Shown: positions 1 through 64,000 of the stretch, in pieces
Layout: every line of letters starts with the position of its first letter
How positions within the stretch are numbered: the first letter of the stretch is position 1
Assembly: GCF_016026235.1 (NCBI RefSeq)
Contig: NZ_CP065613.1
Reading direction: 5' to 3' (one strand)
DNA length: 64,000 nt
Source: Escherichia coli
Lineage (GTDB): Bacteria > Pseudomonadota > Gammaproteobacteria > Enterobacterales > Enterobacteriaceae
Position numbers and translations under genes: made by a program
The notes under the pieces: generated by a model
Told to the model about the DNA's origin: nothing
Database searches by the model: none
What the model saw: the letters and a program-made list of their open reading frames with translations, nothing else

Positions 1-240
1 GACGTAGCCCGGTACAAGAGTAACCCACGTTAGCGCTTGGCGACGGCGGAACAAAGCTGATTCGCGACGTAAGAAAGTGGCAGGCTCATATGACGGACCT
101 CTGTAATGCGGTATCCAACCCGCGAATATCAGCGTGATTCACCGTCGGATTTACTGCTACGTCGCCCTCAGGGAATTAAACCTAAAAAGAAAATCGTCAA
201 AATTAGAGATTCCGGTTTGACACGGAAAGTCATATCAGCG
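1..240 (+). mobile_element. Right-end 240 bp of an IS110-family (IS1111-subgroup-like) insertion sequence; the window opens inside the element
   Basis: Base-for-base identical to 21033..21272, the 3' non-coding end of the IS whose transposase is 19878..21003. It includes the 13-bp subterminal repeat CACGGAAAGTCAT at 221..233. Identity stops at 240/241, where speC coding sequence begins. Confidence 0.8.
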
Positions 241-2114
241 CTATGCGCATCCTGGGGGTTCATCACCACTGACGGGAAACTCTGCTGGCGGAACATCGCT
301 TTTTGTAGGTCTTTGACGTCGAAACTGACATACAGATCGTGCATCTCCTGACACAACTGGCGCAGGGTGTAGTCGCGATAGCGCACCGGATATTTGTTAT
401 AAACGCTCGGCAACACCTCAGCCAGCGGCGAGTCATCCTCAATATGCTGTTCAAATTGCGCCAGCATCGCCACCAGTTGTGCCAGCTTCTCGTGGCTTTC
501 CGCCGGAGTTAATAAGAACAGAATGGAGTTGAGATCGCACTTCTCCGGCACAATGCCGTTCTCACGCAGATAGTGCGCCAGAATCGTCGCCGGAACGCCA
601 AAGTCGCTATATTCGCCGGTTTCGGCATCGATACCTGGTGTAGTGAGTAACAGCTTGCACGGATCAACAAAATACTGATCCGCGGCATATCCTTCAAAGC
701 CGTGCCACTTCGCCCCCGGCTCAAAACTGAAAAAACGGCGGTCGCTGGCTAACACTGATGTCGGATAATCCTGCCACAATTTGCCATCAACAACGGGCGG
801 GATAAACGGGCGGAACAGCTTACAGCGCGCAAGAATAGCCTTGCGCGACTCAATACCCAACTCAACGCACTCAGCCCACAGCCGACGCCCACTCTCCCCT
901 TCATGAATTTTGGCGTTAACATCCAGTGCAGCAAACAGCGGATAGAAAGGGCTGGTAGAAGCATGGAGCATAAAGGCGTTATTCAATCGCTTATGCGGGC
1001 AAAAACGCGCCTGTCCGCGGATATGGTTATCTTTTTTATGGATCTGCGACGTCTGTGAGAATCCCGCCTGCTGTTTGTGCACCGACTGAGTCACAAAGAT
1101 CCCTGGATCGTTTTCGTTAAGTTCTAACAGCAGCGGCGAGCTATCCGCCATCATCGGGATAAACTGTTCGTAACCGACCCACGCGGAATCAAACAGAATG
1201 TAATCACACAGGTGCCCAATGGTATCGATCACCTGACGGGCGTTATAGACAGTTCCGTCATAGGTTCCCAGCTGAATAATCGCCAGGCGAAACGGGCGCG
1301 GCAGCTCGGCTTTTTCTGGCGCAACGTCGCGAATTTGCTGGCGCAGATACTCTTCATTAAAACAGTGCGCATCAATACCGCCAATGAAACCAAACGGGTT
1401 GCGTGAAGCTTCCAGATAGACCGGCGTCGCCCCCGCCTGAATCAGCGCGCCGTGATGATTCGACTTATGGTTGTTACGGTCGAAGAGCACCAGATCGCCA
1501 CGCGTTAACAGCGCATTCGTCACCACTTTATTCGCTGCCGATGTGCCGTTCAGCACAAAATAGGTTTTATCGGCATGAAAGACTTTGGCTGCGAATTTCT
1601 GCGCATCTTTCGCCGATCCTTCATGAATAAGCAGATCGCCCAATTTTACGTCAGCGTTACACATATCGGCGCGAAAGACGTTCTCACCAAAGAAATCGTA
1701 AAAATGGCGTCCGGCAGGATGCTTTTTAAAAAACGCACCATGTTGATGTCCAGGGCAAGCAAAGGTGCTGTTGCCCATCTCAACGTACTGCGTCAGCGTG
1801 TCATAAAACGGTGGCAGCAAATTCTCTTCATACTGACAGGCTGCGGATTCCAGCTCCAGCCACTGCTGCTCGTTGCCGTTGATTACCGCCGTAACGCCCG
1901 CAGGTAATTCAACAGCATGTTCGGAATACAAAAACACCGGTAGATGAAAACCGGTGCGCTTAAGCAACGCAAGAATGCCACTGCGACTATCCGCAGCGGT
2001 AATGACGACTGCCGCGACGTCCGTAAAATCAGTATCTCCCAACGCCACCACGCGACGATGAGAAGAAAGTCGGGATACCAGTTCACTACTGGCGGCAATA
2101 TTCATTGATTTCAT
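241..2114 (-). pseudogene. speC: Ornithine decarboxylase SpeC lacking roughly its last 74 codons, fused to 22 IS-derived codons (stop at 168)
   Basis: ORF 168..2174 contains MKSMNIAASSELVSRLSSHRRVVALGD... (ATG at 2114). It is colinear with E. coli SpeC up to ...VVMNPQDAHSA. At nt 241/240 the reading frame runs into the IS end (tail DMTFRVKPESLILTIFFLGLIP). Confidence 0.9.
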
Positions 2115-2511
2115 AAGCGCAAACCCGTTTCGGGGAAGTAAGAATACCGGACAAGGTGGAAAACCCTGCCCCATGAGATATGGGTCAAACTGGTCACCAG
2201 CTCCGACCGCCAGACATCAGTAAAAGCAGAAACGCTCTGATTTTACTGTTGTCCTGCAGTGAGCGTGCGTTAACTTCACCGCATGAGCAGTAACATAGAA
2301 AGGGAAACGTTTCGCGCGAAACGGCGATAAGCGAGAGAATGTAAGGAGATGGCGTGCATCGGGCAAACTCCGTACAGAGAGGAGAAAATTCGCGCAATCA
2401 TGGCACCTTTCGCTAAGACGTGCAAGCCAGGACTTTGCGACCAGACAAGCCATCAACAAGGCAAAAAGTTCATAATAAGAAAATCAAACAATACAGTTAA
2501 CAGGAACTCTT

Positions 2512-3219
2512 GTGGTCATCGGCCCTTTTATCAACGCAAGTGCAATATTACTGGGTGGCATGCTCGGTGCACTGCTTAGCCAACGCTTACCGGAACGTAT
2601 CCGCGTCTCCATGACATCAATTTTTGGTCTGGCATCGCTGGGGATTGGTATTTTACTGGTGGTGAAATGCGCCAACCTTCCAGCGATGGTTTTAGCAACC
2701 TTACTCGGAGCATTAATCGGCGAAATTTGTCTGCTGGAGAAAGGCGTCAATACAGCGGTCGCCAAAGCACAAAATCTGTTTCGTCACTCACGTAAGAAGC
2801 CAGCGCATGAATCTTTTATTCAGAATTATGTCGCGATTATTGTCCTGTTTTGCGCCAGCGGCACCGGGATCTTCGGGGCGATGAACGAAGGGATGACCGG
2901 CGATCCGAGTATTTTAATCGCCAAGTCATTTCTTGATTTCTTTACGGCGATGATCTTCGCCTGCTCGCTGGGTATTGCGGTATCGGTGATTAGTATCCCA
3001 TTACTGATCATCCAGTTAACGCTGGCGTGGGCTGCCGCGCTGATATTACCGCTGACCACACCGTCGATGATGGCAGACTTCAGCGCCGTAGGCGGTTTAT
3101 TGCTGCTGGCAACCGGATTACGCATCTGTGGCATTAAAATGTTCCCGGTGGTCAACATGCTTCCAGCACTCCTTCTGGCAATGCCGCTTTCCGCCGCCTG
3201 GACCGCCTGGTTTGCCTGA
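2512..3219 (+). CDS. yqgA: YqgA, DUF554 polytopic inner-membrane protein
   Basis: 235-aa hydrophobic ORF MVIGPFINASAILLGGMLGALLSQRLPERI... with a GTG start. It sits in the canonical position between speC and pheV. Confidence 0.9.
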   Translation: MVIGPFINASAILLGGMLGALLSQRLPERIRVSMTSIFGLASLGIGILLVVKCANLPAMVLATLLGALIGEICLLEKGVNTAVAKAQNLFRHSRKKPAHESFIQNYVAIIVLFCASGTGIFGAMNEGMTGDPSILIAKSFLDFFTAMIFACSLGIAVSVISIPLLIIQLTLAWAAALILPLTTPSMMADFSAVGGLLLLATGLRICGIKMFPVVNMLPALLLAMPLSAAWTAWFA

Positions 3220-3324
3220 CAATGCGTGCAATAGCGGCAAAGTGATGATAGATTGTGCAGTCTGCAGTAAATTGAAGAAATTTGATTGACGAGACGAGGC
3301 GAATCAGGTTTAATGCGCCCCGTT

Positions 3325-3400
3325 GCCCGGATAGCTCAGTCGGTAGAGCAGGGGATTGAAAATCCCCGTGTCCTTGGTTCGATTCCGAGTCCGGGCACCA
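3325..3400 (+). tRNA. pheV: tRNA-Phe (anticodon GAA)
   Basis: 76-nt GCCCGGATAGCTCAGTCGGTAGAGCAGGGGATTGAAAATCCCCGTGTCCTTGGTTCGATTCCGAGTCCGGGCACCA. The anticodon GAA is at 3358..3360 and the CCA end is encoded. Downstream of yqgA, as for pheV. Confidence 0.97.
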
Positions 3401-3412
3401 AATTCATATCAA

Positions 3413-3437
3413 CGGACCTCCACGGAGGTCCGTTTTT
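3413..3437 (+). terminator. Rho-independent terminator of pheV
   Basis: Stem CGGACCTC / GAGGTCCG, loop CACG, followed by TTTTT. Confidence 0.8.
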
Positions 3438-4560
3438 CGTTTCAGAACGCCACGATTTAAGCGTTCTGCCTACAAATCAATTCTACCGAACTCAACCAGA
3501 TTCCCCCCACATCAACCCCATTGTGTGGGTATAATTGCGGGCATACCCCAGTTCGACAGAATTTGTACCCTCTTTAACGCATTCAGAAGGCTGAACTATG
3601 GCACTGACTGACGCAAAAATCCGGGCTGCAAAGCCCACTGACAAGGCTTATAAACTCACTGACGGGGCTGGCATGTTCCTGCTGGTACATCCTAATGGCT
3701 CCCGTTACTGGCGTCTCCGTTATCGTATTCTGGGTAAGGAGAAGACTCTGGCACTTGGTGTGTATCCATAAGTTTCTCTCTCCGAAGCTCGTACAAAACG
3801 GGATGAGGCCCGAAAACTGATTTCGGAGGGGGTTGACCCTTGCGAACAGAAAAGAGCTAAAAAAGTAGTCCCTGATTTACAGCTCTCTTTTGAACATATT
3901 GCGCGACGCTGGCATGCCAGTAATAAACAATGGGCACAATCACACAGCGATAAAGTACTCAAAAGCCTCGAGACTCACGTTTTCCCCTTTATCGGCAACC
4001 GGGATATCACAACACTCAATACCCCGGATCTGCTTATCCCTGTTCGTGCTGCAGAAGCTAAACAAATTTATGAAATCGCCAGTCGTCTGCAGCAAAGAAT
4101 ATCTGCCGTAATGCGTTATGCCGTACAGTCTGGCATCATCAGATATAATCCTGCTCTGGATATGGCTGGCGCATTGACTACGGTAAAACGCCAGCATCGC
4201 CCCGCTCTTGATCTTTCTCGCCTGCCTGAACTTTTGTCGCGTATTGGCAGTTACAAAGGGCAACCTGTCACCCAGCTTGCCGTTATGCTGAATTTACTGG
4301 TTTTTATTCGTTCCAGTGAACTCAGATACGCCCGCTGGTCTGAAATTGATATTGACAATGCCATGTGGACTATTCCAGCCGAACGCGAACCCCTGCCAGG
4401 CGTAAAATTCTCACACCGGGGCTCCAAGATGCGAACACCACATCTTGTGCCACTCAGCAAACAGGCTGTAGCCATACTGACAGAACTACAGACATGGGCT
4501 GGTGAAAATGGTCTGATCTTTACGGGAGCACATGACCCGCGTAAACCAATCAGTGAAAAT

Positions 4561-6002
4561 GTAATGAACGCATCCCACACAATTAAACACAGAGCAGTAT
4601 GATGGTTAAAAGGGTGAAACTGGCAGGTGTGGAGCCTCGCAGATTTCCGGCATCATAGTGCCCAATACGGGATGCATAAAGCTCCCTCAGACTGGAGACT
4701 CCACAAATGAAATATACACCGGTTGGCGTTGATATCGCAAAACATGTCATTCAGATTCACTTCATCAATGAGCACACAGGTGAAGTGGTTGATAAACAGT
4801 TGCGTAGACAGGATTTTCTGACGTTCTTCGGCAACCGTGAGCCATGCCTGATTGGTATGGAGGCCTGTGGAGGTTCTCAGCACTGGGCACGGGAACTGAC
4901 AAAACTTGGTCATAAAGTCCGGTTGTTGCAGGCCCGCTTCGTTAAGGCATTCATCATGGGCAATAAGAATGATGTGATGGATGCCCGGGCTATCTGGATG
5001 GCGGTTCAGCAGCCGGGTAAAGAAATCGCCGTAAAAACAGAAGAACAGCAGTCGGTACTGGTTCTGCACCGTACCCGCATGCAACTGGTGAAGTTCCGGA
5101 CCGCACAAATTAATGCCCTGCACGGGACGTTACTGGAGTTTGGTGAAACCATCCACAAAGGCCGGGCAGCGATGGAGCGGGAGTTCCCCGAAGCACTGGA
5201 ACGGATGAAAGAGAGACTGCCACCGTATCTCATTATGGTTCTGGAAAACCAGTACAACCGACTGAATGAGCTGGACTCACTGATAGAGGATATTGAAAAA
5301 CAGCTTACCAGCGTGGCGAGGCAGAATGAAACCTGTAAGCGGTTGCTGGATATTCCTGGCGTTGGACCACTTATTGCGACGGCAGCGGTGGCCACCATGG
5401 GGAAGCATCAGCGTTTAAATCGGGGCGAGAGTTCGCCGCATATGTTGGTCTGGTTCCAAAACAAACTGGCTCCGGAGGGAAAGTACGTCTGCTGGGGATA
5501 AGCAAACGTGGTGACACTTATCTCAGGACATTATTTATCCACGGTGCAAGAGCGGTGGCATTAGTAGCTAAAGAGCCTGGCCCGTGGATAACCGAACTGA
5601 AAAAACGTCGTCCAGCCAGTGTAGCAATCGTCGCCATGGCAAACAAGCTGGCACGAACAGTATGGGCGATAACCGCCCATGACCGTAAGTATGACAGGAA
5701 CCACGTCAGTATCAGACCATATTAATCGCTGATACCATTAAACAATGAACTCTTAACAAAAGGGTGAATGCTGAAAGGTTGCTATGGCGGCCAGAGTGAT
5801 GACAAAGACAGGTAAGACCGTGACTCACTAAACCTGAACAGTATTTTGGGCTTGAAGTCCGCCGTGAAAATAAGGGGTGAGTCGGCGAATTACATAGGGG
5901 CTCGCAGCGTTACGGCTGCAATAAAGCCGGATATAAAGCTGCAACCTACCCGTCATGTCAAAACAATGGATGCCTTGCAAACAGGATGCGTTCATATAAA
6001 AT
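4561..6002 (+). mobile_element. IS110-family element (IS1111-subgroup-like) inserted in the integrase gene
   Basis: It precisely splits the integrase frame. 12-bp subterminal inverted repeats ATGAACGCATCC lie at 4564..4575 and 5984..5995, 3 nt and 7 nt from the ends. The 3' non-coding region is long (5726..6002). Confidence 0.8.
4707..5725 (+). pseudogene. IS110-family (DEDD) transposase with one frameshift
   Basis: MKYTPVGVDIAKHVIQIHFINEHTGEVV...DIPGVGPLIATAAVATMG, then a frame change at the G-run 5399..5402. It continues EASAFKSGREFAAYVGLVPKQTGSGGKVRLLGISKRGDTYLRTLFIHGARAV...DRNHVSIRPY. Confidence 0.8.
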
Positions 6003-6677
6003 ACTGTAAATAAAGCCCTGAGGGTGATGGGGTATGACACAACCCAGGATGTCTGTGGCCATGGATTCCGGGCGATGGCGTGCAGTGCATTGATTGAATC
6101 AGGTTTGTGGTCCCGCGATGCTGTGGAACGTCAGATGAGCCATCAGGAGCGTAATGGTGTACGTGCTGCGTATATCCATAAAGCAGAACATCTGGAAGAA
6201 CGTCGACTGATGCTACAGTGGTGGGCAGATTTTCTGGATGCGAACAGAGATAAGGGTATCAGCCCGTTTGAATATGCAAAGATTAACAATCCATTAAAAT
6301 AGTAAGCAGTCCGGGCTGATTGCCCGGACTGCTTTAACTGATTATTTTTCTTTGTAAATGATGACGAAGATTGATGTTCTGGCAAGTTACTCCGGCTTCC
6401 ATTAAAGTCCCTTCGTCATGTTCTTCAGGCTATTTATGACTGTGATTAGCACCAGGAATATCTGGTTTCCATGAGAGCAGGTAATAACCCCCGGTGTTTT
6501 CGGCTGTTCTGGTATCCTTGTCCAACACAGGCAGTCATTATAAACGGTAAAAAATGTATTCACTGTTATGAAATCAATAGTCCTGACGTACTGTTGAATG
6601 TGCTTGTGTTCTGAACCTTGTACAACCAGTACATTTGATACCGAATTATAAACAAAACATTGCATCCAACTTTTTCA

Positions 6678-6700
6678 ATATGGACAATAGTTGTCCATAT
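6678..6700. promoter_or_regulatory. Perfect 10-bp inverted repeat (ATATGGACAA-TAG-TTGTCCATAT), candidate operator upstream of the helicase-PLD gene
   Basis: Read directly from the sequence. It lies 54 bp upstream of ATG 6754 in an AT-rich leader, and a TATATT-like -10 follows at 6709..6714. Confidence 0.3.
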
Positions 6701-6753
6701 GGTGGTTTTATATTCGATAAATCAATGGATTTCATTGAGTCACAGGACTGGTA

Positions 6754-9700
6754 ATGGATGAAAATGCTTTAGGGTTTACCTCATACTGGCGCAACTCGCT
6801 TGCGGATGCTGAGTCAGGAAAGGGCAGTTTTGAACGGAAAGACGCCAAAAATTTCACTCACTGGCATGGGATAGCGGCGGGACGTCTTGACGAAGCGATT
6901 GTCAGTAAATTTTTTAAGGGAGAAAAAGACGATGTCGAAACGGTCGATGTCATCTTGCGCCCAAAAGTTTATTTCCGGTTACTGCAGCATGGTAAGGACC
7001 GTTCTGCAGGTGCGCCTGATATTGTTACCCCGATAGTGACGCCAGCCTTGCTAAGCCGTGAGGGTTTTTTATATCCGACGCCAGCGACCTCCATTCCCAG
7101 AGACCTGCTTGAACCTTTGCCAAAAGGAGCATTTTCGATTGGTGAGATTGGGCAGTATGACAAATACAAGACGACCCATACCACGTTCTCTATCAACTTT
7201 GATGACAGCGTTGATAAGACTGCCGAAACGGATGAAGAACGGGAAGCACGATATGCCGCCTTGCAGCAGGAGTGGCGTCAATATCTGTATGACTCAGAGA
7301 GGCTACTGAAGAGCGTTGCCGGCGACTGGATTGAAAAACCTGAGCAATATGAACTCGCTGAGCACGGTTATATTGTTAAAACGGCTCAATCTGGCGGTGC
7401 CAGTTCCCATATCCTTTCTCTTTATGATCACCTGCTTGTTTGCAATAAGGATGTGCCGCTCTTCAATCGCTTCGCCTCGCGAGAGGTTCATGCTGCAGAG
7501 TCTTTGCTGGCCCCAGGAGCAAAATTCAGCGACAGGCTTGGACACTCCGGAGATAAGTTTCCGCTGGCAAAGGCTCAGCGCGATGCCTTAAGCCATTTTC
7601 TGGATGCAAGACATGGCGATATCCTTGCTGTTAATGGCCCTCCGGGAACCGGAAAAACCACGCTGGTGCTTTCTATCATCGCCACGCAGTGGGCCAGAGC
7701 GGCTCTCGAAAAATCTGAGCCTCCGGTTATTATCGCGACTTCAACGAATAACCAGGCTGTAACGAACATTATTGAGGCATTCGGGAAAGACTTTTCGCAA
7801 GGTTCAGGTGCGATGGCCGGGCGATGGTTGCCAGAGCTGAAAAGCTTCGGTGCTTATTTTCCCTCAAGCAGTCGTAAAGCTGAGGCAGCCAAAAAATATC
7901 AAACTGAAGATTTCTTCAACCAGGTTGAGTCAAAAGAGTATGTAGAGGATGCACTGCTGTTTTATCTGGAAAAGGCTAAGGCAGCCTTTCCTGGAAAAGA
8001 GTGTTCATCCCCTGAAAAGGTCATTGAACTCTTGCATGGTCAGTTGGCAGCAAAATCTGAGCAACTGATAAGACTGAACGCAACATGGCAAACGTTAAGC
8101 CAGATTCGGGCTGCGCGTGAGCTTATTGCTAATGATATTGAGCAATATCTCGATAATTTAAATAAATTACTTTCCGGACAAGAACAAAAAGTCACTCTAC
8201 TGAAGAGTGCTAAAACGGAATGGAAAAAATATCGCGCCGGTGAATCACTGATCTATTCATTATTTTCCTGGCTCCCGGCGGTTCGCAATAAGCGACAGTA
8301 CCAAATACAGCTGTTTCTCGAAGATAAATTAGGCGCGCTGATTGCAGGAAATCAGTGGTCTGATCCTGAAACTATCGAACGTAATATTGATGGGCTGCTC
8401 AATTCCGCTGAGCGCGAGCAAACAACATACCGGCAGCAGATTGACTCCGCCCATGAAATCGTTCTTAAAGAACAGCAGGCGGTTCAGGAGTGGCAGAGGC
8501 TGGCATTTGATTTAGGGTATGAGGGCGACGAGGAACTGAGCTTCTCACAGGCCGATGAACTGGCTGATACGCAGATTCGCTTCCCTGCATTTTTACTGAC
8601 GACTCACTACTGGGAAGGTCGTTGGCTGATGGATATGGCCAGCATTGATGATCTGCAGGACGAGAAGAAGAAAAAAGGTGCTAAAGGGGTAACCGCCCGT
8701 TGGCAACGTCGAATGAAACTCACGCCATGTGTGGTGATGACATGCTATATGCTGCCCGGTAATATGCAGATAAGTGAGCACAAAGGACAACGTAAATTCG
8801 AGAAAAGTTATTTGTATGATTTTGCCGATTTACTCATTGTCGATGAAGCTGGGCAGGTGCTTCCTGAAGTGGCTGCTGCCTCGTTTGCATTAGCTAAGAA
8901 GGCATTAGTGATTGGCGATACGGAGCAGATCCCGCCAATATGGAGTATTGCTCCTGCGATTGATGTCGGTAACATGCTGGCGGAAAAAATTCTGTCTGGC
9001 AGTACGCAAGAAGAGATTACCGAGAAATATACGGCAATCGCAGACCTTGGTAAAAGTGCCGCATCTGGCAGCGTTATGAAAATAGCGCAGTTTGCTTCGC
9101 GCTATCAATATGATCCCGAACTGGCTCGTGGTATGTACCTATATGAACACCGCCGGTGCTACGACAATATTATTGGATACTGTAATACGCTCTGCTATCA
9201 CGGTAAGTTGTTGCCTAAAAGAGGGCGTGAAGAGAGCAATTTAATGCCCGCAATGGGGTATCTCCATATTGATGGTAAAGGAGAGCTGGCAAGTAGTGGA
9301 AGTCGATATAATTTGCTTGAGGCTGAAACGATAGCGGTCTGGTTGGCAGAGAACCAGCAAAATATTGAAGCGCATTACGGTAAATCGCTTCATGAAGTTG
9401 TCGGTATTGTGACGCCTTTTAGCGCTCAGGTATCCACTATCAAACAGGTGCTGGGCAAACAAATCAGTACAGGCACGAATGAAAAGTCGCTCACAGTGGG
9501 CACCGTGCACTCTCTTCAGGGAGCGGAAAGAGCGATTGTGATATTCTCGCCAGTCTATTCAAAACATGAAGACGGCGGGTTTATTGATAGCGATAACAGC
9601 ATGCTGAATGTTGCAGTCTCCCGTGCGAAGGACAGTTTTCTGGTCTTCGGCGATATGGACCTGTTTGAGGTCCAGCCAGCCTCATCGCCACGGGGATTAC

Positions 9701-10266
9701 TGGCAAAATACCTCTTTGAGTCAGAGAAGAATGCGCTCTCTTTTGATTATAAAGAGCGTAAGGATTTAAAAACCGCCGGGACCAAAATCTACACACTTCA
9801 TGGTGTGGAGCAACATGATAATTTCCTGAATCAGACATTTGAAAATACCAGTAAACACATCACGATAATTTCTCCATGGCTGACCTGGCAAAGGCTGGAG
9901 CAAACCGGTTTTCTTGATTCCATGATTGCGGCGTGTTCACGTGGAATTAACGTCACGATAGTCACTGACAGAAGCTACAACACTGAACATAATGATTTTG
10001 AGAAGCGAAAAGAGAAGCAGCAGAACTTTAAAGCGGCGCTGGAGAAACTGAATGCGCTGGGTATTGCTACAAAGCTGGTAAACCGTGTTCATAGCAAAAT
10101 TGTTATTGGTGATGATGGTTTGCTGTGTGTGGGATCGTTCAACTGGTTTAGTGCGACACGGGAAGCGCGATATGAACGATACGATACATCAATGGTTTAT
10201 TGCGGTGATAACCTGAAGGGTGAGATTGAGGCTATTTATAATAGTCTTGAGAGGCGTCAGGTTTAG
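6754..10266 (+). CDS. 1170-aa SF1 (Upf1/DNA2-like, AAA_11/AAA_12-type) helicase fused to a C-terminal PLD/Nuc-family nuclease domain; candidate defence protein
   Basis: Walker A GPPGTGKT at 7636..7659. Motif [11 protein letters not shown] at 8830..8856. [15 protein letters not shown] from 9505. [10 protein letters not shown] at 9604..9633. A single HKD motif [19 protein letters not shown] at 10090..10146. RBS AGGA lies 9 nt upstream of the ATG. Confidence 0.85.
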
Positions 10267-10282
10267 AGCAGGAATGGTGAGT

Positions 10283-10319
10283 AGCCATCTTACCGATCGT
10301 TTTCGAGCGTAAGATGGCT
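10283..10319 (+). terminator. Hairpin after the helicase-PLD gene (11-bp stem, no U-tract)
   Basis: AGCCATCTTAC ... GTAAGATGGCT with a 15-nt loop, 17 nt after the stop codon. Confidence 0.3.
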
Positions 10320-10405
10320 GAATGGAATGGCTATTATTGCACAGTCCTTAATTATAACATTCATACCGACATGATTATCTTCTGTCCGGAAGAATCAGAG
10401 GCTCA

Positions 10406-10621
10406 GAACGCTGAAAAATGAGAGCCTGAGCCACTATCGTTTTAATAACCGGGATGAAGCCATCTCAGTAATACGGGAATACATTGAGATTTTCTACAAT
10501 CGTCAGCGTCGTCACTCTCGTCTGGGGAATATCTCCCCGGCAGCCTTCAGGGAAAAATATCATCAGATGGCTGCTTAAAAAAAGAACAAATGGTAGTGTC
10601 CGCTATTGCCAGTACACCTCA
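10406..10621 (+). mobile_element. Right-end fragment of the IS600-like IS3-family element
   Basis: Identical to about 40874..41089 (the end of orfB plus the terminal repeat ...GGTAGTGTCCGCTATTGCCAGTACACCTCA). Confidence 0.8.
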
Positions 10622-11012
10622 GACTGGTGCCAGGTGAATATTCCAGTGGAAACAGTATTCGTCCCAGAGGAATAACAAAAGTTGGAAACAGCGAACTGAG
10701 ACGTCTGCTTTACGAAGCCGCCTGGTCTTATCGTACACCTGCAAAAGTTGGAGCATGGCTTATATATTACCGACCGGACTCTGTAACACAATATTCCAAA
10801 GATATTGCATGGAAAGCTCAACAACGATTGTGTTCTCGTTACCGAACTCTGACAGCAAAAGGGAAAAAATCACAAGTAGCCATTACGGCGGTGGCTCGTG
10901 AGTTGACTGGATTTATGTGGGATATTGCACTTGCTGCCCAATCATCATTCAGTCAGCAGAAGCAAAATTAAACCCTGAAGCAGTCAGACACGGAATGAGT
11001 GATCCTCGAAAA
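10622..11012 (+). mobile_element. 3' remnant of a third, divergent IS110-family element (transposase C-terminal fragment 10622..10971)
   Basis: ...GITKVGNSELRRLLYEAAWSYRTPAKVG...VAITAVARELTGFMWDIALAA... resembles the C-terminus of the 19878..21003 transposase. It is cut at its 5' side by the IS600-like end. A GACACGGAA terminal motif lies only ~20 nt after the stop. Confidence 0.65.
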
Positions 11013-11015
11013 AGT

Positions 11016-21350: not shown

Positions 21351-21776
21351 ATGGAATTACAGGACTGGCGAAAAGAACCTCGTAAAAACTATTCGAATGA
21401 ATTCAAACTTCGTATGGTGGAACTGGCATCACAACCTGGAGCTTGTGTTGCACAGATTGCACGTGAAAATGGCGTCAATGATAATGTTATTTTCAAATGG
21501 CTCAGGCTCTGGCAGAACGAAGGGCGTGTTTCGCGGCGTCTTCCGGTAACGACCTCTTCTGACACTGGCGTTGAATTATTACCTGTAGAAATAACGCCGG
21601 ATGAGCAGAAAAAACCTGTGGCGGCCATTGCGCCGTCTTTATCCACTTCCACTCAGACCAGAGTCAGCGCCAGTTCCTGCAAGGTGGAGTTCCGTCACGG
21701 TAACATAACGCTGGAAAATCCATCGCCAGAGCTGCTCACGGTGCTGATCCGCGAACTGAGCGGGAGGGGAAGATGA
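21351..21776 (+). CDS. IS66-family accessory protein TnpA
   Basis: 141 aa, MELQDWRKEPRKNYSNEFKLRMVELASQPGACVAQIARENGVNDNVIFKWLRLWQ (HTH). Confidence 0.85.
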   Translation: MELQDWRKEPRKNYSNEFKLRMVELASQPGACVAQIARENGVNDNVIFKWLRLWQNEGRVSRRLPVTTSSDTGVELLPVEITPDEQKKPVAAIAPSLSTSTQTRVSASSCKVEFRHGNITLENPSPELLTVLIRELSGRGR

Positions 21777-22123
21777 TTTCACTCCCATCAGGTACCCGTA
21801 TCTGGCTCGTTGCCGGCGTTACCGATATGCGTAAATCCTTCAACGGACTGGGAGAACAGGTACAACATGTGCTGAATGATAATCCCTTCTCCGGCCACCT
21901 GTTTATCTTCCGTGGCCGACGGGGTGACACCGTTAAAATTCTTTGGGCTGATGCTGATGGTCTGTGCCTGTTCACCAAACGCCTGGAAGAAGGCCAGTTT
22001 ATCTGGCCTGCGGTACGTGACGGCAAGGTATCCATTACCCGTTCGCAACTGGTAATGCTCCTCGATAAGCTGGACTGGCGTCAGCCAAAAACATCCCGCC
22101 TTAACTCACTGACAATGTTGTAA
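21773..22123 (+). CDS. IS66-family TnpB
   Basis: 116 aa, MISLPSGTRIWLVAGVTDMRKSFNGLGEQV...LFIFRGRRGDTVKILWAD. It has a 4-nt overlap with tnpA. Confidence 0.9.
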   Translation: MISLPSGTRIWLVAGVTDMRKSFNGLGEQVQHVLNDNPFSGHLFIFRGRRGDTVKILWADADGLCLFTKRLEEGQFIWPAVRDGKVSITRSQLVMLLDKLDWRQPKTSRLNSLTML

Positions 22124-22153
22124 AAAACTCCTGACCGCATTATAAAAACGGTC

Positions 22154-23767
22154 ATGAGTCAGAAATACCTCATTCGCATCGCAGAGCTGGAAAGGTTGCT
22201 CTCTGAGCAGGCTGAAGCCCTCCGTCAGAAAGACCAACAACTGAGTCTGGTTGAAGAGACGGAGGCCTTCCTGCGTTCTGTGCTGGCACGTGCCGAAGAA
22301 AAGATCGAAGAAGATGAACGGGAAATAGAACATCTGCGGGCTCAGATAGAAAAACTGCGCCGGATGCTGTTCGGTACCCGTTCTGAAAAACTGCGTCGTG
22401 AAGTTGAACAGGCTGAGGCCCAGCTGAAGCAACGCGAACAGGACAGCGATCGTTACAGTGGGCGAGAGGATGACCCGCAGGTTCCCCGCCAGTTGCGACA
22501 GTCACGCCATCGTCGTCCGTTACCGGAGCATCTGCCCCGCGAAATAAACCGCCTGGAGCCTGAAGAAAGCTGTTGCCCGGAGTGTGGCGGTGAGCTGGAT
22601 TATCTGGGGGAAGTCAGTGCAGAACAACTGGAACTGGTGAGCAGCGCCCTAAAAGTGATCCGCACAGAACGGGTAAAAAAAGCCTGTACAAAATGTGACT
22701 GCATCGTTGAAGCACCGGCACCATCCCGTCCGATAGAGCGTGGTATCGCGGGCCTGGGGTTACTTGCCCGCGTGTTAACGGGAAAATACTGCGAACATCT
22801 GCCACTGTATCGTCAGAGTGAAATCTTTGCCCGCCAGGGTGTCGAACTGAGCCGTGCCTTACTCTCCAACTGGGTTGATGCGTGCTGCCAGTTAATGACT
22901 CCGCTGAATGATGCCCTGTACAGTTATGTGATGAACACCCGCAAGGTTCACACTGATGACACACCAGTAAAAGTACTGGCACCGGGCAGGAAGAAGGCGA
23001 AAACAGGATATATCTGGACGTATGTCCGGGATGACCGAAATGCCGGTTCGCCAGAACCTCCGGCGGTCTGGTTCGCCTACTCACCGGACCATCAGGGTAA
23101 ACATCCGGAGCAACACCTTCGTCCCTTCCGGGGTATCCTGCAGGCAGATGCGTTCGCAGGTTACGATCGGCTGTTCAGTGCCGAACGTGAAAGCGGCGCG
23201 TTGACGGAAGCAGGATGCTGGGCTCATGCACGGCGCAAAATCCACGATGTATATATCAGTACCAAAAGCGCGACGGCGGAAGAAGCACTGAAACTAATCG
23301 GTGAACTGTACGCCATTGAGCACGAAATACGCGGGTTGCCGGTGTCTGAACGCCTGGCGGTCAGGCAAATGCAGAGTAAACCGCTACTGACTTCCCTGTA
23401 TAAGCTGATGCAGGAGAAAGAACACACGTTATCGAAAAAATGCCGTCTGAGAGATGCGTTCCGGTATATCAGGAAGCACTGGATTGCGTTGTGCAACTTC
23501 TGTGATGACGGTCTGGCGGAGGCGGACAATAACACAGCGGAAAGAGCGCTTCGTGCAGTCTGTCTCGGAAAGAAAAATTACGTGCTCTTCGGTAGCGATC
23601 ACGGCGGCGAGCGTGGTGCACTGCTGTACGGGCTGATCGGCACCTGCCGTCTGAACGGTATCGATCCGGAAGCGTATCTGCGCCATATTCTGAGCGTACT
23701 GCCGGAATGGCCTTCCAACCGAGTTGGCGAACTCCTGCCATGGAACGTAGTACTCACCAATAAATAA
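22154..23767 (+). CDS. IS66-family transposase TnpC (DDE)
   Basis: 537 aa with an N-terminal coiled coil, a CPECGG zinc motif, ...KVHTDDTPVKVLAPGRKKAKTGYIWTYVRDD... and ...[31 protein letters not shown]... Confidence 0.9.
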   Translation: MSQKYLIRIAELERLLSEQAEALRQKDQQLSLVEETEAFLRSVLARAEEKIEEDEREIEHLRAQIEKLRRMLFGTRSEKLRREVEQAEAQLKQREQDSDRYSGREDDPQVPRQLRQSRHRRPLPEHLPREINRLEPEESCCPECGGELDYLGEVSAEQLELVSSALKVIRTERVKKACTKCDCIVEAPAPSRPIERGIAGLGLLARVLTGKYCEHLPLYRQSEIFARQGVELSRALLSNWVDACCQLMTPLNDALYSYVMNTRKVHTDDTPVKVLAPGRKKAKTGYIWTYVRDDRNAGSPEPPAVWFAYSPDHQGKHPEQHLRPFRGILQADAFAGYDRLFSAERESGALTEAGCWAHARRKIHDVYISTKSATAEEALKLIGELYAIEHEIRGLPVSERLAVRQMQSKPLLTSLYKLMQEKEHTLSKKCRLRDAFRYIRKHWIALCNFCDDGLAEADNNTAERALRAVCLGKKNYVLFGSDHGGERGALLYGLIGTCRLNGIDPEAYLRHILSVLPEWPSNRVGELLPWNVVLTNK

Positions 23768-23829
23768 GCGTCAATACGGTGCTCCGTTGACGCTTACCAA
23801 AATGGCGATTGAGAAGGTGCAATTGACTT

Positions 23830-24186
23830 ATCCGGATTCGGTCGTGGCGAGGTGGTGCCCCTGCATTCTGCTAACCGGGTTATGAGCCAGGAGTCAGCGA
23901 TAGACAAAGGGACTTATCTGACCGGGCCCCCGGAAAAATGGCGGGAGAGAATGATACCTTCCTGCTGACGAGACCGGACTTTGAGATGACGAGCGATAGT
24001 GCGGCAGTGATGTACAGCCTGATCGGTAGCTGCAAAACTTAACGGAATCGAGCCGGAAACGTGGCTACGCCACGTGATCAGTGTAATCAACACCTGGCCT
24101 GCCAACCGCATGAAAGAGTTGTTGCCCTGGAACGTCACTCTCTCTGTAAACTAATTTTTACCCCACGTCCTTCACGGTGCGCTTAC
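23830..24186 (+). mobile_element. Degenerate IS66-family 3' remnant
   Basis: Broken frames encode ...AAVMYSLIGSCK(stop)NGIEPETWLRHVISVINTWPANRMKELLPWNVTL, followed by an IS66-type end ...CACGGTGCGCTTAC at 24186. Confidence 0.6.
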
Positions 24187-24297
24187 ACTCTGGACAAGTA
24201 TGTAAATGATAAGTTAAAAATAATCCGTGCATTTCCTGTGACGATATTAGTTGTTGGTAACGAAATCTCATTAGCGGATCGGAAATGCACTTAACCT

Positions 24298-24342
24298 AAT
24301 ACGTTGCCACTGTTCCGCCAGGAGTTGCAGTGGCAACGTATT
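24298..24342 (-). terminator. 15-bp perfect hairpin downstream of iha
   Basis: AATACGTTGCCACTG ... CAGTGGCAACGTATT, about 30 nt after the iha stop. There is no clear U-tract. Confidence 0.5.
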
Positions 24343-24371
24343 CTACCGTCAGTGATAGCGTTTTGTTATTA

Positions 24372-26462
24372 TCAGAACTGATAGTTCAGCGACATCCAGT
24401 AATTTCGCTCAGGTATCACATATCCTGTTGTTGATGATCCCGTCTGGAAGTAATCACCGGCATACAGCGTACTCTTACCGGCACTGTACAGGCTCACGTC
24501 ACTGTAATCCTTGTTGAGCAGGTTATTCACCGCAGCATTCAGCGTCAGGGCATCCGTCATCTTCCACGACAGACCTGCATCCACCACCGTCCAGGCTTTC
24601 AGGTATTCTCCTTTCTCATCATACACTTTCTTCTGTACAGCGCTCAGTGACGAATAATTCTGGGTGAAACGTGGTGTTTTCCCGCGATAACGGGCACCCA
24701 GCCATGATGCCACCTCTTCGGTGATCTGCCAGTTCAGTTTCGCATTCACCATGTGTTCAGGGGTATAACTCAGCGGCGCACCTTTGTTATCACCATCACG
24801 TTGTTCACTTCGGGTCCAGGTGTAATTCAGTGACAGCGTGACATCCTCTGACCACAGCGGCAATGTGCCGGCAAATTCCACACCGTGCAACCGGGCCTTT
24901 CCGCTGTTTACATAGCTATTGGTGTTATCATTTATGGAATAAGAGACAATCTTGTTGGAGAAGTCAGTCATAAAACCTGTGACATTGGCATTCAGACCGG
25001 CGGGGTTATCGTAATACACCCCAGCCTCATAACTGACGCTCTCTTCCGGCTTCAGGTCGGGGTTACCAAGTAGATTTGTTTTTCCCTGCCCGGACACACC
25101 ACTAATCCCTTTATGTAGCTGCCCCATTCTGGGTGCCTTATATCCCGTGGTCACACCGCCTTTCAGCGTCCAGGCATCTGCCACATCCCAGACCAGATAT
25201 GCACGCGGACTGAAGTGTCCCCCGAATTGCTCATGATGTTCATAGCGGCTGCCCGCAGTCAGCGCAAGTGCATCCGTGAGATGCCACTCATCCTCAGCAA
25301 ATACCGACCAGCTTTTCTGCCGGAAAGTTTCACCTGTGCTGGCAAGGACAACTCCGTCTTTCATGGACGAGCTCTGAAACTCGCCCCCCACCGTAACCAG
25401 ATGAGATTCTCCCAGAGGGGTAAGCAGTAATGAATTCAGGATAAGGTTCGATTCCTTAAGCTCCCGCGGCTGACCGGCAAGCCCCCATTTGTCGCGCTTC
25501 AGTACACTGCGTACGAGCTCACGACCTTTATTTTCTGTCTCGTTCCAGTTCAGATACGATTTCCATGTTCCGAAGGTGAAAGTATGATCATAGCCAGCTG
25601 AAATTTTGTTCCGCTCATAGCGCAGGGTCCGGTCATATCCCCCCGTCAGACTCCCCAGTTGCCCATCCCGGTTATCATAACGCTGCCGGGTGGTATCCAT
25701 ATCAAACCAGAGCACATCCTGCTCCGACGCCTTCCAGTCAAGACGTGCACCAAGATTATAATTCTGTGACTCCGTGGGATAAGGAATACGCGTGGCTGCT
25801 GTATCGCTCAGTGATGTGACCGATGAGCCCTGACGCTGTTGTGTGCTACCGCGTACCTGCAGGCTGACAGAATCATCCACAAGGGGGCCACTGCTCCAGA
25901 AATTAAACTGGCTGCTGTTACCCCATTTGTTGCTTTCCTGCAGATTCAGCCCTGCATTGACGGAAGAGAGCCATTTGTCTGCATTCTTTCTGGTAATGAT
26001 ATTCACCACACCGCCCATCGCATCAGAGCCATACAGTGTGGACATCGGCCCCCTGATAACCTCAATACGCTCAATGGCGGCCAGAGGGGGCATGAACCCG
26101 GTATTCATGGCAGAAAAACCGTTGGGAGTCACGTCACTGCTTCCGCCCTGACGAACACCATCAATCAGTATCAGCGTGTAACTGGCTGGCATTCCTCGGA
26201 TGCTGATTTCCAGCCCACCGGTTTTACCCGTACCACTTTCAACATCCACACCCTCTACTGATCTCAGAGCCTCCGCCAGATCGTGGTACTGGCTGGACTG
26301 CAATTCCTCCTGGCTAATCACAGAAACACTGGCGGCTGCGTTAGTCAGCTTTTTCTCATAGCCGGATGCCGAGACAATCATCACATCCTCTGCAGCAGCT
26401 ATGCTGCTGGCTGAAAATCCGAGACAGGGAATGACTACGGAAGCCAGAGTGGTTATTCGCAT
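24372..26462 (-). CDS. iha: Iha, IrgA-homologue adhesin / TonB-dependent catecholate siderophore receptor
   Basis: 696 aa, MRITTLASVVIPCLGFSASSIAAAEDVMIVSASGYEKKLTNAAASVSVISQEEL... It has a TonB box/plug, and the beta-barrel ends ...NYWMSLNYQF. Confidence 0.95.
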   Translation of the reverse strand: MRITTLASVVIPCLGFSASSIAAAEDVMIVSASGYEKKLTNAAASVSVISQEELQSSQYHDLAEALRSVEGVDVESGTGKTGGLEISIRGMPASYTLILIDGVRQGGSSDVTPNGFSAMNTGFMPPLAAIERIEVIRGPMSTLYGSDAMGGVVNIITRKNADKWLSSVNAGLNLQESNKWGNSSQFNFWSSGPLVDDSVSLQVRGSTQQRQGSSVTSLSDTAATRIPYPTESQNYNLGARLDWKASEQDVLWFDMDTTRQRYDNRDGQLGSLTGGYDRTLRYERNKISAGYDHTFTFGTWKSYLNWNETENKGRELVRSVLKRDKWGLAGQPRELKESNLILNSLLLTPLGESHLVTVGGEFQSSSMKDGVVLASTGETFRQKSWSVFAEDEWHLTDALALTAGSRYEHHEQFGGHFSPRAYLVWDVADAWTLKGGVTTGYKAPRMGQLHKGISGVSGQGKTNLLGNPDLKPEESVSYEAGVYYDNPAGLNANVTGFMTDFSNKIVSYSINDNTNSYVNSGKARLHGVEFAGTLPLWSEDVTLSLNYTWTRSEQRDGDNKGAPLSYTPEHMVNAKLNWQITEEVASWLGARYRGKTPRFTQNYSSLSAVQKKVYDEKGEYLKAWTVVDAGLSWKMTDALTLNAAVNNLLNKDYSDVSLYSAGKSTLYAGDYFQTGSSTTGYVIPERNYWMSLNYQF

Positions 26463-26512
26463 ATTACTAATCTCCGATCATGTTAACCGGCAAGACAATA
26501 CACAAATACAAA

Positions 26513-26533
26513 CAATAATGAGAATAATTTATA
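26513..26533. promoter_or_regulatory. Candidate Fur box in the iha promoter
   Basis: ATAATGAGAATAATTTAT compared with the consensus core ATAATGATAATCATTATC. It lies ~55 bp upstream of the iha start. Confidence 0.5.
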
Positions 26534-27249
26534 TTTGCCTTTTACAAAAAATAAAGATTATTGACAAAACTAAATATAAATAACAACTGCCTCGGCATGC
26601 CAGTTAACAGCTATCCGTATGGCGTGTTCGGTTTTGCGAATAAAAAATGGTTACTGTAGAAGCGGATTTCCACCACATGTCAACCATGAATGGTCAGTGG
26701 TGCGAGACGACTGGGATGATTTGGTCGATGACTTCTTCCGGTGAATACTGATAGAAACATTGAAATATTGTAAGAGAAAGCGTTCAAAAATTCTGCGGCA
26801 CGTGAAAAATTCTACAGCGTCATCACCTTATTCAGTCGACCTTCAAAATAAACGTTTAATAGAGACAATCACCATTTGGATTGTCCGCTGAGGAGGCGAA
26901 CGTTTTCCTAGACAGCTTTATCATGTCAGCCCACATTGTTGGCGCTGACAATACTAAGGACAAACGATGGGGAAGTAGCTTTTTAGCGTTATTTTCGGGA
27001 GTAAAAAACATGGTATCTTTCCGTATGTCAGTTGTATCTTGCTGGTATTCGTAGTCGTGATAAGGCATACAACGATATTTATCTTCACGTTAGTGAAGAA
27101 TAAGTTGTTTTGTGATCTATGTTAATCTGGGATTACAATCCGGGCTTGATACATCGCATCACGACTTTTATTCTCTTCAGAATATGTTACTCCCCGTTTT
27201 ACAGGCTCAGGATTTGAATTACAAATTATACTTTTAAGTGAACAATAAC

Positions 27250-27730
27250 CAGGGGTATTTCTTATTTCCTGAAACCAGGCTTGGCCCATTTCGGGATGAG
27301 TTTGAAAAAACTCTTGACGCATACGATAGTGATGAAATAAACGAAACAAATTACGTCAACAAACTCAGGCGTCTTGCCTGACATGCTCCTGACATCATTG
27401 ATATTCACGCTCATCTGGCATATGCATTTGCGCTCTTTATGCTGCAATTCTGGCGAATGTTCATTTACAGCGTCATCAGGATGCCGTTATACTCATTGAT
27501 AAAATACTAACATATAACCCTGAGAATAATCAGGGGACACGCTGGTTACTGGGGACGGAATTGTTACGTGCCGGCAAGCATGACAGGGCTCTGTACGTAT
27601 TGACAGGACATGTCAATGAATTTCCCCCCTACTGGTACGAGCTTGCTCTTTTACATTTTATGAATGAGGCATATATTAATGCTGCAACGGCATTTCGATA
27701 TGGATTTTTAACAAGCATATATTGTTGAAA
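27250..27730 (+). pseudogene. Decayed ORF, possibly TPR-like (several stops/frameshifts)
   Basis: Adjacent frames read ...FRDEFEKTLDAYDSDEINETNYVNKLRRLA(stop)HAPDIIDIHAHLAYAFALFMLQ / LANVHLQRHQDAVILIDKILTYNPENNQGTRWLLGTELLRAGKHDRALYVL...YWYELALLHF. No intact start is present. Confidence 0.3.
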
Positions 27731-28375
27731 TGCTTTGTTAGAATCTTTATCCATTCCCTGGGGCTGTATAGTATGATTTTTCAGGTATTTCTGAATACAG
27801 CCAAATATTATTGCAAATATTCTCTAAATTATTAATTAAATATCCATAAGCATTATTGCCTGGGAACTGGACATATAATTACTCTTCTGTGCTAAAGGAA
27901 CGTTCTGAAATGTTTAAGTATGCAGAGATGTTGATGGCGGAAGAAGATGATAAAGTATGTGAACTTATTTTTAAACAACAAGATAATTTGATTTTAAAAA
28001 TAAATGATAGATTTCCCAGAATAATTATAAAGAAATACCGAACATTACAAGGTAAAGTCGTATGGCTATGGATATTGCCATTTGTTATTAAATGGTTAAT
28101 TTTGTGTGCTTTAGGCGTAAACAGCTGGCGATGAAAAAGTAAATACCCTGATTATTATTTGTTAAGAGATGAGATACCTGTGCGTCTGGTGTCTATTATA
28201 TTCCCAACATTATTGGCGCTATTCTTGCTGGCGTAGGCATCGCCATACTATGAATATTGTGTTTGTCGTGATTCAATTTTTATTTATAACCTCTACCCGG
28301 AGCAAATTCAGGTAGGTCATGCATAAAAATATCTTTCTATACTACGAAACTACGAAAATTATTTTTGTGAAAGTA

Positions 28376-28487
28376 TTGACAACGCTAACTATTTTTAATT
28401 ATATATTCATGGTGCTCTAGGCATCACATTTTCTCCATGGGGTATTCCCTCCGCCGGCACTATGTGTTGCTGGCGTTTTTTTATCAA
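28376..28487 (+). ncRNA. Orphan promoter-to-terminator unit, candidate small RNA of about 75 nt
   Basis: Perfect -35 TTGACA at 28376..28381 and an AT-rich -10 window (TATATA/TATATT) at 28400..28407. An intrinsic terminator CGCCGGCA-loop-TGCTGGCG plus T7 lies at 28452..28487. No ORF lies between them. Confidence 0.3.
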
Positions 28488-29199
28488 TTCTTACTTTTTA
28501 ATCCCACTGTCCTTTCCACCAGAAACATACCTCGTTTCTACTGTATTTTGAGAATATAGTTCCCAGAATACCAATTATATATAATACGTTGTAATATATG
28601 TATTCCAATTAAAGCCGTTATTATAATAATTATCATATATGGTTCTTTTCATGTTGATTTCGTCAGAAACAGAAAATGCTGATGATGAATTGTGAATAAT
28701 CAAACTGACCTCTAATTATCCTGTATGGAGTAGTGCTTATTTTCGACTCAATTTCTACTGATTAGATTATGGTTATCAGTACAGTGGGTTATGAAAAACG
28801 GACTGGATCTGCCAGCAGTGCTTCTATTATTATTCAAAAAGAACTTCAGCCGGACAATGCTATAATCCAGGGAAAGGCTATAAGCTCTGTTGGACGGAAT
28901 GTGGAAATCAGCACTGGTAAAAAGGGGAACTGACATTAACACAAGAAGGATTCCTGCAAGCAACTGCTTATCTGTCCGGAACGCAGAATTAAAGCATGAC
29001 CACACAGGAGCCAGAATACTGTGGTCGTACGCATTCAGTATTGTGACAACTAATAGAAATAAAAATCTGGCCGGTGCGAATATTAAACGATGCGATACCG
29101 TATAGTGTAAGTCAAAAGTAACGGGGTATTTAAACCATCTTTTCATATTTATTTAACATAATGCAGATTCTGATGTATTAGTTCAGTTGTTCGCCAGAA

Positions 29200-29290
29200 T
29201 CAGCGCTCGACCACGATGCGATTTTGCAGTGTGCCGAAGAAGTTCTCCATCACTGCGTTATTCAGACCGTTTCCTTTGTGTGGCATATTT
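29200..29290 (-). pseudogene. IS3-family transposase (OrfB) C-terminal remnant
   Basis: The minus-strand translation MPHKGNGLNNAVMENFFGTLQNRIVVER(stop) resembles the ...GNCWDNAxxESFFGTLK... segment of IS3-family OrfB. Confidence 0.4.
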
Positions 29291-29811
29291 TGTGCTACTC
29301 CATGGGGCTTTAACTTTGCCTATAGCCTGCCATTCGATATTGCCAACCCTGATCCGTATGTAGTTACGGGGCATCCTCCGGGCCGGGCACCGACAATGCA
29401 TCGTGCACCATCGTATTAACAATCTCCATTACCGGACTTTATGACAGGCGCAGGAGAAAATCTCCCGGTTAAACTGAACGGAGAACCAGCGACAGGTACC
29501 TCTTTTTACCCTGTAGCAAGTACTCTATAACATACTCCCCCATTTTTCGTTGGCCTTCATTGCAGCAAAGTTCCGGCTCAGGATATTGGGCGCAGATCAT
29601 CCTCTCAGGAATTTCAGGATCTGCCAGACGGTGCTGAGACGACGCTTACTTGTAAGGTTAGTTTTCAGACGGACAATGAAATGAGGATATGCGATAAATT
29701 TCAGTCAAAGATCCATAAAACAGAAATAATGTTATTCAGTGGTGAACAGTCCATTCCGGAGACGGAATATCTTGTTAAGGCTGTATATTATACTGGCTGT
29801 AAACAATACTG

Positions 29812-29853
29812 GCTGTAAACAACATGGCCACCAAGGACCATGTTGTTTACAGC
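29812..29853 (-). terminator. 16-bp perfect hairpin downstream of iutA
   Basis: GCTGTAAACAACATGG-CCACCAAGGA-CCATGTTGTTTACAGC, 27 nt after the iutA stop. Confidence 0.5.
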
Positions 29854-29879
29854 ATACCCTTGTTGCAAAAGCATCCCCG

Positions 29880-40227: not shown

Positions 40228-41046
40228 ATGTGTCAGGTATTTGGTGTATCCAGGAGCGGTTATTACAACTGGGTACAGCATGAACCCTCAGACAGAAAAC
40301 AAAGTGATGAGCGGCTAAAACTGGAGATTAAGGTGGCACATATCCGCACTCGCGAAACATATGGAACCCGGCGGCTCCAGACGGAGCTGGCAGAGAATGG
40401 CATCATCGTTGGTCGTGACCGACTGGCACGTCTTCGTAAGGAGCTAAGGCTACGCTGTAAGCAGAAACGCAAGTTCAGAGCGACTACGAACCCGAACCAC
40501 AATCTGCCAGTTGCGCCAAATCTGCTGAACCAGACGTTCGCTCCTACAGCACCAAATCAGGTCTGGGTGGCGGACCTGACGTATGTTGCCACACAGGAGG
40601 GATGGTTGTACCTCGCTGGCATCAAAGATGTTTATACGTGCGAAATTGTCGGCTACGCCATGGGAGAGCGCATGACAAAAGAGCTGACAGGTAAAGCCCT
40701 GTTTATGGCGCTCAGGAGCCAGCGCCCACCTGCCGGGCTAATCCACCACTCTGATCGAGGTTCACAGTACTGCGCATACGATTACCGGGTCATACAGGAG
40801 CAGTCTGGTCTGAAAACATCAATGTCGCGTAAAGGTAACTGTTACGACAACGCTCCGATGGAAAGCTTCTGGGGAACGCTGAAAAATGAGAGCCTGAGCC
40901 ACTATCGTTTTAATAACCGGGATGAAGCCATCTCAGTAATACGGGAATACATTGAGATTTTCTACAATCGTCAGCGTCGTCACTCTCGTCTGGGGAATAT
41001 CTCCCCGGCAGCCTTCAGGGAAAAATATCATCAGATGGCTGCTTAA
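40228..41046 (+). CDS. IS3-family OrfB (DDE integrase core), normally made as an OrfAB fusion by -1 frameshifting
   Basis: ...VWVADLTYVATQEGWLYLAGIKDVYTCEIVGYAMG...HHSDRGSQYCA...KGNCYDNAPMESFWGTLKNE... Confidence 0.85.
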   Translation: MCQVFGVSRSGYYNWVQHEPSDRKQSDERLKLEIKVAHIRTRETYGTRRLQTELAENGIIVGRDRLARLRKELRLRCKQKRKFRATTNPNHNLPVAPNLLNQTFAPTAPNQVWVADLTYVATQEGWLYLAGIKDVYTCEIVGYAMGERMTKELTGKALFMALRSQRPPAGLIHHSDRGSQYCAYDYRVIQEQSGLKTSMSRKGNCYDNAPMESFWGTLKNESLSHYRFNNRDEAISVIREYIEIFYNRQRRHSRLGNISPAAFREKYHQMAA

Positions 41047-41624
41047 AAAAAGAACAAATGGTAGTGTCCGCTATTGCCAGTACACCTCACCATAATTTTA
41101 TTAGCAGAGACTTTATCGTTTGAAAAACAACGATAAGCTGCCTTTGTTTCACTCCAGGTACGGCAGGAAACAGGAATACTTTCTTCTGGTGAACGACTGA
41201 GGCTATTGAGGATATGTTTTACTCTTTTATCAAGTCTTGAGTCCCCTATATCCAGTGATTTTAGCTCCTGAATAACCCAGTTTTCCATAACACCTCTGAA
41301 ATAATCTCTGTCTTTTCAATATAATACTATTATTTCAACTTGTGGGTAAGGGTATGAGATGCGAAATGATGATCGATAGTGATGCGAATAAGTGTTCGAT
41401 TCAGATGCGATTATGCAATATGATTTTATGTGTGTTGCTTAATTATCATATTTCTTGCCCGTTCCCCGCCGCGCAGATCCGGTTTCCGGCTGAAGTGGAT
41501 ACAGACCTGATTTGTTTCTGAGTATCGGTAAAAGTGCGGCTTATAAGCTATTCTGAAACATGGCAAGTGAATCTGGGCGGTATAATTCCGGCAAATGTCA
41601 TCTGTATTTAAAGGACGTGTGAGT

Positions 41625-41737
41625 ATGAAATTTCTGGAATGTGCTGTCCGGGATGTGATTTATGGGACCAATGTCCGTATTGTCAAACCGGTCAACATTT
41701 ATGAATGTGAACTCAGGGACAACGTGTTTGTCGGCCC
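41625..41737 (+). pseudogene. N-terminal 38 codons of a hexapeptide-repeat acyl/acetyltransferase, cut by the IS629-like element
   Basis: MKFLECAVRDVIYGTNVRIVKPVNIYECELRDNVFVGP has left-handed beta-helix character. The frame runs into the IS terminal repeat at 41738. Confidence 0.45.
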
Positions 41738-41791
41738 TGAACCGCCCCGGGAATCCTGGAGACTAAACTTCCTGAGAAAGAGGTAAACAGG

Positions 41792-42114
41792 ATGACTAAA
41801 AATACTCGTTTTTCCCCTGAAGTCCGTCAACGGGCAGTCCGTATGGTTCTGGAAAGTCAGGGCGAATATGACTCACAATGGGCGACAATTTGTTCCATTG
41901 CTCCAAAGATTGGCTGTACGCCGGAGACTCTGCGTGTCTGGGTTCGCCAGCATGAGCGGGATACCGGGGGCGGTGATGGAGGGCTCACCACCGCTGAACG
42001 TCAGCGTCTGAAAGAGCTGGAGCGTGAAAATCGTGAAATGCGCCGCAGTAACGATATCCTTCGCCAGGCTTCCGCTTATTTTGCGAAGGCGGAGTTCGAC
42101 CGCCTCTGGAAAAA

Positions 42115-42118
<4 letters not shown>
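41792..42118 (+). CDS. IS629-like OrfA
   Basis: [57 protein letters not shown]... Confidence 0.9.
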
Positions 42119-43001
<883 letters not shown>

Positions 43002-43043
43002 GTTCACAGATAAAACACTCTCCAGGAAACCCGGGGCGGTTCA

Positions 43044-43462
43044 CTCGCACCTCCGCAGTCCTCAAACAAGTCTGGCTGGTAGCTGTAAACAGACTTCGTA
43101 CATACCGCTCTGCAATAAATCCCCGTAGCACAGGCCTCACAGAACTTCTTCCCATGAAAAAACTGCTCACACATCACACAATGCCACTCCAGCACGACCG
43201 GTAATGGTGATAAAAACATCGCCATATCCTCAATGTAAGGGTGGGACTTTTCCGGATTCAGCACCACACAGTCCGCCTTCTGTTGCTCGCTCAGGGCATG
43301 TAAATCGTGCTCAAACCATGCCCCCTGAGCATCTGTCTGCAGAATTAACCGGCCATGACAGGAAAGGCAGAAACAATGCCGGATATTTCTGCTGAGCGCA
43401 GAGTCGGCACTGATAATGTGCTCACCCGGCGTGATCCCCAGCCCCGTTTTTATACCGTTCAT
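43044..43462 (-). CDS. Zn-ribbon protein (paralogue B), C-terminus replaced by the IS629-like end
   Basis: MNGIKTGLGITPGEHIISADSALSRNIRHCFCLSCHGRLILQTDAQGAWFEHDL...EWHCVMCEQFFHGKKFCEACATG... Its start overlaps the upstream stop by 4 nt (ATGA). Confidence 0.6.
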
Positions 43463-43842
43463 TCTGCTACCCCCTCCTCACTGAAGCGCCCGGTCTGGCA
43501 GTGTGTGCAGTACCGCTCCCCATAATAATCGTGGTGACATTGTCTGCAGTGCCAGCTGGCTTTACGCACCACGGGTAAGGCATCCGGGACGAATTGCTGC
43601 AGACGTTTAATCAACCGTATTTCTCTGCGTTCCGGCCTGACATAAGGACATTGCTGCGCGTGCTCCGTCAGCCCGTCGTCAGTGTGTTCAAACCAGAGCC
43701 GTTCGGTGTCGTATTGCGGGTGGTATCTGAGTGCACTGCCGCAAAGGTGGCAGGTGTAGTGGGCATAAGGAGCAGTCTGTGCGGTACGGGCACCGATCAG
43801 ACGTCCGTTGCCATCAAGTGCGAGAAAAGATTTTGCGTACAT
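43459..43842 (-). CDS. Zn-ribbon protein (paralogue A)
   Basis: 127 aa, MYAKSFLALDGNGRLIGARTAQTAPYAHYTCHLCGSALRYHPQYDTERLWFEHTDD...SWHCRQCHHDYYGERYCTHCQTG. It has the same CxxC...WFEH...WHCxxC...CxxCxTG layout as paralogue B. Confidence 0.6.
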   Translation of the reverse strand: MYAKSFLALDGNGRLIGARTAQTAPYAHYTCHLCGSALRYHPQYDTERLWFEHTDDGLTEHAQQCPYVRPERREIRLIKRLQQFVPDALPVVRKASWHCRQCHHDYYGERYCTHCQTGRFSEEGVAE

Positions 43843-44008
43843 AGTATATGTTCCTCTGCGCCAGACGACACGCAGGCAACAGCCGTCCCGGTACTGGCAG
43901 CGTGGTCAGGTGTGAATGGCGGTTTTCAGTTCAGTCTCAGAAGGGAAAATCAGTGTGGTCGCTGTGAACACATCATCACACTAAGGTCAGATAAGTCGTC
44001 TGTCGGGC

Positions 44009-44578
44009 TCAGCCACGACTGCAGCCAAAGTTGCGCTCACCGGTGCCGTAAGCTTTGGTACTCTCCTTCGCCAGATAGTCAGCACGCTCCAGCACCTGCT
44101 GAAAGCCGGTGTCATCATCGCGTTCCAGCCACACCGCCGGCCTGACCGGAAAATGCGCCAGCGTGGTATGATCTCCGGTATCCACTCCCAGGGCACTGCA
44201 CCACGCCTGTTTAATCATCCCGGCCAGTGATCCCGGAGCGCGGTAATCGCCGGCACGACACCAGGTATCCCGGTTGACCAGCAGCATCAGGTGATAGTGT
44301 TTTTTACCTTTGCACTCCCCAAACTCCCGGGCCCAGACGTAATGCAGGGTTGTGGGATGCACGCGTTTACCTTCCCGATGCTTACGTTTCTGGTAAGCGT
44401 CGATTCGGGCTTTCAGGGCATTGATGAAGCGGGATATCACAGCTGCGTCCGTTGCTGCCGGTACATCCGGGAGACGCAGGTCAACCCGCAATGCCGTCAG
44501 GCGGGGATGAACATTCAGTGCGTGCCGCACCGTCTCACGAATACGTTGCTGCCAGAAGGGGTTGTATTTGTAGGTCAT
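44009..44578 (-). CDS. Inovirus Gp2-like / YagK-YfjJ family protein
   Basis: MTYKYNPFWQQRIRETVRHALNVHPRLTALRVDLRLPD...HPTTLHYVWAREFGECKGKKHYHLMLLVNRDTW... GGAG lies 8 nt upstream of ATG 44578. The family assignment is from memory. Confidence 0.7.
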   Translation of the reverse strand: MTYKYNPFWQQRIRETVRHALNVHPRLTALRVDLRLPDVPAATDAAVISRFINALKARIDAYQKRKHREGKRVHPTTLHYVWAREFGECKGKKHYHLMLLVNRDTWCRAGDYRAPGSLAGMIKQAWCSALGVDTGDHTTLAHFPVRPAVWLERDDDTGFQQVLERADYLAKESTKAYGTGERNFGCSRG

Positions 44579-44780
44579 GGTTAAATCTCCGTATGGTTCA
44601 TACGGAATAGCCACGTCGTAAAAAATACGCAGAGTCCCTGAAGTGACCTCCGGCAGGACACTGTCTCAGGCACTCTGTGATAACCCGAACGGTCGTCTCC
44701 GGACTGACGATTGAATTCCCGGCGTTGTTTTTTTTAATGTAAAAAACCGGTTACGGATAAGGCGTGGAGAGGGAGCGATC

Positions 44781-44909
44781 GTGATACGCAAAAAGAAGTG
44801 CAGGGACTGTGGTAACGCAATTACTCATAATACAGTATGTTGCCCGTATTGTGGCGCTGTCGACCCCTTCGGTTATTATCGGAAGACCGATCGTCTGCTC
44901 TGTTTACTG
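44781..44909 (+). pseudogene. Small zinc-ribbon protein, truncated by the IS66-type end at 44910
   Basis: GTG start after GGAGAGGGAG. MIRKKKCRDCGNAITHNTVCCPYCGAVDPFGYYRKTDRLLCLL, then IS sequence. Confidence 0.45.
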
Positions 44910-45271
44910 GTAAGCTTCCGGGGAACTCATATTGACGCGTTTTTCAGGCGCGCGTCATCGGCGGCGCATACGAACGCTCGTGGTTTGATAACGGTTGATT
45001 TATTTTGTTGCACAGAGGCGATCGCCAGGCAGGTACCGGAGGCGGGCTCTGAAGTACTGAGTAGCGTGATCGCGTCAGGCCGCGAAGTACTGACTCGGGG
45101 ATTAATTGCAGGTGATGATGTACTGACCCGGGAATGACTCCGGGCTGATTCAGGTTCTTATTCGCTGTCAGCCCGCGTGGTTGCTGGTCTGGCTCATTTC
45201 CTGCCGTCAGGAGTTCAACTCCCGACTGCAGGTTATGGCCCGGTGCACGAACACCTGACGGCAGGTATCAC

Positions 45272-46871
45272 TCACCCGGAGAAGGTAAATCCCTCAAGAG
45301 GCAGCAACTCTGCCAGTCGCTCCTCCGGCCACTCCGGCAGACGCATCAGGACGTCTGTCAACCAGGCATGCGGCTCCAGACCGTTGCGTTTCGCGGTTTC
45401 CAGCAAGCTCATTATTTGCGCGGCGCGTTCTCCCGCCATCTGCGAACCGGCGAACAGCCACGATTTTCTGCCCAGAACCACGTTTTTGATGGCCCGTTCA
45501 CACACATTATTATCCAGCGGCACCGCACCATCTTCCAGGAAGCGGCTCAGTTCCACGCGATGAGACAGCGCATAGGCAATGGCTTTGTGTAATGCCTTTC
45601 CCGGAGAACATTGCGGTTCCTGCTCTTCAAGCCATGACCACAGTTCTTCCAGTATCGGACGGGCATAACGCTGTCGCCACTGGCGGATTTTTTCCACGGG
45701 GCGGCTACTGATCTTCTTCTCAAGACGGTACAACCCGCGATTTTCTTCACAGCTATGGCAGCCCGTGGATCTTTACTGATTTTATACAGGTCGGCGAAGC
45801 CCCTGCGGGCATGGGCCCAGCATCCGGCCAGCGTGATCTCCGGCACTTTGTTTGCCAGAGTCCGGTAAGCTTTATGTCCGTCAACAACCAGCGTCCCGCC
45901 CAGCCCTGAAGCCAGTTTTCAGGATACTCATGGCTACGTCCGGTCCGGCAGTCGAAGCACACAACTGACGGTCCCGTCCTTTCTCCACTGACGTATGCCC
46001 ACAGATAACCGGAGCAGGATTTACCGCCTTTCTTCGTGTTCAGGATCTTCAGGGTAGTCTCATCTGCATGCACCACCGGACGGTTTATCAACTCGCGATG
46101 GAGTAACGCCGCCAGGGGAGATAATGCGGCACCCGCCGCGCCAACCATGTCAGCCATCGAACTGACGGGCAGCCCGACATCTGAACGGGCAAAGACCTGT
46201 TGCTGGCGATACAGAGGCAGGTGGTCACCGTATTTATTGATGCTCACCTGTGCGATGACTGATGGCTCAACGGCACTTTTCGGGAGGATATGTGCCGGCA
46301 TTTTACCGCTGAACACCTTCTGGCAACAGGGACAACTGTATTGCGGACGGACATAACGGTTCACCACAAAGTGAGCGGGAATATACTCCAGCTTTTCACT
46401 CACCGCATCGCGGATATAGTGCAGCGGCTCGTCACATTCAGGGCAATGGTCAGTGTCCGGCTGGATAATTTTTTCCACCCGTGGAAGATGAACCGGTAAG
46501 GGTTTGCGTATCGGGCGTGAACGGGACGCTTTTTCATCTTCTTCAGGGGATTGCGGGAGCAGTTTATCCAGATGTGCGGTAAGCGCGGCGATATCGGCAT
46601 CAACATCCTCTTCGAACAGGGAGCGTTGCATACCAGCCAGCGTTTCACATTTTTTTCCGAAGCGCTGTTGACGAACCAGTTTCAGCATTTCTTCCAGAAG
46701 CTGGATGCGCCGGCTTTTCTCCAGTAATTCCCGCTCTTTTTCGGCATTCTCCGACATGACTTCTTGTACCATGGCAAGTGCCATAGCACGCAGTTTTTCG
46801 ATGTCATTCGTGGTGTTGAGAGCGGAGATATCCATACAGGGGAGTATACCACTCCAGATACGGATATTCAT
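45272..46871 (-). pseudogene. IS66-family TnpC with two frameshifts
   Basis: ORFs 45753..46871, 45547..45846 and 45272..45733 join as ...ENWLQGWAG/TLVVDGHKAYRTLANKVPEITLAGCWAHARRGF...VKKIAG/LYRLEKKISS... Both shifts fall at GGG runs (plus-strand CCC at 45895..45897 and 45734..45736). Confidence 0.85.
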
Positions 46872-46877
46872 TATTTT

Positions 46878-47270
46878 TCACTGAGTTAGCAGTGTATTTT
46901 GCGTGTTTTCAGGGCGCAGTTCAGGTTCATTCTGCCAGACCCATTTCGTCAGGTCATGTCCCTTAACCTGCTGCCAGTCAACACCGGCAATCAGCCAGTT
47001 AAACTCGTCGGGAGTGAGGTGCCAGGCAGCGTCATTTGCACGTGGCCAGCGGAAGCTGCCTTTGTGCAGACGGCGGGTACACAACCACACCCCGTGTTTA
47101 TCCCACCGGAGAACTTTGATACGCGAACGGGCTTTGTTAACAAAGACGAAGGCGGCTCCCTCATGCCATGTCGACCGGAGTTCATCCTGTATATACTGCG
47201 TCAGTGAGTCGATGCCCCGGCGCATGTCAACAGGTTTAATTGCGATGAAGACATTATCAGGACTGAGCAT
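46878..47270 (-). CDS. IS66-family TnpB
   Basis: MLSPDNVFIAIKPVDMRRGIDSLTQYIQDELRSTWHEGAAFVFVNKARSRIKVLRWDKHGVWL... The ATG overlaps the end of tnpA. Confidence 0.85.
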   Translation of the reverse strand: MLSPDNVFIAIKPVDMRRGIDSLTQYIQDELRSTWHEGAAFVFVNKARSRIKVLRWDKHGVWLCTRRLHKGSFRWPRANDAAWHLTPDEFNWLIAGVDWQQVKGHDLTKWVWQNEPELRPENTQNTLLTQ

Positions 47271-47586
47271 ATTTGAGTGCCCTGAAGACATCGGTAAGTT
47301 GTGACGGCTGACAGCACATCCGTACTCCACCGGGAAGGAAGAGCGTGACTGGCTCATTCGTGACGGGCTGTGGTACATCAGCATGCAGTGGTGGCGCAAT
47401 ATGAACGGGAAGAACGGTCGGTTCATTTGCCCGGCGTTCAGCTTTTGCGACATCCTGCGGCCATTCGCGAAGTGATGTGAAGGGAATATCGTTGAGTTCA
47501 CAGTATTGCTGACGTGTAAGACCACTGGCGCGCCAGGCAGCAACGTGCTGCCTTTTCTGTTCAATGGTCCATCGGGGTTTTGACAT
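47257..47586 (-). CDS. IS66-family TnpA
   Basis: 109 aa, MSKPRWTIEQKRQHVAAWRASGLTRQQYCELNDIPFTSLREWPQ... Confidence 0.85.
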   Translation of the reverse strand: MSKPRWTIEQKRQHVAAWRASGLTRQQYCELNDIPFTSLREWPQDVAKAERRANEPTVLPVHIAPPLHADVPQPVTNEPVTLFLPGGVRMCCQPSQLTDVFRALKYAQS

Positions 47587-47626
47587 CGATTATCTCCGGT
47601 AAGTTGGTGAATGGATGTCGGTAATA

Positions 47627-48066
47627 CTAACTGACCGAAGATCCCTGTGAAGATGACTTCCCCGTAACGACACGTTTACTGACGTTACTGCTGGTGCTGA
47701 TTCTGGTTACCGTTTCAGGCGTCAGTGTATTTGTACTGTTGCAGTAGGTTACAGGGGAGGGATTATCAGGAATCGGCGGGGCAGAGCGACCCGCTGCGTT
47801 TGTTGTGCCAGACAGTAACGCACCGGCTCCCTGCAAAATGGTACCTGAATCAATCACAGTCAGGTATTCCGCCAATCCGTGATCGAATCGAGCGGAATAC
47901 TCAGCCCCGACAAATACGAGTCCCCTTCAGAAGATACAGGCCGGTAATGCCTGAACGCCTGCCCCTCTGTACACCATTCCCTTTTGATTTCGAATTCTTT
48001 GTTGCCGTTATGTTCCCGATCTTCCGGTGCACAGATAACACCGGAGTCATCGTAGCGCGGATTCAA
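47627..48066 (-). pseudogene. Hypothetical gene, probably split by a frameshift (ORFs 47860..48066 and 47627..47875)
   Basis: Two consecutive overlapping minus-strand ORFs lie in different frames directly downstream of the hha-like gene. No family was recognised. Confidence 0.25.
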
Positions 48067-48069
48067 GAT

Positions 48070-48268
48070 TCAGGTGACATATTTCCAGACGGAAGCCGGC
48101 ACGCGATCGTAAAGTTTGTTCATTGTCAGTTCTGCCAGCCGGTGATCGACCGCAGAGTTAAAAGCTTCCAGCTCCGCAGGGGTAAGTTTATAACGTGTGT
48201 GGGAAATCACTTTTTCCAGCGTCTCCCGGGATGAACAACGACGGAACTGCTCTGGTTTTAACTTCCAT
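48070..48268 (-). pseudogene. Hha/YmoA-family H-NS co-modulator homologue with a 1-nt frameshift after codon 4
   Basis: The minus-strand frame reads ...[61 protein letters not shown](stop), cf. Hha ...[50 protein letters not shown]. The ATG at 48268 is out of frame by one base, in a T4/A4 run at 48256..48259. Confidence 0.7.
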
Positions 48269-49166
48269 TCGTCTCTCGTTACTTTATGCTGTAATCAACG
48301 TGATACTGCCAGCATACCGCACCAGACTGACATTCTGGTACCCTCCCCAAACTCATTACTCCCGTGCCACCACTTAACCGGTCTCTCAGCAATATCGCCT
48401 TAACGCTACGTTTAGTTATCCGACACCGGATGTCCGATGCCATTGCGACAACCTGAAGGTAACCAGCCAGTTAGCTGAGATGTTAAGCTGCTGGCTGCAT
48501 ACACCTTGCCAAATCTAATCGCTGTTATCTTAACCAATTTCCAGGATACAAGGGGGCGATTACTGAGAATACTCTCAGACTGTCACTCACCAGATCGGAT
48601 ACGTTTACCGCTCAGGCGGATGCTTAATGCACTCTGTTCAGGTGCATTGCAGGTACGTTTTATGTACGCAGGTTATACGCCAGTTATCAGGGATAACCCT
48701 GTGAGTACAACGCAATCTGTTGCTACTGGGTAGACTGGTCTGCTGATCACACTCACAGATTTATTTCACATATATGAACTCATGTGTTTGAGCTCTCTTA
48801 TATATTTATAATACCAATCAGACAGTCTTATCCCACCAGTGATACCTGTCGCCTGCCCACAGGTCACAGGCTGATGCACCACAACCGCCTTCAAAAACAA
48901 CTCTGCAATTATCAGAACGCCAGTTTTCCCCTTATCTCACGAAAGTCCTCCCTCCTTTATCACGTGCGCGTGCGGAAGCATCGTTTCGCAACAATCACCC
49001 GACATACCGGTACGGCTCAGCCACCGCAATCCCCCCGTTTATCTCCTGACGGTCACATTCCCGATTATTTTTTACGTTTTTCCCCGGTTGTTATGCCGGG
49101 GAAGGTGGTGCGTTGTTTTCATCACCAACGCCGGTTGAGATTAACAACATCCGGAGGAACATTTTC

Positions 49167-49373
49167 ATGAATACCCCAGTTTCACTGATGGATGACCAGA
49201 TGGTCGACATGTCGTTTATCACTCAACTGACCGGCCTGACCGATAAATGGTTTTACAAGCTCATCAAGGATGGTGCCTTTCCTGCCCCCATCAAACTGGG
49301 CCGTAGCTCCCGATGGCTGAAAAGTGAAGTGGAAGCCTGGTTGCAGGCACGTATTACACAGTCCCGTCCGTAA
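49167..49373 (+). CDS. alpA: AlpA-family (MerR-like HTH) prophage/island regulator
   Basis: MNTPVSLMDDQMVDMSFITQLTGLTDKWFYKLIKDGAFPAPIKLGRSSRWLKSEVEAWLQARI. GGAGG lies 8 nt upstream. Confidence 0.85.
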   Translation: MNTPVSLMDDQMVDMSFITQLTGLTDKWFYKLIKDGAFPAPIKLGRSSRWLKSEVEAWLQARITQSRP

Positions 49374-49458
49374 TTCCTGACCGTTATCCGTTCAACCGCA
49401 GCAAGGGCATGATCCGGCCCCCGGAGGCATTTTGCTGCGCGCTAAAGGAGAGAATATT

Positions 49459-50031
49459 ATGCAAAAACTTGAAAACCGGTGTGAGCTGCTGCTCATCCAG
49501 CATCAGAAATGGATGACAAGCGTGACGAGGCTTATCGTCGCTCATGGAATGGGGTCTCCGCATCTTCATGGTTATCACCGCCTGACCCTGGCCCACTTTT
49601 TTCTGCCAGAAAAAGGCACCATCATCTCAGTGGCACCACAGGGACTCTATCAGGTCGTCAACCCGGGAACACCACCGTTCATTCCTGCCATTCAGGAAGG
49701 GTTAATGACCAGCATTCAGACCCATGAAATCATGCTGCTTACACATTTTAATCTGGGCGGCGTTTTACTCAGTGAGCTACATCGTCTGGGTGAAAACCGG
49801 CTGGCAAACAGGCTGAACAGCCTGCTCCGGCGTTTCGACGATCGTGATCTCTACCACACGCTGATATGGCTGTGCTGGTATGATCTGATGTGTGCCCACT
49901 CCATGCAGCCCTGGACTGAAGAGTTAAAGCATAAATCACATGCAGAGCTTGAAAACTGGGCTGTGGCGCGCAAACGGGAAAAGAGCGAGCTGGAACTGAT
50001 GATTGACGAGTACCTGTTATACGCCTGTTGA
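49459..50031 (+). CDS. Hypothetical 190-aa protein downstream of alpA (no family recognised)
   Basis: AAAGGAGAG RBS, then MQKLENRCELLLIQHQKWMTSVTRLIVAHGMGSPHLHGYHRL... Convergent with the DUF3987 gene. Confidence 0.55.
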   Translation: MQKLENRCELLLIQHQKWMTSVTRLIVAHGMGSPHLHGYHRLTLAHFFLPEKGTIISVAPQGLYQVVNPGTPPFIPAIQEGLMTSIQTHEIMLLTHFNLGGVLLSELHRLGENRLANRLNSLLRRFDDRDLYHTLIWLCWYDLMCAHSMQPWTEELKHKSHAELENWAVARKREKSELELMIDEYLLYAC

Positions 50032-50152
50032 TTCATAACACTCCCGGGCCTCCGCACACTTACTTTTCCTCCGTCACCCTCATGCAGAAGCGGGGGGTGA
50101 CGGGCATACTGCGATACCACCACTGAATAATCCGTCTCAGCAACAGGGAACA

Positions 50153-51643
50153 TTATAAGCCAAAGGATTGCTCATGCCATCTTATCAGTTTCTGGCTGTA
50201 GCACGCATTCAGTTCAGGCAGCGTGATATTGTTTATTTCGGAAAGCAGGACATAGGTGGTTTTTCCTTCCTGCACGACAGAGAGCCTGAGTTGAGATGCA
50301 AGAATGTTCAGCAGGACGTTCAGCTTTTTCCTGTTCCTGAACCGGCCCGGGCCACACTGGAGAATATAATTTTTCCTGACACGGGGCGGGCATTCTCCGC
50401 GGCACTCCTCAATGAGCCAGTCGAGCAGCTCCCAGGCGTCCTGCAGCTGCAGTTCAGATTCATCAGGTAACGCAAATAATTTTTTATATTCATCTGTGTA
50501 CCACGAACTTATTACGACAGCAGACGTCATGATATCGGCAGAGATTTTCCCTTCACCCTGACTGAAATACTGCAATAACGCAGCAATTCTCGCAATGTTT
50601 TCTGTTTTTTTTGAAACATGCCCCCGAAACTGGCTTAAGGGTCCGGAAGGAGACAAATCCTGCTCCAGAACATTATAGTGATCAATAAATATTTTTTGCG
50701 CTTCAGGAGAAAAATGCAGACAATAACGTTCATCCTTACTGGATTTTTCAATACTGCCTCTGGCCAGTTCCATTAATCGTTCATGAAATGCCGTTAATGA
50801 TCCTCCCGGGGTCACAGCTCCGTTAATAAAGCGTTTCCCCTGCGTGGTGGCAGGTTTACTGATTAGACAACGGGCAAGAAAACCACTGTCCCTGGCAACA
50901 GAACCTTTTCGCTCCATATATCGGTCAAAAAGACCGGGTTGTACCATGAGGGATAATGTCATTCTGGCATTTTCAATCATCTGTTCGGGTTCATTCTTTC
51001 TGTCCACCGACAATACGGAGCCATCCCACATTTTGTTAATAAAAGGCAGCTCAGACAGGGTATACCCATCAAATATTATACCGGCTTCATCAGACATGAT
51101 ACCCACTGAACGCCACTGACCACAAAGCTGATCTTTAATTGCTGCTGTCGTGGCATCATTAAAAATGAATTTATATCTTACAGGTTTTTCCCCTCTGTTT
51201 TTCTGAAGCGCTTCCAGTTGTCTGAGCGTTTCTGATTCATCCGCGCCTTTGCGGAGTTCTTTATTCAGTTTTGACAACAATGCTTTTTTCTGCGCCTTTA
51301 AAAGCTCTTCCTTATTTTTCCATGTCGTCAGTTCATTTTTGTGTCTGGAATATAACAGCATCTCCTGCTGGTACAGGGGCTCCATTAATAATTTGTCCAC
51401 TGCGGTTTTTCGTTCTCCGGACTCAGCAAGCGTCAGTAAGAAAAGAGAAACCGGCCCCCGTAGTGTATTCAGTCTGCAGACATCAATCAGATTCTGGCAG
51501 ACAAGTGAAACAGCGCCCAGGGCAGATGCTGCCACAAGCCCCAGGGGAGCCTGCGTGATTTGCTGAGCTTCAATAACGGCATCACGAATGAGTGGAGGCA
51601 GCGAACTCAGGGGAAACTCATCAGGATACTGAAAGTATGGCAT
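50153..51643 (-). CDS. DUF3987 / YfjI-like protein
   Basis: MPYFQYPDEFPLSSLPPLIRDAVIEAQQITQAPLGLVAASALGAVSLVCQNLIDV...LTLAESGERKTA... GAGG RBS. The family call is from memory of YfjI. Confidence 0.7.
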   Translation of the reverse strand: MPYFQYPDEFPLSSLPPLIRDAVIEAQQITQAPLGLVAASALGAVSLVCQNLIDVCRLNTLRGPVSLFLLTLAESGERKTAVDKLLMEPLYQQEMLLYSRHKNELTTWKNKEELLKAQKKALLSKLNKELRKGADESETLRQLEALQKNRGEKPVRYKFIFNDATTAAIKDQLCGQWRSVGIMSDEAGIIFDGYTLSELPFINKMWDGSVLSVDRKNEPEQMIENARMTLSLMVQPGLFDRYMERKGSVARDSGFLARCLISKPATTQGKRFINGAVTPGGSLTAFHERLMELARGSIEKSSKDERYCLHFSPEAQKIFIDHYNVLEQDLSPSGPLSQFRGHVSKKTENIARIAALLQYFSQGEGKISADIMTSAVVISSWYTDEYKKLFALPDESELQLQDAWELLDWLIEECRGECPPRVRKNYILQCGPGRFRNRKKLNVLLNILASQLRLSVVQEGKTTYVLLSEINNITLPELNACYSQKLIRWHEQSFGL

Positions 51644-52511
51644 AATGACCTCACAACACACAGAACATAAAGTACCGCAACTATTGCTACTAATAGCAAA
51701 AATAGCAGCAGAATCAATACAGGATAAAAATTTCTGTCGATTTTCAGATTAAATAATAACCATTCGGTATTTTGTCGCTAAAGAATGTTAGAATGAATCT
51801 GTGCGTCTACGGGCGCTCTCCGGAGCACACATGTTGATTAATTTTCACACAACAACGTGCCAGCAAAAAGCATCATCCAGGGTATTGCAGGTACGGGTTT
51901 CCTGCCGGGAATAAACATAAACAGTTTCCCCGGAGTAACGCTTTCAGAAAACTGCCCTCCTGAAGAAGAATAAAATAAAGAAGATGACAGTTCCTGCGCT
52001 GAATGCTGAGTACTCAGTACAATATTCTATGGACAGGATGACATTTTTATAAATAACAAAAACCATTTAATACTGACATATCAGGAAAATCCCCCTCCCT
52101 GCCGGCACAGATAAAATGCACCATTTTTTCTTCAAATACTTCTGTATAATCGCAGCCAGCCAATGATGAGAATGGATAAAAACAACACTTCCTCGACAAA
52201 CACAAAAACCAGCCTTCATTTTCACATCATCATCCAGTTTTAATTAAACCCTGACGAGCGACAGTATTTCAGTTCAGGAATTAAAAGCCAGCTATTACTC
52301 AGTAAAAACACCACCAACTAATAATATCTCAGCAGATATTTCCTGACCAGGATGACACATTTATTAAAGATTTTTAACAGGACACTTCACATTACTGAAC
52401 GCTATTCCGACAGTATCACTACACAAATAAAAAAGGGAACTGGATAAATATTCATGCCGGAAGAATGGTGTAACAAAAGCATTTAATCATTACGTGCGTA
52501 TTCCTCTCTAT

Positions 52512-52541
52512 TCGATCACGGTTTGGCCAAACCGTGATCGA
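52512..52541. repeat. 30-bp perfect palindrome carrying two GATC sites, flanked by a 13-bp direct repeat
   Basis: TCGATCACGGTTTGG|CCAAACCGTGATCGA. ATCATTACGTGCG occurs at 52486..52498 and again at 52610..52622. Confidence 0.6.
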
Positions 52542-52982
52542 TTCAGATGCCATTTTGCAAGTACGCATGACCCGGAAGGGAAACACTTAACAACATGGTA
52601 TCAACAGATATCATTACGTGCGCACTCTTATAAAAATACACAGCAGAAGCAAGATAACTCTAAACGTAAATTTAATATCTCCCACTGACTGCCCCGACAA
52701 TATACTGAAAAATACTCACCTCAGTAAACATAAACACACCTGATAATCAGGCTGCAAGATGAATATTTTCTCCTTTACGGAGTAATCAGCCTGCTGTTTA
52801 ACAATAACCGCGTATTTTCATGGAAGGATATCACCCAATAACGGATAACTCCTGCCCTCCTTCATGTTAATACGCAACATCCCCATCGATTCCAAACAAT
52901 TTCAGACAGATATTATCTCCGTGAATCCCCCGCCACCTTTCCGGTGTGCGGGGTTTTGTCTTTTTTCACCGGGAATACATGT

Positions 52983-53856
52983 ATGAATCCGTCTGATGCC
53001 ATTGAGGCAATTGAAAAACCGCTCTCCTCCCTGCCTTATTCACTTTCCCGTCACATCCTGGAACATCTGCGCAAACTCACCAGCCACGAACCCGTGATTG
53101 GCATTATGGGGAAAAGCGGGGCCGGTAAATCCTCACTCTGTAATGCACTGTTTCAGGGGGAGGTCACCCCGGTCAGTGATGTTCACGCCGGCACCCGGGA
53201 AGTGCGGCGCTTCCGTCTGAGTGGCCACGGTCATAGCATGGTTATCACTGACCTGCCCGGGGTGGGCGAGAGCCGGGACAGGGATGCAGAGTATGAGGGC
53301 CCTGTACCGTGACATTCTGCCTGAACTGGACCTGGTACTGTGGCTGATTAAAGCCGATGACCGTGCCCTGTCTGTGGATGAGTATTTCTGGCGACACATC
53401 CTGCACCGGGGACATCAGCGGGTACTGTTTGTGGTGACGCAGGCCGACAAAACGGAGCCCTGCCATGAATGGGATATGGCCGGTATTCAGCCTTCTCCTG
53501 CACAGGCACAGAATATTCGCGAAAAAACGGAGGCGGTATTCCGTCTGTTCCGGCCCGTACATCCGGTTGTTGCCGTATCGGCCCGCACCGGCTGGGAACT
53601 GGATACGCTGGTCAGTGCGCTCATGACAGCGCTTCCCGACCATGCCGCCAGTCCCCTGATGACCCGACTGCAGGACGAGCTGCGCACGGAATCTGTCCGG
53701 TCTCTGGCCCGTGAACAGTTTACCGGTGCGGTGGACCGGATATTTGACACGGCGGAGAGCGTCTGTATTGCCTCTGTTGCACGCACGGTTCTGCGTGCCG
53801 TCCGTGACTCGGTGGTCTCTGTTGCCCGTGCGGTATGGAACTGGATTTTCTTCTGA
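52983..53856 (+). pseudogene. yeeP: YeeP/YkfA/YfjP-family small GTPase with one frameshift
   Basis: MNPSDAIEAIEKPLSSLPYSLSRHILEHLRKLTSHEPVIGIMGKSGAGKSSLCNALF (P-loop)...DLPGVGESRDRDAEYE, then a shift at the G-run 53297..53299. It continues ALYRDILPELDLVLWLIKADDRALSVDEYFW... Confidence 0.85.
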
Positions 53857-53927
53857 ACCTGTCGTGACTGATGCCCACCCTGACTCTGAGTCTGCTCACA
53901 AAAGCGCTGTTTTCGTTGCTGTCTCTC

Positions 53928-54005
53928 TTGTCCGTGCAATAGCTCAATAATAGAATAAAACGATCGATATCTATTTTATCGATCGTTTATATCGATCGAT
54001 AGGCT
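53928..54005 (+). promoter_or_regulatory. agn43 (flu) promoter and Dam/OxyR phase-variation operator
   Basis: -35 TTGTCC at 53928..53933, a 17-nt spacer, and -10 TAGAAT at 53951..53956. Three GATC sites lie at 53962, 53981 and 53994 within AACGATCGATATCTATTTTATCGATCGTTTATATCGATCGATAGG. Confidence 0.85.
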
Positions 54006-54183
54006 AATAATAACCTTTGTCAGTAACATGCACAGATACGTACAGAAAGACATTCAGGGAACAACAGAACCACAATTCAGAAACTCCCACAGCCGGACCT
54101 CCGGCACTGTAACCCTTTACCTGCCGGTATCCACGTTTGTGGGTACCGGCTTTTTTATTCACCCTCAATCTAAGGAAAAGCTG

Positions 54184-57100
54184 ATGAAACGACATCTGAA
54201 CACCAGCTACAGGCTGGTATGGAATCACATTACGGGCACCCTGGTGGTGGCTTCCGAACTGGCCCGCTCACGGGGAAAACGCGCCGGTGTGGCGGTTGCG
54301 CTGTCTCTTGCTCCTGTCATGTCAGTCCCGACACTGGCTGCTGACATCGTTGTACGCCCGGGAGAAACCGTGAACGGCGGAACACTGGCAAATCATGACA
54401 ACCAGATTGTCTTCGGTACGACCAACGGAATGACCATCAGTACCGGGCTGGAGTATGGGCCAGATAACGAGGCCAATACCGGCGGGCAATGGGTACAGGA
54501 TGGCGGAACAGCCAACAAAACGACAGTCACCAGTGGTGGTCTTCAGAGAGTGAACCCCGGTGGAAGTGTCTCAGACACGGTTATCAGTGCCGGAGGCGGA
54601 CAGAGCCTTCAGGGACGGGCAGTGAACACCACGCTGAATGGTGGCGAACAGTGGATGCATGAGGGGGCAATAGCCACAGGAACCGTCATCAATGATAAGG
54701 GCTGGCAGGTCGTCAAGCCCGGTACAGTGGCAACGGATACCGTTGTTAATACCGGGGCGGAAGGGGGACCGGATGCAGAAAACGGTGATACCGGGCAGTT
54801 TGTTCGCGGGGATGCCGTACGCACAACCATCAATAAAAACGGTCGCCAGATTGTGAGAACTGAAGGAACGGCAAATACCACTGTGGTTTATGCCGGCGGC
54901 GACCAGACGGTACATGGTCACGCACTGGATACCACGCTGAATGGGGGGTACCAGTATGTGCACAACGGCGGTACAGCGTCTGGCACTGTTGTAAACAGTG
55001 ACGGCTGGCAGGTGATTAAGGAAGGAGGAAGTGCCACGCATACCACCATCAATCAGAAAGGAAAGCTGCAGGTGAACGCCGGTGGTAAAGCGGCTGATGT
55101 CACCCAGAACACGGGCGGTGCACTGGTTACCAGTACGGCTGCAACCGTTACCGGCATAAACCGCCTTGGAGCATTCTCGGTTGTGGAGGGTAAAGCTGAT
55201 AATGTCGTACTGGAAAATGGCGGACGCCTGGATGTGCTGACCGGACACACAGCCACTAATACCCGCGTGGATGATGGCGGAACGCTGGATGTCCGCAACG
55301 GTGGTACCGCCACCACCGTATCCATGGGAAATGGCGGTGTACTGCTGGCCGATTCCGGTGCCGCTGTCAGTGGTACCCGGAGCGACGGAAAGGCATTCAG
55401 TATCGGAGGCGGTCAGGCGGATGCCCTGATGCTGGAAAAAGGCAGTTCATTCACGCTGAACGCCGGTGATACGGCCACGGATACCACGGTAAATGGCGGA
55501 CTGTTCACCGCCAGGGGCGGCACACTGGCGGGCACCACCACGCTGAATAACGGCGCCATACTTACCCTTTCTGGGAAGACGGTGAACAACGATACCCTGA
55601 CCATCCGTGAAGGCGATGCACTCCTGCAGGGAGGCTCTCTCACCGGTAACGGCAGCGTGGAAAAATCAGGAAGTGGCACACTCACTGTCAGCAACACCAC
55701 ACTCACCCAGAAAGCCGTCAACCTGAATGAAGGCTCGCTGACGCTGAACGACAGTACCGTCACCACGGATGTCATTGCTCAGCGCGGTACAGCCCTGAAG
55801 CTGACCGGCAGCACTGTGCTGAACGGTGCCATTGACCCCACGAATGTCACTCTCGCCTCCGGTGCCACCTGGAATATCCCTGATAACGCCACGGTGCAGT
55901 CGGTGGTGGATGACCTCAGCCATGCCGGACAGATTCATTTCACCTCCACCCGCACAGGGAAGTTCGTACCGGCAACCCTGAAAGTGAAAAACCTGAACGG
56001 GCAGAATGGCACCATCAGCCTGCGTGTACGCCCGGATATGGCACAGAACAATGCTGACAGACTGGTCATTGACGGCGGCAGGGCAACCGGAAAAACCATC
56101 CTGAACCTGGTGAACGCCGGCAACAGTGCGTCGGGGCTGGCGACCAGCGGTAAGGGTATTCAGGTGGTGGAAGCCATTAACGGTGCCACCACGGAGGAAG
56201 GGGCCTTTGTCCAGGGGAACAGGCTGCAGGCCGGGGCCTTTAACTACTCCCTCAACCGGGACAGTGATGAGAGCTGGTATCTGCGCAGTGAAAATGCTTA
56301 TCGTGCAGAAGTCCCCCTGTATGCCTCCATGCTGACACAGGCAATGGACTATGACCGGGTTCTGGCAGGCTCCCGCAGCCATCAGACCGGTGTAAACGGT
56401 GAAAATAACAGCGTCCGTCTCAGCATTCAGGGCGGCCATCTCGGTCACGATAACAACGGCGGTATTGTCCGTGGGGCCACGCCGGAAAGCAGCGGCAGCT
56501 ATGGCTTCGTCCGTCTGGAGGGTGACCTGCTCAGAACAGAGGTTGCCGGTATGTCTGTGACCGCGGGGGTATATGGTGCTGCAGGCCATTCTTCCGTTGA
56601 TGTTAAGGATGATGACGGCTCCCGTGCCGGCACGGTCCGGGATGATGCCGGCAGCCTGGGCGGATACCTGAATCTGATACACAACGCCTCCGGCCTGTGG
56701 GCTGACATTGTGGCACAGGGAACCCGCCACAGTATGAAAGCGTCATCGGACAATAACGACTTCCGCGCACGGGGCCGGGGCTGGCTGGGCTCACTGGAAA
56801 CCGGTCTGCCCTTCAGTATCACTGACAACCTGATGCTGGAGCCACAACTGCAGTATACCTGGCAGGGACTTTCCCTGGACGACGGCCAGGATAACGCCGG
56901 TTATGTGAAGTTCGGGCATGGCAGTGCACAACATGTGCGTGCCGGCTTCCGTCTGGGCAGCCACAACGATATGAACTTTGGTAAAGGCACCTCATCCCGT
57001 GACACCCTGCGCGGCTGTGCCAAACACAGTGTGCGTGAACTGCCGGTGAACTGGTGGGTACAGCCTTCTGTTATCCGCACCTTCAGTTCCCGGGGGGACA

Positions 57101-57303
57101 TGAGCATGGGTACAGCCGCAGCCGGCAGTAACATGACGTTCTCACCGTCACAGAATGGTACGTCACTGGACCTGCAGGCCGGACTGGAAGCCCGTGTCCG
57201 GGAAAACATCACCCTGGGCGTTCAGGCTGGTTATGTCCACAGCGTCAGCGGCAGCAGCGCTGAAGGCTATAACGGTCAGGCCACGCTGAATGTGACCTTC
57301 TGA
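54184..57303 (+). CDS. flu: Antigen 43 self-associating autotransporter
   Basis: 1039 aa, MKRHLNTSYRLVWNHITGTLVVASELARSRGKRAGVAVALSLA... It has a repetitive beta-helix passenger (VxNGGxxxxTxV repeats), and the beta-barrel ends ...YNGQATLNVTF. Confidence 0.95.
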   Translation: MKRHLNTSYRLVWNHITGTLVVASELARSRGKRAGVAVALSLAPVMSVPTLAADIVVRPGETVNGGTLANHDNQIVFGTTNGMTISTGLEYGPDNEANTGGQWVQDGGTANKTTVTSGGLQRVNPGGSVSDTVISAGGGQSLQGRAVNTTLNGGEQWMHEGAIATGTVINDKGWQVVKPGTVATDTVVNTGAEGGPDAENGDTGQFVRGDAVRTTINKNGRQIVRTEGTANTTVVYAGGDQTVHGHALDTTLNGGYQYVHNGGTASGTVVNSDGWQVIKEGGSATHTTINQKGKLQVNAGGKAADVTQNTGGALVTSTAATVTGINRLGAFSVVEGKADNVVLENGGRLDVLTGHTATNTRVDDGGTLDVRNGGTATTVSMGNGGVLLADSGAAVSGTRSDGKAFSIGGGQADALMLEKGSSFTLNAGDTATDTTVNGGLFTARGGTLAGTTTLNNGAILTLSGKTVNNDTLTIREGDALLQGGSLTGNGSVEKSGSGTLTVSNTTLTQKAVNLNEGSLTLNDSTVTTDVIAQRGTALKLTGSTVLNGAIDPTNVTLASGATWNIPDNATVQSVVDDLSHAGQIHFTSTRTGKFVPATLKVKNLNGQNGTISLRVRPDMAQNNADRLVIDGGRATGKTILNLVNAGNSASGLATSGKGIQVVEAINGATTEEGAFVQGNRLQAGAFNYSLNRDSDESWYLRSENAYRAEVPLYASMLTQAMDYDRVLAGSRSHQTGVNGENNSVRLSIQGGHLGHDNNGGIVRGATPESSGSYGFVRLEGDLLRTEVAGMSVTAGVYGAAGHSSVDVKDDDGSRAGTVRDDAGSLGGYLNLIHNASGLWADIVAQGTRHSMKASSDNNDFRARGRGWLGSLETGLPFSITDNLMLEPQLQYTWQGLSLDDGQDNAGYVKFGHGSAQHVRAGFRLGSHNDMNFGKGTSSRDTLRGCAKHSVRELPVNWWVQPSVIRTFSSRGDMSMGTAAAGSNMTFSPSQNGTSLDLQAGLEARVRENITLGVQAGYVHSVSGSSAEGYNGQATLNVTF

Positions 57304-57423
57304 CAGAACCATCGCCTCTCTGTGGTCCCTGTCATCATGATCGGGACCCGGACCGGCGCAACGGATATTCAACGCCACATTCGCTGGCATTAACAATAAC
57401 ATGATATTCATCACGGAGTGACT

Positions 57424-59940
57424 ATGTTACAGATAGTCGGCGCGCTGATCCTGCTGATCGCAGGATTTGCCATTCTTCGCCTTTTGTTCAGAGCATTAAT
57501 CAGCACGGCTTCTGCGCTGGCAGGGCTCATATTGCTGTGTCTGTTCGGCCCGGCCTTACTGGCTGGCTATATCACCGAACGCATAACCAGGTTGTTCCAT
57601 ATTCGCTGGCTGGCAGGCGTATTTCTGACGATTGCCGGAATGATCATCAGCTTCATGTGGGGACTTGATGGTAAACATATCGCGCTGGAGGCTCACACCT
57701 TTGACTCCGTGAAATTTATTCTGACCACCGCTCTCGCCGGTGGTCTGCTGGCTGTTCCCCTGCAGATCAAAAACATTCAGCAGAACGGGATCACACCAGA
57801 AGATATCAGCAAGGAAATTAACGGGTATTACTGCTGTTTTTATACTGCCTTTTTCCTTATGGCGTGTTCTGCATGCGCACCATTGATCGCGTTACAGTAC
57901 GATATTTCACCGTCACTGATGTGGTGGGGCGGGTTGTTGTACTGGCTGGCTGCATTAGTGACGCTGCTATGGGCGGCCAGCCAAATTCAGGCGCTGAAAA
58001 AACTGACCTGTGCCATCAGCCAGACACTGGAAGAACAACCGGTGCTCAACAGTAAATCGTGGCTGACCAGTTTGCAAAACGATTACAGCCTTCCTGACTC
58101 ACTGACGGAGCGCATCTGGCTGACGCTTATTTCTCAACGGATTTCCCGGGGAGAGCTGAGGGAATTTGAACTGGCAGACGGAAACTGGTTACTGAACAAT
58201 GCCTGGTATGAAAGAAACATGGCAGGGTTTAACGAACAGTTGAAAGAGAACCTGTCATTCACACCTGATGAACTGAAAACACTCTTCCGGAACCGCCTGA
58301 ATTTATCACCGGAAGCGAATGACGATTTTCTCGATCGTTGCCTGGACGGCGGTGACTGGTATCCCTTTTCAGAAGGTCGCCGTTTTGTATCATTCCATCA
58401 CGTGGATGAGCTTCGTGTCTGTGCCTCCTGCGGGCTGACAGAAGTACATCATGCCCCGGAAAATCATAAGCCGGATCCGGAATGGTACTGCTCCTCTCTT
58501 TGTCGCGAAACAGAAACACTGTGTCAGGAAATTTATGAACGCCCCTACAACAGTTTTATTTCCGATGCAACGGCGAATGGTCTGATTCTCATGAAACTGC
58601 CGGAAACCTGGAGTACAAATGAGAAAATGTTTGCTTCCGGAGGGCAGGGACATGGGTTTGCCGCTGAACGGGGAAACCATATTGTCGACAGAGTCCGTCT
58701 GAAAAACGCACGGATCCTCGGTGATAATAATGCCAGAAATGGGGCGGACAGACTGGTCAGCGGAACAGAAATCCAGACGAAATATTGTTCAACTGCAGCC
58801 CGTAGCGTCGGTGCGGCATTCGACGGACAAAACGGACAGTATCGTTACATGGGAAATAATGGCCCCATGCAACTGGAAGTCCCCCGTGATCAGTATGCCG
58901 GCGCTGTTGAAACCATGAGGAATAAGATCCGCGAAGGTAAAGTACCCGGTGTAACCGATCCCGCAGAAGCGTCCCGGCTGATTCGTCGGGGACATCTGAC
59001 TTATACCCAGGCCCGTAATATCACCCGGTTCGGGACCATCGAATCGGTCACTTATGATATTGCCGAGGGTTCGGTTGTCAGTCTGGCGGCCGGAGGGATC
59101 AGTTTTGCCCTGACGGCATCGGTCTTCTGGCTCAGCACCGGCGATCGCGATGCTGCCCTGCAGACAGCTGCTGTCCAGGCAGGAAAAACCTTCACCCGCA
59201 CACTGGCTGTCTACGTCACAACCCAGCAACTCCACCGACTCAGTGTTGTTCAGGGTATGCTGAAGCACATTGATTTTTCGACTGCCAGCCCGACTGTCCG
59301 ACTGGCTCTTCAGAAGGGGACCGGTGCAGGAAATATCAGTGCCCTGAACAAAGTAATGAAGGGTACGCTGGTGACATCTCTGGCACTGGTAGCTGTCACA
59401 ACCGGCCCTGACATGATCAAAATGTTGCGGGGACGGATCTCCGGTGCGCAGTTCATCAGGAATCTTGCCGTGGCATCTTCCGGTGTGGCAGGTGGAGCTG
59501 TCGGGTCAGTGGCGGGCGGGATACTGTTCAGTCCACTGGGACCATTTGGTGCACTGACAGGGCGTGTGGTTGGCGGTGTTCTGGGGGGAATGATTGCCTC
59601 CGCTGTATCAGGAAAAATTGCCGGAGCGCTGGTTGAAGAAGATCGCGTCAAAATTCTGGCAATGATTCAGGAGCAGGTGACATGGCTTGCCGGCAGTTTC
59701 CTGCTGACCGGACATGAGATTGAAAATCTGAACGAGAATCTGGCCCGTGTTATCGATCAGAATGCTCTGGAGATCATTTTCGCCGCCGGTATACAACAAC
59801 GGGCCGCGACCAATATGTTAATCAAACCACTGGTGGTCAGTATCATCAGGCAACGCCCCGTCATGGAATATGATGCATCCCATCTCGGCAGTATGGTTAA
59901 CCGACTGGAAGAAGCATTCCCCCCGGAGCTCCCGGCATAA
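57424..59940 (+). CDS. yeeR: Full-length YeeR-family inner-membrane protein (838 aa)
   Basis: MLQIVGALILLIAGFAILRLLFRALISTASALAGLILLCLFGPALLAGYI... GGAG lies 5 nt upstream of ATG 57424. It has N-terminal TM helices, a central Cys-rich soluble region and a C-terminal Gly-zipper-like hydrophobic region. Confidence 0.8.
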   Translation: MLQIVGALILLIAGFAILRLLFRALISTASALAGLILLCLFGPALLAGYITERITRLFHIRWLAGVFLTIAGMIISFMWGLDGKHIALEAHTFDSVKFILTTALAGGLLAVPLQIKNIQQNGITPEDISKEINGYYCCFYTAFFLMACSACAPLIALQYDISPSLMWWGGLLYWLAALVTLLWAASQIQALKKLTCAISQTLEEQPVLNSKSWLTSLQNDYSLPDSLTERIWLTLISQRISRGELREFELADGNWLLNNAWYERNMAGFNEQLKENLSFTPDELKTLFRNRLNLSPEANDDFLDRCLDGGDWYPFSEGRRFVSFHHVDELRVCASCGLTEVHHAPENHKPDPEWYCSSLCRETETLCQEIYERPYNSFISDATANGLILMKLPETWSTNEKMFASGGQGHGFAAERGNHIVDRVRLKNARILGDNNARNGADRLVSGTEIQTKYCSTAARSVGAAFDGQNGQYRYMGNNGPMQLEVPRDQYAGAVETMRNKIREGKVPGVTDPAEASRLIRRGHLTYTQARNITRFGTIESVTYDIAEGSVVSLAAGGISFALTASVFWLSTGDRDAALQTAAVQAGKTFTRTLAVYVTTQQLHRLSVVQGMLKHIDFSTASPTVRLALQKGTGAGNISALNKVMKGTLVTSLALVAVTTGPDMIKMLRGRISGAQFIRNLAVASSGVAGGAVGSVAGGILFSPLGPFGALTGRVVGGVLGGMIASAVSGKIAGALVEEDRVKILAMIQEQVTWLAGSFLLTGHEIENLNENLARVIDQNALEIIFAAGIQQRAATNMLIKPLVVSIIRQRPVMEYDASHLGSMVNRLEEAFPPELPA

Positions 59941-60015
59941 CGTGTGTTCTGCTCCTTTTAGGTTTTATCACCTGATTTGCCAGTGTCATCGTCATGACTC
60001 AGAGAGGTAAATACC

Positions 60016-60470
60016 ATGATTCACCTGTTCAAAACCTGCATGATTACCGCCTTCATTCTGAGGTTAACGTGGTCTGCCCCACTCCGGGCACAGGATCAAC
60101 GTTACATCAGTATACGCAATACAGATACGATATGGCTCCCGGGAAATATTTGTGCTTACCAGTTCCGGCTGGATAATGGCGGAAACGATGAAGGATTTGG
60201 CCCCTCACCATCACTCTGCAACCCAAAGACAAATATGGTCAGACGCTGGTGACCAGAAAAATGGAAACGGAAGCTTTTGGTGACAGTAATGCCACGCGAA
60301 CCACAGACGCATTTCTGGAAACGGAGTGCGTGGAAAATGTCGCCACAACCGAAATCATTAAAGCAACTGAAGAAAGTAACGGCCATCGTGTCAGTCTGCC
60401 GTTATCGGTTTTCGATCCCCAGGACTACCATCCACTGCTGATTACCGTTTCCGGAAAAAATGTTAACTGA
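60016..60470 (+). pseudogene. Small exported/lipoprotein-like CP4-island protein with one frameshift
   Basis: MIHLFKTCMITAFILRLTWSAPLRAQDQRYISIRNTDTIWLPGNICAYQFRLDNGGNDEGFGP, then a shift at the C-run 60201..60204. It continues LTITLQPKDKYGQTLVTRKMETEAFGDSNATRTTDAFLETECVENV...LLITVSGKNVN. Confidence 0.6.
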
Positions 60471-60544
60471 TCCCTGAAGTCAGTTTCATGCTTCAGCCTC
60501 TGCCACAACGTATGGCAGAGGCTATTTATCAGGAGAAACCAGAT

Positions 60545-64000: not shown

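Follow-up and report, generated by a model that had tools for sequence, protein, structure and literature searches.

Assignment of the first cargo gene of an Escherichia coli pheV island to mkoC, the single gene of the Mokosh type II defence system

Background

The locus analysed here raises the question of what is encoded by a long open reading frame (ORF) lying behind a broken integrase gene in a pheV island of Escherichia coli, and of how the encoded protein would act. The sequence considered, hereafter the window, is the whole stretch of 64,000 nt of E. coli DNA (contig NZ_CP065613.1), and the ORF occupies positions 6754..10266 on the + strand. A preliminary description, made from the letters alone, had proposed it as a stand-alone helicase-PLD gene with the layout of Mokosh type II, and had held its mechanism to be essentially unknown.

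Three Mokosh systems were reported to defend E. coli, with mutants of the ATP site and of the PLD abolishing defence, and RNA or RNA/DNA hybrids were proposed as the target (Millman et al. 2022). The Mokosh constructs carried native promoters; one of them, SG150, is an E. coli Mokosh type II construct marked as verified, whose 3903-nt insert contains mkoC and no other gene (Millman et al. 2022, bioRxiv 10.1101/2022.05.11.491447). According to a 2025 preprint, purified EcMokosh II is monomeric (132 kDa, mass photometry), protects against the ssDNA phage SECphi17 only in a panel of 11 phages, cuts ssDNA substrates only, nicks plasmid DNA and does not cleave dsDNA or E. coli chromosomal DNA in vitro; its Walker A/B mutants still cleave in vitro, and the panel of cleavage substrates was without RNA. 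The published phage ranges place type I on T-even-like phages and type II on an ssDNA phage, and for a near-identical E. coli MkoC the literature gives constitutive production from its own promoter. The fused E. coli Mokosh, called 'yjhR' by Cury et al., was aligned by the same authors with MOV10L1 (TM 0.74) and PLD6 (TM 0.63).

Results

The reading frame (ATG start, 1170 aa, calculated mass 131.4 kDa) is intact over 3513 nt. In the PADLOC search proposed earlier, the MkoC model PDLC03924 was matched end to end (E = 0, 1684.8 bits), aa 1-1168 of the protein being aligned to positions 1-1135 of the 1136 of the model. The window protein is 96.2% identical to SG150 MkoC over the first 399 aa, which is all of the SG150 table sequence; for this reason identity beyond aa 399 was estimated from the database protein P0036, whose N-terminus equals that of SG150 and which stands in for the rest with a 22-aa internal deletion, giving ~97% over the alignable length. 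Precisely, there are roughly 33 substitutions relative to the verified SG150 protein, enriched in the N-terminal domain, and the window protein is one residue shorter, a glycine being missing near aa 904 in RecA2 (GKQGISTG to GKQISTG). This deletion, which falls in a low-conservation loop preceding motif V, sets the window protein apart from all 120 relatives among the matches listed; at least 23 public contigs nonetheless carry the same 1170-aa allele, the integrase being intact on some of them.

Compared with SG150 (Mokosh type II of E. coli 5-366-08_S1_C1), the window protein therefore belongs to the same family and has the same end-to-end architecture, and its length differs by that one residue; the genomic site is different. 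The layout is that of a single gene, in that the flanks consist of integrase and IS debris and the neighbours differ completely among homologues. Judged from its sequence, the window gene is mkoC itself and not merely a Mokosh II-like gene, so that the reading as a stand-alone helicase-PLD gene was correct, yet it describes something already known: since an E. coli Mokosh type II gene ~96-97% identical has already been tested and catalogued, the finding is not new, the naming, the testing and the cataloguing of the system going back to 2022. The experiments put forward as a check (cloning with the native leader, a phage panel, Walker A and HKD mutants) have in essence been done on this near-identical allele.

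Mokosh type I has an Upf1-like helicase and a PLD nuclease as well, both needed for its defence, but it consists of two genes, MkoA and MkoB, whereas the window system consists of one. MkoA has a Ser/Thr kinase domain, in the place of which MkoC has a unique N-terminal domain and a helical stalk; MkoB is labelled HTH-PLD in Table S2 of Millman et al. (bioRxiv 10.1101/2022.05.11.491447). The PADLOC MkoA model matched aa 692-973 of MkoC (E = 5e-37), the MkoA profiles as a group reaching the helicase part only (aa 692-993), and the MkoB model matched aa 1010-1137 (E = 2e-16). No kinase domain was found in MkoC by the Pfam search, and type I was ruled out for the window gene by this absence together with the single gene.

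As regards the protein parts, Pfam AAA_11 (62 bits), AAA_12 (80 bits) and PLDc_2 (40 bits, aa 1027-1137) all exceeded the gathering score of 27 bits that applies to each of them, in line with the SF1 helicase and PLD nuclease proposed earlier. The motifs lie exactly at the residues given for them in the preliminary description. We divided the protein into six parts, all on the + strand. The N-terminal alpha/beta domain (aa 1-260, 6754..7533) is specific to MkoC. It is followed by the first part of RecA1 (aa 261-370, 7534..7863), delimited by motifs, Pfam, conservation and the AlphaFold2 model, which contains the Q-like motif (Q275, R276), Walker A GPPGTGKT (aa 295-302, nt 7636-7659) and motif Ia TNNQA (aa 331-335). 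An all-helical stalk of five long helices is inserted in RecA1 (aa ~371-640, 7864..8673), as seen in the AlphaFold2 secondary structure. The second part of RecA1 (aa 641-780, 8674..9093), delimited by motifs, conservation and AlphaFold2, carries Walker B, or motif II, VDEAGQ (aa 696-701, nt 8839-8856) and motif III GDTEQ (aa 721-725). RecA2 (aa 781-1000, 9094..9753), matched by AAA_12 at aa 777-968 and by Foldseek to SETX, UPF1, IGHMBP2, Aquarius and DNA2, carries motif V VHSLQGAE (aa 918-925) and motif VI VAVSRAK (aa 953-959). A single Nuc-like PLD nuclease domain (aa 1001-1170, 9754..10263), matched by PLDc_2 and by the PADLOC MkoB and DrmC models, carries H1113-x-K1115-x4-D1120 (nt 10090-10113) and GSFNW (aa 1127-1131).

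The two RecA domains thus hold motifs I, Ia, II, III, V and VI of the Upf1/DNA2 type, and the motifs for ATP binding and hydrolysis of an Upf1-like (COG1112) SF1 helicase, GPPGTGKT and VDEAGQ, are intact. The C-terminal 170 aa align, weakly, to one NucT/Nuc monomer and contain one HKD motif only, as had been described. When aa 1-265 and aa 359-689 were searched alone, no meaningful Pfam match was obtained even at E <= 10 (noise only), in line with the ~290 N-terminal residues in which no motif had been recognised.

The AlphaFold2 model of the full-length protein (mean pLDDT 84.8, pTM 0.75) consists of the N-terminal alpha/beta domain, a split Upf1/SETX-like core, the five-helix stalk and one Nuc-like PLD domain. 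The long helices of the stalk span aa 420-458, 462-495, 508-530, 538-586 and 597-630, in agreement with the coiled-coil-like middle that had been noticed between Walker A and Walker B. The best Foldseek matches were SETX, UPF1, Aquarius, IGHMBP2, DNA2, Sen1 and ZNFX1 (E from 1e-17 to 1e-12), and sequence matches to Upf1-like helicases reached 1e-7. MkoC has the same fold and motif set as the eukaryotic Upf1-like SF1B helicases (UPF1, SETX/Sen1, IGHMBP2, Aquarius, DNA2, ZNFX1, MOV10L1) at an identity of only 11-14%, and has its ~270-aa stalk where these have short 1C/prong inserts. DNA2, like MkoC, combines a nuclease and an Upf1-like helicase in one chain, but its nuclease is an N-terminal PD-(D/E)XK domain, whereas that of MkoC is a C-terminal PLD. 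We also considered the N-terminal domain as an Upf1-type 1B barrel, and the search matched no recognisable barrel; viral homologues of this domain were not found in BFVD (best E = 0.26). Neither the sequence search nor the fold search found a solved MkoC structure, and in a single-sequence search of the PDB with the PLD domain the top matches were spurious propeller repeats, NucT and Nuc being weak.

The single-HKD nucleases Nuc, NucT, Zucchini/PLD6 and BfiI build the active site across a homodimer. The PLD domain of MkoC shares with each of them one HxK(x4)D...GSxN motif in a domain of ~160 aa; it differs in being tethered to a helicase, in a protein whose E. coli form is reported to be monomeric in solution. 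The dimer rule given for single-HKD nucleases in the preliminary description finds no confirmation in the mass photometry of E. coli MkoC, in which the protein behaves as a monomer.

Conservation was evaluated across 47 representatives at 30-51% identity, in which Walker A, DEAGQ, motifs V and VI and HxK(x4)D are conserved; D1120, G1127 and W1131 are invariant, and H1113 and K1115 are present in at least 90%. Within the N-terminal domain D18, R116, P121 and Y224 are invariant. Among 37 close alleles (the window protein and 36 full-length relatives) the variable sites amount to 31% in the N-terminal domain and 28.5% in the stalk, versus 11-19% in the catalytic domains; the stalk is conserved in length and its sequence is among the most variable parts of MkoC.

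Upstream of the gene, the leader has a GC content of 39%, which falls to 34% in its last 160 nt, the window as a whole having 50%, so that an AT-rich leader of its own had been rightly described. The stretch at 6598..6753 (+ strand, 34% GC), which moves together with the gene, is conserved with the SG150 construct and presumably holds the native promoter and the ribosome-binding region. In fact, the window and the SG150 insert align from ~155 nt ahead of the ATG onwards, the sequences farther upstream being unrelated. A scan of the + strand upstream of the ATG for the sigma-70 consensus gave no strong match in the leader, and the promoter is for this reason deduced from the native-promoter constructs alone. 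No significant RNA element was found when the leader and its flanks were scanned with Rfam (best E = 0.083).

The inverted repeat ATATGGACAA-TAG-TTGTCCATAT (6678..6700, unstranded; 10-nt arms, 3-nt spacer) lies 54 nt upstream of the ATG. The palindrome that had been called perfect is therefore real, but it is perfect in the window allele only: its arms have one mismatch in alleles that are 99.8% identical and two to three in the verified SG150 construct, and it is imperfect in the three loci L001, L002 and L003 as well as in SG150. A conserved operator, which we considered for this element, is unsupported, since the perfection is limited to this allele.

The island context agrees with the one proposed. 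A tRNA-Phe gene at 3325..3400 (+), the attachment site of the island, has speC and yqgA upstream, and since it lies downstream of yqgA the site is pheV. The P4-type tyrosine integrase (3598..6302, +) is split at about codon 321 into fragments 3598-4560 and 5998-6302 by ISEc11 (1437 bp, 4561-5997), the transposase of which is itself frameshifted. Just past the integrase stop there is a 13-bp GC-rich hairpin (6304..6334, unstranded), conserved in L001-L003, which is probably the integrase terminator. Between mkoC and sigA (12737-16594), fragments of IS3, a transposase, IS66 and a TraF pseudogene occupy 10408..12376 (unstranded), mapped by offset from the annotation of a 99.9%-identical stretch in E. 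coli EC2.

The gene is present in ~17% of complete E. coli genomes (about 900), in which its RefSeq label is "AAA domain-containing protein" only, including O104:H4 2011C-3493. The survey of neighbourhoods that had been suggested places diverse homologues in defence islands or mobile elements, as expected for a defence gene: E. coli homologues lie in a P4-like satellite or in pheV or pheU islands, one of Enterobacter is flanked by a type I RM system and a ScoMcrA-type HNH nuclease, SymE and a reverse transcriptase being close by, and one of Xanthomonas lies within an integrase/MobA/TraD element; the Stutzerimonas homologue stands alone amid housekeeping genes. In E. coli K-12, the 338 aa of yjhR (b4308, a KpLE2 pseudogene) align to MkoC aa 834-1170 with 67% identity, a region that takes in the last part of RecA2 and the complete PLD domain with HSK and GSFNW. 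Differently from the window gene, yjhR is a truncated, non-functional remnant of a diverged paralogous allele in another island (leuX/nan region).

Discussion

We consider as the best joint explanation that the ORF is mkoC, the first cargo gene of the pheV island, with the ssDNA-cutting action set out below, and assign to it a probability of about 0.88. We take, from name and mass only (132 kDa, against 131.4 kDa calculated for the window protein), the EcMokosh II of the 2025 preprint to be SG150. Protection from phage by the window allele is predicted from the ~96-97% identical SG150 and from EcMokosh II. A mechanism essentially unknown, as it had been put, no longer describes the state of the literature, in which ssDNA-specific cleavage, plasmid nicking, a monomer and protection against ssDNA phage only have been given by that preprint.

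In the action that we propose, MkoC would patrol as a monomer, and its helicase would load onto phage nucleic acid exposed in single-stranded form, for example the genomes of microviruses or intermediates of replication and transcription. ATP-driven translocation would then find, discriminate or expose the target in the cell. The studied Upf1/Senataxin-like SF1B helicases track 5'->3' along single-stranded nucleic acid, and from family membership the same direction may be expected of MkoC. Cleavage would proceed through a metal-independent phospho-histidine intermediate. Because there is one HKD per monomer, only half an active site is expected, and we infer that this half-site might be completed by transient dimerisation on the substrate. 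For E. coli MkoC, defence in cells has been reported to need both the HKD site and the ATP site, whereas cutting in vitro is ATPase-independent.

The N-terminal domain and the stalk, as the fastest-changing parts, might give specificity for the target or trigger, or autoinhibition. As a tentative extension, which we regard as having perhaps one chance in four, aa 1-260 would be a new fold acting with the stalk as a sensor or gate, either recognising a phage cue or holding the HKD half-site off until a pair of MkoC molecules comes together on single-stranded nucleic acid to form one full active site. If true, this would account both for the activity of a monomeric enzyme with a single HKD and for an ATPase requirement that exists in cells and not in vitro.

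The alternative that survives best concerns the substrate. MkoC could target phage RNA or RNA/DNA hybrids, as a prokaryotic analogue of Upf1 surveillance or of the MOV10L1-Zucchini piRNA pathway, the cutting of ssDNA in vitro being a side activity; we hold this to be possible and clearly the less probable reading. The closest solved structures are RNA helicases (SETX-ssRNA, UPF1-RNA, IGHMBP2-RNA), and the alignment of the fused E. coli protein by Cury et al. with MOV10L1 and PLD6 points the same way. Because Millman et al. proposed RNA or RNA/DNA hybrids and the substrates cut in 2025 did not include RNA, ssDNA may not be the physiological target. However, the purified E. coli protein does cut ssDNA, and the sole phage restricted in the panel has an ssDNA genome; moreover the Upf1-like DNA2, IGHMBP2 and SETX act on DNA too, so that similarity of fold leaves the substrate unsettled.

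Helicase-nuclease systems are often self-damaging, which, with the nicking of plasmid DNA in vitro, would be consistent with abortive infection, in which triggered MkoC degrades the nucleic acid of host and phage alike, the cell being killed or arrested instead of the phage being cleared directly; since mkoC stands alone, there is also no modification partner to mark self. We consider this unlikely. In fact, dsDNA and E. coli chromosomal DNA are left uncut in vitro, and growth markers and mkoC expression are positively correlated in natural strains of E. coli, suggesting no obvious cost.

Conjugation delivers ssDNA, and the ssDNA specificity in vitro would suit a gene that, in this island, chiefly counters plasmid ssDNA entering by conjugation or mobilisation, or stabilises the island, phage defence coming second. 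Islands at pheV and pheU with quite different cargo retain the int-mkoC pair as their left-end module, and one homologue lies in a mobilisable element beside MobA and TraD. We judge this reading improbable, as the phage phenotype has been directly shown, and many defence genes lie beside an integrase, a position that calls for no special role.

That the window copy is an inactive relic, as its decayed surroundings (split integrase, frameshifted ISEc11, IS fragments), the one-residue deletion near aa 904 that none of the 120 relatives among the matches listed shares and the decay of the family into pseudogenes such as K-12 yjhR might suggest, is very improbable in view of the intact frame, the presence of every invariant catalytic residue of the family, the intact leader in common with the tested construct, the recurrence of the allele on public contigs and the low conservation of the loop in which the deletion falls.

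Conclusions

With the window gene read as mkoC, the main value of the finding is one of annotation, in that an "AAA domain-containing protein" of ~900 complete E. coli genomes is a validated anti-phage system. What this analysis adds is a confident AlphaFold model, the allele-specific perfection of the palindrome and the splitting of the integrase by a dead ISEc11. In pheV and pheU pathogenicity islands the gene has been retained in the first cargo position, and, as a validated anti-phage gene of such islands, it probably makes the strains that carry it resistant to microviruses, and perhaps to other sources of ssDNA too; such resistance matters when phages are chosen for therapy.

Identification of the helicase-PLD gene as Mokosh type II

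We considered the first cargo gene of the pheV island (mkoC, 6754..10266, +) as a single-gene Mokosh type II system, as proposed in the preliminary description. This assignment was supported by a full-length match to the PADLOC MkoC model (E = 0, 1684.8 bits, residues 1-1168 on model positions 1-1135 of 1136) and by identity to SG150, an E. coli construct from strain 5-366-08_S1_C1 that is listed in Table S2 of Millman et al. (bioRxiv 10.1101/2022.05.11.491447) as "Mokosh type II", status "v" (verified), with an MkoC of 1171 aa. The window protein was 96.2% identical to SG150 over the first 399 residues, the span given in that table, and showed 33 differences from a database protein carrying the 399-aa N-terminus of SG150 (~97% identity, leaving out the database protein's own 22-aa internal deletion). 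Mokosh type I components in PADLOC matched the shared domains only (MkoA at aa 692-973, MkoB at aa 1010-1137); moreover, type I has a kinase domain, whereas the window system is one gene without it, hence not type I. We tested all the sequence-level defining features of Mokosh type II, and the window gene has each of them.

Millman et al. cloned defence systems under native promoters, found three Mokosh systems protecting E. coli, and observed loss of Mokosh defence on mutating the ATP-binding site or the PLD active site (bioRxiv 10.1101/2022.05.11.491447). The cloning and mutant experiment suggested earlier has thus in essence already been done, on a near-identical allele. The finding is already known, as Mokosh type II has been named, experimentally validated and present in PADLOC and DefenseFinder since 2022.

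Reading frame, motifs and leader

The 1170-aa frame ran without interruption, with a calculated mass of 131.4 kDa, and all the motifs reported from first inspection lay exactly where they had been placed: GPPGTGKT (295-302), VDEAGQ (696-701), VHSLQGAE (918-925), VAVSRAK (953-959), H1113-S-K1115 and GSFNW (1127-1131). In Pfam, AAA_11, AAA_12 and PLDc_2 each scored above the gathering score; residues 1-265, part of the ~290 N-terminal residues described as carrying no recognised motif, indeed had no match at E <= 10, nor did the insert between Walker A and Walker B. One glycine near aa 904 was lost in frame (GKQGISTG to GKQISTG, nt ~9460-9470, aa 901-907). It was kept in all 120 listed relatives, the full-length ones all being 1171 aa. 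Since the exact 1170-aa allele recurs on at least 23 public contigs, on some with an intact integrase, the deletion is a lineage marker and not an error.

The leader, noted as AT-rich, measured 39% GC and aligned with the last ~155 nt of the SG150 cloned upstream region; farther upstream the sequences were unrelated. The palindrome described there exists as an inverted repeat at 6678-6700 (10-nt arms, 3-nt spacer), but it is perfect in the window allele only, with one arm mismatch in 99.8%-identical alleles and two or three in the tested construct. Because the arms are imperfect in other alleles, we gave no weight to the repeat as an operator. Separately, an 87-aa ATG ORF lies inside the leader on the opposite strand (6402-6665, -); it is a gene call on one public contig (L016, 501-764) and absent from the RefSeq annotation of identical sequence.

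Genomic context and distribution

The insertion site is pheV, given the tRNA-Phe gene at 3325-3400 downstream of yqgA. The integrase ahead of mkoC is dead, as had been described: it is of P4 type (3598-6302) and is split after ~codon 321 by a 1437-bp ISEc11 of the IS110 family (4561-5997). This ISEc11 is itself dead, its transposase frame breaking after ~residue 231 (ORF 4707..5501, 264 aa vs 339 aa); copies that match it in other respects, in E. coli O121 (L002) and on two contigs with an mkoC allele identical to that of the window (L013, L015), encode the full 339-aa transposase. Past mkoC, the IS debris seen earlier consists of IS3, IS66 and TraF fragments occupying the gap up to sigA. Virulence cargo lies elsewhere on the island (12737-16594; 24372-26462, -; 29880-37926, -; 54028-57303), where the genes encode the SigA serine-protease autotransporter, a TonB-dependent receptor (NCBIfam PRK13486; our guess is Iha), an IS66 transposase, a TonB-dependent siderophore receptor with siderophore-biosynthesis genes after it, presumably the aerobactin iutA-iuc cluster, and an Ag43-family autotransporter. 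We take the island to resemble the Shigella SHI-1 and EAEC pheV islands; among the closest mkoC alleles are proteins of Shigella flexneri, Shigella sonnei and E. coli O104:H4 2011C-3493, the last with a 99.5%-identical copy.

Of 5426 complete E. coli genomes, 942 have mkoC, without exception on the chromosome, where it is annotated as "AAA domain-containing protein". The int::ISEc11-mkoC module also occurs, 97.7% identical, in E. coli O121 (NZ_CP119441.1, 1519-6455), beside pheU, which is the second phenylalanine tRNA gene and lies downstream of dsbD-dicD; its presence at both sites indicates that the module moved or recombined between them after the IS insertion. The cargo behind pheV-int-mkoC is quite different in another strain (pap, tia), and a P4-like satellite near nanM carries yet another allele. 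In K-12, the pseudogene yjhR (b4308; MG1655 locus L004, 7016-8032) is what remains of a diverged MkoC: its 338 aa share 67% identity with residues 834-1170 of the window protein and cover the end of RecA2 and the PLD domain, with the HSK motif intact. The pseudogene lies in the KpLE2/nan-fim region, adjoining the TopAI-YjhQ toxin-antitoxin pair. "yjhR" is the name used by Cury et al. for the fused E. coli Mokosh.

The family comprised 1139 representatives (E <= 1e-30, library clustered at 50% identity), and most of the best 150 aligned end to end at 31-52% identity. At least 10 representatives of ~970-1035 aa lacked the PLD domain, the alignment running from the N-terminal domain through the helicase (query aa ~1-995) and then ending (P0149, P0156, P0158, P0159, P0161, P0165, P0168, P0226, P0229, P0237, each standing for a 50% cluster). 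These could represent a Mokosh II variant that is split or has swapped its effector, or could be truncated gene calls. The Enterobacter MkoC (68% identical; L009/L010, 1-15313) lies in a compact defence island, flanked on either side by a type I RM system (hsdR, hsdM, hsdS) and a ScoMcrA-type SBD-HNH nuclease, with a SymE toxin nearby; one of the genomes also encodes a reverse-transcriptase protein of 1005 aa. Wu et al. report that Mokosh II in E. coli co-occurs with type IV restriction and co-localises with it, and the Enterobacter island is in line with the co-localisation. A Xanthomonas homologue lies within an integrase/MobA/TraD element, and a Stutzerimonas homologue stands alone among housekeeping genes.

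Predicted structure and conservation

The AlphaFold2 model (79 sequences) was confident (mean pLDDT 84.8, pTM 0.75). Its domain boundaries place an N-terminal alpha/beta domain at aa 1 to ~260, RecA1 in two parts (~261-370 and 641-780) separated by a five-helix stalk (420-458, 462-495, 508-530, 538-586, 597-630), RecA2 at ~781-1000 and a single PLD domain at 1001-1170. Foldseek against the PDB returned SETX, UPF1, Aquarius, IGHMBP2, DNA2, Sen1 and ZNFX1 (E 1e-17 to 1e-12); no structure of MkoC itself was found there by sequence or Foldseek. As modelled, the N-terminal domain is structurally orphan.

The helicase motifs and HxK(x4)D...GSxNW showed little or no variation across 47 diverse representatives, and four residues of the N-terminal domain (D18, R116, P121 and Y224) were invariant. 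When the window protein was compared with 36 close full-length enterobacterial relatives (37 alleles in all), 31% of positions varied in the N-terminal domain and 28.5% in the stalk; the RecA and PLD domains varied at 11-19%. In the wide family, stalk residues 420-600 were the least conserved bar the gap-rich loop 151-180, although the length of this stretch is maintained.

Proposed mechanism and alternatives

The E. coli protein EcMokosh II, which by name and mass is probably SG150, was monomeric (132 kDa by mass photometry), restricted only the ssDNA phage SECphi17 among 11 phages, cleaved only ssDNA substrates in vitro, nicked plasmid DNA, and retained cleavage in vitro with Walker A/B mutations (bioRxiv 10.1101/2025.07.10.664194). 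A constitutively made MkoC would load on exposed single-stranded phage nucleic acid, probably moving 5'->3' as family membership suggests, and would cut by a phospho-histidine mechanism if PLD chemistry applies. That a protein with one HKD motif is monomeric is a paradox; the half-site is perhaps completed by transient dimerisation on the substrate.

Alternatively, the target could be RNA or an R-loop, the hypothesis of Millman et al.: RNA helicases are the best fold matches of the model, and the in-vitro substrate panel contained no RNA. Abortive infection as the mode of action and conjugative ssDNA as the primary target also compete with the loading of MkoC on phage nucleic acid. That the window gene is an inactive relic is unlikely, its motifs being intact and its allele recurrent.

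Mokosh II expression in natural strains follows growth markers and is alike between strains, as would be expected if the gene has its own conserved promoter. The N-terminal domain and stalk may serve in sensing or gating. Since the ATP site is needed in vivo, yet Walker mutants cleave in vitro, the chemistry would not depend on the motor, whose task in the cell would be finding, discriminating or exposing the target.

What the first reader, a model, noticed from the sequence alone, without database searches (positions are those of the whole stretch)
43044..44578. Uncharacterised minus-strand trio: inovirus Gp2-like gene followed by two translationally coupled paralogous Zn-ribbon proteins
The two downstream ORFs (127 aa and at least 139 aa) overlap by ATGA. 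They share an identical cysteine/histidine scaffold: [YF]xCxxCxxxL...WFEH...C...LPVV..(S)WHCxxC...GxxxCxxCxTG. The N-terminal CxxC...xFxH element is reminiscent of the CoiA-like / nuclease-associated zinc finger. The upstream gene is a YagK/YfjJ (Gp2-like) protein, a family that is ubiquitous in E. coli islands and has no known role. A tandem duplicated DNA-binding or nuclease-like pair next to a replication-initiator-like protein could be a replication/partition module, an anti-MGE module or a regulatory module of the second element.
Basis: inference. Interest (0 to 1): 0.55.

Follow-up and report, generated by a model that had tools for sequence, protein, structure and literature searches.

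The report
Island Rep-like gene with zinc-protein pair
Three real but uncharacterised genes, a replication-initiator-like nickase and two related small zinc-binding proteins, form an insertion-sequence-clipped piece of a conserved core operon found in a very common family of E. coli and enterobacterial genomic islands. The sequences are already catalogued, and their function is still unknown.

Summary
On the minus strand lie a YagK/YfjJ ("inovirus Gp2") gene (44009-44578), ZnA (43459-43842, 127 aa) and ZnB (43462-43043, natively 141 aa). ZnA and ZnB overlap by ATGA. An IS3-family insertion at 43042/43043 replaces only ZnB's last codon and stop.

ZnA and ZnB are 30% identical paralogues. Both match Pfam DUF7828 plus Zn_ribbon_11 (formerly DUF3279). 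RefSeq calls them "putative zinc ribbon protein". They are catalogued and very common: the trio is in at least 1,231 of 5,426 complete E. coli genomes, and ZnA/ZnB-like DNA is in about 3,848. I found no paper or solved structure.

New findings here:
- The N-terminal half is homologous to the zinc finger of competence nuclease CoiA (hhalign probability 93.7%), but there is no nuclease domain.
- In all 20 distinct contexts examined, ZnA sits directly downstream of an HUH-motif Rep-like gene, often with alpA between them.
- The fuller array is Rep-like - AlpA - ZnA - ZnB - catalytically dead Rep-like paralogue, on island backbones next to variable cargo.
- Both zinc genes are under purifying selection (dN/dS 0.1-0.3).
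- A roughly 45-nt leader upstream of ZnA is conserved across genera.

The most likely role, by inference, is non-catalytic partners of the HUH nickase in island DNA processing. Interest is moderate.

The parts
44009..44578 (-). YagK/YfjJ ('inovirus Gp2 family') HUH-type Rep-like gene, 189 aa (an upstream in-frame GTG at 44614 would give 201 aa)
   Evidence: PF11726 matches with E = 2.7e-48. PF23343 REP_ORF2-G2P is sub-threshold at E = 3.7e-5. phrog_25019 matches with E = 1.8e-41. H94-x-H96, E85 and Y168-x-x-K171 are invariant among the YagK1/Rep190 relatives aligned. pI is 9.7. The exact sequence occurs on 115 public contigs.
43843..43925 (-). Conserved non-coding leader between the Rep-like gene and ZnA; core GGGACGGCTGTTGCCTGCGTGT at 43868-43889
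   Evidence: It aligns across 20 loci from many genera whatever gene lies upstream. The core motif is found once per locus, always just 5' of ZnA, in 22 loci, and once in the window against 0.01 expected. Mean pairwise identity is 0.70 at -60 to -21. No RNA structure is supported and there is no Rfam match.
43459..43842 (-). ZnA, 127 aa: CoiA_N-like CCHC zinc finger (DUF7828) plus C4 zinc ribbon (Zn_ribbon_11)
   Evidence: Pfam matches. The AF2 model has pLDDT 88.1 and pTM 0.79. hhalign to the CoiA N-terminus gives 93.7% probability. dN/dS is 0.09-0.34. The exact sequence occurs on 123 public contigs.
43043..43462 (-). ZnB, divergent paralogue of ZnA. It overlaps ZnA by ATGA. The native protein is 141 aa; here the last codon and stop are replaced by IS3 sequence, so the ORF reads on to 43004 (152 aa).
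   Evidence: Pfam matches. The AF2 model has pLDDT 74.7. dN/dS is 0.15-0.28 among orthologues.
41738..43042 (+). IS3-family element abutting ZnB. It replaces the ancestral downstream segment (the dead Rep-like paralogue YagK2 and an acyltransferase gene).
   Evidence: Homology to the intact loci L001/L002 stops at 43043 and resumes at 41737. An ALIL frameshift pseudoknot (RF01497) lies at 42073-42189.
44910..47673 (.). IS66-family element inserted upstream of the Rep-like gene, with an 8-bp target duplication GTTTACTG (44902-44909 and 47674-47681). It separates the trio from hha, alpA and the rest of the backbone.
   Evidence: BLAST breakpoints against L001/L002. Junction sequences.
49167..49373 (+). 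AlpA-family regulator of the same island backbone. In many other lineages alpA lies directly between the Rep-like gene and ZnA.
   Evidence: Found by jackhmmer seeded with the L020 protein whose precomputed Pfam hit is PF05930 Phage_AlpA. RefSeq names the matching gene in L001/L002 only 'helix-turn-helix transcriptional regulator'. The canonical order is seen in L009, L010, L017, L026 and L037.

Best explanation
**Shown.**
- The trio is an IS-bracketed fragment of a conserved backbone operon of enterobacterial tRNA-associated genomic islands. The K-12 islands CP4-57 and CP4-44 appear, from my own knowledge of their gene order, to be examples of this type.
  - The backbone carries alpA, a YfjI/DUF3987 gene, a YeeP/YfjP-type GTPase gene, Ag43, RadC and CbtA/CbeA.
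- The operon order is: HUH-motif Rep-like protein (YagK/YfjJ or a divergent 190-aa subtype) - (AlpA in many lineages) - conserved leader - ZnA - ZnB - a second Rep-like paralogue that has lost the HUH histidines and the catalytic tyrosine. Variable cargo follows.
- ZnA and ZnB are ancient paralogues, translationally coupled in most lineages, and under purifying selection.
- Each consists of a CoiA_N-like CCHC zinc finger and a C4 zinc ribbon. Neither has a catalytic domain.

**Inferred.**
- ZnA and ZnB act as non-catalytic subunits, probably in fixed proportion and possibly as a hetero-oligomer.
- They would recognise nucleic acid, or partner with the adjacent HUH nickase, and possibly with its dead paralogue.
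- Together these would nick and process island DNA for replication or single-strand mobilisation after AlpA-controlled excision.
- This would be a 'split' version of the zinc finger plus nuclease arrangement that CoiA has in one polypeptide.
For: **Identity and homology.** Pfam matches; CoiA_N homology.

**Gene neighbourhood.**
- In 20 distinct contexts with upstream sequence, a YagK1-type or Rep190-type ORF ends no more than about 400 nt upstream of ZnA, or has only alpA in between.
  - Genera named by the records: Escherichia, Shigella, Salmonella, Mixta, Tatumella, Serratia, Superficieibacter, Yokenella, Pectobacterium, and a Klebsiella plasmid.
  - For the assembly and metagenome loci, the genus is known only from source names of the query proteins: Klebsiella, Enterobacter, Salmonella, E. 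coli.
- The full array Gp2 - AlpA - ZnA - ZnB - 'inovirus-type Gp2' - DUF2913 is annotated on Klebsiella plasmid pRWS292.s3. It is also seen in L009 and L010.
- ZnA/ZnB start-stop overlaps are conserved: ATGA in E. coli, 13 nt in L004, L006, L009, L010, L031 and L037.

**Catalytic signatures.**
- H-x-H, E and Y-x-x-K are invariant in the upstream Rep-like copies.
- They are lost in the downstream copies.

**Selection.** dN/dS is 0.09-0.34 for ZnA and 0.15-0.28 for ZnB.

**Backbone rather than cargo.**
- The module is flanked on one side by conserved GTPase and AlpA genes.
- On the other side the cargo varies: type I R-M, KwaA, BREX, SNF2 with AAA and S8 peptidase, ars, Flp pilus, RND efflux, and aerobactin here.
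- There is no PADLOC hit.

**Literature.**
- A Gp2-like protein and AlpA were reported as likely core functions of a class of Pseudomonas genomic islands (bioRxiv 10.1101/2024.08.29.610337).
- CoiA is a PD-(D/E)XK nuclease with a small N-terminal zinc finger, needed for D-loop resolution (bioRxiv 10.1101/2024.02.06.579203).
Against: - No biochemical or genetic data exist for any component: there were no papers for DUF3279/DUF7828 and none on YagK/YfjJ function.
- HUH activity of YagK/YfjJ is inferred only from motifs and a sub-threshold Rep match (24.4 bits against a cutoff of 27.8). The Rep-like alignment has no PDB sequence relatives.
- ZnA and ZnB are near neutral (pI 5.2-8.0), which is not typical of general DNA binders.
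- The ZnA-ZnB and Zn-Rep interactions are untested, because no multimer modelling was available.
- No hairpin or nick-site-like structure is supported in the conserved leader.
- Several lineages keep ZnA alone, without ZnB or the dead Rep (L007, L020, L027, L035). The four-part complex is therefore not obligatory.
- From my own knowledge of its gene order, K-12's CP4-57 has alpA-yfjI-yfjJ without zinc-ribbon genes, which would make them accessory.
Confidence: 0.4

Rival explanations
1. ZnA/ZnB are small zinc-finger regulators, transcriptional or translational. They would control the island operon or its cargo together with AlpA, for example by binding the conserved leader upstream of ZnA (autoregulation) or by contacting RNA polymerase. 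This would be analogous to the Ogr/Delta zinc-finger activators of phages P2 and P4.
For: - In many lineages ZnA lies immediately downstream of alpA.
- A sequence-conserved, non-structured 45-nt leader adjoins the ZnA ribosome-binding site in every locus. That fits a protein-binding operator.
- The proteins are small, zinc-dependent, and encoded as a duplicated pair. P4 Delta is likewise a duplicated Ogr-like protein (my own knowledge).
Against: - The window proteins have no match to Ogr_Delta or any transcription-factor family at E <= 1.
- The strict linkage is to a Rep-like gene, not to AlpA: in the window type, alpA is 5 kb away and inverted.
- This rival does not explain the paired active and dead Rep-like genes flanking the zinc pair.
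Confidence: 0.25
2. The Rep-like gene and zinc pair form a defence, counter-defence or inter-element competition module. One example would be an HUH nickase, targeted by the zinc proteins, that attacks incoming ssDNA phages or plasmids, or hijacks a helper element.
For: - The module sits at the edge of the variable region, which in relatives is filled with defence systems: BREX, Kiwa KwaA, type I R-M, SNF2/AAA/protease.
- The CoiA-type finger belongs to a protein that acts on incoming ssDNA recombination intermediates.
- The B copy evolves fast (tree).
Against: - There are no PADLOC hits.
- The genes are on the conserved side of the backbone/cargo boundary, with a fixed order across genera while the cargo changes.
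- dN/dS shows ordinary purifying selection, not diversifying selection.
- There are no homologues in 50,697 phage records.
Confidence: 0.12
3. The genes are decaying relics of a cryptic element with no current function.
For: - The window copy is bracketed by two IS elements, has lost the downstream paralogue and has an altered ZnB C-terminus.
- Several relatives are frameshifted or truncated: L004 ZnB, L011, L013, L014, L016, L039.
Against: - dN/dS of 0.1-0.3 holds over synonymous divergences up to about 1.4.
- Cys/His ligands are invariant.
- Gene order, overlaps and the leader are conserved across many genera.
- The genes are intact in at least 1,231 complete E. coli genomes.
Confidence: 0.06
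4. ZnA/ZnB are themselves nucleases of the CoiA type.
For: The N-terminal region is homologous to CoiA_N.
Against: - Homology covers only 48 columns of the zinc finger.
- None of 41 members hits the CoiA nuclease domain PF06054 among the 25 most-matched families of 38.
- The proteins end about 70 residues after the finger, in a zinc ribbon.
- Fold searches find no nuclease fold.
Confidence: 0.03

Closest known systems
Pfam DUF7828 (PF25165) + Zn_ribbon_11 (PF11682, formerly DUF3279); RefSeq 'putative zinc ribbon protein'
   Same: - Both window proteins match both models above the gathering scores.
- Identical sequences are already deposited under these names.
- The family is small: 275 representatives at 50% identity among 1.84 billion proteins.
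- Nearly all hits that carry a source name are from Enterobacterales. One named hit is a Veillonella MAG and one genome locus is titled a Bacillota MAG.
   Different: Nothing differs at the family level. The family itself has no assigned function, no solved structure and no literature.
Competence protein CoiA (CoiA_N zinc finger + PD-(D/E)XK nuclease PF06054 + CoiA_C), a D-loop resolution nuclease of natural transformation
   Same: - The N-terminal beta-hairpin, CxxC, and [HW]F[AE]H...C zinc finger are homologous (hhalign probability 93.7%, E = 1.9e-7).
- The DUF7828 model also hits genuine CoiA proteins.
   Different: - There is no nuclease domain and no CoiA C-terminal region.
- The finger is followed instead by a helix and a C4 zinc ribbon.
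- The genes lie in Gram-negative genomic islands next to an HUH protein, not in competence regulons.
YagK/YfjJ (PF11726, 'inovirus Gp2 family') and HUH rolling-circle Rep / G2P proteins
   Same: - The upstream gene is a clear PF11726 member (E = 2.7e-48).
- It has a weak PF23343 REP_ORF2-G2P match and HUH plus YxxK motifs.
- Gp2-like proteins next to AlpA are reported as likely core genes of Pseudomonas genomic islands.
   Different: - Nicking or replication-initiator activity has never been shown for this family in the literature I could search.
- It is short (189 aa), with no helicase or other domain.
- Here it comes with a catalytically dead paralogue and the zinc pair.
Relaxase or Rep accessory proteins of mobilisable elements, and zinc-finger-bearing HUH enzymes (IS91/Helitron-type transposases); comparison from my own knowledge
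   Same: The concept is shared: an HUH nickase helped by small DNA-recognition modules, either as separate accessory proteins or as a fused zinc finger.
   Different: - No sequence or fold relationship was detected.
- No oriT or ori has been identified.
- The comparison is functional analogy only.
Ogr/Delta zinc-finger late-gene activators of phages P2 and P4 (my own knowledge)
   Same: They are small CxxC...CxxC zinc proteins encoded by P4-like or AlpA(Vis)-type elements. Delta is an internal duplication, which parallels the ZnA/ZnB pair.
   Different: - There is no Pfam match to Ogr_Delta at E <= 1.
- The architecture differs, with two distinct zinc modules per protein.
- The pair is linked to a Rep-like gene rather than to late operons.

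Membership tests
Pfam DUF7828 (PF25165) | Match to the family HMM above the gathering score (25.7 bits) | tested here: met
   ZnA scores 102.1 bits and ZnB 78.3 bits. All 41 aligned relatives match.
Pfam Zn_ribbon_11 (PF11682, ex-DUF3279) | Match above the gathering score (24 bits) and a CxxC...CxxC ribbon | tested here: met
   ZnA scores 36.0 bits and ZnB 53.8 bits. C99 and C102 are invariant; C112 and C115 are at least 90% conserved.
CoiA competence nuclease | N-terminal CoiA_N zinc finger | tested here: met
   hhalign probability 93.7%, E = 1.9e-7 over 48 columns. Direct hmmscan to PF25164 is only sub-threshold, in 4 of 41 members with best E = 0.039.
CoiA competence nuclease | PD-(D/E)XK nuclease domain (PF06054) with catalytic D/E | tested here: not met
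   Neither window protein hits PF06054 at E <= 1, and it is not among the 25 most-matched families of 38 for the 41 relatives. The proteins are 127-141 aa and are fully accounted for by the finger, one helix and the ribbon.
YagK/YfjJ (PF11726) | Match above the gathering score (25.8 bits) | tested here: met
   164.6 bits, E = 2.7e-48, covering residues 33-199.
HUH endonuclease / rolling-circle Rep superfamily | HUH metal-binding motif and catalytic Tyr (YxxK) | tested here: met
   H94-Y-H96, E85 and Y168-L-A-K171 are invariant across nine YagK1/Rep190 sequences. This is sequence evidence only.
HUH endonuclease / rolling-circle Rep superfamily | Significant match to a curated Rep family or a Rep fold | tested here: inconclusive
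   PF23343 scores 24.4 bits against a cutoff of 27.8. Rep190 relatives score 23.6-27.1 bits, with a weak Rep_1 hit. There is no PDB sequence hit.
HUH endonuclease / rolling-circle Rep superfamily | Site-specific nicking with a covalent 5'-phosphotyrosine intermediate at an origin | not testable with these tools
   This needs biochemistry. No origin-like hairpin was found.
Known anti-phage defence systems (PADLOC-DB 2.0) | Match to any defence-system protein model | tested here: not met
   None of the three proteins has a hit at E <= 1.
Ogr/Delta zinc-finger activators | Match to the Pfam Ogr_Delta model | tested here: not met
   It is not among the Pfam hits of ZnA or ZnB at E <= 1.
Known RNA families (Rfam 15) for the conserved leader | Match at the gathering threshold, or a covariation-supported structure | tested here: not met
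   Only the ALIL element of the IS3 was found in 41500-50200. RNAalifold gives -3.27 kcal/mol with one compensatory pair. The MFE z-score is +1.25.

The most novel reading that the evidence does not exclude
The active Rep-like HUH protein, ZnA, ZnB and the dead Rep-like paralogue could form a previously unrecognised multi-subunit DNA-processing machine. In it, CoiA-type zinc-finger subunits would act in trans to direct an HUH nickase to a specific site. That would initiate rolling-circle replication or single-strand mobilisation of the very common AlpA/YfjP-type 'cryptic prophage' islands, which have no conjugation or capsid genes and no known route of transfer. This would give those islands a mechanism of maintenance or spread, and would give the YagK/YfjJ and DUF3279 families a function.
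Probability: 0.15. Interest if true: 0.7.

Novelty: new variant of a known kind. Interest (0 to 1): 0.4.

Why it matters
The zinc-protein genes occur in about 70% of complete E. coli genomes, often in several copies. They also occur in other enterobacterial genera, mainly in chromosomal islands and occasionally on plasmids. Those islands carry virulence, defence and resistance cargo: aerobactin and Ag43 here; BREX, Kiwa, R-M, arsenic resistance and RND efflux elsewhere.

To my knowledge, how these islands replicate, are maintained or move is not known.

The strict linkage of ZnA to an HUH-motif Rep-like gene, the paired active and dead Rep copies, and a conserved leader together define a small set of parts that can be tested. 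Testing them could explain island biology and assign a function to two 'y-ome'-type families, YagK/YfjJ and DUF3279/DUF7828.

If instead they prove to be ordinary regulators, the result is a modest annotation gain.

Tried and rejected
**Fold searches of the confident ZnA model gave nothing significant.**
- Foldseek against PDB: best E = 0.68, only generic rubredoxin or MCM zinc knuckles.
- Foldseek against viral BFVD: best E = 0.02, uncharacterised proteins.
- The AlphaFold-database library was unavailable.

**Sequence searches.**
- Profile search of PDB sequences found only weak eL43/L37Ae ribbon hits for the zinc family and nothing relevant for the Rep-like alignment.
- NCBIfam, PADLOC and PHROGs gave no hit for the zinc proteins.
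- tblastn against 50,697 phage records found no match.

**Literature.** Nothing for DUF3279, DUF7828, PF11682 or PF25165. No functional work on YagK/YfjJ. The yoeG/yoeH lead in K-12 led nowhere: these are other pseudogenes, and the CP4-44 stretch examined has no annotated zinc-ribbon gene.

**Structured RNA or hairpin origin in the conserved leader: rejected for RNA, unresolved for DNA.**
- RNAalifold gives -3.27 kcal/mol.
- The MFE is no better than shuffles (z = +1.25).
- There is no Rfam hit.
- Repeat search found only short, chance-level repeats.

**Promoter and terminator scan.** Counts were at chance level. The only promoter-like site lies upstream of the Rep-like gene.

**Idea that ZnB is Escherichia-specific: rejected.**
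- It came from the word-indexed search.
- Position-2 paralogues exist in Salmonella, Mixta, Superficieibacter, Yokenella, a Klebsiella plasmid, Serratia, and a locus attributed to Enterobacter. They fall outside the tight ZnA clade.

**Heterodimer modelling.** Not possible with the tools available.
Full report

Yes. The six-frame ORF list and the sequence show three consecutive minus-strand genes.
- The Gp2-like ORF is 44009-44614 from a GTG. The ATG at 44578, preceded by GGAG, gives the 189-aa protein that RefSeq annotates in other genomes.
- ZnA is 43459-43842 (127 aa).
- ZnB starts at 43462.
- The ZnA stop and the ZnB start share ATGA, preceded by a strong GAGGAGGGGG.

ZnB is almost complete.
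- Megablast against complete E. coli genomes and a direct comparison with two intact loci put an IS3-family junction at 43042/43043.
- The window protein is identical to the intact 141-aa protein through residue 140. It then reads into 12 IS-derived codons.

ZnA and ZnB are 30% identical (E = 1e-13).

**2. What are the proteins?**

The Rep-like protein:
- It is a clear member of Pfam YagK_YfjJ_C (E = 2.7e-48).
- It has a sub-threshold match to REP_ORF2-G2P.

ZnA and ZnB:
- Both match DUF7828 plus Zn_ribbon_11 (ex-DUF3279) above the curated cut-offs.
- RefSeq calls them "putative zinc ribbon protein".
- The exact window sequences are already in public collections.
- They have no NCBIfam, PADLOC or informative PHROG match.
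- I found no literature.

Family size and spread:
- An exhaustive profile search of 1.84 billion representative proteins found only 275 relatives, all small stand-alone proteins.
- Nearly all hits that carry a source name are from Enterobacterales. One named hit is a Veillonella MAG and one genome locus is titled a Bacillota MAG.

Conserved residues in the 41-sequence alignment:
- C31, C34, H53, C99 and C102 are invariant.
- WFE(50-52), C65, W97, C112 and C115 are nearly so.
- This implies a CCHC site and a C4 site.

Structure:
- AlphaFold2 gives a confident compact model for ZnA (pLDDT 88, pTM 0.79) and a weaker one for ZnB (pLDDT 74.7).

**3. The CoiA resemblance**

- A few family members weakly hit CoiA_N.
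- Many genuine streptococcal CoiA proteins carry precomputed DUF7828 hits.
- A profile-profile comparison aligns ZnA 6-55 with CoiA 2-49 at 93.7% probability, E = 1.9e-7.

CoiA is a PD-(D/E)XK nuclease needed for D-loop resolution in transformation, with a small N-terminal zinc finger (bioRxiv 10.1101/2024.02.06.579203). ZnA and ZnB lack the nuclease domain entirely, so they are not CoiA family members and are not nuclease-like.

**4. Context in the window**

The trio is a fragment.
- Compared with intact loci in a tRNA-Phe island (L001) and an aerobactin island (L002), the IS3-family element (41738-43042) has replaced the downstream genes. These include a second YagK/YfjJ-type gene.
- An IS66-family element (44910-47673, 8-bp duplication GTTTACTG) separates the trio from a truncated hha, alpA (49167-49373), a conserved 199-aa unknown protein and YfjI/DUF3987 (50153-51661).

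**5. Context elsewhere**

I examined 14 genome loci, about 20 assembly or metagenome loci and two plasmid loci. I searched them with iterated profiles built locally and with Pfam.

- **Rep-like gene upstream of ZnA.** In all 20 distinct contexts with upstream sequence, a Rep-like gene lies directly upstream, either the YagK1 type or a divergent 190-aa type.
  - The 190-aa type is sub-threshold to both REP_ORF2-G2P and YagK_YfjJ_C.
  - In several lineages only alpA is interposed.
- **Catalytic signature of the upstream copies.** They keep an invariant HxH, a Glu and YxxK.
- **Fuller array.** The order is Rep-like - AlpA - ZnA - ZnB - second Rep-like - DUF2913 or the 199-aa unknown.
  - It is annotated as such on a Klebsiella IncFIB/HI1B plasmid.
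  - It is present in Superficieibacter, Yokenella, Salmonella, Mixta and E. coli.
- **Second Rep-like copy.** It has lost both histidines and the tyrosine.
- **ZnA/ZnB overlap.** The genes overlap in most lineages, by 4 or 13 nt.
- **Flanks.** On one side is the conserved GTPase backbone. On the other is variable cargo: type I R-M, KwaA, BREX, SNF2/AAA/protease, ars, Flp pili, RND efflux.
- **Absence from phages.** No homologue exists in the phage collection.
- **Prevalence.** Homologous DNA is present in about 3,848 of 5,426 complete E. coli genomes, with a median of two places per genome. The full trio is in at least 1,231.

**6. Are the genes functional?**

- Pairwise Nei-Gojobori estimates give dN/dS of 0.09-0.34 for ZnA and 0.15-0.28 for ZnB, over synonymous divergence up to about 1.4. 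Both are maintained by selection.
- A neighbour-joining tree places all first-position copies in one tight clade and the second-position copies outside it in several long branches.
- The duplication is therefore old, and the B copy evolves faster.

**7. A conserved leader**

- The roughly 45 nt immediately 5' of the ZnA ribosome-binding site are conserved in 20 aligned loci, whatever gene is upstream.
  - The window core is GGGACGGCTGTTGCCTGCGTGT at 43868-43889.
  - Conservation is about as strong as in the coding sequence.
- A degenerate form of the core motif occurs exactly once per locus in 22 loci.
- It is not a supported RNA structure and not a known Rfam family.
- It is most simply a protein-recognition site: an operator, a translational control site or a nickase target. 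I could not tell which.

**8. Most likely mechanism**

Shown:
- the domain content;
- the strict Rep-like/ZnA linkage;
- the overlapping genes;
- the active and dead Rep pair;
- the backbone position;
- purifying selection.

Inferred:
- ZnA and ZnB are non-catalytic zinc modules that work with the HUH nickase, and perhaps with its dead paralogue, on island DNA.
- This would act downstream of AlpA-controlled excision, for replication or single-strand mobilisation.

Main weaknesses:
- There is no biochemistry for any component.
- The zinc proteins have near-neutral pI.
- No recognisable origin was found.
- Some lineages carry ZnA alone.

Rivals:
- The regulator rival (AlpA-linked zinc-finger regulators binding the leader) is a serious alternative.
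- A defence or competition role is possible but less favoured, given the backbone position and the lack of any defence-model hit.
- Relic status is contradicted by selection.
- A CoiA-like nuclease role is excluded by domain content.

**9. Novelty and verdict**

The sequences and domain families are already catalogued and very common, so the trio itself is not a discovery.

I could not find the following described anywhere:
- the homology of DUF7828 to the CoiA zinc finger;
- the invariant coupling of ZnA to HUH-motif Rep-like genes;
- the active and dead Rep pair flanking the zinc pair;
- the conserved leader.

I rate it a new variant of a known kind, namely HUH/AlpA-type island core modules with accessory proteins. 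Interest is moderate at 0.4. The mechanism remains inferential, and a specialist would not be greatly surprised to find conserved unknown genes in E. coli islands. The module's ubiquity and small size do make it a tractable way into how these islands are maintained or moved.

Noticed in passing
window 43843-43925 (-), core 43868-43889: A conserved roughly 45-nt non-coding leader lies immediately upstream of the ZnA ribosome-binding site. It is present once per locus in 22 related loci from many genera. No RNA structure is supported and there is no Rfam match. It could be an operator, a translational control site or a nickase target.
   Followed up: partly
L001 13957-14748 (-); L004 8790-9386; L009 8836-9471; L010 8746-9450; L031 6810-7391; L037 7900-8466: The gene after ZnB is a second YagK/YfjJ-type paralogue that has lost the HUH histidines and the YxxK tyrosine, so it is a likely pseudo-enzyme. 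In this window it has been deleted together with an acyltransferase gene by the IS3-family element.
   Followed up: partly
L020 5288-5860; L026 5003-5578; L035 5252-5821; L017 4494-5213 and others: A divergent 190-240-aa Rep-like subfamily sits directly upstream of ZnA in many lineages. It is sub-threshold to both PF23343 and PF11726 but keeps HxH and YxxK. It mostly has no precomputed Pfam hit in the assembly and metagenome gene tables.
   Followed up: partly
L017 6001-6717 (also L018, L019): A 238-aa position-2 zinc protein holds two DUF7828 fingers in tandem followed by one ribbon. It is an internal duplication of the CoiA_N-like module.
   Followed up: no
window 44781-44978 (+): A small 65-aa CxxC...CxxC ORF (RefSeq 'hypothetical protein' in intact loci) is transcribed divergently from the Rep-like gene. 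The IS66-family insertion at 44909/44910 cuts it, so here it reads on as a 118-aa chimera.
   Followed up: no
window 44910-47673: An IS66-family element has an 8-bp target duplication, GTTTACTG. Its main transposase reading frame is split into 372-aa and 153-aa ORFs, so the element is probably defective.
   Followed up: partly
window 41738-43042: An IS3-family element carries an ALIL frameshift pseudoknot (Rfam RF01497, 42073-42189). Its second reading frame is broken into two overlapping ORFs (42115-42471 and 42333-43001).
   Followed up: no
window 48070-48210 (-): Only the C-terminal 46 codons of an hha (haemolysin expression modulator) homologue remain, as in locus L002. The gene is intact in L001.
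   Followed up: no
window 49432-50031 (+); L020 4498-5091; L004 9422-10084; L031 7454-8089: A conserved 197-220-aa protein with no Pfam match follows alpA, or the dead Rep-like gene, in nearly every related locus. It is another uncharacterised backbone gene.
   Followed up: no
L017, L020, L027, L028, L035, L037 downstream of the zinc genes: The region just downstream of the module holds variable cargo: type I restriction, KwaA (Kiwa), BREX components, an SNF2 helicase with AAA and S8 peptidase, arsenic resistance and RND efflux. The module marks the boundary between backbone and cargo.
   Followed up: partly
L039 8831-9363 (E. coli B derivative NEBExpress): A laboratory B strain keeps an intact ZnA homologue and an IS2-truncated ZnB, between cobU and tmaR where K-12 carries CP4-44. 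The corresponding K-12 stretch (L040) shows no annotated zinc-ribbon gene.
   Followed up: partly
(protein collection): ZnA and ZnB, only 30% identical, are listed in the same '90% identity' cluster of the protein collection. This is presumably a clustering artefact.
   Followed up: no
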